A stretch of 57,271 nt of DNA, the filler included, from Hydrolagus affinis (taxonomy: Eukaryota): the NCBI GenBank assembly GCA_012026655.1. It is 4 parts of 4 records of this genome, joined end to end, with 100 filler letters (N's around TTAATTAATTAA, not from the genome) between each part and the next. Parts side by side here need not be neighbours in the genome. Positions count along the whole stretch, not along the records: positions 14,833 to 27,143 come from JAAILG010022123.1; 3 more parts are not named here. One strand, given 5' to 3'. The position numbers and the translations under genes were made by a program. The notes below the pieces were generated by a model. It saw nothing but the letters and a program-made list of their open reading frames with translations, was not told the DNA's origin and made no database searches. Positions 1 to 57,271 of this stretch are shown here, one piece after another; the first letter of the stretch is position 1; every line of letters starts with the position of its first letter.

Positions 1-19
1 CGCCACACCAGCAAATATA

Positions 20-37
20 CAGGAAATGAGACGTCAG
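20..37 (+). promoter_or_regulatory. Putative family-1 V promoter element (ETS + CRE-like)
   Basis: CAGGAAATGAGACGTCAG about 140 bp upstream of the leader ATG, with an identical copy at 55491-55508. Confidence 0.5.
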
Positions 38-177
38 TGGAGGTGTCACGGAGAGTATAGTTATAACCAACACAGTTAGCGGCACTCGACAAACATTCAT
101 GAACGTTTATCAGCAGTTAGCTTGTGTCACCTTGCATTTCACCTGGAGTTTCTGACATGAATCGACGAGGATTGAGA

Positions 178-636
178 ATGAAGCCAAGTTACCAAGCAAC
201 GTGTACTATTTTTAGTTTAATGATTTCGCTCTTCTGTAAGTAGAGTGGGAGTTTAGACAATCACATGCATGTTTTGCGCTAAATAGTTAGAAGTTTAGTT
301 GGAGATATTTTCATCCAAATTCCTTTAAAAGAATGTTCGTATCTGTTCTCCAGGTGTCTTGGCTGACAGCGAAGTGTCACAGAGACATCAGGCACTGACA
401 GAGAATGAAAATGGAAATGTATCCATAGAGTGCAACACCACTGTTGACGTACTCACCTTCCAATGGTACAAACAGTATGGAAACGGTTCCATCAATTTGC
501 TAGTGAAGGGAAGCAGAGATATAAAGGTGGAGGAGAGGATAAGTGCTTTGGTTGATACAAAAGAGAAGAACAGCACACTGACAATCAGAGACGTGCGGGT
601 GACAGACACCGCCGCTTACTTCTGTGCAGCAGAGAG
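178..636 (+). CDS. TRAV: TCR alpha/delta-type V segment, family 1, apparently functional (leader 178-235, V exon 354-636)
   Basis: Leader MKPSYQATCTIFSLMISLF with a phase-1 GT donor at 236. AG acceptor at 352-353. V exon is open with C23 (IECN), W41 (QWYK) and YFCAAES, and is followed directly by an RSS. Confidence 0.88.
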
Positions 637-675
637 CACAGCGCTGCATGTCTAAGAGGAGCCTGTACAAAAACA
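637..675 (+). other. 23-RSS
   Basis: CACAGCG + 23 bp + ACAAAAACA. Confidence 0.92.
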
Positions 676-1965
676 TGCTGCTGTATGTTACTGTAGCTCA
701 CTGGATATACCACTCGCCTTTTCAATCCGTGAGCGTTTGTGGAACACTTCTGTGTGCAGTTGGCTGTCACATACAGCCGCTAACATGTACAGTTACCTAA
801 CTACACTGTAGAACAAGTAAAGCGCTTTGTAATGTCACATAGAATTCATAAGGTGTTATATGAAATACAAGTATTATTGTTATTAATCTTTCTCTGCCGA
901 GCAGTAAGTTGGATCCAGGGTGGCAGTCATTTGGTGGAGAGGCTTCCAGCATGTAATAATCCATGAAACAAAAATTGTGCCTCTATCCATTATTTTTTGT
1001 GAGACTATGCTGTGAGTAGTTCTCTGCCACGAAATACACCAATCCTATACTATGCAGTATATCGTGTGAAACCCTAAGAGACGGCTCATAGACACGGTAC
1101 GGTGCTATATCCAAACTAAGAATAATTGCAACACACAGTTTGATGTAGAAACTCCAAACGCAAGTATTTAGATGGATTTCCCAATGTTTCAGACACACCG
1201 TTTAAAAATACGAATGTTAACATGTGAAGCTGAGCACAGCGAAATAAAATGCACCACATGTACTTTGCAGGCATGATTTATGCTGGGAAAATGTGTATTT
1301 AGCGTCCAAAATGCTGTAGCCCAGAAGCTAGGAAGGAAACGTTCAACCAACTGTGGCAGAGACATCTGAGAATCTGCTGACGCCACGTGACTCCTCCGCT
1401 TTTGCATTGAAACCCTCTCAATGGCTGGTTTCTCCTCGTTACCGAATTGTCAGCTGCCCCAGAGAATGTGAAGCCAACAAACATCAAACCATTGTCTAGC
1501 CCTGTGCACATACCCATTGGCGTCCACTGAATACCTCCATCCAGATTTTGCCAATAATCGCTTCATAGCCTACACTGTAAAATATAGTGACCAGGCAGCC
1601 AATTGTGCACAGCAATGGCAGACAAACAGTGTTGTATTCAATAACTTATTTTATAAGTGATTATTAACACTGGATCACAATCAGATCAATCAAAAGATAG
1701 CCGAACTGCTACTGATAGCTGGGCAAACAAAATCGTGTTGTTAGAGTAAGGAAACGTATCTAAGATTTCGCCGTACAAGATTCTAACACAGGCACGATGC
1801 TTGTGGAGTGTGTGTTGATAACACTAAGCAAAAGGAATCCGCAGATAGTACAGTTACGTGAATATCATATATGTGTTTGGATGAATTGTAACAGAATTAT
1901 TGGTGTAAGTTGGTGCATGTGTCAGACACCTGGTTCATCAAAGACATGTCAGTGTTGGAGGAGAA

Positions 1966-2005
1966 CCAATGGAGGAGCGAGATGGCAGAGCAGAGCAAAT
2001 GACGC
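1966..2005 (+). promoter_or_regulatory. Putative family-2 V promoter element (CCAAT + TGACGC)
   Basis: CCAATGGAGGAGC...TGACGC, conserved at 46183-46209 and 50443-50482 upstream of the other two family-2 leaders. Confidence 0.5.
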
Positions 2006-2185
2006 TGAATGACATAAACAAACGTGGTTATATATAAACATCAGACCTGCTCCCGCACAGTGTATGGCAACTACTGTATGCCATTTACTGTTCAGCCCTC
2101 CTCACGGTATCTTAACTGCCTCCCAGAAAACATTCTCCAAATACACTATCAACGTTCTATCTGCAAACAGTGTCGTTAAGCACAT

Positions 2186-2876
2186 ATGATAATGTATATC
2201 CATGTTGTAGTAGCCATCGTTGCCTTGTTAGGTAAGTATTCTAACTGTATTTGTTTCCGAAAGTATTATCCAATGCCTATGTTTTATCGCATAAGTCATA
2301 TAATGATACAAAAAGAGCTTCAGGATTTGGAGTGTTCATTATTTCAGTGCTTACAGCACTGGCTTCACAGTCGAGAGGACTATGGTTCGATTCCCTGGCA
2401 GGACAGGGCGAAATATTACACACACTACATTGTTTTGTGCTAATTTTATTTTGTGAACTATTTGGAGACGTATCAACGACTCGACATGGCGCCGTGTGAA
2501 TCACAAGAGGATGATTGGAATTGTTGCTCTTGTATTAAATGATGATGTATTTTTCCTTTCCAGGGCTTTGTGGAGGAGACTCTGTGACACAGCTTCAATC
2601 TGCTGTGATAGTGAATGAAGGGGAATATGCCTATCTGCTGTGTAATTACACAGTTACAAGCAGCAGCGATGCATATATATTCTGGTACCGTCACTATCCC
2701 AACACAGCTCCAGAATATATCCTTTACATATACACCGGCAACAACAAAGAATATCTTGCAGAATTTGCACAAAAAAGATTCTCAACGAATTTGGATAAAG
2801 CACGGCGAACCGTGCCATTGAATATATCCCAAGTGACAGTGACAGACTCTGCTGTGTATTACTGTGCGATGAGCCC
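2186..2876 (+). CDS. TRAV: TCR alpha/delta-type V segment, family 2, apparently functional (leader 2186-2231, V exon 2564-2876)
   Basis: Leader MIMYIHVVVAIVALL followed by GTAAG. V exon GDSVTQ...LLCNY...FWYRH...DSAVYYCAMSP is open and in phase with the leader. Confidence 0.9.
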
Positions 2877-2915
2877 CACAGAGGCACAGATCAGTGTTCC
2901 TGCCGTACAAAAACC
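2877..2915 (+). other. 23-RSS
   Basis: CACAGAG + 23 bp + ACAAAAACC. Confidence 0.92.
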
Positions 2916-3504
2916 CACATGCAGCTCAGTGGTTTGAGCATTTGCTTTGCAAGCGAGAGCACCTGGGTTCCATTCATTGCAGAGCAAAATATTCTGTATT
3001 GTACGCAAACCTTCTTTATTTTACCCACACGACTCTGTTTGCCTCGCGGTAACTTGGAACCCGCTTGGATGTCAACTGGGTTATTAGTTGTTAGGGATAA
3101 TCATCCCTTAATCAAATAATAATAACTGTTTGAGAATAAGACTACTGTACAACCAACAACAAATTGGTCATTGAAACCAACGGAAAACTGGTGAGATGAA
3201 TTGGCTGCCGTTTTGTTCACTCAATACATAGTGAAATTATTTGCAATATATTCCAAGCATTCTTGAAAATTTGATCAATTAGAAGAATTACCACAATAAT
3301 TATTAATATATTCAATCATGTTATTGTCACGGAAATACCTGCAAAACTTTTCGTGTATGGAGAGTGCTGACATATGTACGTGCTTTTCTGTGGTAAATCA
3401 ATAAGTAGGAAAACTTAAAAATCACCAAACTAAGTTTGTGTTGTTTAAAGATAAATTAAGTCCTAAAGTTTCAGAGAAACTTTCTACCAGTGAGTGGAGG
3501 GAAC

Positions 3505-4290
3505 AAGGAACAACAACAACAAGTTTATATCTATAGAACGCCTTCCTCATCAGGAGGACGTCATAAGGCTCTAGACAGTTACTGCTTCCGACCCGAGCTG
3601 AGGACAGGGGTGGGGAGTGGAAGTGGCATACGGAGTTCCCGTTGGTTCCATCGAAGTGGAGAGTCTTGAGGCAAGTCTTGAATGATGCTCGTGATGCTGT
3701 GGATACAGGATCGATTTCCCTTTCAGAATGGAGGGACGTCGATATATGTACGGAAATGTAATTCAAGTAGAGACAAAGTTCAGCCCCGGTGTAACAACAA
3801 CAAAAAAATTATAATTGTATTGCGTCTTTCACGTCAGTTCGACGTCCTGAGACGCTTGATAGTCATATCGGTCTGGGGATTTGGGGCGGCGGGAGGGGTG
3901 GGGGGAGGAGGGGTGTGGGAGTGGGGGAGTGGGGGAGGGGGGAGTGGTTGTTTTGCGATGGGTGAATTGAAGAGGATATCTTTGAGTTGAGACTTGAAGG
4001 AGGACAGGAAGGGAGTGAGGCAGATGGACTGCGGAGTGGAGGCTGGGCGCTGTGTGACTGAGGCCTTGCCCTTTCGCCAGGGGTTGGGCAGGTGGTTCGG
4101 GTGACGTGGAGCAGGCGAGAGGCTGCTGATCGGGGGTGGCAGGCATGTTGGTAAGAGGTTACAAGTTCACTGATGTAAGGTGGAGCGAGGTTGTGGAGGG
4201 TTTTAATTTTGAGGACCAGGGTCTTCAATTAGATCCTCTGATTGATGTGAAGACAATGTAATCGATCAAGAATGGGGGAAATTGGGTCAC
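3505..4290 (-). mobile_element. L2-type LINE 3' fragment
   Basis: Reverse strand matches the L2-like 3' ends seen elsewhere in the window (CAA/TTG tail, FKxxLKTxLF-like motif). Contains a G-rich tract at about 3880-3945. Ends approximate. Confidence 0.7.
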
Positions 4291-6941
4291 GGAGTTTTGA
4301 ACTGTCCGCAGAATGTAACAGAATCTCCCAACTGTCTGCGTGGCATTGAATGGCCTTTTCCTGTTCCCATCAAGCCCATTTCGTGCGGTGTACTACAGTG
4401 AATTGCAGTGACGGAGCTTGTTCCAGAACTGTCTGGTGACAAAACCAACTATTCTATAGAAAGACATTTGTGCGAATGTGAAGAGAGGTAATGGGAGCAG
4501 GGGGAGATGGAGATGGAGGTGGATGTAATCGAAAATTTGCAAAGCTTAGGGCCGAGTTTTATTCCCAGTGACAAAATAAATGCATTGCTACAAGACTGAC
4601 TGTAACTAATGCTGTAACAGGAATGTGACTCGGAAACACATTGAGCTTCACTGCTCTATCATCTATCCAAAATATTATGTTGAGAACATCCTGCGAACGA
4701 GGCATGCATTGCTGACTAACCGAATTCATGTTGCACAGGTATAACTGGTTCAATTAACGCCTGGAAATAAAGTGCAAACTGAACACACGTTGGTACCTAT
4801 CGGCGATCCAAAGAGAGAACACAACTTGTATTATGAATAGAAAAAAGGTACAATGAAAATACTTGACTTATTTTATTATTACAATACATAATTTGCCTGG
4901 TGAATATCGTGCATTTGGTACTACTCCCAATGAGAATGACGCTTTATAAATGCAAATTCACTGTACTGTAACCTGACCATTGTCAACTCAATTTTCAGTC
5001 AAATAATATAAACAGGTAGGGGAAATAACCAAATAATTAAAATAAATTGTTGGGTATGGTGAGCGGTAGGGGTGGTGAGGGGCGCAAATATAAGAACGAA
5101 TACGCCAAGCGATTGCGGAATAAATTCGCCTTCAATGTTCTAGTAAAGCTGGGAAAACATGAGGAACAAGCAGGGAACGAGACGAATGCATATGCTTCCA
5201 CGGGAGTAGAAACTACGAGCGAATTCAAGACAGTCATAAAACGATTTGCTTTAAAATATCTCCATTAAGCACCTGCTTTATCTGCAAGCCACCAATAGGT
5301 GGCGAACTAAGCACACGTATAACATCAGTTTCCACTGCTGTAACTTGCCACATGCTTTTCTGTAACTAACGTCATTGGCAGCTCTCACAGTTGTTTCCTG
5401 TTACAGTTGACATTGCTTCCCTCACATACTCTATTGCTGCTTGGTCCGAATTCCACAAAGCTTTACCAATAAGCTGATTATCGCAAGGATTTTGTTGATC
5501 AAAATTGAATCTCTATGTCACTTGATGTATGTCATTGCCTTTCAGTCAAAAACACCATGATCGAAATCAATGTTTGTAGCACTCGCCTTACAAGTGTGAG
5601 AGATGTGTTCTGCCTTCTTTTGTCCTTCCCTCTCTCTTCACTCTGAAACCCTTTCTCCCTGATCTTGCCCACCATCCACCTTTCTCTCCCTCTCTCTGTT
5701 AGACTCTTTTGTCCCCCCTCTTCCAAGCTGACCTTTCCCCAGCCCAGTTTTCATTCCCTCTCCTTCATTTCCCTCGTTACCCACTTTCGCCAACAGGCTC
5801 AATTTCCGCGAATGTTTGTGGGACACTGCAGTGCCCAATTTGTTGCCACTTTTCGCCCACAAGTATGCAGTCAACATTCCTACTCTCTTTCCCCCTACCC
5901 CCCTACCCCGATACCTGATCTTGCCATATTTCCGCCCCTTTTCCCTTAGTCCGGATTCTATTACTGTTGATGGGACAATGCTGTGCGCAACTTGGTTGAC
6001 GTGTTTCGCCCACAAAAATACAGACAAATATCCTACTCTTATTCATCCTGCTCCGAGTCCTCTCCCCCCACTCTTGTCCCTACCTTATTGTACAGCGCCT
6101 TGAGATGTCCTCTTGACGTGAAAGGGGCTGTAGAATCCAAGTTTTGATTGATTCATTGATTGATTGAATCCAGGTAGGTTAGTGCGAAACCTTGGGCAAG
6201 TGTCTTTACTCCAGACGTCTAATAGAAATCCCACCAAAGATAATTCAATAATAAAATTATACATTTCAATGCTCGACTGTTTCTGTGGGACGCTGTTGTG
6301 CGCAATTGGATGCCACTTCTCGCTCACAAGTGTACAGTCAATTCACTTAACAGTACATTGTGTGAAGCGCTGTTTGTGCTTTCGACAAGATGTATAAAGC
6401 GCTATGTCAAACACAAGGAATACATTTATTATTACCACAATGTGTCAATCAAACAAATTAATTACACTACCTTGTGTCTCGCTTGTGGTATGATTATTTT
6501 AACCACTGATCTATAGGAATTCACAACTTAGTAAATAAATCAGTTAAAACTTACATTTGTGCAGCGCCTTTCACGTCGCGAGGACGTCCCAAGGCTATGT
6601 ACAGTTGGGCAGAGACATGAGCGCGGGGGAGCGTTTGGGGCAGGATGAAGGAGAGTAACAAATTTATATACTTCAAATATAAAGCAAAATAGCAGCATTG
6701 CATCACAACAACAAGAAGACATTTCCATTGTTGTTTCTACGTCACAAGGCGTTGGAGCGTCACCTGACTAGTTAGGTGTCACAAATCCGGTGGTGTGGAT
6801 TGAAACTGTAGTCATTTGACAGAGAGGCGTTTCCATCAGTGCTGTGGTCCACACTGCTGCTCAATCTGCTTTCAGTCACAATTCAGGCCACATTCCTTCA
6901 TCTCAAAAAGCTCCCATCGAATGACTTGCTCGCTTGGAAAC

Positions 6942-7390
6942 ATGGAGAGTAAACACATAGATTTCCTCATTTTAATGTTTTTGGTCCTTTTATGTAAGTA
7001 ACTTTCTCTCGTTCTGAAAACTGTACGGATATGTATCTCTGATGTATGCGTTGAAGTGAATAACTTGTTCTTTCTGTCTACAACGAGAGCAAATGCAGAT
7101 AATATTGAACCATCACAGGGGAAAGTGTCTGTCACTGAAGGCCAAACTCTGACAAAGAGATGGACCTACCCTGCTGGTTTCACCAGTGTTTACATGTAAT
7201 GGTACCGTCAGTATCCAGGCCGGCCTCCTCTGTACACACTGAGACATGATCATGATGGGGACACTTTCAGAGCTGAATTTGTTGAAGGTCTTTTCACCAC
7301 TATTTTGCACACGGGAAGCAAGACATCCACTGTAACTGTGCTGGCTGCGGCTCTATCTGATTCAGCCACATACTATTGTGGGATCACTCG
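6942..7390 (+). pseudogene. TCR V pseudogene, family 3 (leader 6942-6993, V exon about 7084-7390)
   Basis: Leader MESKHIDFLILMFLVLL followed by GTAAG. Acceptor is degenerate, C23 is replaced by W, and there is a TAA at 7197-7199 just before WYRQ. DSATYYCG is retained. Confidence 0.85.
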
Positions 7391-7429
7391 TACAGTGTTA
7401 CCTTCAGGCAACAGCACCGTACATAAACC
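7391..7429 (+). other. Degenerate 23-RSS
   Basis: TACAGTG (first C lost) + 23 bp + ACATAAACC. Confidence 0.8.
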
Positions 7430-7714
7430 TACAAAGAGGAGTTAATGGGTTTAATCACAGCACAGATTTTATTCCTGCCAGTTGACCTAATTGACTTTTC
7501 TGCTGTGACTCTCAGAAGAATCACATGATCAATTGCCAACCACATGCAATAAAACAAGGGCCACAGAAATTCACATGGCTTAATTTAGGGAATTATTTAA
7601 GCATACTATAACAAAGTAATGAATTACTAATATAACACTGCTGTTTCTGGAAATATGTAATGTGCGAAACAACACTGGGATAAAAGAAGGACTTAGAATG
7701 GATCAAAAATGTAA

Positions 7715-7990
7715 TTTTACAACTTTCAGAAGTGTAAGAGAGGAGCTGAGGAGAACTTTTTTCACTCAGCGAGTTATTCGAATCTGGAATGCATTGTCTG
7801 TAAAGGTGGTGGAGGCTGATTCGATAACAACTTTTGAAAGGGAATTAGATATTTATTTAGGGAGAATATGTCTATTAGGCTATGGGGAGCGGGCAGGGCA
7901 GTGGGATTGAATCGCTCTTTTCAAAGAGTCGGCACAGACTAGATGGGCTGAATGGCCTCCTTTTGTGCCATAAAATTCTATGAATCTACT
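7715..7990 (+). mobile_element. CR1-type LINE 3' end fragment
   Basis: Encodes RRTFFTQRVIRIWNAL...FERELDIYL, typical of the CR1 ORF2 C-terminus, followed by a 3' UTR with GATGGGCTGAATGGCCTCC. Confidence 0.75.
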
Positions 7991-8495
7991 AAATAAAAGT
8001 GCTAACCGCCATTGAGTTATAAGATGGAGGAAGTGTTTCAATTAGTACAAAACATTGCTTGGAGTGAAATTAAAAACGCTTTATCCATTTGTGTATATGA
8101 AAACTAATCCGATGTTCATTGACATCATTTATTGAATTACAATAATATGAATAATACTTGCATTTGATTATAAAGGCATACTAGCGCTTTTCACAGTTTA
8201 TCCACGTCTCAAAGCGCTTCATGGAATATATACTGTTAAGTGAATAGACTGTATATTTGTTAGGTTTGATTGTAAGTTTCCAAGGAGCTGAATGGGAGGA
8301 TTCCCTGCTCCCCACCTCCCACCCGCCCACCCCCGCCACACTTTCACAGACCGTAATGGTGTATTGCACAATGTAAAAGCAATTGAGATGTCAATGAGAT
8401 GACGTTAGACTGTGGGACATGCCAGTGACGCATATTGCTGTTGGTTCCCAGCAAACTGATGTCTCAGACACAACAGCGAAGGCTGAGGAGCAGCA

Positions 8496-9454
8496 ATGAG
8501 TCTGTTTGCTGTCTGTCTAGTGCTGGGAACCTTTACGGCAGGTGAGGTCAGGTTGAGCTAATTTAGTGTCCCTGCTGATTGTCAGCTCCATTTCAGCAAC
8601 AATTGTTGGAGGGAGACCTGTAGCTGAGTGGACAGAACAATCAGTCCGCAATTCAGATGATCTAATAGTTTCTAAAAGAAGTAGAGGGGAGTTGAGGAAA
8701 CGTTTATTCGTTGATCCCGTTGTTGGGATCTGGAATGCATTGCCTGAAACGGTGGGGGACGCCGATGCAAAAACATATTTTAAAAGAGATTTAGACGTTT
8801 ATTTGTGTTTATTTAATTTCGCAATTAAAATAGTTTCTAAAAGAAGTAGAGGGGCGGTCAGGAAAGTTTTTTACACTCAGCGAATTGCTGGAATCAGGAA
8901 GGCATTTCTTGAAAATGTGGTGGTGGCCGATTCGATATGAACTCTTAATAGAGAGATAGACATTTATTTTGGGAGGACGGGTTTGCACAGTTATGGGGAG
9001 AGAAAGAGAGATGTGGAATGGTAATAAATTGCTCTGTTCAAACAGTCGGCACAGACTCGATGGGCCGAATTACCTCCTTTTGTGCCGTAAGATTCTATTA
9101 TTCTATGAATGTTTAGCTGTGCTTTCCCTCGTTTATTACAGAACTCTGTGACGCCGATTCTGTCAGTCAGAAAGCGGCCACGGTCGGTAAGACAGAAGGA
9201 GATACCGTCGATTTGGTTTGCACATACTCCACGTCTGCTAGCAATTACTATCTCTTCTGGTAGAGACCTTGCCCATACAATCACCCAGAGTTTATAATCC
9301 GGAGATATTCTGTGGGTGGCAATCCAGTCAAACGAATAGGATTTGGAAACAGTTTCTCTGCTCAACTACAGACATTCAGTTTTTCAACCAGTTTATCCAT
9401 CTCTGAGCTGCTGGTATCTGAAAGCGCAGTGTATTACTGTGCCTTATGCCTCTC
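8496..9454 (+). pseudogene. TCR V pseudogene, family 4 (leader 8496-8541, V exon 9142-9454)
   Basis: Leader MSLFAVCLVLGTFTA followed by GTGAG. V exon DSVSQK...LVCTY...LFW*R has a single TAG at 9261-9263, then ESAVYYCAL. Intron carries CR1 remnants. Confidence 0.87.
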
Positions 9455-9493
9455 CACTGTGGTTGAATACACTGCAGGGCTCGCACAAAAACT
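9455..9493 (+). other. 23-RSS
   Basis: CACTGTG + 23 bp + ACAAAAACT. Confidence 0.85.
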
Positions 9494-9929
9494 GCTTTCA
9501 TTTTATACATGGGGACGTTCCGTCTGCTTGAAACGTGTGCGGAATATTGGTCAGACCTTGAGGCCCTGCGGGGAGCAAACACTTCAGCAGCCAGACTCAG
9601 ATGAAACGACATTTCCCGCCCCATCAGCTTGTCAGCTAAACTCACTGTTCATTATGCGTTACAATAAATGCAGACAGCAATTAGTGAACCAGTTGGGCGC
9701 TACAGGTCCAGCCGCTATTTATTTAATTCAGTTTGCAAATACCATGTTTCTTTCCATTTATTCTATCTTTGCAGCAATAGTCAACAGTGTAACAAGCAAG
9801 AATTGCAGTGGAATTTTGGAAGAATGCACCGACCCCTCCAAATCATCACCTCCAGCTCCTTAACTTGATTCAACCTTCTTCCAAAATGAAACAGCCAACT
9901 ATCCCGCAGTAAAGGAGCTGTTTAACGAA

Positions 9930-10410
9930 CAACGGCAGCAACAAAATTGCATTTGCACAGCGCCGTTCACGTCAGGCGGACGTTCCCTTTCGCTGCGCAG
10001 TTACTGCTTCGCACCCGAGTTGAGGACGGATGTTTAGGAGCAAAGTAATGGAAGGGCGGGACTAGGAGTTGCCAATGGTTCCATCGAAGAGGAGAGTCTT
10101 CAGTCGAGACCTGCAGGAGGCCAGAAAAGGGACGAATCGGAGGGACTGCGGTATGCAGTTCCAGAGTTGTGGGGCAGGGTGGCTAAAAGCTCGCATGCCA
10201 TTGGTTGGGCAGATGGGTCGGGGGATGTAGAGCAGTCCACAGCATGATGAGCAGTGGAGATGCGCAAGTTGATAAGGATACAGGAGGTCATGTATATAGG
10301 GTGAGGCGAGGTACTGAAAGTCTTTAAATGTGAGGAACTGTATGTTGATTTGATCCTCTGGATGATGATGAGTCAGTGGATTCGGGCGAGGATGGGGAAG
10401 ATGGGGTCAC
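9930..10410 (-). mobile_element. L2-type LINE 3' fragment
   Basis: Reverse complement of the same L2 3' end family. Ends approximate. Confidence 0.65.
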
Positions 10411-11399
10411 AGTATAGGGAACGATAAAAAAAAAAAAATTCAATGAAATTGCACATTGTTTGTTAATCAAAAGCTTCGGACGTTAGCCACTGATTTCAGG
10501 AAGATGCATTCGTCTTGCAATTAGTTTCCATTTGAAGACTTTTGTGATTTTGACATTTAGCCACATCAGCATTCTAAATCGTTGGGCATGTTTCCTTACT
10601 CCACACACAAGGTAATAATCCTACAAGCAAAATAATCATTAATAACTCGCTGTTATTCAACACTGTTTGAGGGACCATGCTGTGCGAAATTTACTGCAGG
10701 AATTCATCGGCAACTCTACAGCCAATTCCCTTGATAGTATGTTCCGTGAAGCTCCTTTAGACGTCCAGAAGATCTGAAGAGAATTGAGGCATATCAAAGA
10801 AGTTGCAATCCACTATATCAAATGAAGGAATAACTTTCTTTATTTTTACACAAACTGTGTTACCGACATACTATAGTAATAATAATACTAATAATCCTTG
10901 CATTTGATAGAGCGCTGGCGGCGTCTTCTAGATGTCTCAAATCGCTTCGCAGAATGCACTGTGAAGTGAACTACTTTGGACTAATTTCCATAGTAAAGGG
11001 AGGTATACCTGCCTAGCGTTTTCTCTTGGTTTCATTAACAACAGTATCTAGGAACATGAACAGTGTCATTTCGCTGTCAAGCTCCACTATGTATACAGAG
11101 TTAATTCACTTCAAAGCAAAAATAGGTAAACTTATCTGGCGCCTTTGATGTCATCAACAAATACAACTACTTGTATTGATTTTTCGCCCAAAAGGTCGGA
11201 CAGGAACTTTCTATCTTCAATTTGATGAGGACGTCGCAAGGCGCAAGAAATTCCTTCTTGTAAGCAGAGGTTCCGGATGAGGGTGGAAACTATGGGAAGT
11301 GTGGTAGCCATGGATAGAGGTGGGAGCTGTGGGGATACGAGAGCTATTTTGGTTGGGTGGGGAGATGTGAGATAGGGCATCGTAGGGTGGCGGTGTTTG

Positions 11400-12520
11400 G
11401 GGGTGAGGGATATGGTGTGTGACGTACTGTGTGCTGGTATAGGGGCACCTTCCCGGCATGCCCCTACATCTCTCCGAACCTTGGCCGGACTTGTCCTGCT
11501 CCAAGCCCCCCGCCCGAACCATCGGTGGCCTGGTCTTTAGTTTCTCCGATCCCACCCTATGGAATTCCATAACTCAATCCCTCCGCCATGCTTCCTCCTT
11601 TTCCTCTTTCAAGGCCGGTTTGAAGACTTTCCTCTTCGACCGTGCCTTTTGTTCCCCCCCGAACTTTTCGACCTCCCCGACGTGTTTCACCCCTTCCCAA
11701 ACACTCCCATCCCAGCTCGGGTCACACGCCTCCTGTCAGCGCCTTGGGACGTCCTCCCGACCTGAAAGGCGCTCTTTAAGCTTAAATTGTTGTTGTTATT
11801 GTTGTTGAACCTGTGCATAACCTAGACGTTAGGTTCGACTCCCAGCTTTCCTTCCTCCTCCACATCCGGTCCGTTATCAACACTGCCTTCTACAACATTC
11901 GACGGATCGCCCGTATCCGGCAATAACTCACCACAAAAGCCGATATAACCTTGATCCACGCCAATGCCCTCCTCTCCGGTCTCCACTCTACCACAATCCA
12001 CAAAATCCAGTTAATCCAGAACTCTGCTGCTCACATACTCACCCGCTCTAAGCTTCGTTCCCCCATGACCCCAGTCCTCGCCAGAATTCATTGGCTCCTA
12101 TCCCAGAGAGGATCGACTTCAAGATCTTTAACCTTGTTTTCAAGTCACTCCTCTCTCTTCACCTCCCTATCTCTTTGATCTCCTCCACCCACCCCCACCC
12201 CCCCACTCATAACCCCTAAACCAGCACACAATGCCTTCGATCCTCTGGGTCTGGCCTCCGCCATATTCCCTGAAACCTCCGTTCCACACTCGGCGGCCGT
12301 GCCTTCAGCCACTGTGCCCGAGACTCTGGAATTGCCTGCCTCAACTCCTTCGCCTCTTCCCAGTTTCAGGTCAGAGCTGAATAACTTTCTATTCGCCCGC
12401 GCCTTTGGTAACCTTTCTGACCCTGCCCCTGTTTCGCTCCCGGTATCCACACTTGTGAAGCGCTCTGAGACACCATCCGGCGTTGGAGGGCGCTATATAA
12501 ATCAAAGTTATTTTGGTTGG
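11400..12520 (+). mobile_element. Two tandem L2-type LINE 3' fragments
   Basis: IGGxxFS...LWNS...FKxxLKTFLF-like motifs, a TTG tail at about 11785-11806, and a second copy ending at about 12510. Confidence 0.7.
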
Positions 12521-14423
12521 AAACTGGAATCCAGTTGTTCGTCAATTAGTTTACCCAGAGTATATAATTCCCCCAAAATGAACAATAGTAAATGGTCTGT
12601 CAATCTCTGACAGTTTGCTTGTCTGTATTGTGCAAATTGGCTGCAGTTTTTCTCCCATCAAATATAGAGTTAATTCGCTTCACTGTAGATACTGTGATTC
12701 GCTTTCACATATCGTTAATTTGTGATTAGGCACTGTATCACATGAAAAGATTATTATCATCAACAATACTATATATTGGAGGATCAAAATCTACGGCTGA
12801 TAGGCTAGTGTTTTATTATACTCGGAGCTGGCATAAGACACTGGAACGTACAACACATTATTATTTCTATCATTGCACTATGTCACGTTTTAAATCGAAT
12901 ACGAAGACAGAGCTGAACTATTATACGTTGACATAAGAGGGTGCAAAGGCATCGTGTTGATTTTATGACTTCAGATCACGTTAAAACTAATATAGTCGAT
13001 ACACGTATTTTGCGAAATAGTTTGAGACGTATCTAAGACATGAGGGTAACAATAATAATCCTTGTGTTTAGAATAGCGACTGATCACGTCTTCGGTACCC
13101 ACGATAACGGTAGATAAAATACACAATAATGTGAATTGACTGTAATTTTTATGATCGAAGCGCAGCAGCCAAATATGCATAGCGGTGTTCCATGAACAAT
13201 TGTAAATTGAGTGACCTAATCATTGTTATATATTGATTGGTTAACAATGGCTAACCATAGATTGGCCAATCGACCAACAACCGTGTTACTATTTAATGCT
13301 AATTAAACAGAGGCATCAACAGAGGAGTAAATCAGCTTGTCCAACCTTTGGCTTGCTCTAACGCAAACCCATGTCTTGCTTGCCGCGTGAGCGCTCTAAA
13401 CTCTGAGGTATTGGATTCTAAAGGCATCATATCAAGCTGAATAATAGTTGTTGAGTTAGCCCATAGGAATGGTGGTATGAAAGGAATGTTCTATCTGGTT
13501 TGGATATGCTTAAGCCTGGTCATGGGTTTCCACATACGTCCAAGATGAGGTTGACCACAATTGACATGAACAAGCAGATCAACAACAACGATTTGCTTCT
13601 ACATAGAGAGCGTCCTCTATGCCAGACGGTGTCTCGAGCGCTTAAATCGTAGCCGATTATATTCAGTAATAGCTACACAATATGTGTGACCAACTAGCTG
13701 AACTCACATGAATATATGCTGCCTGAATAAACACGCAAAATATTGCAGAGGCTGGAAATCTGAAACAACAGAAATGGCTGGGAACACTCAGCATGTCAGG
13801 GAGCAACTATGGAGAAAGAAAAAATGAGTCAACCTTTCGGATCGTGCTCTCCATCCACCTAACCCGACCCCTACCCTTGCCATTTTCCCCCCTTTTCCCC
13901 CTAATCCCACTGCCATCACTGTTTGTTGGACACGACTGTGCGCAAATTGGCTGCTGCGTTTCGCGATTCTATGGATTTTTGCTCCGATTCCAGCCCAGAT
14001 CCATTGATATCCAGTCTACAACTCGTCGGCTATAACTTCCTCAACTTGAAATCATTCAATGTAATACCATGACTACATACAAATATGGTCTAAAGTCACT
14101 AGTCTTGAGAGTAAATTGTGAGGAACGCTGGAAGTTGATTCATCGTTAAACTGGACTGTAATAACAAATACCAAAAGTATTATTGTTCTTAAACGTCGCC
14201 TGTCGCCAAACTGAATATGCTCAACTAAGATTCGCTCCCCCATCCCTTTCACCAGAGGAAGAACTGTGACTTATCGACATCGCAAGCACACTGATCAGTT
14301 GATGTCCACGTCACAGGAATAGGAAGTGAGGTCATCGCCATTAAGCGTCATCTGTCTCAGTGTTGTATGTCTCAAATCAACACCAATATCTTCACACGTA
14401 ACATCGCAATTTTGGAGTGAGTG

Positions 14424-14475
14424 ATGGCAATGGGGAGATTCAATGGGCGTCTGCCCCTGGTTGCCATTCTAATAG
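14424..14475 (+). CDS. Orphan V-type leader exon; its V exon is not visible and may lie in the gap
   Basis: MAMGRFNGRLPLVAILI with a phase-1 GTAAT donor. Upstream AGGAAGTGAGGTCA resembles an ETS/CRE promoter motif. Confidence 0.55.
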
Positions 14476-14732
14476 GTAATATGGTGTAATATTTGTCATT
14501 TAAACCAGTTTTCAAAACCATTGATTTGTTTATGTATATGTATACTCCTCATTCTGTTAATATTCATAGTAATACTAATGCTTGGACTCGATGAAGCGCT
14601 TTTAACATCGTATCGATGTCTCAAAGCGCTTCACAGAATATACTTTCAAATGAATTGACTGTATATTTGTGGGCGAAACGCGGCAGCCAATTGCGCACAG
14701 CAGTAACACAGAAACAGTCGTGGATTGAAATG

Positions 14733-14832
14733 NNNNNNNNNNNNNNNNNNNNNNNNNNNNNNNNNNNNNNNNNNNNTTAATTAATTAANNNNNNNNNNNN
14801 NNNNNNNNNNNNNNNNNNNNNNNNNNNNNNNN
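14733..14832. other. Assembly gap with artificial six-frame stop linker
   Basis: 44 N + TTAATTAATTAA + 44 N. Confidence 0.95.
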
Positions 14833-15230
14833 GACAGGGCGAACTGCTGGGCAAGTTTCCTTACCTCTTACCTCTAATGCCTCTGTTTACCCGGCAGTAA
14901 GTAGGAGCAGTTGATCACTTTTCAAGGGATAACAATCCTTAAAAATAACTATCATAATTTGGTCACTGGATCTACGACAGTTTGTGGGACACCCTGAGTG
15001 GCGGTCGTGTTTTGTCCACAAATGTACAGTCACTTCACAATATATTCCGTGAAGCGCTTTGATTGGCTAGAAGACATGACAAGCGCTGTATCAAACGGAA
15101 CGATTACTATGATTGTGTTCAGAACTAAAGACAATGAACCAATCATGGAACTAGGAGTTATGTGTTACCGACTGGGCGGGGGGCTCACTGTGAGATGGCT
15201 TAAGTCGCATTGGATTTGACAAATTCCCAG

Positions 15231-16384
15231 AAAACTCAAAGACCTAAATATCAGGAAAGGACAGCGCACACCCAGGTGAGGAACACTAAGTTTAGATATT
15301 AGTCATTTATATCCGAAAACATTTTTGGATTAGAAAATAAAATGGAAAAACAGTTGTTTACCCCAATATTACTGTTGTATTTCACCCTCCTCGAATTGTT
15401 TAATTCCAGTTGCCTGGCTGACTGGCAGATCATGTAATTGGTAGAGTTATACAAACCCTTCACTACTTATCAAAATAATCATTCTTAATATGAATCTTAG
15501 AGACGAGTGATATATGTCCTCAGAAGCACAGCTTTGGAATTTTAGCGATTGTCGACTAACTGAGTTCCCATTTCTCTGTCAGCCTTATGGAAATGTATAG
15601 AAGCTTCTATTAATCCCATCTCAACATGAAAAAGAATTCTTAACTCCTAGTTTTTAAAAAGTAAACATTGTATAGGGAATGCTGGGGATTCTGAAAGCAT
15701 TTATTTGGGAGATTACTGCAGTCTGACAGCATTAATAAATTAGTTACATTTACAAATACTTGCTTTTCTATCCAAAGGGAGCAAACAGGAACAAGCCAAC
15801 ATATGCATCTCTGGATTTCTCTGGCTCTAAGAAAACAGGAAAGGCTAAACCTACCTACAAGAATACGGAATATGCCGAGGTAAGCGTGATAAACCATCTG
15901 GAGCTAAGAGTCAAGATATGTTAAAATACTAGGTGTCAAAGCTGATTATTGGTTTGTGTTAGGCATGCTCCCTATGCATTGCAATCAACATCTCCATTAT
16001 TGCAGCATGTCCAGGATGGTAGAAGACAATTTAGATGGACCTTGGTCTTTTACAAATATCTTCTATCTATCTAATAATATTTATTAACTGAATTATATAT
16101 TTATCACACATTTCATCAATCAATATAGCTGACATGTAACAACAACAAAATTACAGTTGTATAGAATTATAACTAGAAGAAAGACAATCAATGCAATCTT
16201 ATAAGTAGTATAAATATTTAGCAGAGGCGTAAAGTAACTAAAACAAAGATCTCACATTATACTGAACCTTTGTCTTTACTAGGTCAAACAAGGGGCAAAC
16301 AAGCTGACTTATGCTGCTCTGGATTTGAGTAGCTCAACGAAAATGGGAAAACCTAAATCCAACAATATGCAGAGCTACAGATGA
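15231..16384 (+). CDS. 3' cytoplasmic exons of a SIRP-alpha-like inhibitory IgSF receptor (exons 15231-15275, 15778-15879, 16283-16384)
   Basis: AG/GT-bounded phase-0 exons read KTQRPKYQERTAHTQ | GANRNKPTYASLDFSGSKKTGKAKPTYKNTEYAE | VKQGANKLTYAALDLSSSTKMGKPKSNNMQSYR*. The first exon has a weak acceptor and is the least certain. Confidence 0.72.
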
Positions 16385-17805
16385 AAACTACAAACGTATA
16401 ACAAAGATTGTCAAGAGGGAATCAGGATGATGTAACATAGAAGAATCTGTGTCCTTTCTTGCTGCCCCATTGGTATCTCTCAAGCACAACTGTGGCTATC
16501 AATGATTATTTACTTAGTTAAAAAAGGTAGTTACTTATTGGATAAATTATTTTAATGCTTGGCAGTGGATTTTCCCTCCTCTACACATTCCACCTCACAT
16601 GATCATACCACCAGTGCCACTGCCTCCTCTCAGCAAATAGTAGCCTCCATCAGGTAGATCAACACCACCAAAATTCAGAGAGCTATGAGTCATTCCTTCC
16701 CACCCTTGACCTTCAAAAACCTACATTAAGACTTATTAGTTCAGCACTCTATAGGAACTTTTACCTCCTTCCTCATCTATCAATTCAAAACTCTACCCAA
16801 ATTACAGAAATTTTCAATAGTGGTGTAAACAGATTTTATAACATTGTAATAATTTATTAAACATAAATTGTATTGATATCTTCATTACTCATTCTGTCTC
16901 TTCAGTATTAATGAAGTAACATTTGATGTGGTTATTATATGTCTGATTAAGAATATATGGCACCCCTCATCTACCATTGTTACAAGATTAACACGAGGGT
17001 GTTCAAACTGATCAAATACTGTATCTACAAAAAGTTACCTAATAGGAACCATCTAAATTTTTGACTGCATTGATTTTTTATGTCATTATATCATTATATC
17101 AGAAGTTTTCAACTCCTAAAATGAACAGGGTATGCAGTTTTTCAATTATTATGATCTATTATTTAACAGTAAAATGGTTGTGTTTCACTGTATGTGTGAC
17201 TATAGATAGCTATTATGCATATATTAATGCAACAATCGATATGAGCTACAAAACGGGATCTCTTCCATCAAATTTTTAAGTGTTTCCTGGTCCACTATTA
17301 CTAAATTTTCATGTCATGAAAATTTAAAACAATATAATAAATATTTACCATGGCACAGCACATTTCATGTCGGGAAGACATCCTAAAGTCCTCAATGGAC
17401 TTGTCTGTTACCCAAGCTGTGGGTGGGAGTGAAGGGAAGGGCAAAGGTGAATGAAAGGACAGTCAACTAGACTTCAAAGGGACCATGAAACAGGTGAGGG
17501 TGGGAGTGAATCAGAGCAACTTCATGATTGAGTGCCACAGAGTGGACACAGATAGGCTGAAAACCAGATTGCTTCAGTGCTCTGGGTCTGCTACTCACCT
17601 TGTTTAATTATTGCTGATGGAAATTCAGAGATTGGGTGTAGATAATCAATATATTGTGTAAGAGAGTGAACTTTGAATCACTTTATTTATTGGGGGCAAG
17701 TTCGCATTTTGTTCCTGAACTCAAATACTTTACATTGTGGCAATCAGCTCTCAGTAAACCATAAAGAGGCAGGTACTGTACACAGGACACTCAGTAACGA
17801 TGATC

Positions 17806-18450
17806 ATAATAATAATAATCCTTGCAATTGACATGTTGCTTTGCATGTCTTCTAGACGTCTCAAAGCGCTTCACAGAATATACTGTAAAGTGAATTGATT
17901 GTACTTTTGTGGGTGAAATGCAGCAGCCAATTGTGCACAGCAGTATCCCACAAACAGTCGTGGATTGAAATGACCAATTTTATTATTGTTTTTTTTAGGG
18001 ATTATTGTTAGGAGTGTGGAGTAAGGAAACTTGCCCAAGGTTTCACCCTGACCTGCCTGGATTCAAACACAGGTCTCGCGCTTGTGAGGCAAGTGCTCTA
18101 ACCACTGAGCAGCAGGATTCCACTATATAATAAGAATAATAACAATAATAATAATAATCCTTGCATTTGATATAGCGCTTTTCAAATCTTATTGATGTCT
18201 CAAAGCACTTCACAGAATATACTGTAAAATGAATTGAATGTTTATATTTGTGGGTGAAACGCGGCAGCGGATTGTGCATAGCGGTGTCCCACAAACAGTC
18301 ATGGATTGAAATGACAAATTTTTATTACAGTGTTGTGTTTTTTTGGATGGATTAGTATTGGGTAAGGAAACTTACCCAAGGTTTCACCCTGATCTGCCTG
18401 GATTTGAACACAGGTCTCACTCTTGTAAAGCGAGTGCTCTAACCACTGAG
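17806..18450 (-). mobile_element. Two tandem tRNA-derived SINE copies (representative of many copies in the window)
   Basis: Minus-strand head with A-box-like GCTCAGTGGTTAGAGC and B-box-like GTTTGAATCC, a conserved core and an (ATT)n tail. Related copies lie at about 6160-6440, 14560-14732, 26630-26880, 46700-46960 and 52480-53110. Confidence 0.8.
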
Positions 18451-18885
18451 TTACAGGAGCTCCAAATATTTGTACAGTGTCGGCAGGATGTCCTGAAGTG
18501 CTGGACAGTTAAGGATTGGCACCCAAACTGGTGAATGGGATCAAGAGGGGTAAAGGGCAGGGCGGGGAGGGTAGGGGTAGGAGGGTGACCAAAGGCAGAG
18601 TCAAAGAGGAGGGTCTTGAGGCGGGTCTTGAAGGAGGTAATGGTGGAAGGACTGCAGGATGGAGTTCCAACAGGTGGGGACAGAGTGACTGAAGGCCCAC
18701 CCGACAATGGTGGGGCAGATGAGGTGGGGGGAACATGAAGCAGGCTGGAGCCCAATGAGTGCATGGAGTAGACCGGTTGGTAGGGGGGTTAATAGGTCAC
18801 AGAGGTAGTGGGGAGGGTCAGGGGTGGGCAGATGGGGGAAGAGAGAGAGTACATGGAGGGCTTTGATGGTGAGGATCTGGATCTT
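18450..18885 (-). mobile_element. L2-type LINE 3' fragment ending in a hairpin
   Basis: Reverse strand reads SFKTRLKTLLFDSAFG, as in the other L2 3' ends. Confidence 0.7.
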
Positions 18886-19538
18886 GGATGATCCAGATCC
18901 TCACCATGTAACTCCTCCGTTACAACAATATGCCCTCCAGGTAGGGTAGGTCCTTAGAGCGCTTGCAACAGGAGTCAGAGGAATTGCTCCTCCATTATAA
19001 ACAAGCTTCCCCACCCCCCCACATACACACCAGATAAAAAGGCAAGAAGGATTATTAGTACAGTAATAATAATCCTTGCATTTGATGTAACTCTTTTCAG
19101 GTCTTCTAGATGTCTCAAAGCACTTCACAGAATATATTGTAAAGTGAATTGACTGTATATATAATATGTATAATGCTTGCATCTGATAAAGCACCATATT
19201 ATGTTATTGCTCCATCTCAAAGTACTTCACAGGTTATACTGTAAAGTGTAGTGACTGTGTATTTGGGGGGCGAAATGCAGCAGCAATTTGTATACAACAG
19301 TGCCCTACGGTCGCAGTCACAGTTTGAGTGCACAATTTTATTTGAAGGATATTTGGCCAGGGCACCATGAGAGAGAAAATCCTTTCTCTTTTTTAATGTC
19401 CACCTGAACAGGCAGACAGGACCTTTGCTTATTTTCTTCAATTGACAGCACCTCCGACACTATAACCACACAACCCAGGACTGCATTGCAGCTTACACAG
19501 TATAATATACTGTTTCAAAGTATACAGTACTATGTATT

Positions 19539-19882
19539 ATTAATAATAATACTGCATTGATGTCACGATTAATATTGCAACCATTCACTTCTCAGGGTTA
19601 TTGAGGGGTGGGGCTAGAACACACAAACCTTCTGACTCAGAAGAACCAAGGCTTGGCGACTTCAGAGTGTGTGTTGGGGTAACTATTGGAGTCTAACCAA
19701 TAAATCCACTTGCCATTCATATCACTGATCCCTGGCAAGTTTTCCTGCTGCTTGTCCATCTAGGACCACACTACCTGTTAGGACTCGCTTGCAAAGTTAA
19801 CAGAAGCTGAGAAGGGTTATTCCCTGCCCTCAGTGAATGGTTGCAATATTAATCATGACATCAATGCAGTATTATTATTAAT
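19539..19882. repeat. 51-bp inverted repeat pair around a 242-bp spacer (MITE-like or flanks of an inversion)
   Basis: 19539-19589 and 19832-19882 are reverse complements at 50/51 positions. Confidence 0.8.
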
Positions 19883-21289
19883 TCTGCCTATCTCCTCTTT
19901 TCCCATCTCACCGCATGCACCAGGTATGAGAAGCTTTGGGTACTTTTTGTTGTTCAGAGAAGTTAAGCAATCATGTGTGACTATGTTAGACAACCCAGCC
20001 TGGGGCAAAGAATATATCACTTGTTATCACATGTTCTGCTACTGGGTGTGATGAACTCTGCTATTTAAACCTGCATTGGCCTCTATCTCCCTGTTGCTAT
20101 CGTCTGCCGAACACAGGTAAATCTGTCCTGTGTTGTGTTCAGGAAATACCTAGATAGAATGCAGTTCTCAGTGAGATCTCAAAGGACAAAGTTCAAGCAT
20201 AAAAAGCTGATGTTCCTGGAGACCAAAATCGAGAGGATCCGCTGAGCTCTTATCTCCTCTCAAGGCAAGGCACTTCTGCCTCCAGCATTTCACCATTCCT
20301 GCTTCAATTATTTTTACCATGTCTCATGCATCTCGTTCTTCCAGTAGTCCTTTACAAAACCCAGGAATTGCTCCACTAACCGAACTCCCAAACATAGCCA
20401 GACCCCTTTCTCACACCTCTGACAGCTAAAGCTGTAAACTTCTTAGCTTCTTCTCAGCTCAGGCGCTGACTGCATCAATGTATTTCACACCACAGAGTCA
20501 ACCGAGAAACCTACAATCTTGTTTGACCATCAAGTTTGCAGCCTCTGCCCTCTCCCGCACCAAAACCCAACCTATCACCCAAATCCACCGTGGCTTCCCA
20601 CCATTTAAGCAACTTCCTGCAATAGGAATGGCTGGAATGCACCTTTACCCCAGGAATCAGGAGTCTAACTCCCATCTCTGCTTTATTATCCTACCTCACC
20701 ATGATAGAGCGAGCTATTAGTCATTCTGATGCCGCTTCTTGGAACTCCATTCTCTCGGGTTCTTTTCTTTGCTCCCCACATTCAAAGTGCCCCTCAAAAC
20801 CTATTGCTGACCTATCTTTTGGTTCATTTCTTCCTGCCTATTACCAATTCCACCTTCAAATTCCCCACATTTCGATTTACGATACCCAGACAGATATCTA
20901 TAGTGCTTTGGGGTGTCCTCGTATCGTGGATAGCACCTTGGACATGTAAATTGTATCCACTGGTAATTGTATTGCTAATTGTATTGCTGAATGTTCTGCT
21001 GATGTTCAGGTCATTTTCATTCACAAACTATCATCCTGACCAAATACCAACCTGACAAAAGAAAGTTGCATAAACGTTTCTTCCGAAATTCATTTTTTCT
21101 GGTTCGAATAAATCCAAGTTTAAACCCCAGTACACGATGGTCATCAAATAGATTAGAGGGAGCTCAATAATGTTATCCTTTCACCTACATGAAAGTTGAG
21201 GATTCCATTATAATTATTCCTATCTGCACATTAATATCCACTGTAAATTCTTCTTCTGATTTGTAATCCCATCTCTTCTACACACACCC

Positions 21290-23890
21290 TCAAATCCTCT
21301 CAGTACCACTCTCTCCTCCCTCTCCTTCCACCTGGAAACCTACCCGCATTTTCCTTGAAGACGTTCCCTTTCCAACAAAGCCCTCAGTATCCATGACCTC
21401 ATCCTGGATGAGCACATTGACATTCTTGGGCTTATGGAAACTGGCTGTCCTCTAATGACCCCGTCCCTCTAGTCGAAGCCTCCCCTCCAGGCTACACCTT
21501 CCACCACCACACCCCCCGCCCTAGCCTATGTGGTAGTGGGGTGGCCATCATCTCCAAAGCTTCCCTTGGTCTTTCTCCCAATGCCTCTGGCTGTTTGCCC
21601 TCTTTCGAGCACCTCACCCTCTACCATCTATCTCTTTCTCTAAAAAATATTCTGCTCTACTGCCCTCCTAAACCACTTTGGTCCTTCCTCTGATATTTCC
21701 ACTCTCCTCTCCTCCCTGTCCCACAGCTCTGAATACCTGCTCATCATGGGCAACTTCAAACTTCACCTAATCTCCCCCTGCATCACATCCTCCGATTTCA
21801 CTGCCCTCCTCTCCTCCCTAAACCTCACCCTCCATATCAACTCTCCAACCCATAACCATGGCAATGCACTCAACCTTGTCCTCACCCACGGCCTTGACAT
21901 CTCCAACCTCAACATTATGGACAAGGGTATCTTGGAACACTTGCTCACCTCCTTCTCCTCTCACATCTCTCTCTCCTCAACAAGCTCTCAACTGCACTCT
22001 TACACCCATGTAAACAGTCTTCCCCCTGTGACCCTCACAGAGGCCCTCACATCCTCTGACATCTTATCCCTCTGGCCTTCCACCTGCAGAGATGCTAAAG
22101 CAGCCATCCAGCTGTTGCACAATCGCCTCTCCCCCACCTTCAACTCTCTCATTCCCCTGAAGTCCACGATCATCTCCAAACCCACCCGATCGCCCTGGTA
22201 CAACAGTCATCTCCGCTCACAAAAGACATAGTCTCGACAGCTTGAGTGCAGGTGGCAGAAGCCGGGTTGACGGATCACTGCCTGCTGTGGCTCAAGCACC
22301 TCCACAGTTATCGCTATTCATGGTCACGAGCAAAAACAGCTTATTACTCAAACATCATTCTGGAGGGTAAAAACAGCCCCAAAGTCCTCTTTTCCACAAC
22401 CCACCACCTCCTACATGCACCTTCTCAGGCATCCTAAATCTTCACTTCAAATGTGAAGTGCGAGAAGGTCATGGTCTTCTCCTCCAAAATCCACAATATC
22501 CACCTGGCAGCCTCATCCTCCTGCCTCTCATCGCCCACCATCACCACCCACATTCCGTCCCCCTCACCTTCCCCATCATCAGCTTCTATCACTACTCCGT
22601 TCCTACAATCCAGTTTCCGCCCTACCCACAGTACAGAGACTGCGCTTGTGAAAGTCACAAGCAAGTCTCTATCTGTGACCAGGGCTCCCTCTGCCTCCTT
22701 GTCGTCCTGGACTCTTCAGCAACATTCGACACAGTCGACCACGCCATCCTCCTCCACCGCCTCCTCCGTTGTTCACCTCAGTGTGACTGCACTCGCCTGG
22801 TTTGAGTCCTACCTTACAAATCACCGGGAGTATATCGCCACAAATGGCTTTTCCTCCCGCTCTCACTCGGTTAAATGTGGGGTAACCCAAGCATCCATTC
22901 TTGGACCCCTCCTCTTCATAAACTATCCTCTTCCTTCTTGGTGACATCATCTGCAGACATGGGGTACACTACCACATGTATGCGGATGACACCCAATTCT
23001 ATTTTTCCGCCTCACTTTGCGACCCCTTGATGTACTGTCAGCCTGCCTGTCAGACATGAGGAGCTGGATGAGCGTGAATTTCCTGCACCTGTATGTTGAC
23101 AAGACGGAAGACATACTATTTGGCTCTCTTCATCATCTTCATTCACATGGCTCTCACCTCCTCCACCTTCATGACCTGCCCCTAAAACTCTCCAAACTGG
23201 TACGCAACCTTGGCGTCAGGTTCAACCCACAACTGTCCTTCCTCCCCCACATCCGGTCTCTCACCAGCACTGCTTTTTTCCACCTCCGACATTTTGCCCA
23301 TCTTTGGTAATAACTTGCCCCAAAAGCCGCTGAAACTCTGGTCCATGCCTTTGTCACCTCTCAGCTGGACTTTGCAAATCCACTCCTCCACCACAATCCA
23401 TAAAATCCAGCTCAGTCAGAACTCTGACGCCCGCGTTCTCACCCGGACCAAACTTCGCTCCCCCATTACCACAGTCCTTGCCAGATTCACTGGCTCCCTG
23501 TCCCGGAGAGGATCAATTTCAAGATCCTCACTCTTGGCTTCAAATCTCTCCAATCCTCTGCATCCCTTACCTCTCTGACCTCTTCTCTCCCCAAAACAGC
23601 ACCCGTTGCCTTCGCTCCTCCGGTTCAGGTCTCCTCCTCGTCTCCCAAATCCTCCGTTCCACAATCGGCGGCCGTGCCTTCAGCCACTGCGCCCCGAAGC
23701 TCTGGCACTCCCTTCCTCACTCCCTTTGCCTTGCTCCCTCTCTTCCTAGTTTTAGATCTCGGTTAAAGACCTTTCTGTTCGACTGCGCATTGGGTCACCT
23801 TATTCCCCTTCCCCCTGGCACGGACCCGGGGTCCGTTTTTGTGAAGCGCTCTGGAGGGCGCTCCATAAACCAAAGTTGTTGTTGTTGTTG
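21290..23890 (+). mobile_element. Degenerate L2-type LINE ORF2 (AP endonuclease + RT) with 3' tail
   Basis: Endonuclease-like LSIHDLILDEHIDILGLMET at about 21380, RT motifs LLVVLDSSATFDTVDH and HMYADDTQ, and a (GTT)n tail at about 23875-23893. Many stops and frameshifts. Confidence 0.85.
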
Positions 23891-24868
23891 TTGTAATCTC
23901 CTACAGTCAGGAAGTTTCCACCAAGGGAACCTAATTACTAATCAACAATTCTTCCTTACATTGTGTACAAAAAATACAATGACTTTCCGAATATCCCAGA
24001 AATCATTACATAGTTCTACTTGGAGACATACCTTCTTACTCCAATTCTAATATCCTTGACGATCAAAATGAGAATTATTATTACATGTTAGGTTTCCACA
24101 ATGAGTCTTGTTTTAATGCAGCAAATCGTTTCATTGCGAACAAGAACAATCTATTAGGATAATGTTTAATTTCAACTGAACGACATTTGTTCAGCTGTGA
24201 GAAATTTAAACGAACAGAAGTCAGGTTTAAAACTATCACGATTTAGCAACACACAACTTACAGGATTATGAAAAAAATGAACCAAATATCGGATTTGATC
24301 CATAAATTCCTAATTTTTTATAGAATAGTTTGGTTCTTTGGGCGTCCAATGGTTGAAAATACAGTAATTTGTTATAATAATAAGTGATTCTGAATATATT
24401 CAAATATATTTTTAAAATAATTGATTATTTCGATCTACCAGACTAACAATACCCCAATAGCACAACACAATATCTTAATGCATACGTTCTGAAAAGGTCC
24501 CTTCAAATGGCTCTGTTGGAGGGAACTGTTGGGAATGTTCTCCCACGAAATTAAACTTGTTTGTGTACGGTCACGAAAATAACAGTCAGACATTGCACTG
24601 AGGAGCTATACTAGTTAATAGTTCAAAGAGTAATAAAAGATGTATTGGTGTTTCAGATACAGTTCACCTTGTATCGTTATTGGCGTTAAATCATTTTTAG
24701 TCGCTCTTAATGTAGACATCAGTTTTTTATGAAAATGGAAACCAATTGTATTGCTCAATCTGCAGGGGCAGGACGTTAGGCGTCACTGACTTACATTCAT
24801 TTCAGCGTCTGCCACCCCTTGATGCAGACCAGCGGCGGGTCAGATAGTCTCAGACAGTGATCTGAGCC

Positions 24869-27143
24869 ATGGCAAGCGCTGCGTTTCACTATTTCTCTCT
24901 CGTGGGGTTACTTTCCACAGGTAGGTGCTCGGTTTGGTTAAAAAAAACTATGTATTTATGTCCTAAAGTACGCGCTCCGGGCGCTACCCTGAGAGAGAGA
25001 TTCGCTAGGTAAATGCAAAATGTTGTGAACGTAGTTTCGTTGCTTCACTTTCAACTCCCCGACCTCACGCTGTGTATCTTCTCTGTACTCGCTGTGATCG
25101 GTTCTGTATTTTACCCAATCAGTGTCTGAATTTATTCCTGATAGTTGCTGACGGTACTTTGATGAAAGTGACTCAACTCCCCAAACACACCGTCACTAAA
25201 GGAGGAAGCGTCACATTCCAGTGTGGCATTCCCTACTTTGAAGGCTCCCCACGTATTAAAGTGTACTGGTGGAAGCTTGGGGAGAGGGAGTACCTGCAAA
25301 CAAGGCCAGATCCCAGGAAAATATTTGGTTTCGAACAAGGAGGAAGCGGCTTCATTCAGCTCCTGGATGTGAATTTCCAGGACTCTGGAGTTTATCACTG
25401 CGCTCTGGTGTTACAGGGGAAAATAGCAGCAAATGGAACTGGATCCACTTTAACTGTTTGCCGTAAGTGTTAAACCAGCGTAGATCTGGATCATTGCTAT
25501 CTACACATGTTACCCAAACATAACTAACTAATACACTATACTCTGAAAAGAATCAAAAGTAGAATAAGACCTACATGTGTGTTTATCTTCTACTTTGGGG
25601 AAATGTTCCAGTTCCTGAAGAGGAATGGCATTCCCTGGTTACCTAATCCTGGAGAGTATAGGTTGGCAAGTGCCAAGGGTTGGGACCTGAGTCAGCTAAA
25701 GCCGCAAACTTGTCCCAGCAATTAAAAACTTGAAAACACTGTGTCCGGCAAGCTTCCTGCCGTGTGTGTGGGGCAGTCAGCCTGCCGCTTACTGACTAAA
25801 GTAAATAGGGGACATGAGTGGGAAGACTCTCTGCCCCCAGCACTGTCTGCCTCTGATCCTCGCTGATGAGCCGGGCTGGCTGGTCTGTCACCAGCAAAGC
25901 TTGAGAGGCTCTGAGGACCTGCCAACGTTAGGAATGGAAACACTGACACAGAATTGACTGAGTTGGAACATTGCGCCGCTGAGCGCGTCCTCGTAGAGCA
26001 GTTCAGTTCCAAGGAGACTCCATTCACCTCGATAGTGTAATCATTTAGTGGCTACAAACACGATAAACATGCCAGTAACCAAACTAACCCAAACCAAATA
26101 ATAATAATGAATTTTAAAATAATAATAATTCGTATCATTAGGAATATATACTGAGATTTATTCGCATCGAACTGTCCGAATAACACAATCGAGAATTGCA
26201 TAACATCTCTAGAATATCCTTGTAAAGGTGGGAAACACGAAATTTATCATGGATACTTTTAAGAAGATTGTGATAGTTTTTTTTTGCATTGATGTCAGCC
26301 ACTCGGCTGACTGAAAACATTGTGGAAATGAATCCTTACCTCGTTGACGGTTTAAATAGAAAATAGCAGCCGCGTTTTATTCTCGCTTGGGCTATCTTTT
26401 TTGGGTGAAGTCATTGACTTAAAGGTGAACTACATTCAATACTAACAATGTTGTTTCATTACTTTTGGAAACTGGGATTCCTGGAGATTAAATAAAATAT
26501 GCCGTTAAGTAAGAAATACATAAATCAGATCAATTTGCGGCAGAAAATGTAATCGGATATAAATCAGAATAAACGTTTCTCCAACTGAAGTTGTGTAATT
26601 CGGTTCCAATATGGAGGTTTGTATCGCAGTGGCTCGAGCCTCACAAGCGAGAGACCTGTGCTCGATTCCAGGCAGGCCTGAACCTTGGGCAAGGGTCCTC
26701 ACTCCTCACACCGGATTATAATCCCAGAAGAGGATCCACAACAATACATTGATCATAAATTGTCTGTGCGCAATTGGCCGCCGCGTTTCTACCACAAACG
26801 TACAAGTACCTTCTGTGAGGCGCTTGGAGACGTACAGAAGATGTGAAAAACACTATGTGAAATGCAAGGATTATTATTGTTATTACCTAATTTACAGTTC
26901 CGCCAACGTCGCTGAAGATAATCCCAAGATTTAGTCAACATAATACACTCGTGTCTCTGACTCTTGTGTGTCAAACGGCTGTGTATTACCCGAAGAATCT
27001 CACCCTGACTTGGTATAACAATGGCACCGAAATTACAACCGGAATAAATACCACTGAGCAGCAGCATCCAGATGGATTGTATAGGACTTCCAGCTCACTG
27101 GAGGTGGCATCACCTGTCTTGAATGGGACTGTTTATACCTGTA
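24869..27143 (+). CDS. Non-rearranging leader-VJ-C1 IgSF receptor gene (SIRP/VJC1-like), 3' part lost in gap (exons 24869-24920, 25145-25462, 26898-27143+)
   Basis: Leader MASAAFHYFSLVGLLST (phase 1). V exon has FQC, YWW, DSGVYHC and a germline-fused G strand NGTGSTLTV, followed by a GTAAGT donor and no RSS. The C1-set exon has LVC, YYPKNLTLTW, HPDGLYRTSSSL and VYTC. All exons are open and in phase. Confidence 0.88.
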
Positions 27144-27243
27144 NNNNNNNNNNNNNNNNNNNNNNNNNNNNNNNNNNNNNNNNNNNNTTAATTAATTAAN
27201 NNNNNNNNNNNNNNNNNNNNNNNNNNNNNNNNNNNNNNNNNNN
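27144..27243. other. Assembly gap with artificial six-frame stop linker
   Basis: 44 N + TTAATTAATTAA + 44 N. Confidence 0.95.
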
Positions 27244-28640
27244 CATTTCTGGGTGACGACATGGTGCCTGTAAGACTTAACAATAGATCATTTTCCTTTA
27301 TCCATGGATGTGAAATAATGACCTTTTACCTCCATCAACTCAGAGGCTGTGACTTCACACTAATGCACAACCAGATTATCCATTTTGACCCTCAACTTTC
27401 GTTCATACATGGCAACCATGCCATACCTAGACCCCCTTTCCCCACCTCTGTAACTTCGCCTGAGTCCATCACTGTCTCATACTACAGGCCACCATGACCC
27501 ACATACATATATTCACAACCTGCAGGCTCGCCAACACAAACTCACATCTTGTTTTTCTTCCCCACTGCTCCCTCCATTGGCTGCTGATCAAGCACAACCC
27601 TGGAACCACTGGTCTCTCCACTACGAGGCTTCGAGACCCTATCACTCCCACCCTCTCCCAACTCCACTGCCTTCCCACCACATAGAGAATATAGTACTAT
27701 ATCCTTGTCCTCAACTTTAAAGCCCTCCATTGTCTTGCTCCTACCTAACTCTACAAACTCCTAACCTTCTACCAATTTGTCGACTGCCTCGACTCCACAG
27801 GTTCTGGCCTGTATCATGTCACATACCCCGTGTACCCCACCGTTAGTGAGCGGGTCATCAGCCACTCTGCCCCATCCTCTGAAACATCACCCTGTGGGCC
27901 CTCCACATTCACCCTCATTTGCCTTTTTCCCGACACCCATATCTTCAATTTTGCCTTCAGTCACATTTCATCTCCCAGACCTCCGAAGCCTGGATCACTG
28001 CATCAAGCTCAGGGCCAATACACTAATATTGAACTTCTTGGGAATTATCTCACATAATGAAACTCACTGTATAAATGTATTTTGTATTGTTTGGACTCCA
28101 TTTTTGCACCTCTTATCCAAACCCTACTGACCTATAATGATGACTCTTGCGATGCCATCTGCCACTTCAACAACTTCCGTTTCCGTGGTCCTGAACACCT
28201 CCTATTCACAATGGACATTCAGTAGCTATACACCTCCATCCGCCACAAGGATGGTCTGCAGGCTCTCCGGTTCCATGGAACAGTAGCACAGCTGGTCTTC
28301 ATCCACTACCATCCTCCTCGGCCTGACTGAATTTGTGCTGATGTTGAATAACTTCACCTTCAACTCCAAACACTTGTTGCAAATAAAAGGTGTCATTATG
28401 AGAAACCAAATAGGTCCCAGTTAAGGCTGCTTGTTTGCTGGTTATCTGGAACACTCTTTGCTCCAGGCTTATTGAGGTCCACTCACTGAGCTGTTCCCCA
28501 GGTATATTGATGAATGTGTTGGCTGCTTCCTGCTCTTGCAGCAAATTGGAACAATTCATCAAGTTTCACTTCCAGCATCCACCCCTCCATAAAATTCACA
28601 TGAGCATCTCCGACTCTTTTCTTCCTTTTCTCGACTTCAC
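27244..28640 (+). mobile_element. Penelope-like element RT remnant
   Basis: Degenerate reading of LLFTMDIQ*LYTSIRHKDGLQAL and EFVLMLNNFTFNSKHLLQIKGV at about 28190-28400, resembling PLE RT motifs. Left end approximate. Confidence 0.65.
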
Positions 28641-28649
28641 CATTTGGGT

Positions 28650-29100
28650 CTCGGGCCATGGCGGTTGTGGGTCGGTTATGTGGGGGTTAACAATCGCAGA
28701 TGAAGGGTGGAGCAAGGCTGTGGAGGACTTTGAATTTGAGGAACAGGAACTTCAATTGGATTCTCTGGATGATGGGGAGCCAATGAAGTCGGGCAAAGAC
28801 TGTGATGATGGGGTCACACAGCTAGAAGTGGTAGAGCACACAGGCCGCAGAGTTCTAGATTATCTGCAACCTGTGGATGGAAGAATTGCGAAGTCCGACA
28901 AGCAGGGCGTTTGCATAGTCAAGATGGGATTTGATGAATGCATGAATGAAGATTTCATTCCTCATTGGGGGTAAGGTAATGGCAGAATAGGGCAATATTT
29001 TGGAGGTGAGGGAAGGCAAAGCGAGTCATTGCTTAGATGTGGGGGAGGAAGGACAGTTGACCTAGGTTCCTGACTGGCTTGGTGAGGTTGAGTGTGCAAC
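28650..29100 (-). mobile_element. L2-type LINE fragment
   Basis: Reverse complement of the L2 RT C-terminal region. Confidence 0.6.
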
Positions 29101-29689
29101 CATGGAGGTTGGTGCTGCTAGCACCTGATGCGTGAAGGTGCTGGTGCTAGCTAATCAGGAGAGCCTCTTACGGGGGTTGGTCAACCATCTCCATCTGTAG
29201 AATTATAAGTAAAATCCTGCTGATGCTGGGAATCTGAAACAAAAATCTTCAGTCTCTGGGAACACTGAGTATGTCAGTGAACATCTATGGAGAAAGGAGA
29301 GTGAGTCAATGTTTCAGGCCCAGGATCCTTCTTTGGAGCAGTTCTGATGAAGGTTCATTGACTCGAAACATTGTGTCACTTACCTTTCTCCATACTTGCT
29401 GCATGATTGGCTGAGTTTTTTCAGCGACTTCTATTTTTGCGACTGCACAATTGCCTGGCTTCAGACCTACTAATTTTGCTGTTGCAGTGTTTATATTTTA
29501 TTTTATTAATTTTTGAAAGAACAAGAGGTGAATCATGAGAATTTTCTTACTGCAGAGGATAAGTGGCTGTTCTCTCCGGATCGGTCACAAAAATATCCAT
29601 TCACTCTCCAGTAAGTCACACACAATCCATGACATTACCATCACCTTGTCTTTTCCCTTTACTTTTTGGAACCATCACTTCCATTTTCT

Positions 29690-31100
29690 TTGAGCTCCTT
29701 ACTCTTTACCACCCGTTCAGTCTCTCCCTCTTGCATCCTTCCTCCTGCAATCCATCCCTTACCTTCCTCTCAAAGGTATCCACCCTTCTATATTCACTCG
29801 CCCCCTGCTCTGAAAGCCTTCCCATCTCAGACGATTTCAATCTACACTTCATCCCCACTCCACCACCTCCCGCTCTACGTCTACTGACTTCTCATCCCTC
29901 CTCTCCTCACATAGCCTTTCACTTCCATCACCCACTCCAACACCCATATCCATGGCCACCCCCTTGACCTGGAGATCACACACTGCCTCGCCATCACAGA
30001 TATCACCATCACCAAAAAAGCCATTTCAGACTTCATCTCCCTTAAAAACCCCATAACCCTTTCAGCTACACAATCCTCTGCCATCAGCTACTGCCCTTGG
30101 AAATAAATCCCTCCCCATCCCCCCCCCACCCCCCCCATCTCCCTGTCTGCTGCTCTGCCAGATAGAGTCATCTGAACTGATTTGGCTAGATCATAATAAT
30201 ACCTACCACTCACCCTTGCATATGTCAAGTCTTTCTTGTATTCCAAGATAAGATTTGAAGACAAGGAATACCCCCAGGCTACCCTTCTCCACCAAAATCA
30301 CTTTATCCATCCACCAACCGAAGCCTCACTCATCCTATCCTCCAATTCAAACTGTGAGATGCTGGACTTCCTCGAATCTAAAACCGAGTTAATCCATTCA
30401 GCCACTTCTACTCCTTCTACTGATAACTGCTGTTACCTCTCCCTCATGACCCACACCCCTCCCACCTCCTCACCTCACCCCATCTCATCATCATCAACAA
30501 CAACAACTTCGATTTATAATTTACCTCCACGCCGGACAGCATCTCAGAGATCTCCATTTCTCTCCACATCTCCCATCCGTACCTCCTAGCCCCAACTCCT
30601 AACCAATATCATCAATCACTCCTTATCCACCAGCACCATGCCCACACCTCTTAAAACAGGTGTCATCACCCACTTATTGAAAAAGTCTGATCCATACTCT
30701 GTAGTTACCGGCACATCTCAAACCTCCCGTTCCTTTCCAAGGCCCTGGAAAGAGTTGTAGTGTTCCAATTCCATTCCTTTCTTTCTTGCCATTTCCTCTT
30801 TGAACCCCTTCTATCCAACTCCCATGCTGAGCACAGCATGAAGACAACCCTAGTCAAAGTCTTTAATTACACTTTAAACATCTGCAATCAGGGCTTCCTC
30901 TGCCGCCTTGTCCTCCTTGACCTCTTTGCTGCCTTTGACATCGAGCACTTCCTCTTCCTACACCACCTATCCTCTCTAATCCATTTTCGTGGATCTGCCC
31001 TCACCTCATTTGACTCTTAACTCTCTCCTCATCTCCACTTTGTTGGTGCCAATAGTACTGCATCCCACAGTCCCTTTGCCTCGCTTCCTCCCTTGCCTCC
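29690..31100 (+). mobile_element. Highly degenerate L2-type LINE ORF2 fragment
   Basis: Remnant motifs KTTLVKVFN and LVLLDLFAAFD; C-rich L2-like composition. Confidence 0.65.
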
Positions 31101-31109
31101 TCAAGACCC

Positions 31110-31840
31110 TCCTATTTTCTAGAAGGGGAGATAAGATAGTGTTAGTGTTCAGGGAGATTTGGTTGTCCTTCTACACCAGTCGCAAAAAGTTAGTTTGCAG
31201 GTGCGGCAAGCAACAAAGCAGGCAAACGACATGTTAGCATTCATTGCAAAAGGTTTAGAGTACAAGAGTAGGGAAGTCTTGCTGCAACTGTATAGGGCCT
31301 TGGTGAGACCGCACCTGGAATACTGTGTGCAGTTTTGGTCTCTTTATTTAAAAAAGGACATACTTACCTTAGACCTGATACAGCGTAGATTCACTAGGTT
31401 AGTTGCTGGGTTGAGGGGACTGACCTATGAGGATAGGTTGAATAAACTAGGGCTATACTCTCTAAAGTATAGAAAAGAATTAGGGAGGATCTTATTGAAA
31501 CATATAAGATTTTTAAAGGGCTGGATAAAGCAGACAACGAGAGACTGTTTCCCCTAGTAGGAGAATCTATAACTAGAGGTCAGTCTTAAAATTAAGGAAC
31601 ATAGATGTTGAAACATTCCTTCACTCAGAGGGTAGTGAATTTATGGAATTTACATCCCCAGAAGGTTGTTTTCAAGGCTGAGGCTGCTAGATTTTTTTCA
31701 AAATAGAGGGATTATAGGGGATATGGAGATAGGCAGGTAATTAGAGTTGGGTCAGAAGATCAGCCATGATCTTATCGAAGGCAGGGACAGGCTTGAATGG
31801 CCCAATTGCCTAATCTTGCTCGTAATTCTTATGTTCTTAT
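31110..31840 (+). mobile_element. CR1-type LINE 3' fragment
   Basis: LLQLYRALVRPHLEYCVQFWSLYLKKDI...QRRFTRLV is the canonical CR1 ORF2 C-terminal motif. Confidence 0.9.
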
Positions 31841-32157
31841 GTATTACCTGATCACAGGCTTGAGATATCCCATAGTGCTTCACAGAATATACTCAAAAGA
31901 GAACTAACTGTGTATTTTTTGAGTGAAACTTGGCAGCCAATTACACACAGCAGTCGGGGTTTCAGTAACCATATAATTATTAATATTGCTTCTTGTTTGC
32001 AGTAAGAAAAATTGCCCAAGGTTTAGCCCTGCGTGGGAATTGAGGCCAAGTCACTTGCTAGGTGAGTGCTCTAATTACTAAGCTGTGGGACCCAAGTTAA
32101 GACAGTGTTGAGTTAAGTGCATTTTAATTGTATAACACCATGATGTACATTTGGCAG

Positions 32158-32282
32158 TGTTTGACTGTGGCAGCCCGAGCCCTATAGAGAATGGACATTT
32201 CACCTTCCTCATAGAGACTGGTGGAAATCTCACATCGTGTTCACTTGTGACTCAGAATATTACAAGCCTGACATCCAAGGGG
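32158..32282 (+). pseudogene. Frameshifted Sushi/CCP half-domain exon, MASP/C1r/C1s-like (copy 1)
   Basis: After GGCAG: FDCGSPSPIENGHFTFLIET, a 1-nt frameshift, then WKSHIVFTCDSEYYKPDIQG. No clear donor. Confidence 0.6.
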
Positions 32283-35200
32283 CTCCCAATGACGCTGCTC
32301 TAATCCAGTCACTTACGGTTGGTCCCAGACTCCCAAGATGGCAAAAACACATTTTTGTTTACCTGATTTGCTAATCATGATTGTAGGACAAGCCTCTTGC
32401 CGCCATCTTGTCAAAAACTTCCCGTCCCACCATTGATGGCTGTGCATTCAGCATCTCTGTCGCCACACGCGAGAAGTCTATCTCACAATGCCCTGAACAT
32501 TGGAGCGACATGGGCATATTTGTTTTCAGGTAACTTGATCAGTTTGGTGTTTTTTCTGCTTTAGTTACACCTGGTGGCCACCGAGTAAAAGTGTGGCACT
32601 GTGACACCGTGCATCACAGAGTACATACGTATGTGGGCCTCACACAGGAGCCCTCCCAAACGGACACAATAGACTGAATGCCCTCCTTCTGTGCTGTATA
32701 ATTCGATTAATAAACATGTTTTTTGTGCCAATATTACTTTTTATTCCACAATTTCTGATTTACCAATCACGGCCACTTGAGATGACCTGACAGCTGCTGT
32801 TGTTGTTGTTGTTGCTGTTGGTGTGAAGCATAATGTATGAAAGGTCAGGCTGTGGTCTCTGTGGTGTGAGGGCAGGAAGCTGATCACTGATTGACTACAC
32901 ACAATCACAGCTGTTTCCTGACAATTGCACTGTGAGTTTCTGCCCCACCTGAAGGCAGCGTCATCCCGTGTCTTTCCAGCAAGAAGACTTTAGATATGAC
33001 TTGTGTAGCGTTTTGCAAATGAGCTGTTTGTTCTGCAACATATACATCTGTTCTATAACATCTGCAAATTATCATTTCCTGTAAACTCAAAGTCTTGAAT
33101 TGTAAATCAGAAAAATAAACCCCCAACATTATAGAAATAAACAGTGACACAGATCTCTCCATATTTCTGTTGGTTGATAAGTAAAGCCAGAGCCTCTTAT
33201 ATATTGTTTAATGTAACAATACTACAGAAAAAGCAGAATATGTGTTAACAAAGGCAATTGAAAGCTGTGTAACAGTCTCGGTGTTAGAGATGCTGCATTA
33301 TATTTTCTGGGCAGTTTGCCTGTACATCTGAGCAACATTACCCGAGCGATACACTGTACAATATTAACTGTCCACCATTCAAATACTATAATACTTGATG
33401 ACAATTTTAGAACATAATTGTGCACAATGACACATTCTATGGAGCAATCAGCCCAAGGAAGCCATAGACAGAGTTATTTGGGACATTGGAAAGAGGGAAG
33501 AACTGATAAAATGGGACCTAAGATTAATAATAAGAAAAATCTTTTGATTTGATACCGCGCGTTTCATGTCTTCTTGACATTTCAAAGTGCTTCACTGAAT
33601 AAAAAGTAAAGTGAATCGACTGTATATATATTGTAGGTGAAACACTGCTGCCAATTTTTCACAACAGTGTGATATAATCAGTCGGGGATTGACATGACCA
33701 ATTAATTGAGATTTTTTTCTTAAAACTTTGGCCTGCGTGGAACCGAACACAGGTCTCTCGCTTGTAAGGTGAGTTGCTCAACTACTGAGCTACAGAATTG
33801 TTATATGCTCTCAACAAATATGAAACGCACTGATTTACAAAATTGTTTTATTACAGATAATTACATGCACTTTTCCAAATGTGTTACACTGTTATCATTT
33901 TCAAATCATGACCTTATTTGTCCATTTTCAAAATATGTCAAATGTGTTCGTTCTTCCCCGACACATCACCAAGTTCCTGATCATCGGGAGTGTCCTCACA
34001 TTCAGCAAATAAATACCTTGTTCATGTCATGGAAAACTGTCTGGAATAACAATCATCAATAAAAATTGATTTCAAACATAAATTTATATGATTTTTTGCT
34101 TCACCAAAGCTGGAGTATTTTGTGAGGTGTCCACACATGAAGTTGATCTGTGTCCTGTTGATTATGAGCCTTAAGAATGACCACTTTCCTGGTGTTTGGG
34201 ATGGGTTTGCTGTGAGATAAGATGTCTTGTAAATCATGTACAGGTTCCAGATCCAGAGACCAAAGGAGAATTCAGCAATCAGCGGTGGATCCTCATGTCT
34301 CACTGTGGAGTCCTGTAGCTCAGGTGTTAGAGCACTCGCCTCGCAAGTCAGAGACCAGGTTGGATTCCTGGCTGGGAAAAGCCTTGGACAAGATTCCTTA
34401 CTCCACACGCCTGATAATAATCATTCGAGATAATAATAATAAATTATTGAAACCACTTCTGATTCGAGCTTCATTTTGTTTCTTCCCAGTTTTCTTCTCC
34501 CTCTTGTCCTGAAGGAGTGTGACTGGTCTGACATTACACTGGGCTCCTACTTCACCAGTAGCCCTCGCCACCTAGCTTCTCACCCCAAGAGAACGTTTCA
34601 TGCTTGGCTTGAAATCGTGAACCTCCACATCAAACCGTTCACCATCATTGCATTACTTCATAGCTAATCAATCTTGTGGTTTCAATAATTGCCGGGACTA
34701 ATAACACATAGAGGATTATTATAATAAGTGGACTAAGGGCTAAATTCATGCATGTTTTCCACGAAGCCAGAGATAAATATTATGGCCACGTTTGACATTG
34801 ACATGACCACTAAGGTAGACTTCCTCAAAAGTAAGAGAAAAGAGAGGAAAGTAGGAGTAAGTTCATATTGACAAGCGATACAATAGAAAACAAGAGATTA
34901 AAATTGCCAGGAAAATAAGAATTTTTAAAATTTAAATATGTGCACATCAAATTGCCAGTTCAGGTATCAAGAGGATTTGAGCATATTCCTTTACTCCTAT
35001 ATACACCACAAACAGTCATGGATTGAAATGACCAATTTTATTTTATTATTGTTTTTTTTTAAATCGATTATTATTAGACGTGTGGAGTAGGGAAACTTGC
35101 CCAAGATTTTGCCCTGACATGCCTGGATTCAAACACACTCTTGTAAGGCAAGTGCTCTAATGACTGAACTACAGAACTCCACAACATACTATTTTAATAA

Positions 35201-36540
35201 GCAGACAGTGACTGTCAGGTGGGAAAATGGCTGTGGTGATTTTCTAATCTATCTGACAAGAATAAATTGTTTTAATAAATGTCAGTATGTCAGAAATTCC
35301 CAACTTTTAAGTTTTCAGACAACTGTATAAATGTGTAAGGTTATCCGGAGATCTGGGTAATCTTGAAATAAGTATTTATCCACAAATTAAATGAAAGATT
35401 TAATTAATTAATATTTTATTTGCGATCTACTCAATTGAGAAAATTTTTAATTTCAGCTGCTTTTTGAAGAGCCGCAGATTCCTTACATGTTAAAAATCTT
35501 GTTACTCAGAGTAAGAATGGTAAATATTTTAGCCTGGGAGAGTTTATAACGACATTATCATCACAGAGACACTGTCTGAATCTCTGTGATTCTGAACTGA
35601 AACTGGTCACAAGGCAACTTTAAGCTGCTTTTCAGTCAAAGCAGATTCCCGCACAGACATCTCTGCCTTCATTGAACCATTTCACAGCTGAAATGTGACA
35701 CCGAGATTCACAGTAGAGCAGAAATAAATCCGGCCATAACTCATAAACTGAGAGTGAGATCTACCAGCACAGAGAAAGGCAGATAGTCAAGGCTTTGCTG
35801 TGTAGATTAGCAGTTTCTCTCTCACACACAGTTACAGTCTAACTAATATTATTGTGATTTTAAATTTAAACTGTATTTACATTTAAACTAACAATTGTGG
35901 CACCTTGGAGCCAATTCAGCACCTGCTCTACCCACCCCTCCTTTTTTTTCTGGAAATACAAATTAAAGCTAATATTGTGAAGAATTCAGTAAAAATTAGA
36001 GAAACTTTAAATATGTTAGCATACAACTATAGCTATCATACATTGCCAGGTATGCAGACAGTCATGCACTCAGAAATACAATAGTAATCATTACATTAGC
36101 TTCAGTGCCTATCACTTTAGTGAGACGTCTCAAAGTGATTCACGGGATATAATGTAAACTGGAGTGATGGTATTTTGTGGACTAAACACAGAACCCAACA
36201 ATGCCCCGCAAAAGAACAACACCAACAGCAAAATTACACTTGTATTGTGCCTTTCAAGTCAGGAGGACGTCCCAAGGCCCTGGACAATAACTGCTGAGGA
36301 CAGAGGGTGGGGGGGAGGGGAAGGAGTGCCAATGGGTCCATCAAAGAAGAGAGTCTTGAGGCGAGACTTGAAGGAGGCCAGGGAGGGGGCAAGGCAGAGG
36401 GACTTTGGGATGGAGCTCCAGAGGTTGGGGGCAGAGTGACTGAAGGCTGACCCACCAATGTTGGGGTGGGTGGGTTGGGGGACGTGGAGCAGGCCAGAGT
36501 GATTGGGCAATTTTATTTAAGGGATTGTTGACCACGATAA

Positions 36541-36780
36541 CAGGAGAGAGAGAGAGGGAGAGAGATAGATGCAGAGACAAAGAGAGAGAGAAACGGAGAG
36601 AGAAAGAGAGAGAGAAAGAGAGATAAAGAGAGAGAAACTATCTTCTGTTTTTGAACAGTGCCATCTACCTGAATGTAGACTGGGCCTCGGTTCAATGTCT
36701 GAAAACATACTTACTCACATACATACACATACATACACGCACACATACACATATATATATATATATATATGTATATATGT
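36541..36780. repeat. AG-rich and CA/TA microsatellites
   Basis: Visible (GA)n, (CA)n and (TA)n runs. Confidence 0.9.
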
Positions 36781-37665
36781 AATAATAAGCCTTGGATTTG
36801 ATATAGCGCTTTTCACGTATTCCAGATGTCTCAAAGCGCAACTCGGAATATACTGTAAAGTGTATTGACTGTATATTTGTGGGCAAATCAGGTGCCAATT
36901 GCACACAGCATTGTCCCACAAATAGTCATGGATTTAATTGACCGATGTTATCATTATTTTTTCTTGAGGGAATATTATCAGGCGCATGCAATAACAAAAC
37001 TTGCCCTAAACTAACAATGTTTTACCCTGCTGGAAATTCAACTGGTAACTCAGTTATGAGGCGAGAGCCCTAATCACTGAGCTTCAGGAATCCAACAGGA
37101 CATATACATATACATACACATATACACACACACATATAAAGCACATGCAAATAATATACACACATGTAAAAATAATAATAATCCTTGTGTTTGATACAGC
37201 GCTTTTCATGTTTGCTAGACATATCAAAACACTTCACAGAAAATACCGTGAAGTGTTTATTTATGGGCAAAACGTGGCAGTCAATTGTGTATTGCTGCTT
37301 CCCACAATTGGTTTGAAATGACCAAGTTATTATTGTTTTTAAGGGCTTATTACCAGGCGAGTGGAGTAAGGAAAATTTGATTGTCCAGTGCCTTGGAATG
37401 TCCTCCTGGTCTTTCACGTTGGGAGCACATCTCAAGGCACTGGACAATCAATGTTTCAGACCCAAGCTGTGTACACACATATACATACATACAAGCATTC
37501 ATATCTACACATATATACATACATACAAGCATTCATGTCTACACAAACACACATAAATACACACACACACACACACAAACGTATGTGTCACGGGTCTATA
37601 TCAGTTTATCTGTGTGTTTGACCAAATTGGAGAACCTGGAATGTAAATTTGCTCTTGGTTTCCAG

Positions 37666-37968
37666 CTGTCGCTAGTCCTCCCAGTCTTTACGCCCTGCTA
37701 CCATCCTGTGGACAACCCATTTATGGAAGCTCAGTGACTTTTGGGTGTCTGGCCACCAACTACATCCTCGAGCCGGCCACTTTCAGCTGGACATCAAGTG
37801 GACGTCCCATCACTGACCAAGTCAAGAATTATCCCTCAGTGCTCAACAAGAACGAACTCTACACTCTGAGCAGCCAGTTAACAATTACTGCATCTCAGAT
37901 GGACAACAGCAACATCCATTGTAAGGTTAAAAGCAGCAGCTGACAAGACGTGGAAATCCCTCTGCCAG
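37666..37968 (+). pseudogene. IGHM: Isolated immunoglobulin heavy-chain CH1 exon, IgM-like, with an in-frame stop
   Basis: 303-nt phase 1-1 exon: VASPPSLYALLPSCGQPIYGSSVTFGCLATNYILEPATFSWTSSGRPITDQVKNYPSVLNKNELYTLSSQLTITASQMDNSNIHCKVKSSS*QDVEIPLP. It has the CH1-type extra Cys (PSC) and shark C-mu1-like YPSV/YTLSSQL motifs. TGA at 37941-37943. Confidence 0.8.
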
Positions 37969-38171
37969 GTTGGTTTTGTGTTCCAAGGTACAGAACAATT
38001 GGAGATGTCACTCCCACATCATTCAGAACACTCAACATTGAAGGAGAGGGTCTATCTAAAGGGGGGTCTTTACTGGAAAAACCAAAATGGAAATGTCAAT
38101 AAAGCAGAACTGTCCACATCATGGCTGAGATAAATGTCTGTTTCAATATTAATATCAATTGTACTCAACAA

Positions 38172-38624
38172 AAATATGGCTGACAGTCAGGGCATTGTGC
38201 AGCAAGATAAGAACAAATGGGAGAAATGGGGTTAAAGTAATGGTGATCATGTCAAACACCATCCAGGGGAGAGAGATGTGATAACTTGGTTTGGGAATAC
38301 ACGCACACAGCTTATTGTTTATTGTTCAGTGCTATATCTAGATCTAAGTTTTTGGCAACAGATGGCGATATATCGATCACAGGTAAAAACCACAGTTAGC
38401 CAGACAGAAATATCTCTTGTGGCAGAAACTAGTATCACCAGCAGCAGCCACACATGAGCAATTGTGTGAATGGAAATAGGAAGTAAATAGGAAGAACATG
38501 ACTGGAAATCACTGATGTGATTCTGACCATCAGGTTAGCCACTGACATAGAGACCAGATAGCGAGAGATGCATTTGGAGAACCACATTTCCCTCGAGACA
38601 GGATCACAATGGACACTAGGTTAG
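38172..38624 (-). pseudogene. Decayed GPR139-like class A GPCR pseudogene (copy 1)
   Basis: Acceptor, then ANLVSIVILSRGKCG; SVWLTVVFTCDRYIAICCQKLR; TPFLPFVLILLHNALTV. Multiple frameshifts and stops. Confidence 0.75.
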
Positions 38625-39759
38625 CTGCAGGTGAGAGACAGTCAAGGAGAGAGAATCAATCAGTCATCCGCTTGTACAGTTTATATTGTGCTGAGGAATT
38701 GAACGCTGTGGACTTTCTGCTGGGGAAACAATCCCCTCCATCGACTCAAGTACCAAAATTGTGGATTGAAAACAACAAAACACCAGCAAAATTACACTTG
38801 TATAGTGCCTTTCACGTCAGGATGGTGTCCCAAGTTGCTGAAATAAAAGTGAATTGACTGTATATTTGAGGGCACAATACAGCAGCCCGTTGCACACAGT
38901 AGTGTCCCACAAATAGTCGTGAATTCAAATGGCCAATTTTTATTATTTTTTTGAGGGAATATAATTAAGCATTTGGAGTAAGGAAACGTGCCCAGTGTAA
39001 GGCGAATTCCAAATAGACAAGTGGAAATTTGAAATTGTACAGGAATTAAATGATTAAAGGTTATATTTTTAGAAATGGTGATTAAAATCGGGGAGAACAT
39101 TCCATAATTGAAGCAATTCTGCAGGAGAAATTCCAACATTCGGTAATGATACCAAAAATCTTAGCATTTGTGGAAATAAACTGTCAATAGAAGTCAGAGG
39201 CAAGACTCATCAATGGCTACATAAAAGTCAAAGATTAATTCAAATTTATGTTGCGGGAATTTACATGGCTTGTGTACTTACAATCATGTCTTTCAGTTCT
39301 CCATTTAAAAGTCTCTGCTGAACTGACACCCATTCACACCTGACCACCTACTTGTTGCTTGTCAATTAGAAATGCCTGTAACCTACATTAGTCACCCAAC
39401 TTTCCACATTATGTACAACAAGCTCATCTATCGATACTGGGGTTTTAATGGTAATAGTCCATTTAATACACCATGACTTAATGTTTGGCCCATACAAACG
39501 ATTTCCCAAATAGTGCATAATATCTACAGAACCTCAATATGTACTATTTCAAACCTCAGAATATAGTCCCGCAACATATATAACTACAGGAGGATTACTC
39601 TTCCTGAATATCGAGTGTCAAAATCACATGAAACACAACAACAATTTAATGTCGGAAGGTGACTGAGCTGATGTACATGGTATCATTGTGTAGATATTAT
39701 ATTATTGTGTTTTACGAACTCTCCTCTGAAATCAGGTACATACAGTAAATATTGGCTCT

Positions 39760-40190
39760 ACAGTTCTCAAGTTGCTTTGTCAGGGATGTTGATGTCTGAG
39801 TCGGTGAGGACCCGGGTGATCACCAGGTTCATCAGGTGGCCGTGGGTGTGGGCGGTGGAGTGGAAGTGGAGGGATAGATTAAGGGAGGTAAGGAGGGAGG
39901 ATACGTCAATGGAAGTAGAGGCAGGAAGGGGTGAAGTGGAGGTTGAAGTCACCTAGGTTGAGGAGACGTCCAGAGCAGAGGGAAAGAGCTGACAGGAGAG
40001 TGGAGATGTCAGAGCGGAAAGTTGGGGAAGACTAGGAGAAATTTGAAGGAGGGACTGGAGGGCTTGTAGAGAGTGAGGTTTGAGGATATGGATGAAAGAG
40101 GAGAGGTTGTTTTTTGAAGGCATTATTATCTCAGTAAAGCGATCTAGTAGTCGATTAACATACTGGTTACTTCTCATTGCTGGATAAGCA
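39760..40190 (-). mobile_element. L2-type LINE endonuclease fragment
   Basis: Reverse strand reads SLNLSLHFHSTAHTHGHLMNLVIT, homologous to the L2 endonuclease region at about 21800-21900. Confidence 0.65.
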
Positions 40191-40365
40191 GAGGAGTTTG
40201 GAGGTACAAAAATGTTCCAAAGTTTAGCCCTGCCTGGGAATTGAAGCCAAGTCCTCTCACTTGCTCGGTGAGTGCTCTAACTACTGAGCTGCTGGACCCA
40301 ACAAGTTCAGACAGTGTTGAGTTATGTGTATTTTATTGTATACCAACATAATGAATATTTGGCAG

Positions 40366-40493
40366 CTTTTGACTGTGGCAGCCTGAGCCCTGTAGAGAAT
40401 GGAGACTTCATCGTCCTCACAGAGACTGGTGGAAATCTCACATCATGTTCATGTGTGACTTAGAATATTATTCTCTGTCCAGCCAAAGAGTTG
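40366..40493 (+). pseudogene. Frameshifted Sushi/CCP half-domain exon, MASP/C1r/C1s-like (copy 2)
   Basis: AG...GTGAG-bounded 128-nt exon: FDCGSLSPVENGDFIVLTET, the same frameshift as copy 1, then WKSHIMFMCDLEYYSLSSQRV. Confidence 0.65.
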
Positions 40494-40869
40494 GTGAGGA
40501 TTGGCAAATCATGGATAGCTCACGTACTTTTTCCAAATTAGAGGTTCATCAGAATTCAATAAATTTTATTTCTTCCACAGTAGTTATACATATACGACAG
40601 CTAAATTTCTTTCCAATAAATATACTCCCCACCCCCAAAACTTGGGTCGAATCCCCACTGTTTAGTGCGTTGGGACATCCCCTTGACTTCAAATGTAATA
40701 CATGTAAGTGTGTTGTTGTAAAATATCAGCAATGATTTGGATTCTAGCAACATACATATCATGCCTGTGGTGGAAATACTCAATGAATACAGAATCACAC
40801 ATTCCTTCACCAAGTCAAGAAATCTTCTCTTTTAATGTGTCATGGAGCAGGAGTTTATACTTTACTGAT

Positions 40870-41900
40870 AGAACTGAACTGTGCGGCGTTCCTTGGGGCG
40901 CTGGCCTTAGTCCCCATTTCTTCACCCTGTTTATGCTCCCCCACGGTGATGTCATCTGCAGATATTGCGTAAATTTTAACATGTATATGGATGACTAGCA
41001 TGTCTACCTCTCCGCCTCCACTATCAATGACTGCCTGCCTGTCCCACAACAAGTACTGGATTTTGGATAACTTACTCCAGCTCAACGTCAGCAAGTCTCA
41101 GTCCCTCCTGATTAGCACACATCAGCACCTCCAAACCTCAGGCCCTGGCAGCATCAGCATCCACACCTGCACACTCTACCTCACGAAGCCAGTCAGGAAC
41201 CCGGGTGTCTTATTTGAGTGTGAATCCTCCTTTCTCCCCCACCTCCACGCCATAACCAGCACTGCCTCATTGCCCATCTCTATCACTGCCTCACCCCTCA
41301 GGCTGCCGAAATCCTCAACCGTGCATTTGTCAGATCAATGTTTGGAACCTCCCACTTCGTCGGCTTTCGAAACTCTTCACAAGCTGCAGAAGATCCAAAC
41401 CATCAGCCTGTGTCCTCTCCTGCACTAAGCTCTACAGCCCCATCAATCCCACACTCACCGGGCTCATTGACTCCCCATCCGCCAAAGGATAGAATTCAAG
41501 ATCATCGTCCTGGCTTTTAAGGCCATCCATGGCTTTGCCCACTCCTGTCACTCCAAACTGCTGACTCCCTAGTCCCAACCAATCTGCCCACTCGCTACAT
41601 TCAGCCAGCTCGTGTCTGCACATGTCTCCCACCTGACCAGTGCTCCCATAAGTGGCCAGGCTTTCAGCTTCTCTGTTCCAACACTCTGGAACATAAATCC
41701 GCAGACCATTCACTTTGCTTCCTCTCTTGCATCCTTCATGGGCGGTCTCAAGACCCTCCAGTTCAACTGTACCTCTAGCTGTGCACCAATTCTCTTCCTC
41801 GTCTCGCTTCTATCCCACCCCTGCCCTGTGCTCACGTCCCAAATGCTGACTGTTCACTGCCTTGGGACGTCCTCCCAACATGAAAGGCGCTCTATAAGTT
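40870..41900 (+). mobile_element. L2-type LINE RT/3' fragment
   Basis: FNMYMDD motif and LLQLNVSK, followed by the L2-like 3' end. Confidence 0.75.
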
Positions 41901-42809
41901 TCATCTTGTTTTCACTGTTACTATACTTGGAAGGAAACAGTGATGTCTGCTCATCATGTGAGAGTTTATTTAGTCTAGTGACCCCCACCCCCCCTCCCTC
42001 CCCCTCCCCCGGTGAAGTTCGAACTGACACAAGTATTGCACAACAATCACATGAATGTTCATTCAGATTAGTAATATTGATAACTAATTATAAGTATACA
42101 TCACAACAATGTTTTCATATTGACACACAGCTCACAATGATTTCAGTTGACCGATGTTGCCAAAGAGACGGAGGATTAGTGTCCAATTTATGTCCGATAT
42201 AATGTCCACCAAAAGTATTCAGGTGCTGCTGCACAGCAGCCCTTTCGATCAGCAAAACAATATCCCAGTACAGCGGTACTGTTGTATAGTATTAGAGCAT
42301 CGTTGAAGGTGTTGACAGTTGTTTAAGCTTTTGTCCTGATTTTTCCTTCTGCAGAAGCTGCAATATGGCAACTCCAATTTCCACCATCTTCTTTTCTTTC
42401 TTCCTCCAACTAATCCTCCCTTTTATGTTGATTAGGTGAACTTTTCACCCAGTTTCTTCTGCAAGAAGGTTCCTCTACACAACCAAATATAACATAGCTG
42501 TCTCTCCAGCTGCAGACCACCTCTTCATGGGAAACACACCGATAAGGAATGGAAAAAAAGCTTCGTCACCGATAAGCAATTTTTTGACACTGCTTTGAAG
42601 ACAGTCACAACCAGCTCCATGAATGTGAAGCCAGTCACAAAAACAACAACAAAATTAAACTTGTACGATCTCCCAACATAAGTGACCAACCAATCATATA
42701 TCTCAAATATATGTACATTGTTAATGTAATTGAGACATTAACTACAGATCCTACAGTAATGCTGGTAGGTTTCCCTGTTTGTGAAGATATTCACCAATGT
42801 TAATGAAGT

Positions 42810-44108
42810 TCAACTGCGTTTGTAGCCAACTTCTTTCCTAACGTGATGATGTTTTATCATTAATTTAGCAATAATATGAAAGGGATAAACTAACCCTTTC
42901 TTACACTCCTCTCTGAACTTAGTCTGAGTTAATGCATAGATACAGGTGTTTGCACAGCAATTCAACCTTTGCAGCATGATCCCAGTTTCTTTGACAATAT
43001 ATCGGGTGTTATTGACAAATGTTTTGCTATAATTCAAATCGGAAAGTTGCCATATGAATGAATGTAGAACAAAGGTTACCTACAAAATTATAAAAGTGCC
43101 TGATATGGCGAACAGTAAAACAACAGATTTTTTTTGGGTTTCCAACTCGGGATCAATTGTTTTCTCAGCATTTCTCTGACCCCGAAGCCTCCTGCGGACT
43201 TTACTGGCCATCAGAATGTGTCTTATAACCACAGCATTGAACAGGCAAATCAAAGCAAACAAAAAGAGTGGACTAAAAACACGGAGAAACCTTTCGTATA
43301 ATTTCCAGGTGAGCAAAGTGTAATAGTTTGGTTTGAAGATACAGTACCACGGGGTATTGTTAACTCTAATCACAGGATCAAACATAAAGTAACAAGGAAT
43401 GCTGACTGAGCAGCTAAAAACAGACAGAGTCACAATAACCACTGTGGCTGTTCTCTCCGTGCAATATATTGGCCTGAGATTTTGGCAGCAAATGGCAACA
43501 AATCGGTCAAAAGTGAAAACAACTGTGAACCACAAAGACATGAAGATGGCTGCAATCATCAGCCATCTTGTGCCTGATATGGCACTACACACTGGACTGT
43601 AGGATAAGAAAGTTAATGGGAAATACAAGTTGTTAATTTTGTTCAACAACACATCCACGAGGACAACCAGGAGATCCGCGGCTGCCATCGCCACCAGATA
43701 GAGAGTGATGCACTTTGAGGGACCACAGTCTCCTCTTGACAGGATCACAATCGCCACTAAATTACCTGTTTGAAAGATGGAAAATAGGAAAAAATATTCA
43801 TATCATATATTGATTACCAAAGGGTAATAAAATTGATCATTTCAAACCATGACAGTTTGTGGGATACTAAAACATATAATTGGCTGTCGGCTTTTCCCCA
43901 AACACAAAGTCATTTCCCTTTACTATATATTCTTTGAACTGCTTTCAGATTTCTATACGACATGATAAGGCTCTATATCAAATGCCAAATGAACTCGTCT
44001 ATTCACGATTGCCACAACATGGAAACAAATAGAATTACCCGGAATTCCAAATGCTGCCAGAATGGGGTAGTAAATAGCTACTACAGCGTACATTGTTGGA
44101 AATTCCAT
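42810..44108 (-). pseudogene. GPR139-like class A GPCR with a single premature stop (exon 1 44108-44039, exon 2 43765-42810)
   Basis: MEFPTMYAVVAIYYPILAAFGIPG | GNLVAIVILSRGDCG...YLVAMAAADLL...FTFDRFVAICC...FIIL*VTF...NCCANTCIYALTQTKFREE. TAG at 43080-43082; the downstream ORF is in the same frame. Confidence 0.85.
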
Positions 44109-45213
44109 GCCCTGTTTCACATGTGTTCCTGCTAAAGTGGAGGCTTGAATGAACTCACACTGAAAGAAATCTGTACTTATAGTGAATATGAAGTTATGAC
44201 TTGAATAATGAATGCAAATAATGCAATTAGTCCCAGACCATTGAACAAACAAGAGTGTTTTCACATGAGAATGGTACACTGCTAGGTACACAGAGGTGTG
44301 TTCCATAAGGAAACTCACTGAATGTCCAGCTGGGAATCAAACCCAGGTCACTGGCTTACAACAGCGAGCGCTATGATCACTGAACTACATGACTCCAAAA
44401 AGTATAAGTTAATTTTTTATAGTCAAATTATTTTAAAATTCACAATCGTATAAAACACATTAGATTTCCTGAACTCTGACACACTCTTTCCCAATACTAT
44501 CTTGGCCTCATAGTAATACACAAAAGGAATCTGCAGAGTCAGAGGATCCTCTGTCTAATCTCGATAACGCGACTATTTTGCTCAACAAATTTTGTGTATT
44601 TTGCGTTTCTCCTTTCAGCGATTTTCAGTGAATCGGTAGCTGTGGCTTCTTTGTAACTTTTAATAACAATAATCTTTGCAAATGATACAGCACCTCATCA
44701 TGTCTTCTATGGTTTGAAGCAGTACGTACTCCTGACGTGAAAGGCGCTATACAAATGTACTTTTGTTCTTGTTGTTCTATGCATACTAAGGCGCTTCACA
44801 GAGTGTAGTCTAAAGTGAATTGATTGTATTTTAGTGGGTGAAATGTGGCAGCTAATTGCTCACAGCAGTGTGCTACAAACAGTCGTGGATTCAAATGACC
44901 AATTATATTATTGCTTTATTTGATGGATTATTATCGGGCGTGTAGACTGTAAAAACTTGTCCAAGTTTCCTTATGGCCTTGAACTTCTAGGAATCAAACT
45001 CAAGGAAAGTCGTTTCTAAAGTGAGCGCTCTAACCACTGAGCTACAGGACTCCACATCGAGCTTCAGGACTATACATCGAATGTTGATTTTCTATAATTA
45101 AACAATGCCACATAAACTCTCCGGTTTTTGAGACCAGCAATTGGATTGCAATTCATGTTTCTTTCATGACAGCACAGCTTTGAAAAATTATAGCGTTAAA
45201 TTTGGCATTCTTA

Positions 45214-45313
45214 NNNNNNNNNNNNNNNNNNNNNNNNNNNNNNNNNNNNNNNNNNNNTTAATTAATTAANNNNNNNNNNNNNNNNNNNNNNNNNNNNNNN
45301 NNNNNNNNNNNNN
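45214..45313. other. Assembly gap with artificial six-frame stop linker
   Basis: 44 N + TTAATTAATTAA + 44 N. Confidence 0.95.
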
Positions 45314-46356
45314 CTTGTTAAAACTTTCGATAAAAGTATCTGGAAGGACGAAAGAACATATGAGTTGAAAAGTTACGTTAATCAGAAATCATACTGCGTT
45401 TATCACAGTGGTAGCTCTGTGTGTTGTCGGTTTGATAACCTGTCTTGTTCAATCAGAATCAGCTGATGCGAACCGTACTCTATCCCTATCGATTCCTACA
45501 CCAATGCCACTCTCGCGGCACAATGAAACCCATTGCAGTGAATTTTATTAAACTTTCTTATGCATTATTTTCAATGAAATGTATAATTTTCATTATGTAT
45601 GATCTTTCTTATACATTATTAAATTTTACTGCATCAAAGGAAATTTGTTTCAGTTCATAATTCACGGCATGGTAAACAAAATTGAATAACACTTAAAATT
45701 GGAAGATTCCATTCAGTTTGAACCAACCTGACACATAACTCCATACAACATCTACACTGTACTCACTCACAACAGCTCACTATAGTGTTATTTCTGAGCT
45801 GGTCACCATGATGGTAATGCTGAGCTGGTCGCCATGGTTGCTAATGGTGAGCAAGTGATAGGGCGAGCATCTTTTGCTTCACTCGCTCAGCTACGGTCGC
45901 TATTATTCCCACAGTTCTAGCAAGGATATTAACCAAACAACACAGGAAAACATTTGCGATCAACAATAGGGCCAGCAGTGACAGTGGGAGTCGCTATCGC
46001 CAGCATGGCAAAGCTTGTCAGCGCCATGAAGAGCTCTCATGCGCTAAATATCTCCTCTCTCTTGCATTGCAGTTGCCCAAACAACCCTCCCAACATATCA
46101 TCGACACTGTTCCCACCTTTCTTTCTCATTTACTTGTGTCAGTCACCCAGTTCATCAAGCACACGTCACTTTTGGTGCAGAACGAATGGAGGAGCAGAGA
46201 CGATGACGCACATTGACAGAGACACAAGGTTTGTACATAAACCTCAGACCTTCTCCATCAATGTCATTTAGTGTTCATCTCTCCTCACGTTATCTTATTG
46301 CTTCCCGACCTACATTCTCCAACTAAACCGTCAGCGACCTTTAAGAATACACGGCA

Positions 46357-47339
46357 ATGTATATATTTGTGTCAGTAGCCATCATTGCCTTGTCAGGTAA
46401 GCCATGCATTCATTCTATGTGTCAGCCAACTGCACATATTATCCAGCCAAATGTTTATTGCATAACATAATGAAAAAGCAATTCACGCCCTAGAGAGGGC
46501 AACATAATAGGCAAGTTTAGTCACCCATTACACATGGCTGTGATCCCGTCCACGTCATTTGGAACACAATAGCTGGTTTATTGGCCCAATGCTTTCCTGG
46601 GCGTTAATTATCTCTCAATGGGTGCTGCTGCTAATTTTAATACAGTTACTCAACCCACGACTCCTTACGGGACACATTTATGTGAAGCTCCTGCAGTTCA
46701 GTGGTTACAGAACTAGCCTTTTAAGCGTGAATCCTGTGATCGAATCCAGGGAGATCAGTGCGAAACCTTAGGCAAGTTGCCTGGTTGTATAAGCCAAATA
46801 TTAATCCGTCCAAAAAAAAAGCACAATAATAAAAACTGCTAATTTCAATCAACGACTGTTTGTGGGACGCTGCTGTTCGCAATCGGCTGTCTATTTCGCC
46901 CACAAATCCTACATTCAATATTGAAGACATTTAGTCGTCGTGAAGACGCAAGATGCAGTGTTGTCACACCACCATTACTAATGTTATTGTTGTTATTCTG
47001 CTGAACGCTGACATGTGTCTTGTTTCCAGGACATTGTGCAGGAGACTCTGTGACACAGCTCCTGTCTACTGTGACAGTGAAGAAAGGGGAGAATGTGTGT
47101 CTGAGATGTAACTATACAGCCACAATCACAAGTGTTCCCGATCTGTTCTGGTATCGACACTATCCCAACACATCTCCAGAATATATACTTTGGACATCAA
47201 CCAGCAACAGACCACAATATGCCGAGTTTGCCAAAGAACGATTCTCAACGAAAGTGGAAAAAGTGGATCGAACCATCCAATTAAATATCACCCAAGTGAG
47301 AGTGACTGACGCCACAATATATTACTGCGCAATGAGTCC
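46357..47339 (+). CDS. TRAV: TCR alpha/delta-type V segment, family 2, apparently functional (leader 46357-46396, V exon 47030-47339)
   Basis: Leader MYIFVSVAIIALS followed by GTAAG. V exon has LRCNY, FWYRH and DATIYYCAMSP, and is open. Confidence 0.88.
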
Positions 47340-47378
47340 CACAGGGACACAGATCAGACTATCTACCGTACAAAAACT
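47340..47378 (+). other. 23-RSS
   Basis: CACAGGG + 23 bp + ACAAAAACT. Confidence 0.88.
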
Positions 47379-48205
47379 GTGTCCTGCTGCTCATTGGTTG
47401 GTTCTCACTTGTAAGCGAGAGCACCTGGGTTCATTTACGGCCCGGTAAACACGGCAGAGCTAAACGTTCTTTAGTTTACACACATGCCTCTGCTTAAACA
47501 AGCAAGTAAATGGGACAAAGGTATCAATTTCCATTGGAGACAATGTGACCAGGAACGTTAAGAAAGGCCAGCCAAAATATTCTTGCTTTCAATTTATGCA
47601 AGTGCAGTAACTACGGTTCACCAAGAGATGGCAAACTAAACATCATCTGCAATTAACTTAACTTGCCATGTTCATTTCTGCAACAATCTACCTTGACAGC
47701 TATAACAGGTGCTTCCTGTTACAGTCCACATTGGTTACATCCTATGTATTATTGCTGCTTCTGCTGAAATTTTCAAAGGTTTATCTAAACCGTAACCATG
47801 ACAATCGCAAGGCTTAGTTTGCTCGAAAAGTAATGGGGATGTCATATATTCATCTTGTTTGCTTTCTCAAAAATAATAATCCGCCTTCCAGCGGATCTCA
47901 CTGTGCTAACAATTGTATTTGATTTTGTTAACTACAGTAAGGTAGTTTGTTTTAGTATAGTTTGGGAACACAATAAAACTGACAACATTTAATTTAACTT
48001 AGGTACAGAAGAGTTATATTATTTAAATGCTTCTTGGCATACACGCAGTTTCAAACAGGACTGGAAAGAAATATTAGTAAGAATATGGTTAGTAATGATA
48101 CTATCGCTAATAATAGTGGTTTTGCTTGCCTTTGTTGTACAACATTTTAGAGATGGCGAACATTAGCCACAACTAAGTTGCGGTTTCCTCCTTATTCTTA
48201 GCTAA

Positions 48206-48278
48206 GTGTGTGTGTGCGTGTGTGCGTGCTCGTGCGTGTGCACGTGCGCGTGCGTGTTTGTGTGCGCGTGCGCGCGCG
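48206..48278. repeat. Alternating purine-pyrimidine (GT/GC) microsatellite
   Basis: GTGTGTGTGCGTGTG...GCGCGCGCG. Confidence 0.9.
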
Positions 48279-48610
48279 AGGACGGAATAAAGATATTTCC
48301 CAACGTATCGCTTTGCCTGTGAATCAATCAGGGTGGAAGACTCATAAGGCAAGTATGATTACTCCACACACAAGCAAACCTCCAATTAACCAGTAGCAAG
48401 TTCAACCGTTTAGCTGGCCAATTGGCGAATGAATTCTGCAGAAGGAAACATGCAGGAAGTGAGAAGCGTGTGAAGACGTAACCGAGAATATACTTATAAT
48501 CTGCACAGTTAACTGCGTTTCACAAACATTTGTAAACATTTATCAATCTGTAGCTGATTTCCCGCTGTACATCAATCAGACATTTTGACGCGAATAGAAG
48601 AGACTTGAGA

Positions 48611-49058
48611 ATGAAGCAGGATTTCAATAGACCATATATTATTTTTCATTTAATCACAACAATCTTGTGTAAGTAGAGTATCAGATTGGACATACACATC
48701 CTGGTTTTCCTGATACATAATTATTTTTTATAATGCAGATATTTTATGATTTACTATCCAAGAATATTTATTTCTATTCCCTCAGGTGTCTTGGCTAAAA
48801 GCGAAATATCACAGAGATCACAGGCTCTGACAGAGAATGAAAATGGAAATTTATCTATGGAATGCAGAACCACTGTGACTGTCCAAAACATTCAATGGTA
48901 CAAACAGCATGGAAACGGTTCCATCAGTTACTTGGTGTTGGGATCGAGAGAGTTGAAGGAGAAGGAGAGGATAAATGCTTTGTCTGTTGGAAAAAATAGC
49001 ACGTTATCGATCCGAGACGTGCGATTGCCTGACTCTGCCACTTACTTCTTGCAGACAG
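48611..49058 (+). pseudogene. TCR V family 1 segment lacking the second canonical Cys (leader 48611-48668, V exon 48786-49058)
   Basis: C23 and W41 are present, but the 3' end reads DSATYFLQT instead of YFCAAES. There is also a 3-aa deletion in FR3 relative to its paralogs. Confidence 0.82.
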
Positions 49059-49097
49059 CACAGTGCTACGTATTTAAGATGGACCTGTACGAAAACA
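49059..49097 (+). other. 23-RSS
   Basis: CACAGTG + 23 bp + ACGAAAACA. Confidence 0.85.
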
Positions 49098-50660
49098 TGC
49101 TGGGGTTACTGTAGCTCATTGGCTAGTACACTAACCTAGAGAACGAGAGGATATGGGTTCCATGCCCAACAGATAAATGTGCTGGGTATATTTATTTATT
49201 CCGCAAGATTCTGCTTATACTAACAGTATCGAGAAACCATGTTCTCTATCGATTGGCATATCGTTATTCCGGGGGGTCACAATGCCTGAATAAAACTGAT
49301 TACTTACTTCAATCCATAATTTTTTGTAGGAAACTGAAGCGCGCAATTGGCTGCCACGTTTAGCCCATAACATACAAACGGTTCAATTAACAGCAGTAGC
49401 TTCAAGACGTGAATGCAATCATTAAACCTATTGTTATTATTATTTCTCACAGCGCTATGTAGGAGCCAGGCAGTTGCTTGATAGCCTTTCCTGCAGTAAT
49501 ACTCTATCAATAAAATGGATGACTCTCCGCGTCTGTTTGTTGCACGAAGCTGTAAGCAATTGGCTACCGTGCATTGTGGACAAAGTAGACCATCGCTACA
49601 CTTGATAGAACATTCCGTGAAGAGCTATAAATCTTTTAAAGACGCGATAAGTTTCTGCATCAACACAATAATAATTAATGCGACTCACAATTTGATTTTT
49701 ATCAGCATGAACACGTCGGTGGGTTATTCACATGCATACAAAATTAATACAAAATGTGAAATATTATTCGGAGAAACACGTCGTACAATACAATAAATCA
49801 TAGCGATTAATTATGGCTGGGGTACACACTCAGAAGCTTCCAATGAAAGCGTCTCCTTGACTACTTTTGAATATCTCTCCAAATATTAACCGTAATAAAA
49901 AATGCCTCACACAATACACTTCTGGATCGTGGGGAGGATGACGTGAGGAAGGTTATGGACCATTGTTTTACGTTACTACGTGCCACCGTTTCCACTAAAA
50001 CAACGGTTGACTTTAAAGTATATTCTGTGCGGCACTTTGAGTTTTCTTGTAAAACCGTTAAGAATCCATATCAAAAGCTTGGATAAGTAGTCTACAGCTT
50101 GTGAGCGGAATAGACGGGAAGCAGCGGCAAACAGTTAGTGTAATCAAACCTGGACCTTATTAATAAAAGAGACTTGATGCACGTTTAATCAGAAAGTAGA
50201 CTGTGCCTCTTCTAGTCCTGTCTCTTGTTAGTCTGAGCCTACTAATATTGGAAACTAATCAAGTCTGATGTCTCCCTCCAAGGAGGAAGTGCGAATTCCA
50301 GATCCAAATCACATTGACTCGCTCAATGGCAAATACAGGTTTAAATCATTGATATATTTCGGACCACAGTCAATATGGGTGAAGTTTACTGTAGGCGTCA
50401 GACACCAGGCTGACAGGAAAGCAGGTCAGTGATAGAAAAGGACCAATGGAGGAGCGAGATGGCAGCACAGAGCGCGTGACGCAAAATGACAGACGTGCTA
50501 GGTTTGTGAATAATAATCAGACCTGCTCACTCACTGTGTGTGGCAACTTGTGTATGTGTCATTTAGTGTTCAGCTCTGCTCACGGTATCTTACTACTGCC
50601 CAGCCAATATTCTCATCGACTCCACCAGCGCTCTCTCAAAACATGTTGCCATTAACACAG

Positions 50661-51587
50661 ATGACAAAGTATATACACGTGGCAGCCGCCATCATTACCT
50701 TCGCAGGTAATCCACAAGCTTCTTCCATATATATACAATCCCTATACATGTTCTCCAAAGACATGTATTGCATGGAATAACCAATACACTATAGCTCTTC
50801 TGGATACGTGCTATCCCGTAGCCAGTAAATAGGACACTCGCCACGCAAGCGGGAAGATCGTAGTACAATTCCCGGTGGGATAGGGCGAAACCGCAAGTGT
50901 CCTTGTTCCACAAACTCACATATACAACTGCTTACCGATGAGTGCGTAGGTATCCGATTCATCTAGTCGATTGGTCACTTTACTACCATGTAAATCCCTT
51001 AAAATATCCAGCTACAAATGAAAGTAAAGTCAATTCACTTTACAGTATATACTGTGAAACGCATGGAGACGTCTCCAACACGTGAAAAGCGCTATATCAC
51101 AACAAGGATTATTATTAATATTCCATGACCGTTTGTGCTTCAATGATTCACTCAACTGCCTGCCCTATTGAATGTGAAGCGCTTGGAGATGGCACATCAC
51201 TCTATACGATGCTATATCAAACAAAAGTATGTTTCTGTTATTATTGCATTAAACGCTGATGTGTTTGTGTTTCCCAGGATATTGTAGAGGAGACTCGGTG
51301 ACACAGCTCCCAGCGACTGTGACAGTGAATGAAAGGGAGAGTGTGTATCTGCAGTGTAATTATACAGCTACAAGCGGCACCGATCCCTATCTGTTCTGGT
51401 ACCGTCAATATCCCAACAATCCACCAGAATATACCCTCAGCGCATCAACCAGGAACGGGCAGAAATACGCAGACTTTACTGAAGAACGTTTCTCAACGAC
51501 AGTGGATGAAGCGGCGAGAACCGTACCATTAAATATATCCCAAGTGAGAGTCACAGACTCGGCGGTGTATTACTGTGCACTGAGCCC
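50661..51587 (+). CDS. TRAV: TCR V family 2 segment with intact ORF but defective RSS heptamer (leader 50661-50706, V exon 51278-51587)
   Basis: Leader MTKYIHVAAAIITFA. V exon has LQCNY, FWYRQ and DSAVYYCALSP, and is open. Confidence 0.85.
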
Positions 51588-51626
51588 CAAAGAGACACAG
51601 ATCAGCGTTTCCGCCCTACAAAAACT
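51588..51626 (+). other. Defective 23-RSS
   Basis: CAAAGAG (CAC changed to CAA) + 23 bp + ACAAAAACT. Confidence 0.85.
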
Positions 51627-52339
51627 ATCATACCGTGTCTTCTAGCTCAGAAGCTAGACCAGTCGCCTCGCAAGCAATAGCATTGGGTTCGACTATCTGC
51701 AGCGCGAAACTTTGGATACGTTTTCTTTCTTACTCTGTGTATACCTCTGTTTAGACAGGAGTCAGTAGCAACACGCTTCATGGTAGCTGGTGAATGAATT
51801 CATCACAGTAGATACAATTCCTTAACAATAACTTTATTATTAATAATGAATTACTAACTGAATTCAAAGAAACACAGATGTGTGTAGTCAATGTAGCTTG
51901 TATTTATGCAACATTTACATGTTGTTGAGATATAAAAGTGGGTCGGATATATTGGTATTACAATAAATATAAGATAATATCAAGTTACAATTTTGTATTG
52001 AAGAATGAAGATGAGCGCGTTTGATGAAGAAATAAGTCGTTATTATAGTGATATTTCCATCTGATCAATTGCTTTCGATTAATATGTCTCAAAGACTATA
52101 CTATAAAGTGAATTGACTGTGTATTTTGTGGGTGTGTATACTCAGATTCAAATGTACACGTTTAAGCCGTGAATCTGATAGGAGCAGTCCCACACGCCCA
52201 CAGCAGCTAGAGGGCCGAGATAGTGACGCACATATAAGAGACAACATCACAAAGGATTCTCAGCTACATCTATGGCCTCAGTGTCAGACGGTGTCAAGAG
52301 CAGCAGAGACATAAACGCTGTTTGTGGTGTCTGAATGTA

Positions 52340-53495
52340 ATGCAGTTGGGATATTTGCTCTACGCATCCATCGCATTCTCTCTATATGGGTGGGTAGTTA
52401 ATCTAGATATTATTACCGACAGCCAATACAGTCAATGCTAGTACCACGGGTCATCTCTAAACAGAGTCTCCTTTAACACCGTTTACTGTAACTTTGCTGT
52501 GCACAATTGGCTGTCAAGCTTCACGCACAAATACGCAGTGAACCAACTTTACAGTATATTCTGTGAAGCGCTTATTGACGTCTAGAAGTCCTGGAATGCG
52601 CTATACCAAAATCAAAAATGATTATTATGATTTCTCCATTTGTAGGACGATGCAATTTAATTTTCCAATGACGGACAAATTCTTACATACTTGTGGCCTC
52701 TTGTGTTACCTCGCGGCACAAAACATTCCCGTGGGTGGAGACATTCTCAAAGCGTCTCAAAGCGTTTCATTGAAAATAGTAATAATCCTTTTATTTTATA
52801 GTGAGGTTTTCACAACTTATCGACGTCTCAAAGAGCTTCACAGAATGCACTGTACAGTAAATTCACTGTATGTTTTTGGGCGAAACGCGGCAGCAGTTTG
52901 CGCACAGCAGCGTCCCCACAAACAGTCGTGGAATAAAAATGACCAATTTATATTTGTGTCTAATTTTAGAGGAATTTTTATTCGGCGCGTGTGTGTAGTA
53001 AGGAAACTTGCGAGGATTTCGCCCTGAGCTGCCTGTACTTGAACACAGGTCTCTCGCTTGTAAGGCTTGTGCTATAACCATTGTGCCACGGGAGCTCCAT
53101 ATCCTGTAAATCGCATGAAAGCGGCATACAATAGCGTTGTTGTTTTTTTTAACTTAGTATTAATGGTTTCAACGCTGAATAGTACAATTGATTCCTGTAG
53201 GAATCAGTGATGGAGATTCGGTGAGGCAGAGCCCGAAAGCAGCCTGGCGTTTGGAAGGCGCCTCACTGACTATCAGCTGTAATGTCTCCACGACTACTGA
53301 TAGCATCTCAGTGCTGGTGTACCGCCAGCGCAGCAGTGAAGGGCCCGCTTTCCTCATCCGAAGGCATTCCTACGGGAAGGATATCAGTCAGGAACGCTTC
53401 TCTGCCCTGCTGGATTCGTCTAAGAAACATTTCCAGTTCAAGATCGACAACCTCCAGCTCAGCGACACCGCTGCCTATGATTGTGCACTGAGGCC
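52340..53495 (+). pseudogene. TCR V family 5 segment, probably defective (leader about 52340-52389, V exon 53201-53495)
   Basis: V exon is open, but conserved W41 is V (VLVYRQ) and YYC is YDC. The leader MQLGYLLYASIAFSLY has its GT one base off for a phase-1 splice. Confidence 0.7.
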
Positions 53496-53533
53496 CACAG
53501 TGAAGGCATCCCCGAGACAACCGTACAAAAAGC
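53496..53533 (+). other. RSS with 22-bp spacer
   Basis: CACAGTG + 22 bp + ACAAAAAGC. Confidence 0.85.
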
Positions 53534-55648
53534 CTTGTGGCATTATGTGCCATATTGGTTAGAGCAATCAAATCTAAAGGGGCAGCAACTGCGTTCAATT
53601 CCTATTGAGGGAGAAACTCGCTAAGCTGCATAGAAGGCACTATGTAATTACAAGTGTTTGTGGTTAGGCAAGTTTCCTTACTCCACACATCCCTGATTAC
53701 CTTGCTAAGTGTGAACCCGCATCTTGTGCGATTATAATAAGATACTGTAGGTCAAGGCAATACAGCACCTTGAGACATCACTGTGATTAGCGCTGTATCA
53801 ATGTAATATAAATGTATATCCATGTAAATATTATGTTTCTATAATGTAAATTCTTAATATCAATGATACGAAATGTAACATTACCAAGTACAAGATAAGT
53901 ACAAGGAATTAACATTAAATTGGCTGTAACAAGTATAAGTAGAGACACGTCGCAATGTGGTTGGAGTCGAATTTCCCAGTGAAGCACAGGCAATATGAGA
54001 AACGAGCAGGGAAATGAGAATAATGCGTAAATATTCAACGAATAGGATAGGAACAGGAAAGATTCAATCGAAATCAATTTGCAATCATTTGTCTCTGCAG
54101 TACACGTGTTACAGCTGTAATCAACGAACAGATGGCGATGTAAACACACCTATAACATCTGCAGCGACTGACATAACTTCCCACGTTGCTTTCTGTAACA
54201 ACTGACATGGCAGCCACAACAGGTGCTTCCTGTTACAGTTGACACTGTTTCCGTGTTAAACACTATCGCTGGCTCAGCTGAAATGTACAAAGGTTTTGTC
54301 TAAAGCCTGATTAACGCATTCGATTGATCAAGGAGCAATTTTTCTATGATTGTTTCTATATTGTTGTGCTTCGCACAAACAAGCATCTGCCCTTCAGTGG
54401 ATATTATTGGTTTGATCAAGGTGTTAGATATCGATAACAAAAATCTGTTTTTTTTTTGGTTTAATTCTGGAAAACGTTTAATACTGACTTACTTTATCTA
54501 ATTTTAGAAATCATAGATAACAGCTTATGTCCTTGGATGCATTTCCAACGATGGAACGGTACAGCTCCAGTAATAACACTGGTAACGATAACTGCCTTTG
54601 CTCTAGCAGCTTTCGCTTTTGAAAAAGATAGTGAAGCCTTGAATGTACCAAGTAAATATTTACTGCTTTAGACTGGGCTGCGCAGTTCAAGCATTCAACA
54701 ATAACACATTTGAATGCATTCGCAAAACAATAGTAATCCACGTATATGATGTAGTACATTTTCAAATCTTCTACACGTCTAAAAGCTCTTCACTTTATAA
54801 AATGAAAGGAACATTTATTATTATTGTTGCTAGCAGACATAATCATCAAAGTTCATTTTAGTTCGTCTACCACGGACTTCATTCTAAAGCGGCGTAACTG
54901 CGCACTTTGAATGATATACTTGATTCTGGATTGATGCACTGGGTTTAAACTCCAGTGCAGGCCTGGGGGATATCTAGAATGTCAGAGAATCTGTCCTCCT
55001 GTTGAACCATCAAACAGCGGTCCAGTCGGTTTGTAACAAAGGTCGTTGAAGATACCATGTCTCTGCTCGAGCAAGATCAAGGGTTTCCCTGGTGACTGGA
55101 CAGACATTCCATCAGCTCAATTGTTTGTTTACTTCACAGATGATTGAGTGAAAATAGTTTTAAAAGAATTGGCTGCTGTCGTGTCAAACACACAATCTCT
55201 GCCCTCGAGAGAAAAACCTGTGTGGAACTGTGAGAATCGTCCATGAATTTACTTGATAAGGATGTATGCAAGCTATTTGTAAATCAAACTAACTCATTGA
55301 AACCTATAATAATATGAATAACAGTAATAGCTACATGTGGTTGCATTAGAAGTAGCACAAGATTACGTCATTCAGATGATACATGTGGCTTGAAAGACTA
55401 TATTGAAATATCCAGGAACTTCGTATCTTGTGGGCTGAACGATCGCTGTTAGCAGTCGGTTGGGGAATGAATGCCACACCAGCAAACATACAGGAAATGA
55501 GACGTCAGTGGAGGCGTCACCGTTAATATAGTTATAACCTACCCAGTTAGCGGCACTCGGCAAACATTTATGAACGTTTGTGAGCAGTTAGCTGGTGTCT
55601 CCTTGCGTTTCACCTAGAGGTTTTGTCACGAATCGTCGAGTATTGAGA

Positions 55649-56103
55649 ATGAAACCACGTAAAAAAGCAACGTGTATTATTTTTAATTTCATGCTATCGC
55701 TCTTCTGTAAGTAGAGTGAGTTTGGATGAAAACATTCTTGTTACCCGAGTAACTAATGACAAGTTTATTTGCAGTTATTTTCCGTATTTCTTTCCAAGAA
55801 ATATCATTTCTATTCCCCAGGTGCCTTGTCTGATAATGAAGTATCACAGAGTCCTCAGGCACTGACAGAGAATCAAAATCGAAATGTATCTATAGAGTGC
55901 AGAACCACTATAGAGAACCCTTACTTCCAATGGTACAAACGGTATGGAAACAGCTCCATCCATTTACTGGTGAAGGGAACCAGAGAGATCAAGGTGAAGG
56001 AGAGGATAAGTGCTTTGGCTGAATCAAAAGAGAAGAACAGCACACTGACAATCAGAGACGTGCGAGTGACAGACACCGCTACTTACTTCTGTGCAGCAGA
56101 GAG
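55649..56103 (+). CDS. TRAV: TCR alpha/delta-type V segment, family 1, apparently functional (leader 55649-55706, V exon 55821-56103)
   Basis: Leader MKPRKKATCIIFNFMLSLF followed by GTAAG. V exon has IECR, QWYK and DTATYFCAAES, and is open. Confidence 0.9.
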
Positions 56104-56142
56104 CACAGTGCTGCGTGTCTAAGAGGAGCCTGTACAAAAACA
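56104..56142 (+). other. 23-RSS
   Basis: CACAGTG + 23 bp + ACAAAAACA. Confidence 0.93.
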
Positions 56143-57271
56143 TGCTGCTGTATGTTACTGTAGCTCACTGGATATACCACTCGCCTTTTCGATCCTTGAG
56201 CGTTTGTGGAACACTGCTGTGTACACTGTACAACTAGTAAAGCGTTTTGTAATGTCTCATAGACTTCATAAGGTGTTGTGTCAAATTCAAGTAGTATTAT
56301 TCTTATTAAACCTTCTCTGCCGAGCAGTAAGTTGGATTCCGGGTGACGGTCATTTGGTGGAGAGCCTTCCAGCGTGTAATAATCCATGAAACAAAAATTG
56401 TTGCCTCGATCCATCATTTTTTGTGAGACAATGCTGTGTGTATTTCTCTGCCACAACATACACGAATGCTGCACTTTACAGTATATCATGTATACTGTTT
56501 AGAGAAGTTTCGAAGGACTTGATATGGTGCCTTATCAAAATGAAGGATTATTCCGACACAAAGCTTCATGTAGTATCTCACAAATATTTCGATGGATTTC
56601 CCAGTGTTTCAGACACACGGTTTACAAATCTGTTTGTCTTTATAAGAAGCCGAGTTCAGTGAAATAAAATGCACAGCACATATCTTGCAGGCATGAGAAA
56701 TGAGTTATGCTGGAACAATATGTGTTTATTGCCCAAACTGCTGAAAATCAGAAGCCTGGAGAGAAAACGGGGTAGGAATTAAACTTTGAACCAACTGAGG
56801 CAGAGACATCTGACAAACTGCTGACGCCACGTGGTTCCTCCTCTTTGCCTTTGAAACCCTCTCAATGGCTGGTTTCTCCTCGTTACCCAATCGCCAGCTG
56901 CCACAGAGGGTATGAAGCCAACACACATTAGTCCATTGTCTAGCCCTTTGTACATACTCAGTGGCATCCACTGAATAACTCGGCCTGCCTTGTAACGTCA
57001 CTAATCGCTTCATAGACTACACTGTAAAATGCGGCGACTCGGCGATTTGCAGAAACCAATTAGCCAATTGTGCACAGCAATGTCACATAAACAGTGCTGT
57101 ATTCAGTAGCTTATTTTATGAATGATTAGTAACACTGGAACACATCCAGATCAATCAAAAAATAACCGAAATTCTACTGATTTTTGGGCAAACAAAATTG
57201 GGTGGGCAGAGCAAGGAAACGTATCCAAGATTTCGCCCTACAAGAATCTAACACAGACATGTTGCTTGTGG

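Follow-up and report, generated by a model that had tools for sequence, protein, structure and literature searches.

The window analysed here is a stretch of 57,271 nucleotides from Hydrolagus affinis in which four parts of the genome assembly are joined end to end. In this layout, parts of immunoglobulin-like receptor genes lie between blocks of TCR V segments, which raises the question of what these genes are and whether they belong to an antigen-receptor locus. We studied the piece at positions 14833–27143, which comes from JAAILG010022123.1. We conclude with good confidence that this piece is the junction of two adjacent same-strand genes from a SIRP-like receptor multigene family of cartilaginous fish, and that the two genes, here called A and B, are most likely lineage-specific tandem copies.

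Two genes in the same orientation

Exon structure and splice sites were obtained by direct reading of the DNA. On the plus strand, three cytoplasmic exons of gene A precede gene B, of which the leader, VJ and C1 exons are present, and 8.5 kb separate the stop codon of gene A (16384) from the ATG of gene B (24869). An earlier note on this DNA had described an ITIM tail and a VJ-C1 gene at this distance on one contig and strand, and both the exon reading and the alignments to Callorhinchus milii confirm it. Neither gene is complete within the piece. A TM exon is absent from 14833–27143, and the piece itself therefore does not show whether either gene is of the inhibitory or the activating type.

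Gene B starts with a leader exon at 24869–24920 (plus strand; split leader, phase 1), where the ATG at 24869 has the context GCCATGG and the donor is CAG/GTAGGT. Its product, MASAAFHYFSLVGLLST, matches the leader of C. milii LOC103185890. The VJ exon at 25145–25462 (plus strand) lies between the acceptor ...GATAG/ and the donor C/GTAAGT in phase 1; it is germline-joined, with the J-like strand NGTGSTLTV, and has no RSS. The Pfam V-set match of this exon (E 2.8e-7) reaches the end of the profile and therefore includes the J-like G strand GTGSTLTV. The C1 exon at 26898–27143 (plus strand; acceptor ...TTTACAG/) matches Pfam C1-set with E 5.8e-12 and is open to the edge of the piece, where it ends in ...VYTC. 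Gene B looks intact as far as the piece extends. Its amino acid identity to LOC103185890 is 75–76% in VJ and 78% in C1, and the two genes are paired in the tree with a support of 100/99. Judged by its sequence, gene B is the orthologue of LOC103185890.

A decaying tail in gene A

The three exons of gene A were matched to exons b, c and d of LOC103185890 and are cassette exons of the family with tyrosine motifs, the first of them disabled. Exon b (15171–15275, plus strand) is the membrane-proximal ITIM unit and is orthologous to exon b of LOC103185890 (74% amino acid identity). Its acceptor has CG in place of AG (15169–15170), the ITIM tyrosine codon TAT is changed to the stop codon TAA (15201–15203), and the second tyrosine codon TAC is changed to CAC (15267–15269). 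Among the six aligned C. milii paralogues, both tyrosine codons are kept in all six; the acceptor is kept in five, and the sixth uses another AG.

Exon c (15778–15879, plus strand, 34 codons) contains PTYASL and, at its 3' end, TEYAE. It shares 72% of its amino acids with exon c of LOC103185890 (tblastn E 1.5e-9) and lies inside a 1154-bp DNA alignment to C. milii (72.6% identity, E 0) that includes intron sequence. The acceptor AAAG/ and the donor GAG/GTAAGC are conserved, and the exon shows zero differences in the contigs of a related genome (run X8). The earlier note had read exon c as the end of the tail; it is instead an internal exon that splices from its conserved donor to exon d. A read-through of exon c to a stop codon at 15922–15924 was also considered and rejected: the exon is spliced at the conserved donor (15879/15880) and exon d follows, and the sequence up to 15924 is therefore intron.

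Exon d (16283–16384, plus strand) is the last coding exon. It has the conserved acceptor TACTAG/, completes the motif TEYAE/V, contains LTYAAL and ends with TGA at 16382–16384. When compared with C. milii and with the run X8 DNA contigs, it lacks 10 bp after position 16361. This deletion causes a frameshift by which the last tyrosine motif is lost, and the frameshift is recent.

Skipping of exon b would keep the frame, and the tail would then read PTYASL ... TEYAEV ... LTYAAL. Gene A is therefore a pseudogene or else a receptor whose tail has been shortened. No RNA reads were found on exons b–d in three single-cell RNA runs, which is a weak negative result (about 30% of each run was read and the tissue is not given); reads fell only on SINEs. 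The earlier note had called both receptors inhibitory. For gene B, whose own tail is outside the piece, this would hold by orthology; for gene A the claim loses strength, as one ITIM exon is dead and another frameshifted.

The orthologous cluster in C. milii and the probable origin of the two copies

In C. milii, the family forms a cluster on MU249845.1 at 15.257–15.824 Mb (about 570 kb). The paralogue count that the earlier note had proposed gives at least 13 VJ-C1 genes there. Most of these genes follow one another head to tail, and they are spaced as in the piece, with 7–10 kb from a tail to the next V and 13.56 kb from V to V. Both halves of the piece match the same C. milii gene (locus L002): positions 20144–27143 align to LOC103185890 from the upstream region through leader and V to C1, and positions 14835–17452 align to its exons b–d and the downstream DNA. 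Exon plan, splice phases, motifs and array spacing are shared, the tail exons have 69–74% amino acid identity, and the introns and flanks align colinearly with an identity of about 72%. The piece differs from C. milii in that it contains two copies where one is shown in C. milii, and the dead exon b, the frameshifted exon d and a 2.6-kb retrotransposon upstream of gene B are present only here.

Since the tail of gene A and its downstream DNA match the 3' end of LOC103185890, the orthologue of gene B, the two genes can be read as tandem copies. The copied unit would span about 13.5 kb, and the copies were most likely made in this lineage. The proposal that the two are tandem paralogues of the layout L-VJ-C1-TM-tyrosine-motif tail is upheld: they belong to one family and are placed head to tail, relatives combine both parts in one gene, and spacing and orientation match those in C. 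milii.

The DNA between the genes contains a SINE-rich spacer (17790–19340, unstranded) with copies at 17790–18128, 18129–18464 and 19044–19340, and repeat analysis detected a further, inverted SINE copy in the V-C1 intron of gene B (26612–26885). The SINEs correspond to repeat families D1–D3 and I1–I3, have many copies in the C. milii loci and show a very high read depth in every run. They are left without a type because an Rfam scan of the piece gave no match. About 1 kb upstream of gene B, positions 21269–23899 (plus strand) are a decayed non-LTR retrotransposon, a 2.6-kb lineage-specific insertion that appears as a gap in the C. milii alignment. Its flanks, 20557–21268 and 23900–25664, align to adjoining C. 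milii DNA (L002 6412–7139 and 7149–9046). The insertion is C-rich, and its broken frames hold FRPTHSTETAL, LDSSATFDTVDH and YADDTQ, which we take to be reverse-transcriptase-like motifs; Pfam gave no reverse-transcriptase match on these frames because they are too broken.

The SINEs offer another explanation for the two copies, namely that there is a single gene whose contig was circularly permuted or falsely joined via these repeats, so that the tail would be the 3' end of gene B itself. Indeed, the two halves are equally similar to LOC103185890 (about 72% DNA identity), the piece begins and ends within one 1.2-kb interval of this gene, between C1 and exon b, and the join from downstream of A to upstream of B runs through SINE copies that the run X8 contigs fail to bridge. 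However, a contig of the same shape is expected where a genuine tandem duplication has its junction, and a random false join is unlikely to link a downstream region to its own upstream flank in the correct orientation and with the 13.5-kb period of C. milii. Furthermore, C. milii has itself recently copied the V of LOC103185890 (a 95% identical fragment, L004 7123–7302). We thus regard an assembly artefact as unlikely and retain the reading of two tandem copies.

A receptor family of cartilaginous fish

When the V exon of gene B was used as query in an exhaustive HMMER search, 80 matches reached E<=1e-10. The architecture L-VJ-C1-TM, followed by either a tail with tyrosine motifs or a short tail, is found in at least 60 single-V relatives. 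The full-length relatives combine a V that is 50–76% identical to that of gene B with tails that carry the repeated unit xTYAxLDL ... KNTEYAEV. Genes of the family encode a split leader, a VJ-type V that is joined in the germline, one C1 (two in a few members), a TM and a cytoplasmic tail. Short cassette exons of 34–35 codons, apparently in phase 0, make up the tail, and each of them contains ITIM- or ITSM-type tyrosine motifs. Signatures of the family are YWWK and a GxG[ST]x[LIV]x[VI] strand in V, a C1 that starts with VPPTPLK and ends with YxCxVxH, and the motifs xYAxLDL and TEYAx[VI] in the tail. Gene B has the corresponding V features (VYWWK, NGTGSTLTV, a split leader, a single VJ exon and phase-1 junctions), and its C1 follows directly after V and reads LPPTSLKII ... 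VYTC.

Two types of TM occur among the relatives: an uncharged TM that goes with a long tail, and a TM of the form R...[DE]H that goes with a short tail. In the short-tailed members the TM is conserved, with Arg near its start and Asp/Glu-His at its end. Such a combination of a short tail and a charged TM would be expected in activating partners, which associate with ITAM adaptors. Activating members of this kind had been suggested as something to look for, and relatives with this pattern are present.

All named members are from cartilaginous fish, namely Callorhinchus, Heptranchias, Heterodontus, Scyliorhinus, Mustelus, Carcharodon, Hemiscyllium, Stegostoma, Chiloscyllium, Cetorhinus, Amblyraja, Pristis and Mobula. 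The family is annotated in public shark and chimaera genomes under automatic names; our literature search did not find a paper that describes this chondrichthyan VJ-C1 SIRP-like family.

Similarity to SIRP and to other paired receptors

The nearest reviewed protein by fold search is SIRPα (Foldseek E 2e-18), and SIRPα is also the nearest cluster by language-model features (0.97). The term SIRP-like that was used in the earlier note is thus fair. With sequence profiles, Ig light chains, UrIg2 and SIRPα score about equally. A single-sequence PDB search with the V exon has I-set domains of Robo and contactin and antibody light chains at the top, which gives no placement, and a Foldseek search of the AF2 model of the orthologue against the PDB is dominated by antibody light chains and TCR β chains, which gives no discrimination.

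The family shares with mammalian SIRPα/SHPS-1 and SIRPβ a VJ-type V followed by a C1-set domain, a single TM, a tail that alternates xTYAxL and xEYAx[VI], and short-tailed partners with a charged TM residue. SIRPα, SIRPβ and SIRPγ have two C1 domains, whereas the chondrichthyan family has one, with one C1 before the TM in the orthologue and in most relatives. Furthermore, the identity to SIRPα is below 25%, and the chondrichthyan family is found only in cartilaginous fish. When we searched for outside relatives with the tail alone, just two members of the chondrichthyan family were returned, and a possible homology of the tail to that of SIRPα is suggested by the resemblance of motifs only. 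The tail motifs are of the right type for paired tyrosine motifs, that is, putative SHP-1/SHP-2 sites. By analogy to SIRPα, the V domain would bind a ligand, and the phosphorylated tyrosines of the tail would recruit SHP-1/SHP-2 and damp the cell.

Tandem clusters with inhibitory and activating forms that evolve by birth-and-death are also known from the teleost NITR and the mammalian KIR/LILR. NITR and the chicken PRARP have a VJ-like V domain. The domain make-up differs from that of the chondrichthyan family: NITR consist of a V and an I-type domain, and KIR/LILR consist of C2-type domains.

Relation to UrIg and to antigen-receptor loci

UrIg and UrIg2 are non-rearranging 'antibody-like' genes of sharks with linkage to either the MHC or the antigen-receptor complex, and UrIg2 is homodimeric. 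The two genes in the piece could be their holocephalan orthologues. Similar to UrIg and UrIg2 (Flajnik et al. 2023, 2025; PDB 9dmx), the family occurs in cartilaginous fish, and its VJ exon does not rearrange, comes with a split leader and precedes C1. UrIg2 (9dmx) is matched by the family profile with E 8e-33 and by the C1 exon alone with 1.9e-14. However, the family profile gives Ig light chains and SIRPα about the same score as UrIg2, and the V of gene B and the V of UrIg2 are not paired among the 60 best PDB matches. In UrIg and UrIg2, the VJ is followed by at least three C1 domains (PMC12227049), whereas in the relatives detected here a single C1 precedes the TM and the tail; the family also has tyrosine motifs in its tails and many tandem copies. 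In addition, elasmobranchs that have UrIg and UrIg2 also carry the chondrichthyan VJ-C1 family as separate genes. We therefore consider orthology to UrIg or UrIg2 highly improbable and continue to treat the genes as members of a separate, SIRP-like family.

The earlier note had placed the receptors inside a TCR V array beside an IgM relic, so that a VJ-C1 array would be interleaved with rearranging TCR V segments within an antigen-receptor complex. The interleaving itself is seen only in the layout of the joined window. UrIg2, a non-rearranging VJ-C1 gene, does sit in the elasmobranch antigen-receptor complex (PMC12227049), and it is the best solved match of the C1 exon by total score. Nevertheless, the adjacency to TCR V and IgM arose from the artificial joining of unrelated pieces in the window. 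In nine C. milii loci, which cover 250 kb of the orthologous cluster, every Ig exon found belongs to the VJ-C1 family, and RSS-like sites are found neither in these 250 kb nor in the piece. Instead of the RSS and the separate J of a rearranging TCR or Ig V segment, gene B has a germline-fused J, after which comes a GT donor. The proposed placement is thus unsupported here, and a location of these genes within a TCR V array is very unlikely.

Evolution of the family

The stitched window hinted at the origin of antigen receptors; the piece itself holds an ordinary pair of members of a family that is already, if automatically, annotated. A much wider reading would be that the family is an undescribed innate paired-receptor system of all cartilaginous fish, with the role that KIR and NITR have elsewhere. 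Its cluster would perhaps lie in an MHC-paralogous or antigen-receptor region (e.g. if MU249845.1 corresponds to NW_024704749, the para-9/14 scaffold in Veríssimo et al. 2023). In that case, a further relative of the VJ-C1 precursor of Ig and TCR would survive in this family, beside UrIg and UrIg2. We give this reading a low probability.

The family spans sharks, rays and chimaeras and includes long-tailed (inhibitory-type) as well as short-tailed (activating-type) forms. The pair of genes A and B is a case of ordinary birth-and-death evolution in a paired-receptor cluster, and the piece shows this process directly, in a lineage-specific tandem copy that is losing its cassette-like ITIM exons one by one.

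Exon structure of the downstream gene

The piece at 14833–27143, with N on either side, carries parts of two genes: an upstream gene (gene A), seen as cytoplasmic exons b, c and d, and a downstream gene (gene B), seen as leader, VJ and C1 exons. An earlier note had described a tail exon and the start of a VJ-C1 gene on one strand of a single contig; we confirmed this arrangement, and exon c is real and the exons of gene B read cleanly. The ATG of gene B (24869, plus strand, context GCCATGG) opens a 52-nt leader exon with donor CAG/GTAGGT. The VJ exon (25145–25462; acceptor GATAG, donor C/GTAAGT) matches Pfam V-set, and the C1 exon, preceded by TTTACAG, starts at 26898, matches Pfam C1-set and stays open to the piece edge at 27143, ending in VYTC. 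The leader is divided between exons, as it is in Ig and TCR genes, and every splice junction is phase 1. The V-set match reaches the end of the profile, thus the J-like strand NGTGSTLTV belongs to the VJ exon. No recombination signal sequence (RSS) was found 3' of this exon, where the splice donor stands alone. A Cys closes the exon (TLTVC; V-C1 junction 25458–25462/26898) and could make an interchain disulfide; some Callorhinchus milii members have the same Cys, others His or Tyr.

The receptor family

An exhaustive HMMER search with the V exon of gene B against 1.84 billion representatives matched 80 proteins (E≤1e-10), the top match being P0001 (76% identical). The species of the named members are cartilaginous fish in every case, and the automatic names are inconsistent (SIRPα-like, SIRPβ1-like, tapasin-related-like, Ig lambda-1 light chain-like, NCR3 ligand 1-like). 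Matches with a single V domain share a common plan of a leader, a VJ domain with YWWK and GxG[ST]xLxV, one C1 domain ending YxCxVxH, and a transmembrane region; a few members have two C1 domains instead. The long-tail ending that follows comprises 75–150 residues with repeated units, e.g. VxYAxLDL, ERTVYAQ, LTYAALDL and KNTEYAEV. In the short-tail ending, the conserved transmembrane region has an Arg close to where it begins and finishes in Asp/Glu-His (P0165, P0040, P0025, P0081, P0129); P0060 has a short tail and the Asp-His end but lacks the Arg. The short-tailed proteins are candidate activating partners for the long-tailed forms. Their common transmembrane pattern is R/H-F-x-L ... I-I/V-V/M-D/E-H, and holocephalans as well as elasmobranchs have such proteins.

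When comparing the family profile to PDB, we found about equal scores for UrIg2 (9dmx, E 8e-33), SIRPα (2wng, E 1.5e-30) and Ig light chains. The AlphaFold model of the C. milii orthologue of gene B, LOC103185890, has high confidence in V, in C1 and in the transmembrane helix, with a disordered tail. Among reviewed proteins, this model retrieved SIRPα first (E 2e-18), with PD-L1, butyrophilins and TAPBPL behind, and SIRPα clusters also ranked top by language-model features (0.97). Based on fold, language-model features and profile scores together, we infer that the family probably works in a SIRP-like manner. Two C1 domains are a defining feature of SIRP proper, whereas the family mostly has one. 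The family is distinct from UrIg and UrIg2. A literature search found no paper describing it; it is already known from annotation, and what is new here is this pair of members.

Probable tandem duplication and the C. milii cluster

In C. milii, at least 13 family genes lie on scaffold MU249845.1 (15.257–15.824 Mb), split between two oppositely oriented sub-arrays that also contain pseudogene fragments. Within the arrays the order is head-to-tail, and 7–10 kb separate the last cytoplasmic exon from the next V exon; the V-to-V distance in L002, the locus that holds LOC103185890, is 13.56 kb. The C1 exon of LOC103185890 shifts frame at about 9977–9980 of L002 (MU249845.1, GCA_018977255.1), so that the current RefSeq model has 201 aa (XP_007902823.2) versus 392 aa earlier; the cause is an error in the assembly or else a broken allele.

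BLASTN showed the window to be colinear with L002 in two blocks. Positions 20144–27143 correspond to the leader, V and C1 exons of LOC103185890 together with the sequence upstream of them, and positions 14835–17452 to its cytoplasmic exons b, c and d plus 2.5 kb downstream. A maximum-likelihood tree built from the V and C1 domains together pairs gene B with P0001 (support 100/99). The tail exons of gene A are 69–74% identical to those of LOC103185890, whereas C. milii paralogues reach only 47–66%; non-coding identity between the window and C. milii is about 72% across kilobases, which suggests a holocephalan source other than C. milii. The piece links the downstream flank to the upstream flank of one gene at the array period, and the simplest reading of these sequences would be a tandem duplication of a LOC103185890-type gene within the window's lineage. 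The tandem paralogy proposed in the earlier note is hence supported by colinearity with L002 and the array period. A false join through the spacer between the two genes, which is rich in SINEs, could bring the same flanks together; we consider it improbable, as array orientation and period would not both be expected from such a join.

Copies of the SINE family lie at 17790–18464 (a tandem pair), 19044–19340, 26612–26885 (inverted, in the V-C1 intron) and about 14900–15115. It is an abundant family, without an Rfam match, that dominates read depth in the DNA runs as well as the single-cell RNA runs; the C. milii loci also contain many copies. A C-rich insertion of 2.6 kb (21269–23899), about 1 kb upstream of the ATG of gene B, has no counterpart in C. 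milii. Its broken frames hold what we take to be reverse-transcriptase-like motifs, which would probably make it a LINE that has decayed and lost its 5' part.

The receptors had also been placed inside a TCR V array. As the window was joined from unrelated pieces, this adjacency is uninformative, and the placement is not supported. We found no rearranging segments in the piece or in 250 kb of the C. milii cluster. The Ig exons found in these 250 kb are family members only, and a loose pattern detected no RSS-like site there.

Decay of the tail exons

Exon c of gene A (15778–15879, plus strand) had been read as a terminal ITIM tail. This is ruled out by its donor GAG/GTAAGC, conserved with C. 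milii, and by exon d (16283–16384, plus strand), which follows it; exon c is internal. Upstream on the same strand, exon b (15171–15275) carries three lesions: its splice acceptor reads CG in place of AG, TAA replaces the ITIM tyrosine codon, and CAC replaces a second tyrosine codon. These sites are intact in six of six C. milii paralogues, except for an alternative acceptor in one. In exon d, a 10-bp deletion after 16361 causes a frameshift and the loss of the last tyrosine motif. DNA contigs from X8, a sequencing run of a related genome that differs from the window by 1–2%, contain ACAAGAATAC at 16361/16362, which yields an intact exon d ending in KNTQYAELQMKTTNV. The deletion is thus recent or polymorphic. 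Because exon b is 105 nt long, its skipping preserves the frame, and the tail then reads ...PTYASL...TEYAEV...LTYAAL...stop. Gene A is either a pseudogene or a form with a shortened tail. Three single-cell RNA runs gave zero reads for exons b–d, a weak negative.

The C. milii protein P0011 (XP_042196465.1) is another member losing tail length through point mutation: its exon b (15377–15484 of cluster locus L004) has an in-frame TAG past the first ITIM, where the protein stops. Elsewhere in the cluster, at L004 7123–7302 and 21754–21954, L002 3449–3610 (minus strand) and L009 6651–6752, we observed a partial V copy of LOC103185890 (95% identical) and V and tail fragments with stops. These are signs that duplication and decay continue in the C. 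milii cluster.

Follow-up and report, generated by a model that had tools for sequence, protein, structure and literature searches.

ITIM-plus-ITSM pairs are found in many unrelated inhibitory receptors. In human SIRP-alpha the tail motifs are ITYADL, TEYASI and LTYADL (PMC5413580), and the human SIRP-alpha peptide that serves as an SHP-2 docking unit carries a tyrosine pair with a spacing of 24 residues (PMC5589908). A V-C1 'precursor-like' receptor has been proposed from the structure of SIRP-alpha (PMC2785349). In sharks, the VJ-C1 gene UrIg2 encodes nine C1 domains, and an ITIM or tyrosine tail is not mentioned in its description (PMC12227049). In the literature searched on SIRP in sharks, elephant shark and teleosts we found no description of a cartilaginous-fish V-C1 family; databases do contain such a family, automatically named SIRP-alpha-like, and the copy described here is a new member of it.

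In this paper we analyse a window of 57,271 nucleotides from Hydrolagus affinis (GCA_012026655.1), the window being the whole stretch of DNA that was analysed, four parts joined end to end. For this genome, the part at positions 14,833 to 27,143 (JAAILG010022123.1) supplies the 3' portion of a receptor gene that may be a pseudogene, together with the 5' portion of the gene next to it. A comparison of both partial genes with family members in Callorhinchus milii and sharks identifies the units from which the tail is built and the lesions that they have acquired.

Results

The tail of the upstream gene, as first read, consists of the following features (^ marks a splice junction).

15231-15275 (+), tail exon 1 as first read, translating as KTQRPKYQERTAHTQ; donor CAG^gtgagg, possible cryptic acceptor ttcccag^AAAACT
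15778-15879 (+), tail exon 2, a 34-residue peptide forming a complete two-tyrosine module; acceptor ccaaag^G, donor GAG^gtaagc
15796-15813 and 15865-15879, the exon 2 motifs PTYASL and TEYAE, with a spacing of 23 residues
16283-16384 (+), last coding exon as assembled, VKQGANKLTYAAL...MQSYR and stop; V, then KQGANK, then LTYAAL
16304-16321 (+), LTYAAL; the exon ends ...KPKSNNMQSYR, with TGA at 16382-16384
16360-16401 (+), off-frame remnant of the ancestral C-terminus, QQYAELQMKTTNV and stop, with QQYAEL; ancestral stop TAA at 16399-16401
16856-16861 (+), candidate poly(A) signal ATTAAA, with a second, AATAAA, at 17336-17341, both from pattern search only

The exons 15231-15275, 15778-15879 and 16283-16384 have AG acceptors and GT donors and are in phase 0, and their translations match exactly the three short phase-0 exons and the splice frame of the preliminary description. 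The first of them corresponds to no more than the 3' portion of an ancestral exon that was longer and that in the window contains a stop. The exon at 16283-16384 is a DNA-level duplicate of the one at 15778-15879. LTYAAL fits the ITIM consensus (S/I/V/L)xYxx(I/V/L), as had been claimed for it, and TEYAE plus V fits the ITSM consensus TxYxx(V/I). The claim that this V is supplied across the splice is borne out, since the following exon begins with V; read-through of the donor codon gives V too. PTYASL, also described as an ITIM, is present but is not canonical because of the Pro at -2. The fourth motif, reported one frame off as QYAEL, is there as well and its frame shift is a 10-nt deletion relative to a collinear genome, X1; with Leu at +3 it is ITIM-like, not an ITSM (QQYAEL here, NTQYAEL in X1). 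A Pfam search of the tail exons returned no domain, as expected for a disordered tail.

A phmmer search of 1.84 billion proteins with exon 2 gave eight matches, in which IgSF receptor tails appear at E 6e-25 to 7e-4 and which include XP_007902824 and XP_007902825 of C. milii as well as shark proteins. Of the eight, five (P0001-P0004 and P0008) are V-set-containing IgSF receptors, of which three also have a C1-set domain; the remaining three look unrelated, and C2-set domains of the Siglec/CEACAM kind occur in none. In P0002 and P0003 the V-set and C1-set domains are accompanied by a TM segment and a repetitive tail, and a word search restricted to the tail (residues 283-406 of P0002) returned these two proteins alone, a result that bears neither on tetrapod SIRPs nor on any gene model for this locus. 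The homologues are built as leader-V-C1-TM-tail, the tail alternating xTYAxL and xEYAx[VIL] motifs, and several bear NCBI names that point to SIRP-alpha or SIRP-beta-1, namely 'tyrosine-protein phosphatase non-receptor type substrate 1-like' and 'signal-regulatory protein beta-1-like'. The informative tail homologues are IgSF receptors and not the unrelated non-IgSF genes that the preliminary description named as a refuting case.

Each family module has two tyrosines 22-23 residues apart, the first in xxYA[TA]L and the second in [TSA]xYAx[VILT], and exon 2 has this form. Against a module HMM made from 18 tail modules of seven family proteins, with the window left out, exon 2 scored 47.2 bits (E 4e-13). 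The four C. milii genes that were mapped carry, at their 3' end, phase-0 exons with a single module apiece, and the layout in the window agrees; the number of tail units per family member ranges from one to at least four. Shared SINEs aside, blastn similarity between the window and C. milii locus L001 is confined to the three exons. No region near-identical to the window was found by blastn in the four C. milii loci, so the window does not hold one of those four genes. We regard it as highly probable that the exons are tail-coding DNA of a member of a cartilaginous-fish leader-V-C1-TM-tail multigene receptor family.

Alignment with the C. milii paralogues and with X1 extends the first exon upstream and defines four lesions in the tail, at or near the following features.

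14910-15114 (+), intronic SINE-like interspersed repeat just 5' of ancestral tail exon A; blastn 70-79% to several sites of L001
15169-15170 (+), site at which tail exon A had its ancestral 3' acceptor, CG in the window, not AG
15171-15275 (+), what is left of the ancestral exon A of the tail (module 1), TGRGAHCEMA, stop, VALDLTNSQKTQRPKYQERTAHTQ
16361-16362 (+), 10-nt deletion of ACAAGAATAC relative to the collinear X1 contig, flanked by ACAA microhomology

When exon A and its flanks were aligned between the window and four C. milii paralogues (L001-L004), the window read 'gttaccg^ACTGGG' at the acceptor and three of the four paralogues '..ttttacag^' or '..ttttaacag^'. The codon for the first tyrosine of exon A has become TAA (15201-15203) and that for the second has become His (CAC, 15267-15269), so that TVY is now TAH. 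In tblastn, P0013 ('EPVAYVALNLNNSKKTPRPKKQEERTVYAQ') and P0002 ('EMVSYATLDLTGSQKTRRPKHQEERTVYSE') both align through the stop. The 31-mers spanning the TAA are present in sequencing runs X5 and X6, from one study, and X7, from another, one of the two studies being a fish gut metagenome. The TCC CAG that would form the exon 1 acceptor is ordinary coding sequence in L001. At the other end of the tail, it is the 10-nt deletion that puts the fourth motif out of frame; with the 10 nt restored, the X1-type last exon reads ...KPKSNKNTQYAELQMKTTNV and stop, recovering ...NTQYAEL.... The tail modules as a whole are disrupted by an AG>CG acceptor, a TAA, a Tyr>His change and a 10-nt frameshift: the earlier call of a SIRP-alpha-like tail of an IgSF receptor stands as regards the family, on the V-set/C1-set homologues and the NCBI names, and falls as regards intactness. 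Read from the alignments, the window copy has lost half its putative ancestral signalling tyrosines.

X1 is genomic DNA, and its contigs (depth ~50) are collinear with the window through the introns at ~2% divergence. Exons 1 and 2 contain no listed difference between window and X1, and no more than one unlisted difference could fall there, versus 9 or 10 in intron 1, which is 502 nt long; this pattern hints at constraint on exons 1 and 2 and is not significant. Among the few runs covered, only X1 was listed with words from exon 3 and the 3' UTR, and with so few runs the absence of RNA runs from these matches is weak evidence against expression. Three single-cell RNA runs from another organism matched only the SINE at 15005-15090, where read and contig depth is very high in all runs.

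The left edge of the piece, at 14833, is about 340 nt from the 5' end of the tail remnant, and it is from this edge that the gene runs, 5' to 3'; the ectodomain therefore lies outside the piece. Further downstream, the 5' end of a second family gene was found.

24869-24920 (+), leader exon of the neighbouring family member, MASAAFHYFSLVGLLST, in phase 1 with donor G^gtaggt; fits C. milii leaders M..L.LIGIIS/AT^V
25145-25462 (+), V-set exon of the next gene, phase 1-1, J-like motif GNGTGSTLTV; Pfam V-set/Ig_3
26898-27143 (+), C1-set exon of the next gene, Pfam C1-set 1.6e-11; cut by the piece edge

Joined, the leader, V and C1 exons give an open frame of 205 aa, which matches P0016 and P0002 at 54-56% identity (E 1e-73 to 1e-75); taken singly, the V-set exon is 51% identical to P0002 (E 7.5e-31) and the C1 exon 65% identical to P0016, the latter matching UrIg2 (1.3e-13) and SIRP-alpha (2wng, 5.4e-9) in the PDB. 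An alternative model with a 44-nt leader intron (ATG 25013) was dropped, the leader at 24869-24920 being the one that matches family leaders. Retroelement-like ORFs lie at 21.7-24.0 kb; they had nothing in Pfam at E<0.01, and one weak match below threshold. The second gene starts 8.5 kb downstream of the tail on the same strand, head to tail with the first; in the C. milii cluster (MU249845.1, 15.22-15.66 Mb) the following gene begins 5.5-9.3 kb after the tail. The two partial genes mark a tandem cluster of SIRP-like paired receptors, which is invisible to ORF-based tracks because its exons are only 45-320 nt long.

Discussion

We give about an even chance to the explanation that the window gene is a decaying copy that is no longer properly expressed. 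Its ancestor would have had a three-unit, six-tyrosine tail in which each phase-0 exon supplied one docking unit, made up of an xxYA(T/A)L-type motif and, 23 residues on, T/x-x-Y-A-x-(V/I/L/T). As predicted from the motifs and by analogy with SIRP-alpha, phosphorylation by Src-family kinases would let the pair clamp the tandem SH2 domains of SHP-1 or SHP-2 and turn the phosphatase on. Unit 1 would then have been eroded by the change of its acceptor from AG to CG, of its first tyrosine from TAY to TAA and of its second from Tyr to His, and unit 3 by loss of its second tyrosine through the 10-nt frameshifting deletion, which would leave only unit 2 (PTYASL...TEYAEV) and LTYAAL readable. Decaying copies of this kind are what birth-and-death evolution usually leaves behind in such clusters.

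It is also quite possible, if somewhat less than an even prospect, that the gene still encodes a functional receptor whose tail has become shorter, its transcript using the cryptic acceptor at 15230/15231 and so leaving out the dead 5' portion of exon A. This receptor would have one predicted SHP-docking pair (PTYASL-23 aa-TEYAEV) and the canonical ITIM LTYAAL, and would end ...MQSYR. Exons 2 and 3 speak against decay in being intact, with open frames and strong, canonical splice sites, and the in-frame cAG at 15230/15231 could bypass the stop; if that acceptor is used, both the loss of the ancestral acceptor and the TAA would lie in what became intron. The acceptor is in phase 0 and has a plausible branch site (ctcAc) ~43 nt upstream, and the frame is open from 15204 to the good donor at 15275. 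The lack of listed X1 differences in exons 1 and 2 points the same way. The number of units differs among expressed family members, and given this natural variation in tail length a shortened tail need not mean gene death. Against a functional receptor of this kind, the pyrimidine tract before 15231 is weak (9/17), a nearer AG at 15203-15204 yields a dead frame, and in C. milii the annotated gene is not spliced at TCC CAG. There are, moreover, four lesions within ~330 nt of ancestral coding sequence, and the few runs covered gave no RNA support, X1 being genomic.

That the tail belongs to, or has converged on, another ITIM/ITSM receptor, such as the CD33-related Siglecs, a CEACAM/PECAM-like protein or a non-IgSF gene, is very improbable. 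ITIM-plus-ITSM pairs are widespread, and when the cores of the human SIRP-alpha peptide were fixed and its linker shuffled, 228 of 5000 shuffles scored as well against the family profile as the peptide itself. Yet V-set IgSF receptors make up five of the eight tail matches and none of the matches has a C2-set domain, the best non-antibody PDB matches for P0002 are SIRP-alpha (2wng, 1.4e-18) and SIRP-gamma, and the adjacent gene in the window belongs to the same V-C1 family, and for the family this reading is already refuted in the main. That the open frames and tyrosine motifs arose by chance in AT-rich intergenic sequence can practically be dismissed: 46 of 500 composition-preserving shuffles of the piece (9%) do reach a loose same-strand cluster of at least four xYAx[LIV] within 1.2 kb, so that motif count by itself is not beyond chance, but the exons are judged real because of their homology, with E 4e-13 against the module profile from which the window was left out, C. 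milii conservation limited to the exons, exon boundaries that agree with family gene structure, and 10 nt in the relative X1 that restore the family consensus.

Whether decaying or shortened, the single copy in the window adds little beyond a family that is already databased. The family itself has a very regular signalling tail of exon-sized two-tyrosine units, the number of which changes by exon duplication and decay, and it bears on the idea that SIRP-type V-C1 receptors are old relatives of antigen receptors. We suggest, tentatively and with rather more doubt than confidence, that it is the true sister or ancestral lineage of the tetrapod SIRPs. If this is true, SIRP-type inhibitory signalling would date to the base of the jawed vertebrates, the two SHP-docking tyrosine pairs of SIRP-alpha would have begun as one exon-encoded unit that was then duplicated, and the V-C1 'precursor-like' receptor (PMC2785349) would have a present-day example in the cartilaginous-fish family.

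Comparison with known systems

The nearest relatives of the window gene are the SIRP-alpha-like models of Callorhinchus milii, Scyliorhinus canicula, Mustelus asterias, Heptranchias perlo and Heterodontus francisci, to which its tail pieces are 53-69% identical and with which it shares the 23-residue module, one per phase-0 exon, and the tandem same-strand arrangement in which the next gene follows 5-9 kb after the tail. It differs from them in that it is identical to no retrieved member, its module 1 is disabled and its last motif frameshifted; compared with XP_007902824, its exon 2/3 junctions are displaced by two or three codons.

UrIg2 (PDB 9dmx) resembles the neighbouring gene in its VJ and C1 architecture and is the best PDB match of the window C1 exon, but this match, with about 35% identity, is one that C1-set domains show in general. 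An assignment to UrIg was rejected because UrIg2 has a different architecture and its description includes no tyrosine tail (PMC12227049). CD33-related Siglecs are set apart by their C2-set domains, the proteins that bear the window-type tail having C1-set domains instead.

In mammalian SIRP-alpha (SHPS-1, PTPNS1), as in the cartilaginous-fish homologues, a V domain bearing a J-like motif precedes a C1-set domain, and the J-like G-x-G-T-x-L-x-V strand is seen both in these homologues and, as GNGTGSTLTV, in the neighbouring gene. The SIRP paired family also has a parallel in short-tailed cartilaginous-fish members with a TM Arg (P0018 and P0014). Unlike SIRP-alpha, the homologues P0002, P0003 and P0013 have one C1 domain between V and TM and not two, the family has tails of two to at least four units that arose by exon duplication, and the second motif of unit 1, TVYA(Q/E)T, is neither an ITIM nor an ITSM. 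Exon 2 and the human docking peptide share 11 of 29 residues with both tyrosines in register, a resemblance that rests on the cores and the spacing, the linker being marginal because so many linker shuffles equal it, and the profile therefore does not separate homology from convergence. Where human SIRP-alpha has ITYADL, TEYASI and LTYADL, the window has PTYASL, TEYAEV and LTYAAL, with a spacing of 23 against 24 residues in the tyrosine pair; the alternation and spacing of the four-tyrosine pattern of SIRP-alpha are present, and the window keeps three of these motifs in frame.

Tail exons and their homologues

Three short exons, which the preliminary description had joined into a hidden SIRP-alpha-like cytoplasmic tail, give on translation the peptides quoted there, with the tyrosine motifs PTYASL, TEYAEV and LTYAAL, and a splice-site check found AG/GT borders and phase 0 for all three. 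A fourth motif is likewise present and off frame, as QQYAELQMKTTNV* at 16360-16401, in a separate frame from exon 3.

Features of the piece at positions 14833-27143
15231-15275, + strand, tail exon 1
15778-15879, + strand, tail exon 2
16283-16384, + strand, tail exon 3
24869-24920, + strand, leader exon of the next family gene, splice sites canonical, phase 1
25145-25462, + strand, V exon of the next family gene, phase 1-1, with J-like GNGTGSTLTV
26898-27143, + strand, C1 exon of the next family gene, cut at the piece edge
14910-15114, 17806-18450, 18901-19300 and 26612-26885, copies of a SINE-like family

A same-strand cluster of at least four xYAx[LIV] motifs is matched in 46 of 500 composition-preserving shuffles of the piece, so the case for tail exons rests on homology. 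Exons 2 and 3 are duplicates at the DNA level. At 15879-15885 there is a second in-phase donor, AGC|gtgata, weaker and 6 nt past the strong donor GAG|gtaagc; it is the positional equivalent of the donor used in the Callorhinchus milii gene, and the Val at +3 of TEYAEV is kept whichever donor is used.

The exon 2 peptide was searched by phmmer against 1.84 billion representative proteins and gave eight matches, the informative ones exclusively from cartilaginous fish. These include four C. milii proteins, P0002 and P0003 (XP_007902824, XP_007902825), P0008 and P0001, and one from Heterodontus francisci (P0004); searching at full length also turned up family members in Scyliorhinus canicula ('signal-regulatory protein beta-1-like'), Mustelus asterias and Heptranchias perlo. 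P0002 and P0003, which NCBI names 'tyrosine-protein phosphatase non-receptor type substrate 1-like', i.e. SIRP-alpha-like, have a V-set and a single C1-set domain (Pfam) followed by a transmembrane (TM) segment and a long tail, and the top non-antibody matches of P0002 among solved structures are SIRP-alpha (2wng, 1.4e-18) and SIRP-gamma. The informative homologues of the tail are thus V-set/C1-set receptors and not the unrelated non-IgSF gene that would have refuted the preliminary description. A search of the literature for a description of the family found no paper; public databases already carry its members under automatically assigned SIRP-like names.

The tail tyrosines of seven family proteins lie 33/36, 56/59, 70/73, 93/96, 109-112 and 131-135 residues after the TM segment, in pairs 22-23 residues apart with 14-16 residues between pairs, and in the C. 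milii genes one pair is one phase-0 exon. Exon 2 scores 47.2 bits (E 4e-13) against a profile of 18 such tail modules made without the window sequence. Shared SINE copies aside, the window and the C. milii gene resemble each other at the DNA level in the three exons only.

Erosion of the tail

The exons and motifs of the claimed tail stand, but its intactness does not. Read upstream in the same frame, exon 1 gives ...GRGAHCEMA*VALDLTNSQ|KTQRPKYQERTAHTQ, where homologues have ...EMVSYATLDLTGSQKTRRPKHQEERTVYSE and ...EPVAYVALNLNNSKKTPRPKKQEERTVYAQ at the first-module position; since this alignment runs across the stop, exon 1 is the 3' part of an ancestral first-module exon. The TAA at 15201-15203 stands at the place of that module's first tyrosine codon, the second tyrosine has become His (15267-15269), and, when the exon and its flanks are aligned with four C. 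milii paralogues, the window is seen to have ..gttaccG| in place of the ancestral acceptor ..ttttacAG|. Both 31-mers sampled from 15171-15235 recur in three runs, which come from two studies and include a fish gut metagenome, and 31 of the 35 possible words of this interval include the third TAA base; an assembly error at the TAA is therefore unlikely. The metagenome run (X7) has exact 31-mers of the locus and so includes DNA from a host of the same species or one very close to it.

Contigs of another run, X1, are collinear with the window across exons and introns at ~2% divergence, which identifies X1 as genomic DNA of a close relative. Behind 16361 they have ACAAGAATAC, absent from the window; with it restored, exon 3 reads ...KPKSNKNTQYAELQMKTTNV* and fits the family consensus ...KPK.SDKNTEYAE(V/I). 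The 10-nt change is therefore a deletion in the window, with ACAA microhomology at its flanks, and it is why the fourth motif is off frame. Three of the ancestral six tyrosines are readable (PTYASL, TEYAEV, LTYAAL).

We are about evenly divided on whether the window tail is a decaying copy. A functional receptor with a shortened tail is a tenable reading held with rather less confidence: a cAG acceptor at 15230/15231, in frame, could bypass the stop, although a C. milii paralogue has the same TCC CAG as ordinary coding sequence, the pyrimidine tract before 15231 is weak and an out-of-frame AG at 15203-15204 competes with it. Exons 2 and 3 retain open frames and good splice sites, unit number varies naturally among family members, and of the listed differences from X1 intron 1 has 9 or 10 but exons 1 and 2 have none, a contrast that is not significant. 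Against a shortened receptor are four lesions within ~330 nt and, as weak evidence, the occurrence of the 3' exon in no RNA run. The locus is one more family member, probably a decaying one, with an apparently intact neighbour.

Neighbouring gene and repeats

The leader exon of this neighbour lies 8.5 kb downstream of the tail; its introns measure 224 nt (leader-V) and 1.4 kb (V-C1, holding the SINE at 26612-26885), and all splice sites are canonical and phase 1. Leader, V and C1 join into 205 open residues with 54-56% identity to C. milii family members (E 1e-73 to 1e-75), and this second gene, of which 24869-27143 is the 5' part, is apparently intact. The C. milii cluster (MU249845.1, 15.22-15.66 Mb) has the same head-to-tail order, with 5.5-9.3 kb from a tail to the next same-strand gene, and by this shared arrangement the tail's own ectodomain is likely, if not proved, to be V-C1. 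The C. milii model P0001 (XP_007904055) opens with two tail modules and continues into the next gene's V-C1-TM-tail; the head-to-tail clustering and the tiny tail exons seem to have produced a fusion artefact here.

The SINE-like copies, two of them in tandem with period 341, have counterparts of 75-97% identity in many parts of the C. milii loci, which points to a holocephalan, or a close relative, as the source of the DNA. Between 20333 and 23832 strand asymmetry is strong (GC skew about -0.4, GC about 0.5) and several + strand ORFs of 100-190 aa occur, one of which includes ...FRPTHSTETALVKV..., a stretch resembling reverse transcriptase. These ORFs gave no Pfam match at E<0.01 and one weak sub-threshold match, and blastn found weak matches to the flanks of one C. 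milii locus (L001); the region is probably a degenerate non-LTR retroelement.

Comparison with SIRP-alpha

Ligand binding would lead to phosphorylation of each exon-encoded tyrosine pair; the phosphorylated pair could then be bound in bidentate fashion by both SH2 domains of SHP-1 or SHP-2, which would free the phosphatase from autoinhibition. A peptide of human SIRP-alpha, DITYADL...HTEYASIQTS, has been used as exactly such a bidentate unit (PMC5589908), and its alignment with exon 2 spans 29 residues, with 11 identities, one gap and both tyrosines in register. Against the family profile the human peptide scores 12.1 bits, which none of 5000 full shuffles reached but 228 of 5000 did with the two tyrosine cores fixed, so that the resemblance of the tails is one of cores and spacing and cannot tell shared ancestry from convergence on SHP binding. 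It is better supported that the family works in the manner of SIRP-alpha than that it belongs to the SIRPs in the strict sense, which is not established. A broader hypothesis is that the V-C1 family represents the ancient SIRP lineage, which would touch on the proposed 'link to antigen receptors' (PMC2785349).

The family differs from SIRP-alpha in having one C1 domain rather than two, a variable number of units, and a non-canonical second motif, TVYA(Q/E)T, in its first unit. Common to both are a VJ-like V domain, a C1-set domain, the spacing of the tyrosine pair and the alternation of xTYAxL and xEYAx(V/I) in the tail, the human motifs being ITYADL, TEYASI and LTYADL (PMC5413580). Both also have short-tailed members with an Arg in the TM segment: P0018 (S. 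canicula) and P0014 (C. milii) have tails of ~11 residues and an Arg within the predicted TM segment. These are candidate activating partners and, if activating, would make the family one of paired receptors like SIRP-alpha/beta.

Follow-up and report, generated by a model that had tools for sequence, protein, structure and literature searches.

Genes in which a V domain with a germline-encoded J-like strand is joined to a C1-set domain are rare outside immunoglobulins (Ig), T-cell receptors (TCR), SIRPs and a few other genes, and such V-C1 genes figure centrally in the debate over the gene into which the RAG transposon inserted. The PRARP genes, reportedly described by Fu et al. in 2019 (cited in PMC10751288) from birds, reptiles, amphibians and bony fish, are said to be non-rearranging genes of V(J)-C1-TM architecture (TM, transmembrane segment) that have been discussed as antigen-receptor relics. 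UrIg and UrIg2 are non-rearranging elasmobranch genes combining VJ and C1 exons with a split leader; three C1 domains make up the constant part of UrIg, a secreted protein, and nine or more that of UrIg2, which also carries a TM (PMC12227049). SIRPs consist of a V domain together with a pair of C1-set domains (PMC12975943).

Here we compare with these systems a gene of Hydrolagus affinis located in the window, i.e., the whole stretch of DNA analysed (57,271 nucleotides, filler included; assembly GCA_012026655.1), on the piece derived from record JAAILG010022123.1 (positions 14,833 to 27,143). Its leader, V-like and C1 exons form the front half of an actual immune-receptor gene, fixed in the germline, of a chimaera-type fish, and very probably the window holds the 5′ half of a type I membrane receptor gene, germline-encoded and non-rearranging, from a large chondrichthyan V-C1 family. 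The gene resembles UrIg and UrIg2 in its split leader, unsplit VJ-type exon, C1-type exons and origin in a cartilaginous fish, but differs from them in having a single C1 domain and (in its orthologue) an ITIM tail, and in belonging to a large multicopy family instead of being a single conserved gene. The V(J)-C1-TM architecture ascribed to PRARP looks the same.

Exon structure of the receptor gene

As shown in Table 1, the gene is read from three exons, all in phase and bounded by canonical splice sites, in which all 205 visible codons are open. The leader comprises 17 codons and one base, starts from an ATG in good Kozak context (gccATGg) and ends at a donor boundary (…CTTTCCACAG/GTAGGT) that is identical in Callorhinchus milii (L002:8248-8299). 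The V exon follows an AG acceptor, begins and ends in phase 1 and codes for ...DSGVYHCALVLQGKIAANGTGSTLTV, after which come one extra Cys codon and one base ahead of a GTAAGT donor. The C1 exon contains LVC, YYPKNLTLTW, HPDGLYRTSS and VYTC and stays open until the piece ends at 27143; the …VSH signature that should follow, like every exon farther downstream, falls beyond that point. The first-pass annotation of this DNA had placed the leader, V and C1 exons at the same positions, in the same phase and with open frames, and in this our results agree with it; it had also let NGTGSTLTV run directly into GTAAGT, and both elements are indeed there, with the Cys codon between them left out.

Table 1. 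Positions in the window of the exons and introns of the receptor gene and of neighbouring elements.
Feature	Position	Strand	Characteristics
Three cytoplasmic exons of the tandem upstream paralogue	15171–16384 (15171–15278, 15777–15879, 16283–16384)	+	decayed ITIM tail
Leader exon	24869–24920	+	starts with ATG; FSLVGLL as hydrophobic core of the signal peptide; GT donor in phase 1 (split leader)
Intron 1	24921–25144	+	224 nt; 73% identity to the C. milii intron
V-like exon with its own J-like G strand	25145–25462	+	single exon; NGTGSTLTV, then an unpaired Cys at the V/C1 junction; no RSS
Intron 2	25463–26897	+	1435 nt; contains a 274-bp SINE-like insertion
SINE-like insertion	26608–26881		274 bp; in intron 2; ends 16 nt before the C1 acceptor
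C1-set exon	26898–27143	+	AG acceptor; cut by the piece edge right after the second Cys (…VYTC)

Scanning for recombination signals revealed no heptamer or nonamer inside the V exon, as had been claimed before, or beside it; the sole CACTGTG, at 25737, lies deep in intron 2 without a nonamer partner. No other Ig exons were found in the piece by tblastn with the V and C1 peptides, and an Rfam search of the piece returned no matches. Five N-x-S/T sequons are present, of which the four in C1 (NLT, NGT, NTT, NGT) were already on record and one, an NGT, is additional and lies in the J-like strand. C-rich open reading frames upstream were considered as a LINE remnant; they gave no reverse-transcriptase match in Pfam, and only an interspersed repeat is supported there.

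At the domain level, the C1 exon scored 46.2 bits (cut-off 21; E 5.8e-12) against Pfam C1-set and 18.9 bits, under the cut-off of 21, against C2-set_2, while the V exon scored 31 bits against V-set (cut-off 26). Since these scores exceed their cut-offs and the C. milii orthologue has the same exon structure, the exon calls are not due to chance. In that orthologue the C1-set match covers positions 3–86 of the 86 in the profile, and the YxCxVxH signature, which can be read up to YTC in the window gene, is complete (YTCKVSH). A C2- or I-set constant domain had been named as an outcome that would speak against a V-C1 receptor; the domain is of the C1 set, with its D strand.

The J-like motif of the V domain, N-G-T-G-S-T-L-T-V, has the GxG bulge and lacks the Phe/Trp of FGxG, with the Asn forming part of a sequon. 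Only 59 residues separate the cysteines of the domain, a typical V-set having some 6–9 more, and its best single-domain sequence matches are I-set domains (Robo, titin). This spacing and these matches make it intermediate between V-set and I-set, not a textbook V-set. The J-like G strand of the first-pass annotation stands as far as the GxG is concerned and needs qualifying for the rest. Among the matches of the V exon, only Ig-lambda VL and TCR V-beta align through the G strand, and these matches are weak (E about 1e-3, 22 bits).

A multigene V-C1 family and the Callorhinchus milii orthologue

The window gene is a member of a large family of sharks, rays and chimaeras, relatives of which are already predicted in public databases. 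A phmmer search with the V exon against 1.84 billion representative sequences, of the kind that the first-pass annotation had proposed, gave about 80 matches at E<1e-10, the best being the C. milii P0001/P0152 cluster. For 30 of the 150 listed matches the source was looked up; all single-V proteins among these 30 were chondrichthyan, and V-C1 proteins from birds or reptiles were not among them. Searches of word-indexed protein sets with P0152, the family alignment and the C1 alignment likewise recovered family members alone and no outgroups. The family is multigenic in all cartilaginous-fish genomes sampled, and the window gene is 35–57% identical to 28 other members. Conserved positions in the family V alignment are Q10, P12, C26, W41, Y83, C85 and the GxG. 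Most members share the G-strand sequon and a J motif without Phe/Trp, and this speaks against a V-V dimer interface of the Ig type.

The ground plan of the family consists of a signal peptide, one V-like domain, one C1-set domain, a stalk, a TM and a tail. At the exon level, a leader, a single V exon with its J-like strand and a single C1 exon, all in phase 1, were found in the window gene, in C. milii L002 and in the L001 paralogue. Models with two C1 domains were limited to P0027, which carries a near-identical exon duplicate, and P0017, which is mis-fused. Some members have long tails with ITIMs and others short tails and an Arg in the TM, and the family therefore looks like a paired inhibitory/activating system. 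In C. milii the cluster spans at least 0.59 Mb (MU249845.1, 15.25–15.83 Mb), and in the tree one lineage, a pair from C. milii and Heptranchias, predates the split between holocephalans and elasmobranchs. Judged by its tails and tree, the family has the behaviour of a paired-receptor cluster that evolves fast and is expanding.

Automatic annotation has given these proteins contradictory names (SIRP-alpha-like, SIRP-beta-like, tapasin-related-like, B7H6-like and Ig-lambda-like, with further entries as 'PTPNS1-like', 'SIRP beta-1-like', 'tapasin-related protein-like', 'NCR3LG1-like' and 'Ig lambda-1 light chain-like'). We found no published description of the chondrichthyan V-C1 family in the searchable literature and no curated name, in line with the earlier remark that the gene was possibly not curated. 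Cartilaginous fish thus carry, under five mutually inconsistent automatic names, a large V-C1 gene family with ITIM-bearing and Arg-TM forms. As the window gene is one unannotated, half-visible orthologue, the value lies in the family and not in this copy. The family, built like an antibody chain, bears on antibody origins, and its domain phylogeny and synteny would bear on whether SIRP-type paired receptors existed at the base of jawed vertebrates or a separate relic lineage did.

Within the family, sequence comparison identifies the window gene as the 1:1 orthologue of C. milii LOC103185890 (XP_007902823.1 / UniProt A0A4W3HMH6). Identity to C. milii P0152 is 75% in V and 78% in C1, and the maximum-likelihood tree places the window gene as sister to P0152 with support of 100/99. 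Window positions 20144 to 27143 are collinear with C. milii L002 and the splice junctions are identical; the boundaries and phases of the leader, V and C1 exons are alike in LOC103185890, the window copy differing in its lineage-specific repeat insertions. Exons are 85% identical between the two species vs. 73% for the intron, and dN/dS is 0.49 at a dS of 0.28. The gene is under purifying selection and only moderately constrained. Past C1, the full model of the C. milii orthologue has a stalk, then an uncharged TM, and ends in an ITIM-type tail of 137 residues with three ...YAxLDL/TEYAxV tyrosine-motif modules (ITIM/ITSM).

A receptor mechanism can be proposed. The glycosylated V-like domain would contact a ligand with the BC, C'-D and FG loops, which are variable; the C1 domain would serve as a spacer. 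In long-tailed members, the orthologue of the window gene among them, repeated ITIM/ITSM-type motifs (xxYAxLDL ... TEYAxV) would become phosphorylated and recruit SHP-type phosphatases, inhibiting the cell, while paralogues that have a short tail and an Arg in the TM may pair with ITAM adaptors and so activate it. By analogy, the family would operate like the SIRP-alpha/SIRP-beta, KIR or LILR paired-receptor systems. A family member of this build probably sends inhibitory signals; as the TM and tail exons of the window gene lie outside the piece, inhibitory signalling by this gene rests on its C. milii orthologue, and we infer for the window gene itself a TM and an ITIM tail, expression, phosphatase recruitment and a ligand.

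SIRP membership and integrity of the window copy

The first-pass annotation had proposed an expressed, non-rearranging receptor of SIRP/VJC1 type from a shark or chimaera. The broad part of this proposal fits a gene whose nearest protein is that of C. milii (75–78% identity, with a TM and an ITIM-type tail); a strict assignment to SIRP fails, as there is a single C1 domain. To evaluate the structural side, we considered an AF2 model of the C. milii orthologue ectodomain (pLDDT 91), which shows two Ig domains with the G strand split at the GxG and almost no C'/C'' strands. In Foldseek searches of PDB, Swiss-Prot and AFDB clusters, V-C type proteins all scored alike (E 1e-11 to 1e-14, 13–24% identity), and one single AFDB cluster (39% identity) belonged to the chondrichthyan V-C1 family. 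When the family V and C1 alignments were searched as profiles against PDB, the top ranks were taken by multi-domain chains (titin, Robo, Ig heavy chains); because such chains dominate, this ranking is unable to order families.

It could still be argued that the family is the SIRP-alpha/beta cluster of cartilaginous fish and the gene a true SIRP member, an orthologue or co-orthologue that lost one C1 domain and presumably binds a CD47 orthologue. Most family members are named after their best NCBI match as 'tyrosine-protein phosphatase non-receptor type substrate 1-like' or 'SIRP beta-1-like', SIRP-alpha and SIRP-gamma are among the PDB matches of the C1 exon, and SIRPB1 and SIRPA are among the Swiss-Prot matches of Foldseek. 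The SIRP logic is also common to the family. As in SIRP-alpha/beta/gamma (PDB 2wng, 4i2x), a one-exon N-terminal Ig domain with a GxG-type G strand and a C1-set domain are built into a type I membrane receptor, and paired forms occur with either ITIM tails or a basic TM residue. However, the SIRP ground plan of a V and two C1 domains is shared neither by the family nor by the orthologue, each with one C1, and the basic TM residue is a Lys in SIRPs vs. an Arg in the short-tailed forms of the family. In structural alignments, identity to SIRPs is 13–20% and does not exceed that to PD-L1, TAPBPL, CADM4 or Ig lambda, and ITIM/ITSM tails are generic among inhibitory receptors. When a SIRP-type V domain is looked for, the GxG and a V-set score over the Pfam cut-off are found; on the other side stand cysteines 59 residues apart (about 6–9 fewer than in a typical V-set), I-set domains as best matches and the near absence of C'/C'' strands in the AF2 model. 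On balance, we consider SIRP membership unlikely, and a germline-encoded chondrichthyan V-C1 receptor remains the preferred reading.

Somewhat less probable again is that this receptor gene is a non-functional copy, i.e., a recent pseudogene or an unexpressed duplicate in a birth-and-death cluster. Several observations point that way. The adjacent upstream paralogue has a tail with a nonsense codon and a frameshifting deletion and has lost its ITIMs, so tails in this cluster do decay. The SINE-like insertion so close to the C1 acceptor could disturb splicing, and some 1 kb upstream of the ATG there is a repeat insertion of 2.6 kb. In three single-cell RNA runs, coverage was confined to the SINE of intron 2 and is repeat-derived, with 0 exon or spliced reads; as these are 3'-biased libraries of a differently coded organism, the silence on the exons carries little weight. 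The moderate constraint given by the dN/dS also leans toward this reading. Against it stand the fully open visible frame, the canonical splice sites and good start context, exons clearly more conserved than introns, and a dN/dS below 1 over a dS of 0.28.

Relation to UrIg, PRARP and rearranging genes

We regard as quite improbable the reading that the gene is a relic of the pre-RAG antigen-receptor lineage, whether as a third VJ-C1 lineage without rearrangement next to UrIg and UrIg2 or as the counterpart of PRARP in cartilaginous fish. In its favour, the split leader, the V exon that includes a J strand of the GxG type and the C1 exon directly following it are arranged as in UrIg/UrIg2 (PMC12227049). 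The C1 domain is like Ig light-chain constant domains in sequence (LVC..FYP...W, G..TT, SS.L, YTC.V.H), and the pair from C. milii and Heptranchias attests a lineage older than the holocephalan/elasmobranch split. The top PDB match of the C1 exon was UrIg2 (9dmx); however, that score is summed over three domains, and per domain UrIg2 reached 14–24 bits vs. 20–25 bits for ordinary Ig CH/CL. The V domain of UrIg2 shows no special similarity to that of the window gene, UrIg2 being absent from the best 60 PDB matches of the V exon or the V profile. Further points against this reading are the different domain counts (three C1 domains and secretion in UrIg, nine or more C1 in UrIg2), the J motif without Phe/Trp and with a sequon in most family members, and the behaviour of the family as a fast-evolving, expanding paired-receptor cluster.

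A related and equally doubtful idea concerns the family as a whole: it may be an independent, ancient, membrane-bound non-rearranging V(J)-C1 lineage, not an offshoot of SIRP, that arose before holocephalans and elasmobranchs separated and was co-opted into a large polygenic, KIR/LILR-like inhibitory/activating system. If this were true, the position of such a lineage could shed light on the appearance of the RAG-invaded gene as a signalling receptor at the cell surface.

Germline-joined Ig clusters occur in cartilaginous fish, and the first-pass annotation had allowed for a germline-joined Ig light chain. That the gene is a joined copy of a rearranging gene, from an Ig light-chain or TCR-like cluster, is hardly credible: some members are auto-named 'immunoglobulin lambda-1 light chain-like' and Fab light and heavy chains head the Foldseek PDB list, but with TM-scores of only about 0.44 and 18–24% identity, while the absence of an RSS, the weak VL/V-beta match, the J motif without FGxG, the uncharged TM of the orthologue and the fact that it and most of its relatives carry on into a TM and long tails with ITIMs come close to refuting it, and no split, RSS-bearing relatives were seen among the matches.

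One observation that counts against the preferred reading of a germline-encoded V-C1 receptor concerns its reference gene. In the current C. milii assembly, the C1 exon of the orthologue contains a 1-nt frameshift, which either comes from an assembly error or indicates that the orthologue is dispensable.

Gene structure and orthology of the V(J)-C1 gene

The first-pass annotation had described a leader, a V exon and a C1 exon, and reading and translating all three stretches confirmed them at these places (see table). From the A strand through ...DSGVYHC...NGTGSTLTV, the V exon holds the whole of an Ig domain, with one additional Cys after this motif at the exon end, and the C1 exon encodes LVC, YYPKNLTLTW, DGLYRTSSSL and VYTC. 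The N-x-S/T sites described earlier were also found, five being counted in the gene. As claimed, no recombination signal was present: a scan of the V exon and its flanks detected neither heptamer nor nonamer. The assignment of the third exon to the C1-set agreed with Pfam (46.2 bits vs. a cut-off of 21, E 5.8e-12), while C2-set_2 scored under its cut-off.

Coordinates of the exons of the gene and of its upstream paralogue
Feature	Position	Strand	Observations
Leader exon	24869-24920	+	ATG in good context, hydrophobic signal core, phase-1 end at GTAGGT
V exon	25145-25462	+	AG before, GTAAGT after, phase-1 end; translated
C1 exon	26898-27143	+	AG before; open up to the piece edge at 27143
Tandem paralogue 3′ end, decayed inhibitory tail	15171-16384	+	Comparison with the C. 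milii orthologous locus

Two points in the earlier description of the V exon were refined. The proposed J-like G strand has the GxG bulge, but the Phe/Trp of FGxG is missing. The exon scores with Pfam Ig_3, V-set and I-set and is over the cut-off for V-set, but only 59 residues separate the cysteines of this short domain, and its best single-domain PDB matches are I-set domains. Among its PDB matches, only the Ig-lambda VL and TCR V-beta alignments reached the G strand.

In protein databases, the best match of the V exon was the P0001/P0152 cluster of Callorhinchus milii (LOC103185890; XP_007902823.1, UniProt A0A4W3HMH6). Identity to P0152 was 75% for the V exon and 78% for the C1 exon, and the leaders were nearly the same. 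Positions 20144-27143 are collinear with the C. milii locus L002, where each of the four splice junctions is conserved together with its phase; identity is 85% in exons and 73% in intron 1. In a maximum-likelihood tree of 39 ectodomains the gene and P0152 were paired with support of 100/99; the same tree contained expansions private to C. milii, as well as one or more lineages common to C. milii and a shark. The dN/dS value vs. C. milii was 0.49 (V 0.46, C1 0.47) at a dS of 0.28. On these comparisons the source is a holocephalan species distinct from C. milii. We conclude that a genuine, conserved V(J)-C1 receptor gene is present that does not rearrange; it is orthologous to the predicted LOC103185890, and moderate purifying selection has acted on it. 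The current NCBI model of the orthologue, XP_007902823.2, has only 201 aa because its frame is shifted by a short G run in the C1 exon (L002:9960-9995; MU249845.1, GCA_018977255.1), which lacks one base needed for the older protein model. The missing base reflects a homopolymer error in the assembly or else a genuine lesion.

A probable paired-receptor family of cartilaginous fish

When the V exon was run in a full HMMER scan over 1.84 billion representative proteins, 219 matches were obtained, about 80 of them below 1e-10. Proteins of 220-490 residues with a single V match near the N-terminus make up one family. The source organism was checked for 30 of the 150 listed matches, and all single-V matches among these 30 came from cartilaginous fish. 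The genera of single-V matches were Callorhinchus, Heterodontus, Scyliorhinus, Mustelus, Heptranchias, Cetorhinus, Amblyraja, Pristis, Hemitrygon, Hypanus and Mobula; further protein searches added members from Hemiscyllium, Narcine and Chiloscyllium. The weaker non-chondrichthyan matches checked were V-V-V proteins (P0150, P0096, P0136, P0140) and a multi-Ig I-set/V-set protein (P0110, Vipera), and V-C1 architecture occurred in none of them. This large, putative paired-receptor family was found in every cartilaginous-fish genome sampled. The gene had been considered possibly uncurated, and the family members carry only contradictory automatic names (SIRP-alpha-like, SIRP-beta-1-like, tapasin-related-like, NCR3LG1-like, Ig-lambda-1-like). 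The family is already in databases, yet we found no description of it as far as the literature could be searched.

The transmembrane (TM) and tail architecture was read from relatives, and the window copy is visible only to 27143. In P0152, the older full C. milii model (392 aa), the C1 domain (…YTCKVSH…) is followed by a stalk, a TM without charged residues and a tail of 137 residues that contains three modules of the xxYAxLDL … TEYAxV type. Among 60 family proteins, uncharged TMs go with long tails that carry several ITIM/ITSM-type motifs; a separate set combines a short tail with an Arg located in the TM's outer third. Judging from these motifs, such a split is what would be predicted for receptors that work in inhibitory/activating pairs. 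One V and one C1 constitute the ground plan, and a paralogue at the C. milii locus L001 has the same exon plan (leader/V/C1/TM/tail). Two C1 matches were seen in only two models. P0027 (Amblyraja radiata, a skate) has two nearly identical tandem C1 domains, which stem from an exon duplicated recently or from an artefact of assembly; P0017 (C1-V-C1) is a mis-fused prediction of neighbouring genes. Automatic gene models in the family clusters are unreliable. The C. milii cluster covers at least 15.247-15.834 Mb on one scaffold, with genes in both orientations.

AlphaFold2 modelling of the orthologue ectodomain from a 29-sequence family alignment (pLDDT 91, pTM 0.83) produced two beta-sandwich domains. 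In domain 1 the G strand is broken at GxG and the C′/C″ hairpin is almost absent; in domain 2 a strand lying between C and E (156-162) may represent the D strand that a C1 domain should have. Column entropy of the family V alignment peaks in the BC loop, the C′-D region and the FG loop, as would be expected for putative ligand-contact loops. In 20 of 30 representatives the Asn opening the J-like strand is part of an N-G-T/S sequon. The V/C1-junction Cys is found in our gene and in seven of 30 aligned sequences (six from C. milii, one from Heterodontus), and could form an interchain disulfide. Over 25189-25248, DNA-like contigs of run X1, from a related individual or species and about 4% different from the window overall, carry clustered codon changes of the BC (CDR1-like) loop (E32D, G33S, V16A; read from the difference list), and the frame stays open.

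Comparison with SIRPs, UrIg and light chains

The gene had been proposed to encode a SIRP/VJC1-type receptor. Its non-rearranging V(J)-C1 nature stood, and the family is judged SIRP-like in its predicted mode of operation. SIRPs consist of a V domain plus two domains of the C1-set, with tails bearing ITIMs or else a basic TM residue binding DAP12 (PMC12975943), and the ITIM-tail/basic-TM pair of the family appears to operate like the SIRP pair. However, because the family has one C1, a shorter V domain and only 13–20% identity to SIRP in structural alignments, which does not exceed its identity to PD-L1, TAPBPL, CADM4 or Ig lambda, we did not file it as SIRP. In UrIg and UrIg2, as in our gene, the leader is split, the VJ exon is unsplit and C1 coding sequence is present (PMC12227049), but both differ from the family in domain number and lifestyle. 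UrIg2 heads the PDB list for the C1 exon only via the sum of three domains (14-24 bits each), the per-domain scores being in the same range as those of ordinary Ig constant domains, and it is absent from the best 60 PDB matches of the V exon and from those of the family V profile. Structure and sequence searches did not resolve the placement of the family among SIRP, UrIg, IgL and TCR. It has a small probability of being an independent relic lineage bearing on antigen-receptor origins. A germline-joined Ig light chain, the alternative raised initially, was rejected because the V exon resembles VL only weakly and because the orthologue carries a TM and an ITIM tail.

Insertions and the upstream paralogue

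A 274-bp SINE-like insertion (26608-26881) lies in intron 2, ending 16 nt upstream of the C1 acceptor, and is missing from the C. milii orthologue. It has no tRNA or SINE match in Rfam. Related copies occur at 17806-18450 (two in tandem, 341-bp period), ~19060-19160 and ~14940-15110, and are frequent in the C. milii loci. Reads of three single-cell RNA runs from another organism map only to this insertion, and none of them to the exons. A strongly C-rich 2.6-kb segment (21269-23899, GC skew about -0.4) ends ~1 kb upstream of the ATG and has no counterpart at the collinear C. milii position; it was taken as an interspersed-repeat insertion because pieces recur elsewhere in L001 and L002. Its ORFs gave no match to Pfam reverse-transcriptase.

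The first 1.6 kb of the record carrying the gene aligns to the 3′ exons of the C. milii gene and contains the tail exons of an upstream paralogue; the tandem arrangement is thus visible in the window itself. The codon of the first ITIM tyrosine has become TAA at 15201-15203 (MA*VALDL, vs. MAYVTLDL in C. milii), and the following Tyr is changed to His. The exon at 15777-15879 is intact (PTYASLDF…TEYAE|gtaagc). This paralogue represents a pseudogene or else a truncated receptor that lacks ITIMs. Its last exon has a deletion of about ten bases vs. L002, estimated by eye, with loss of the final TEYAEV.
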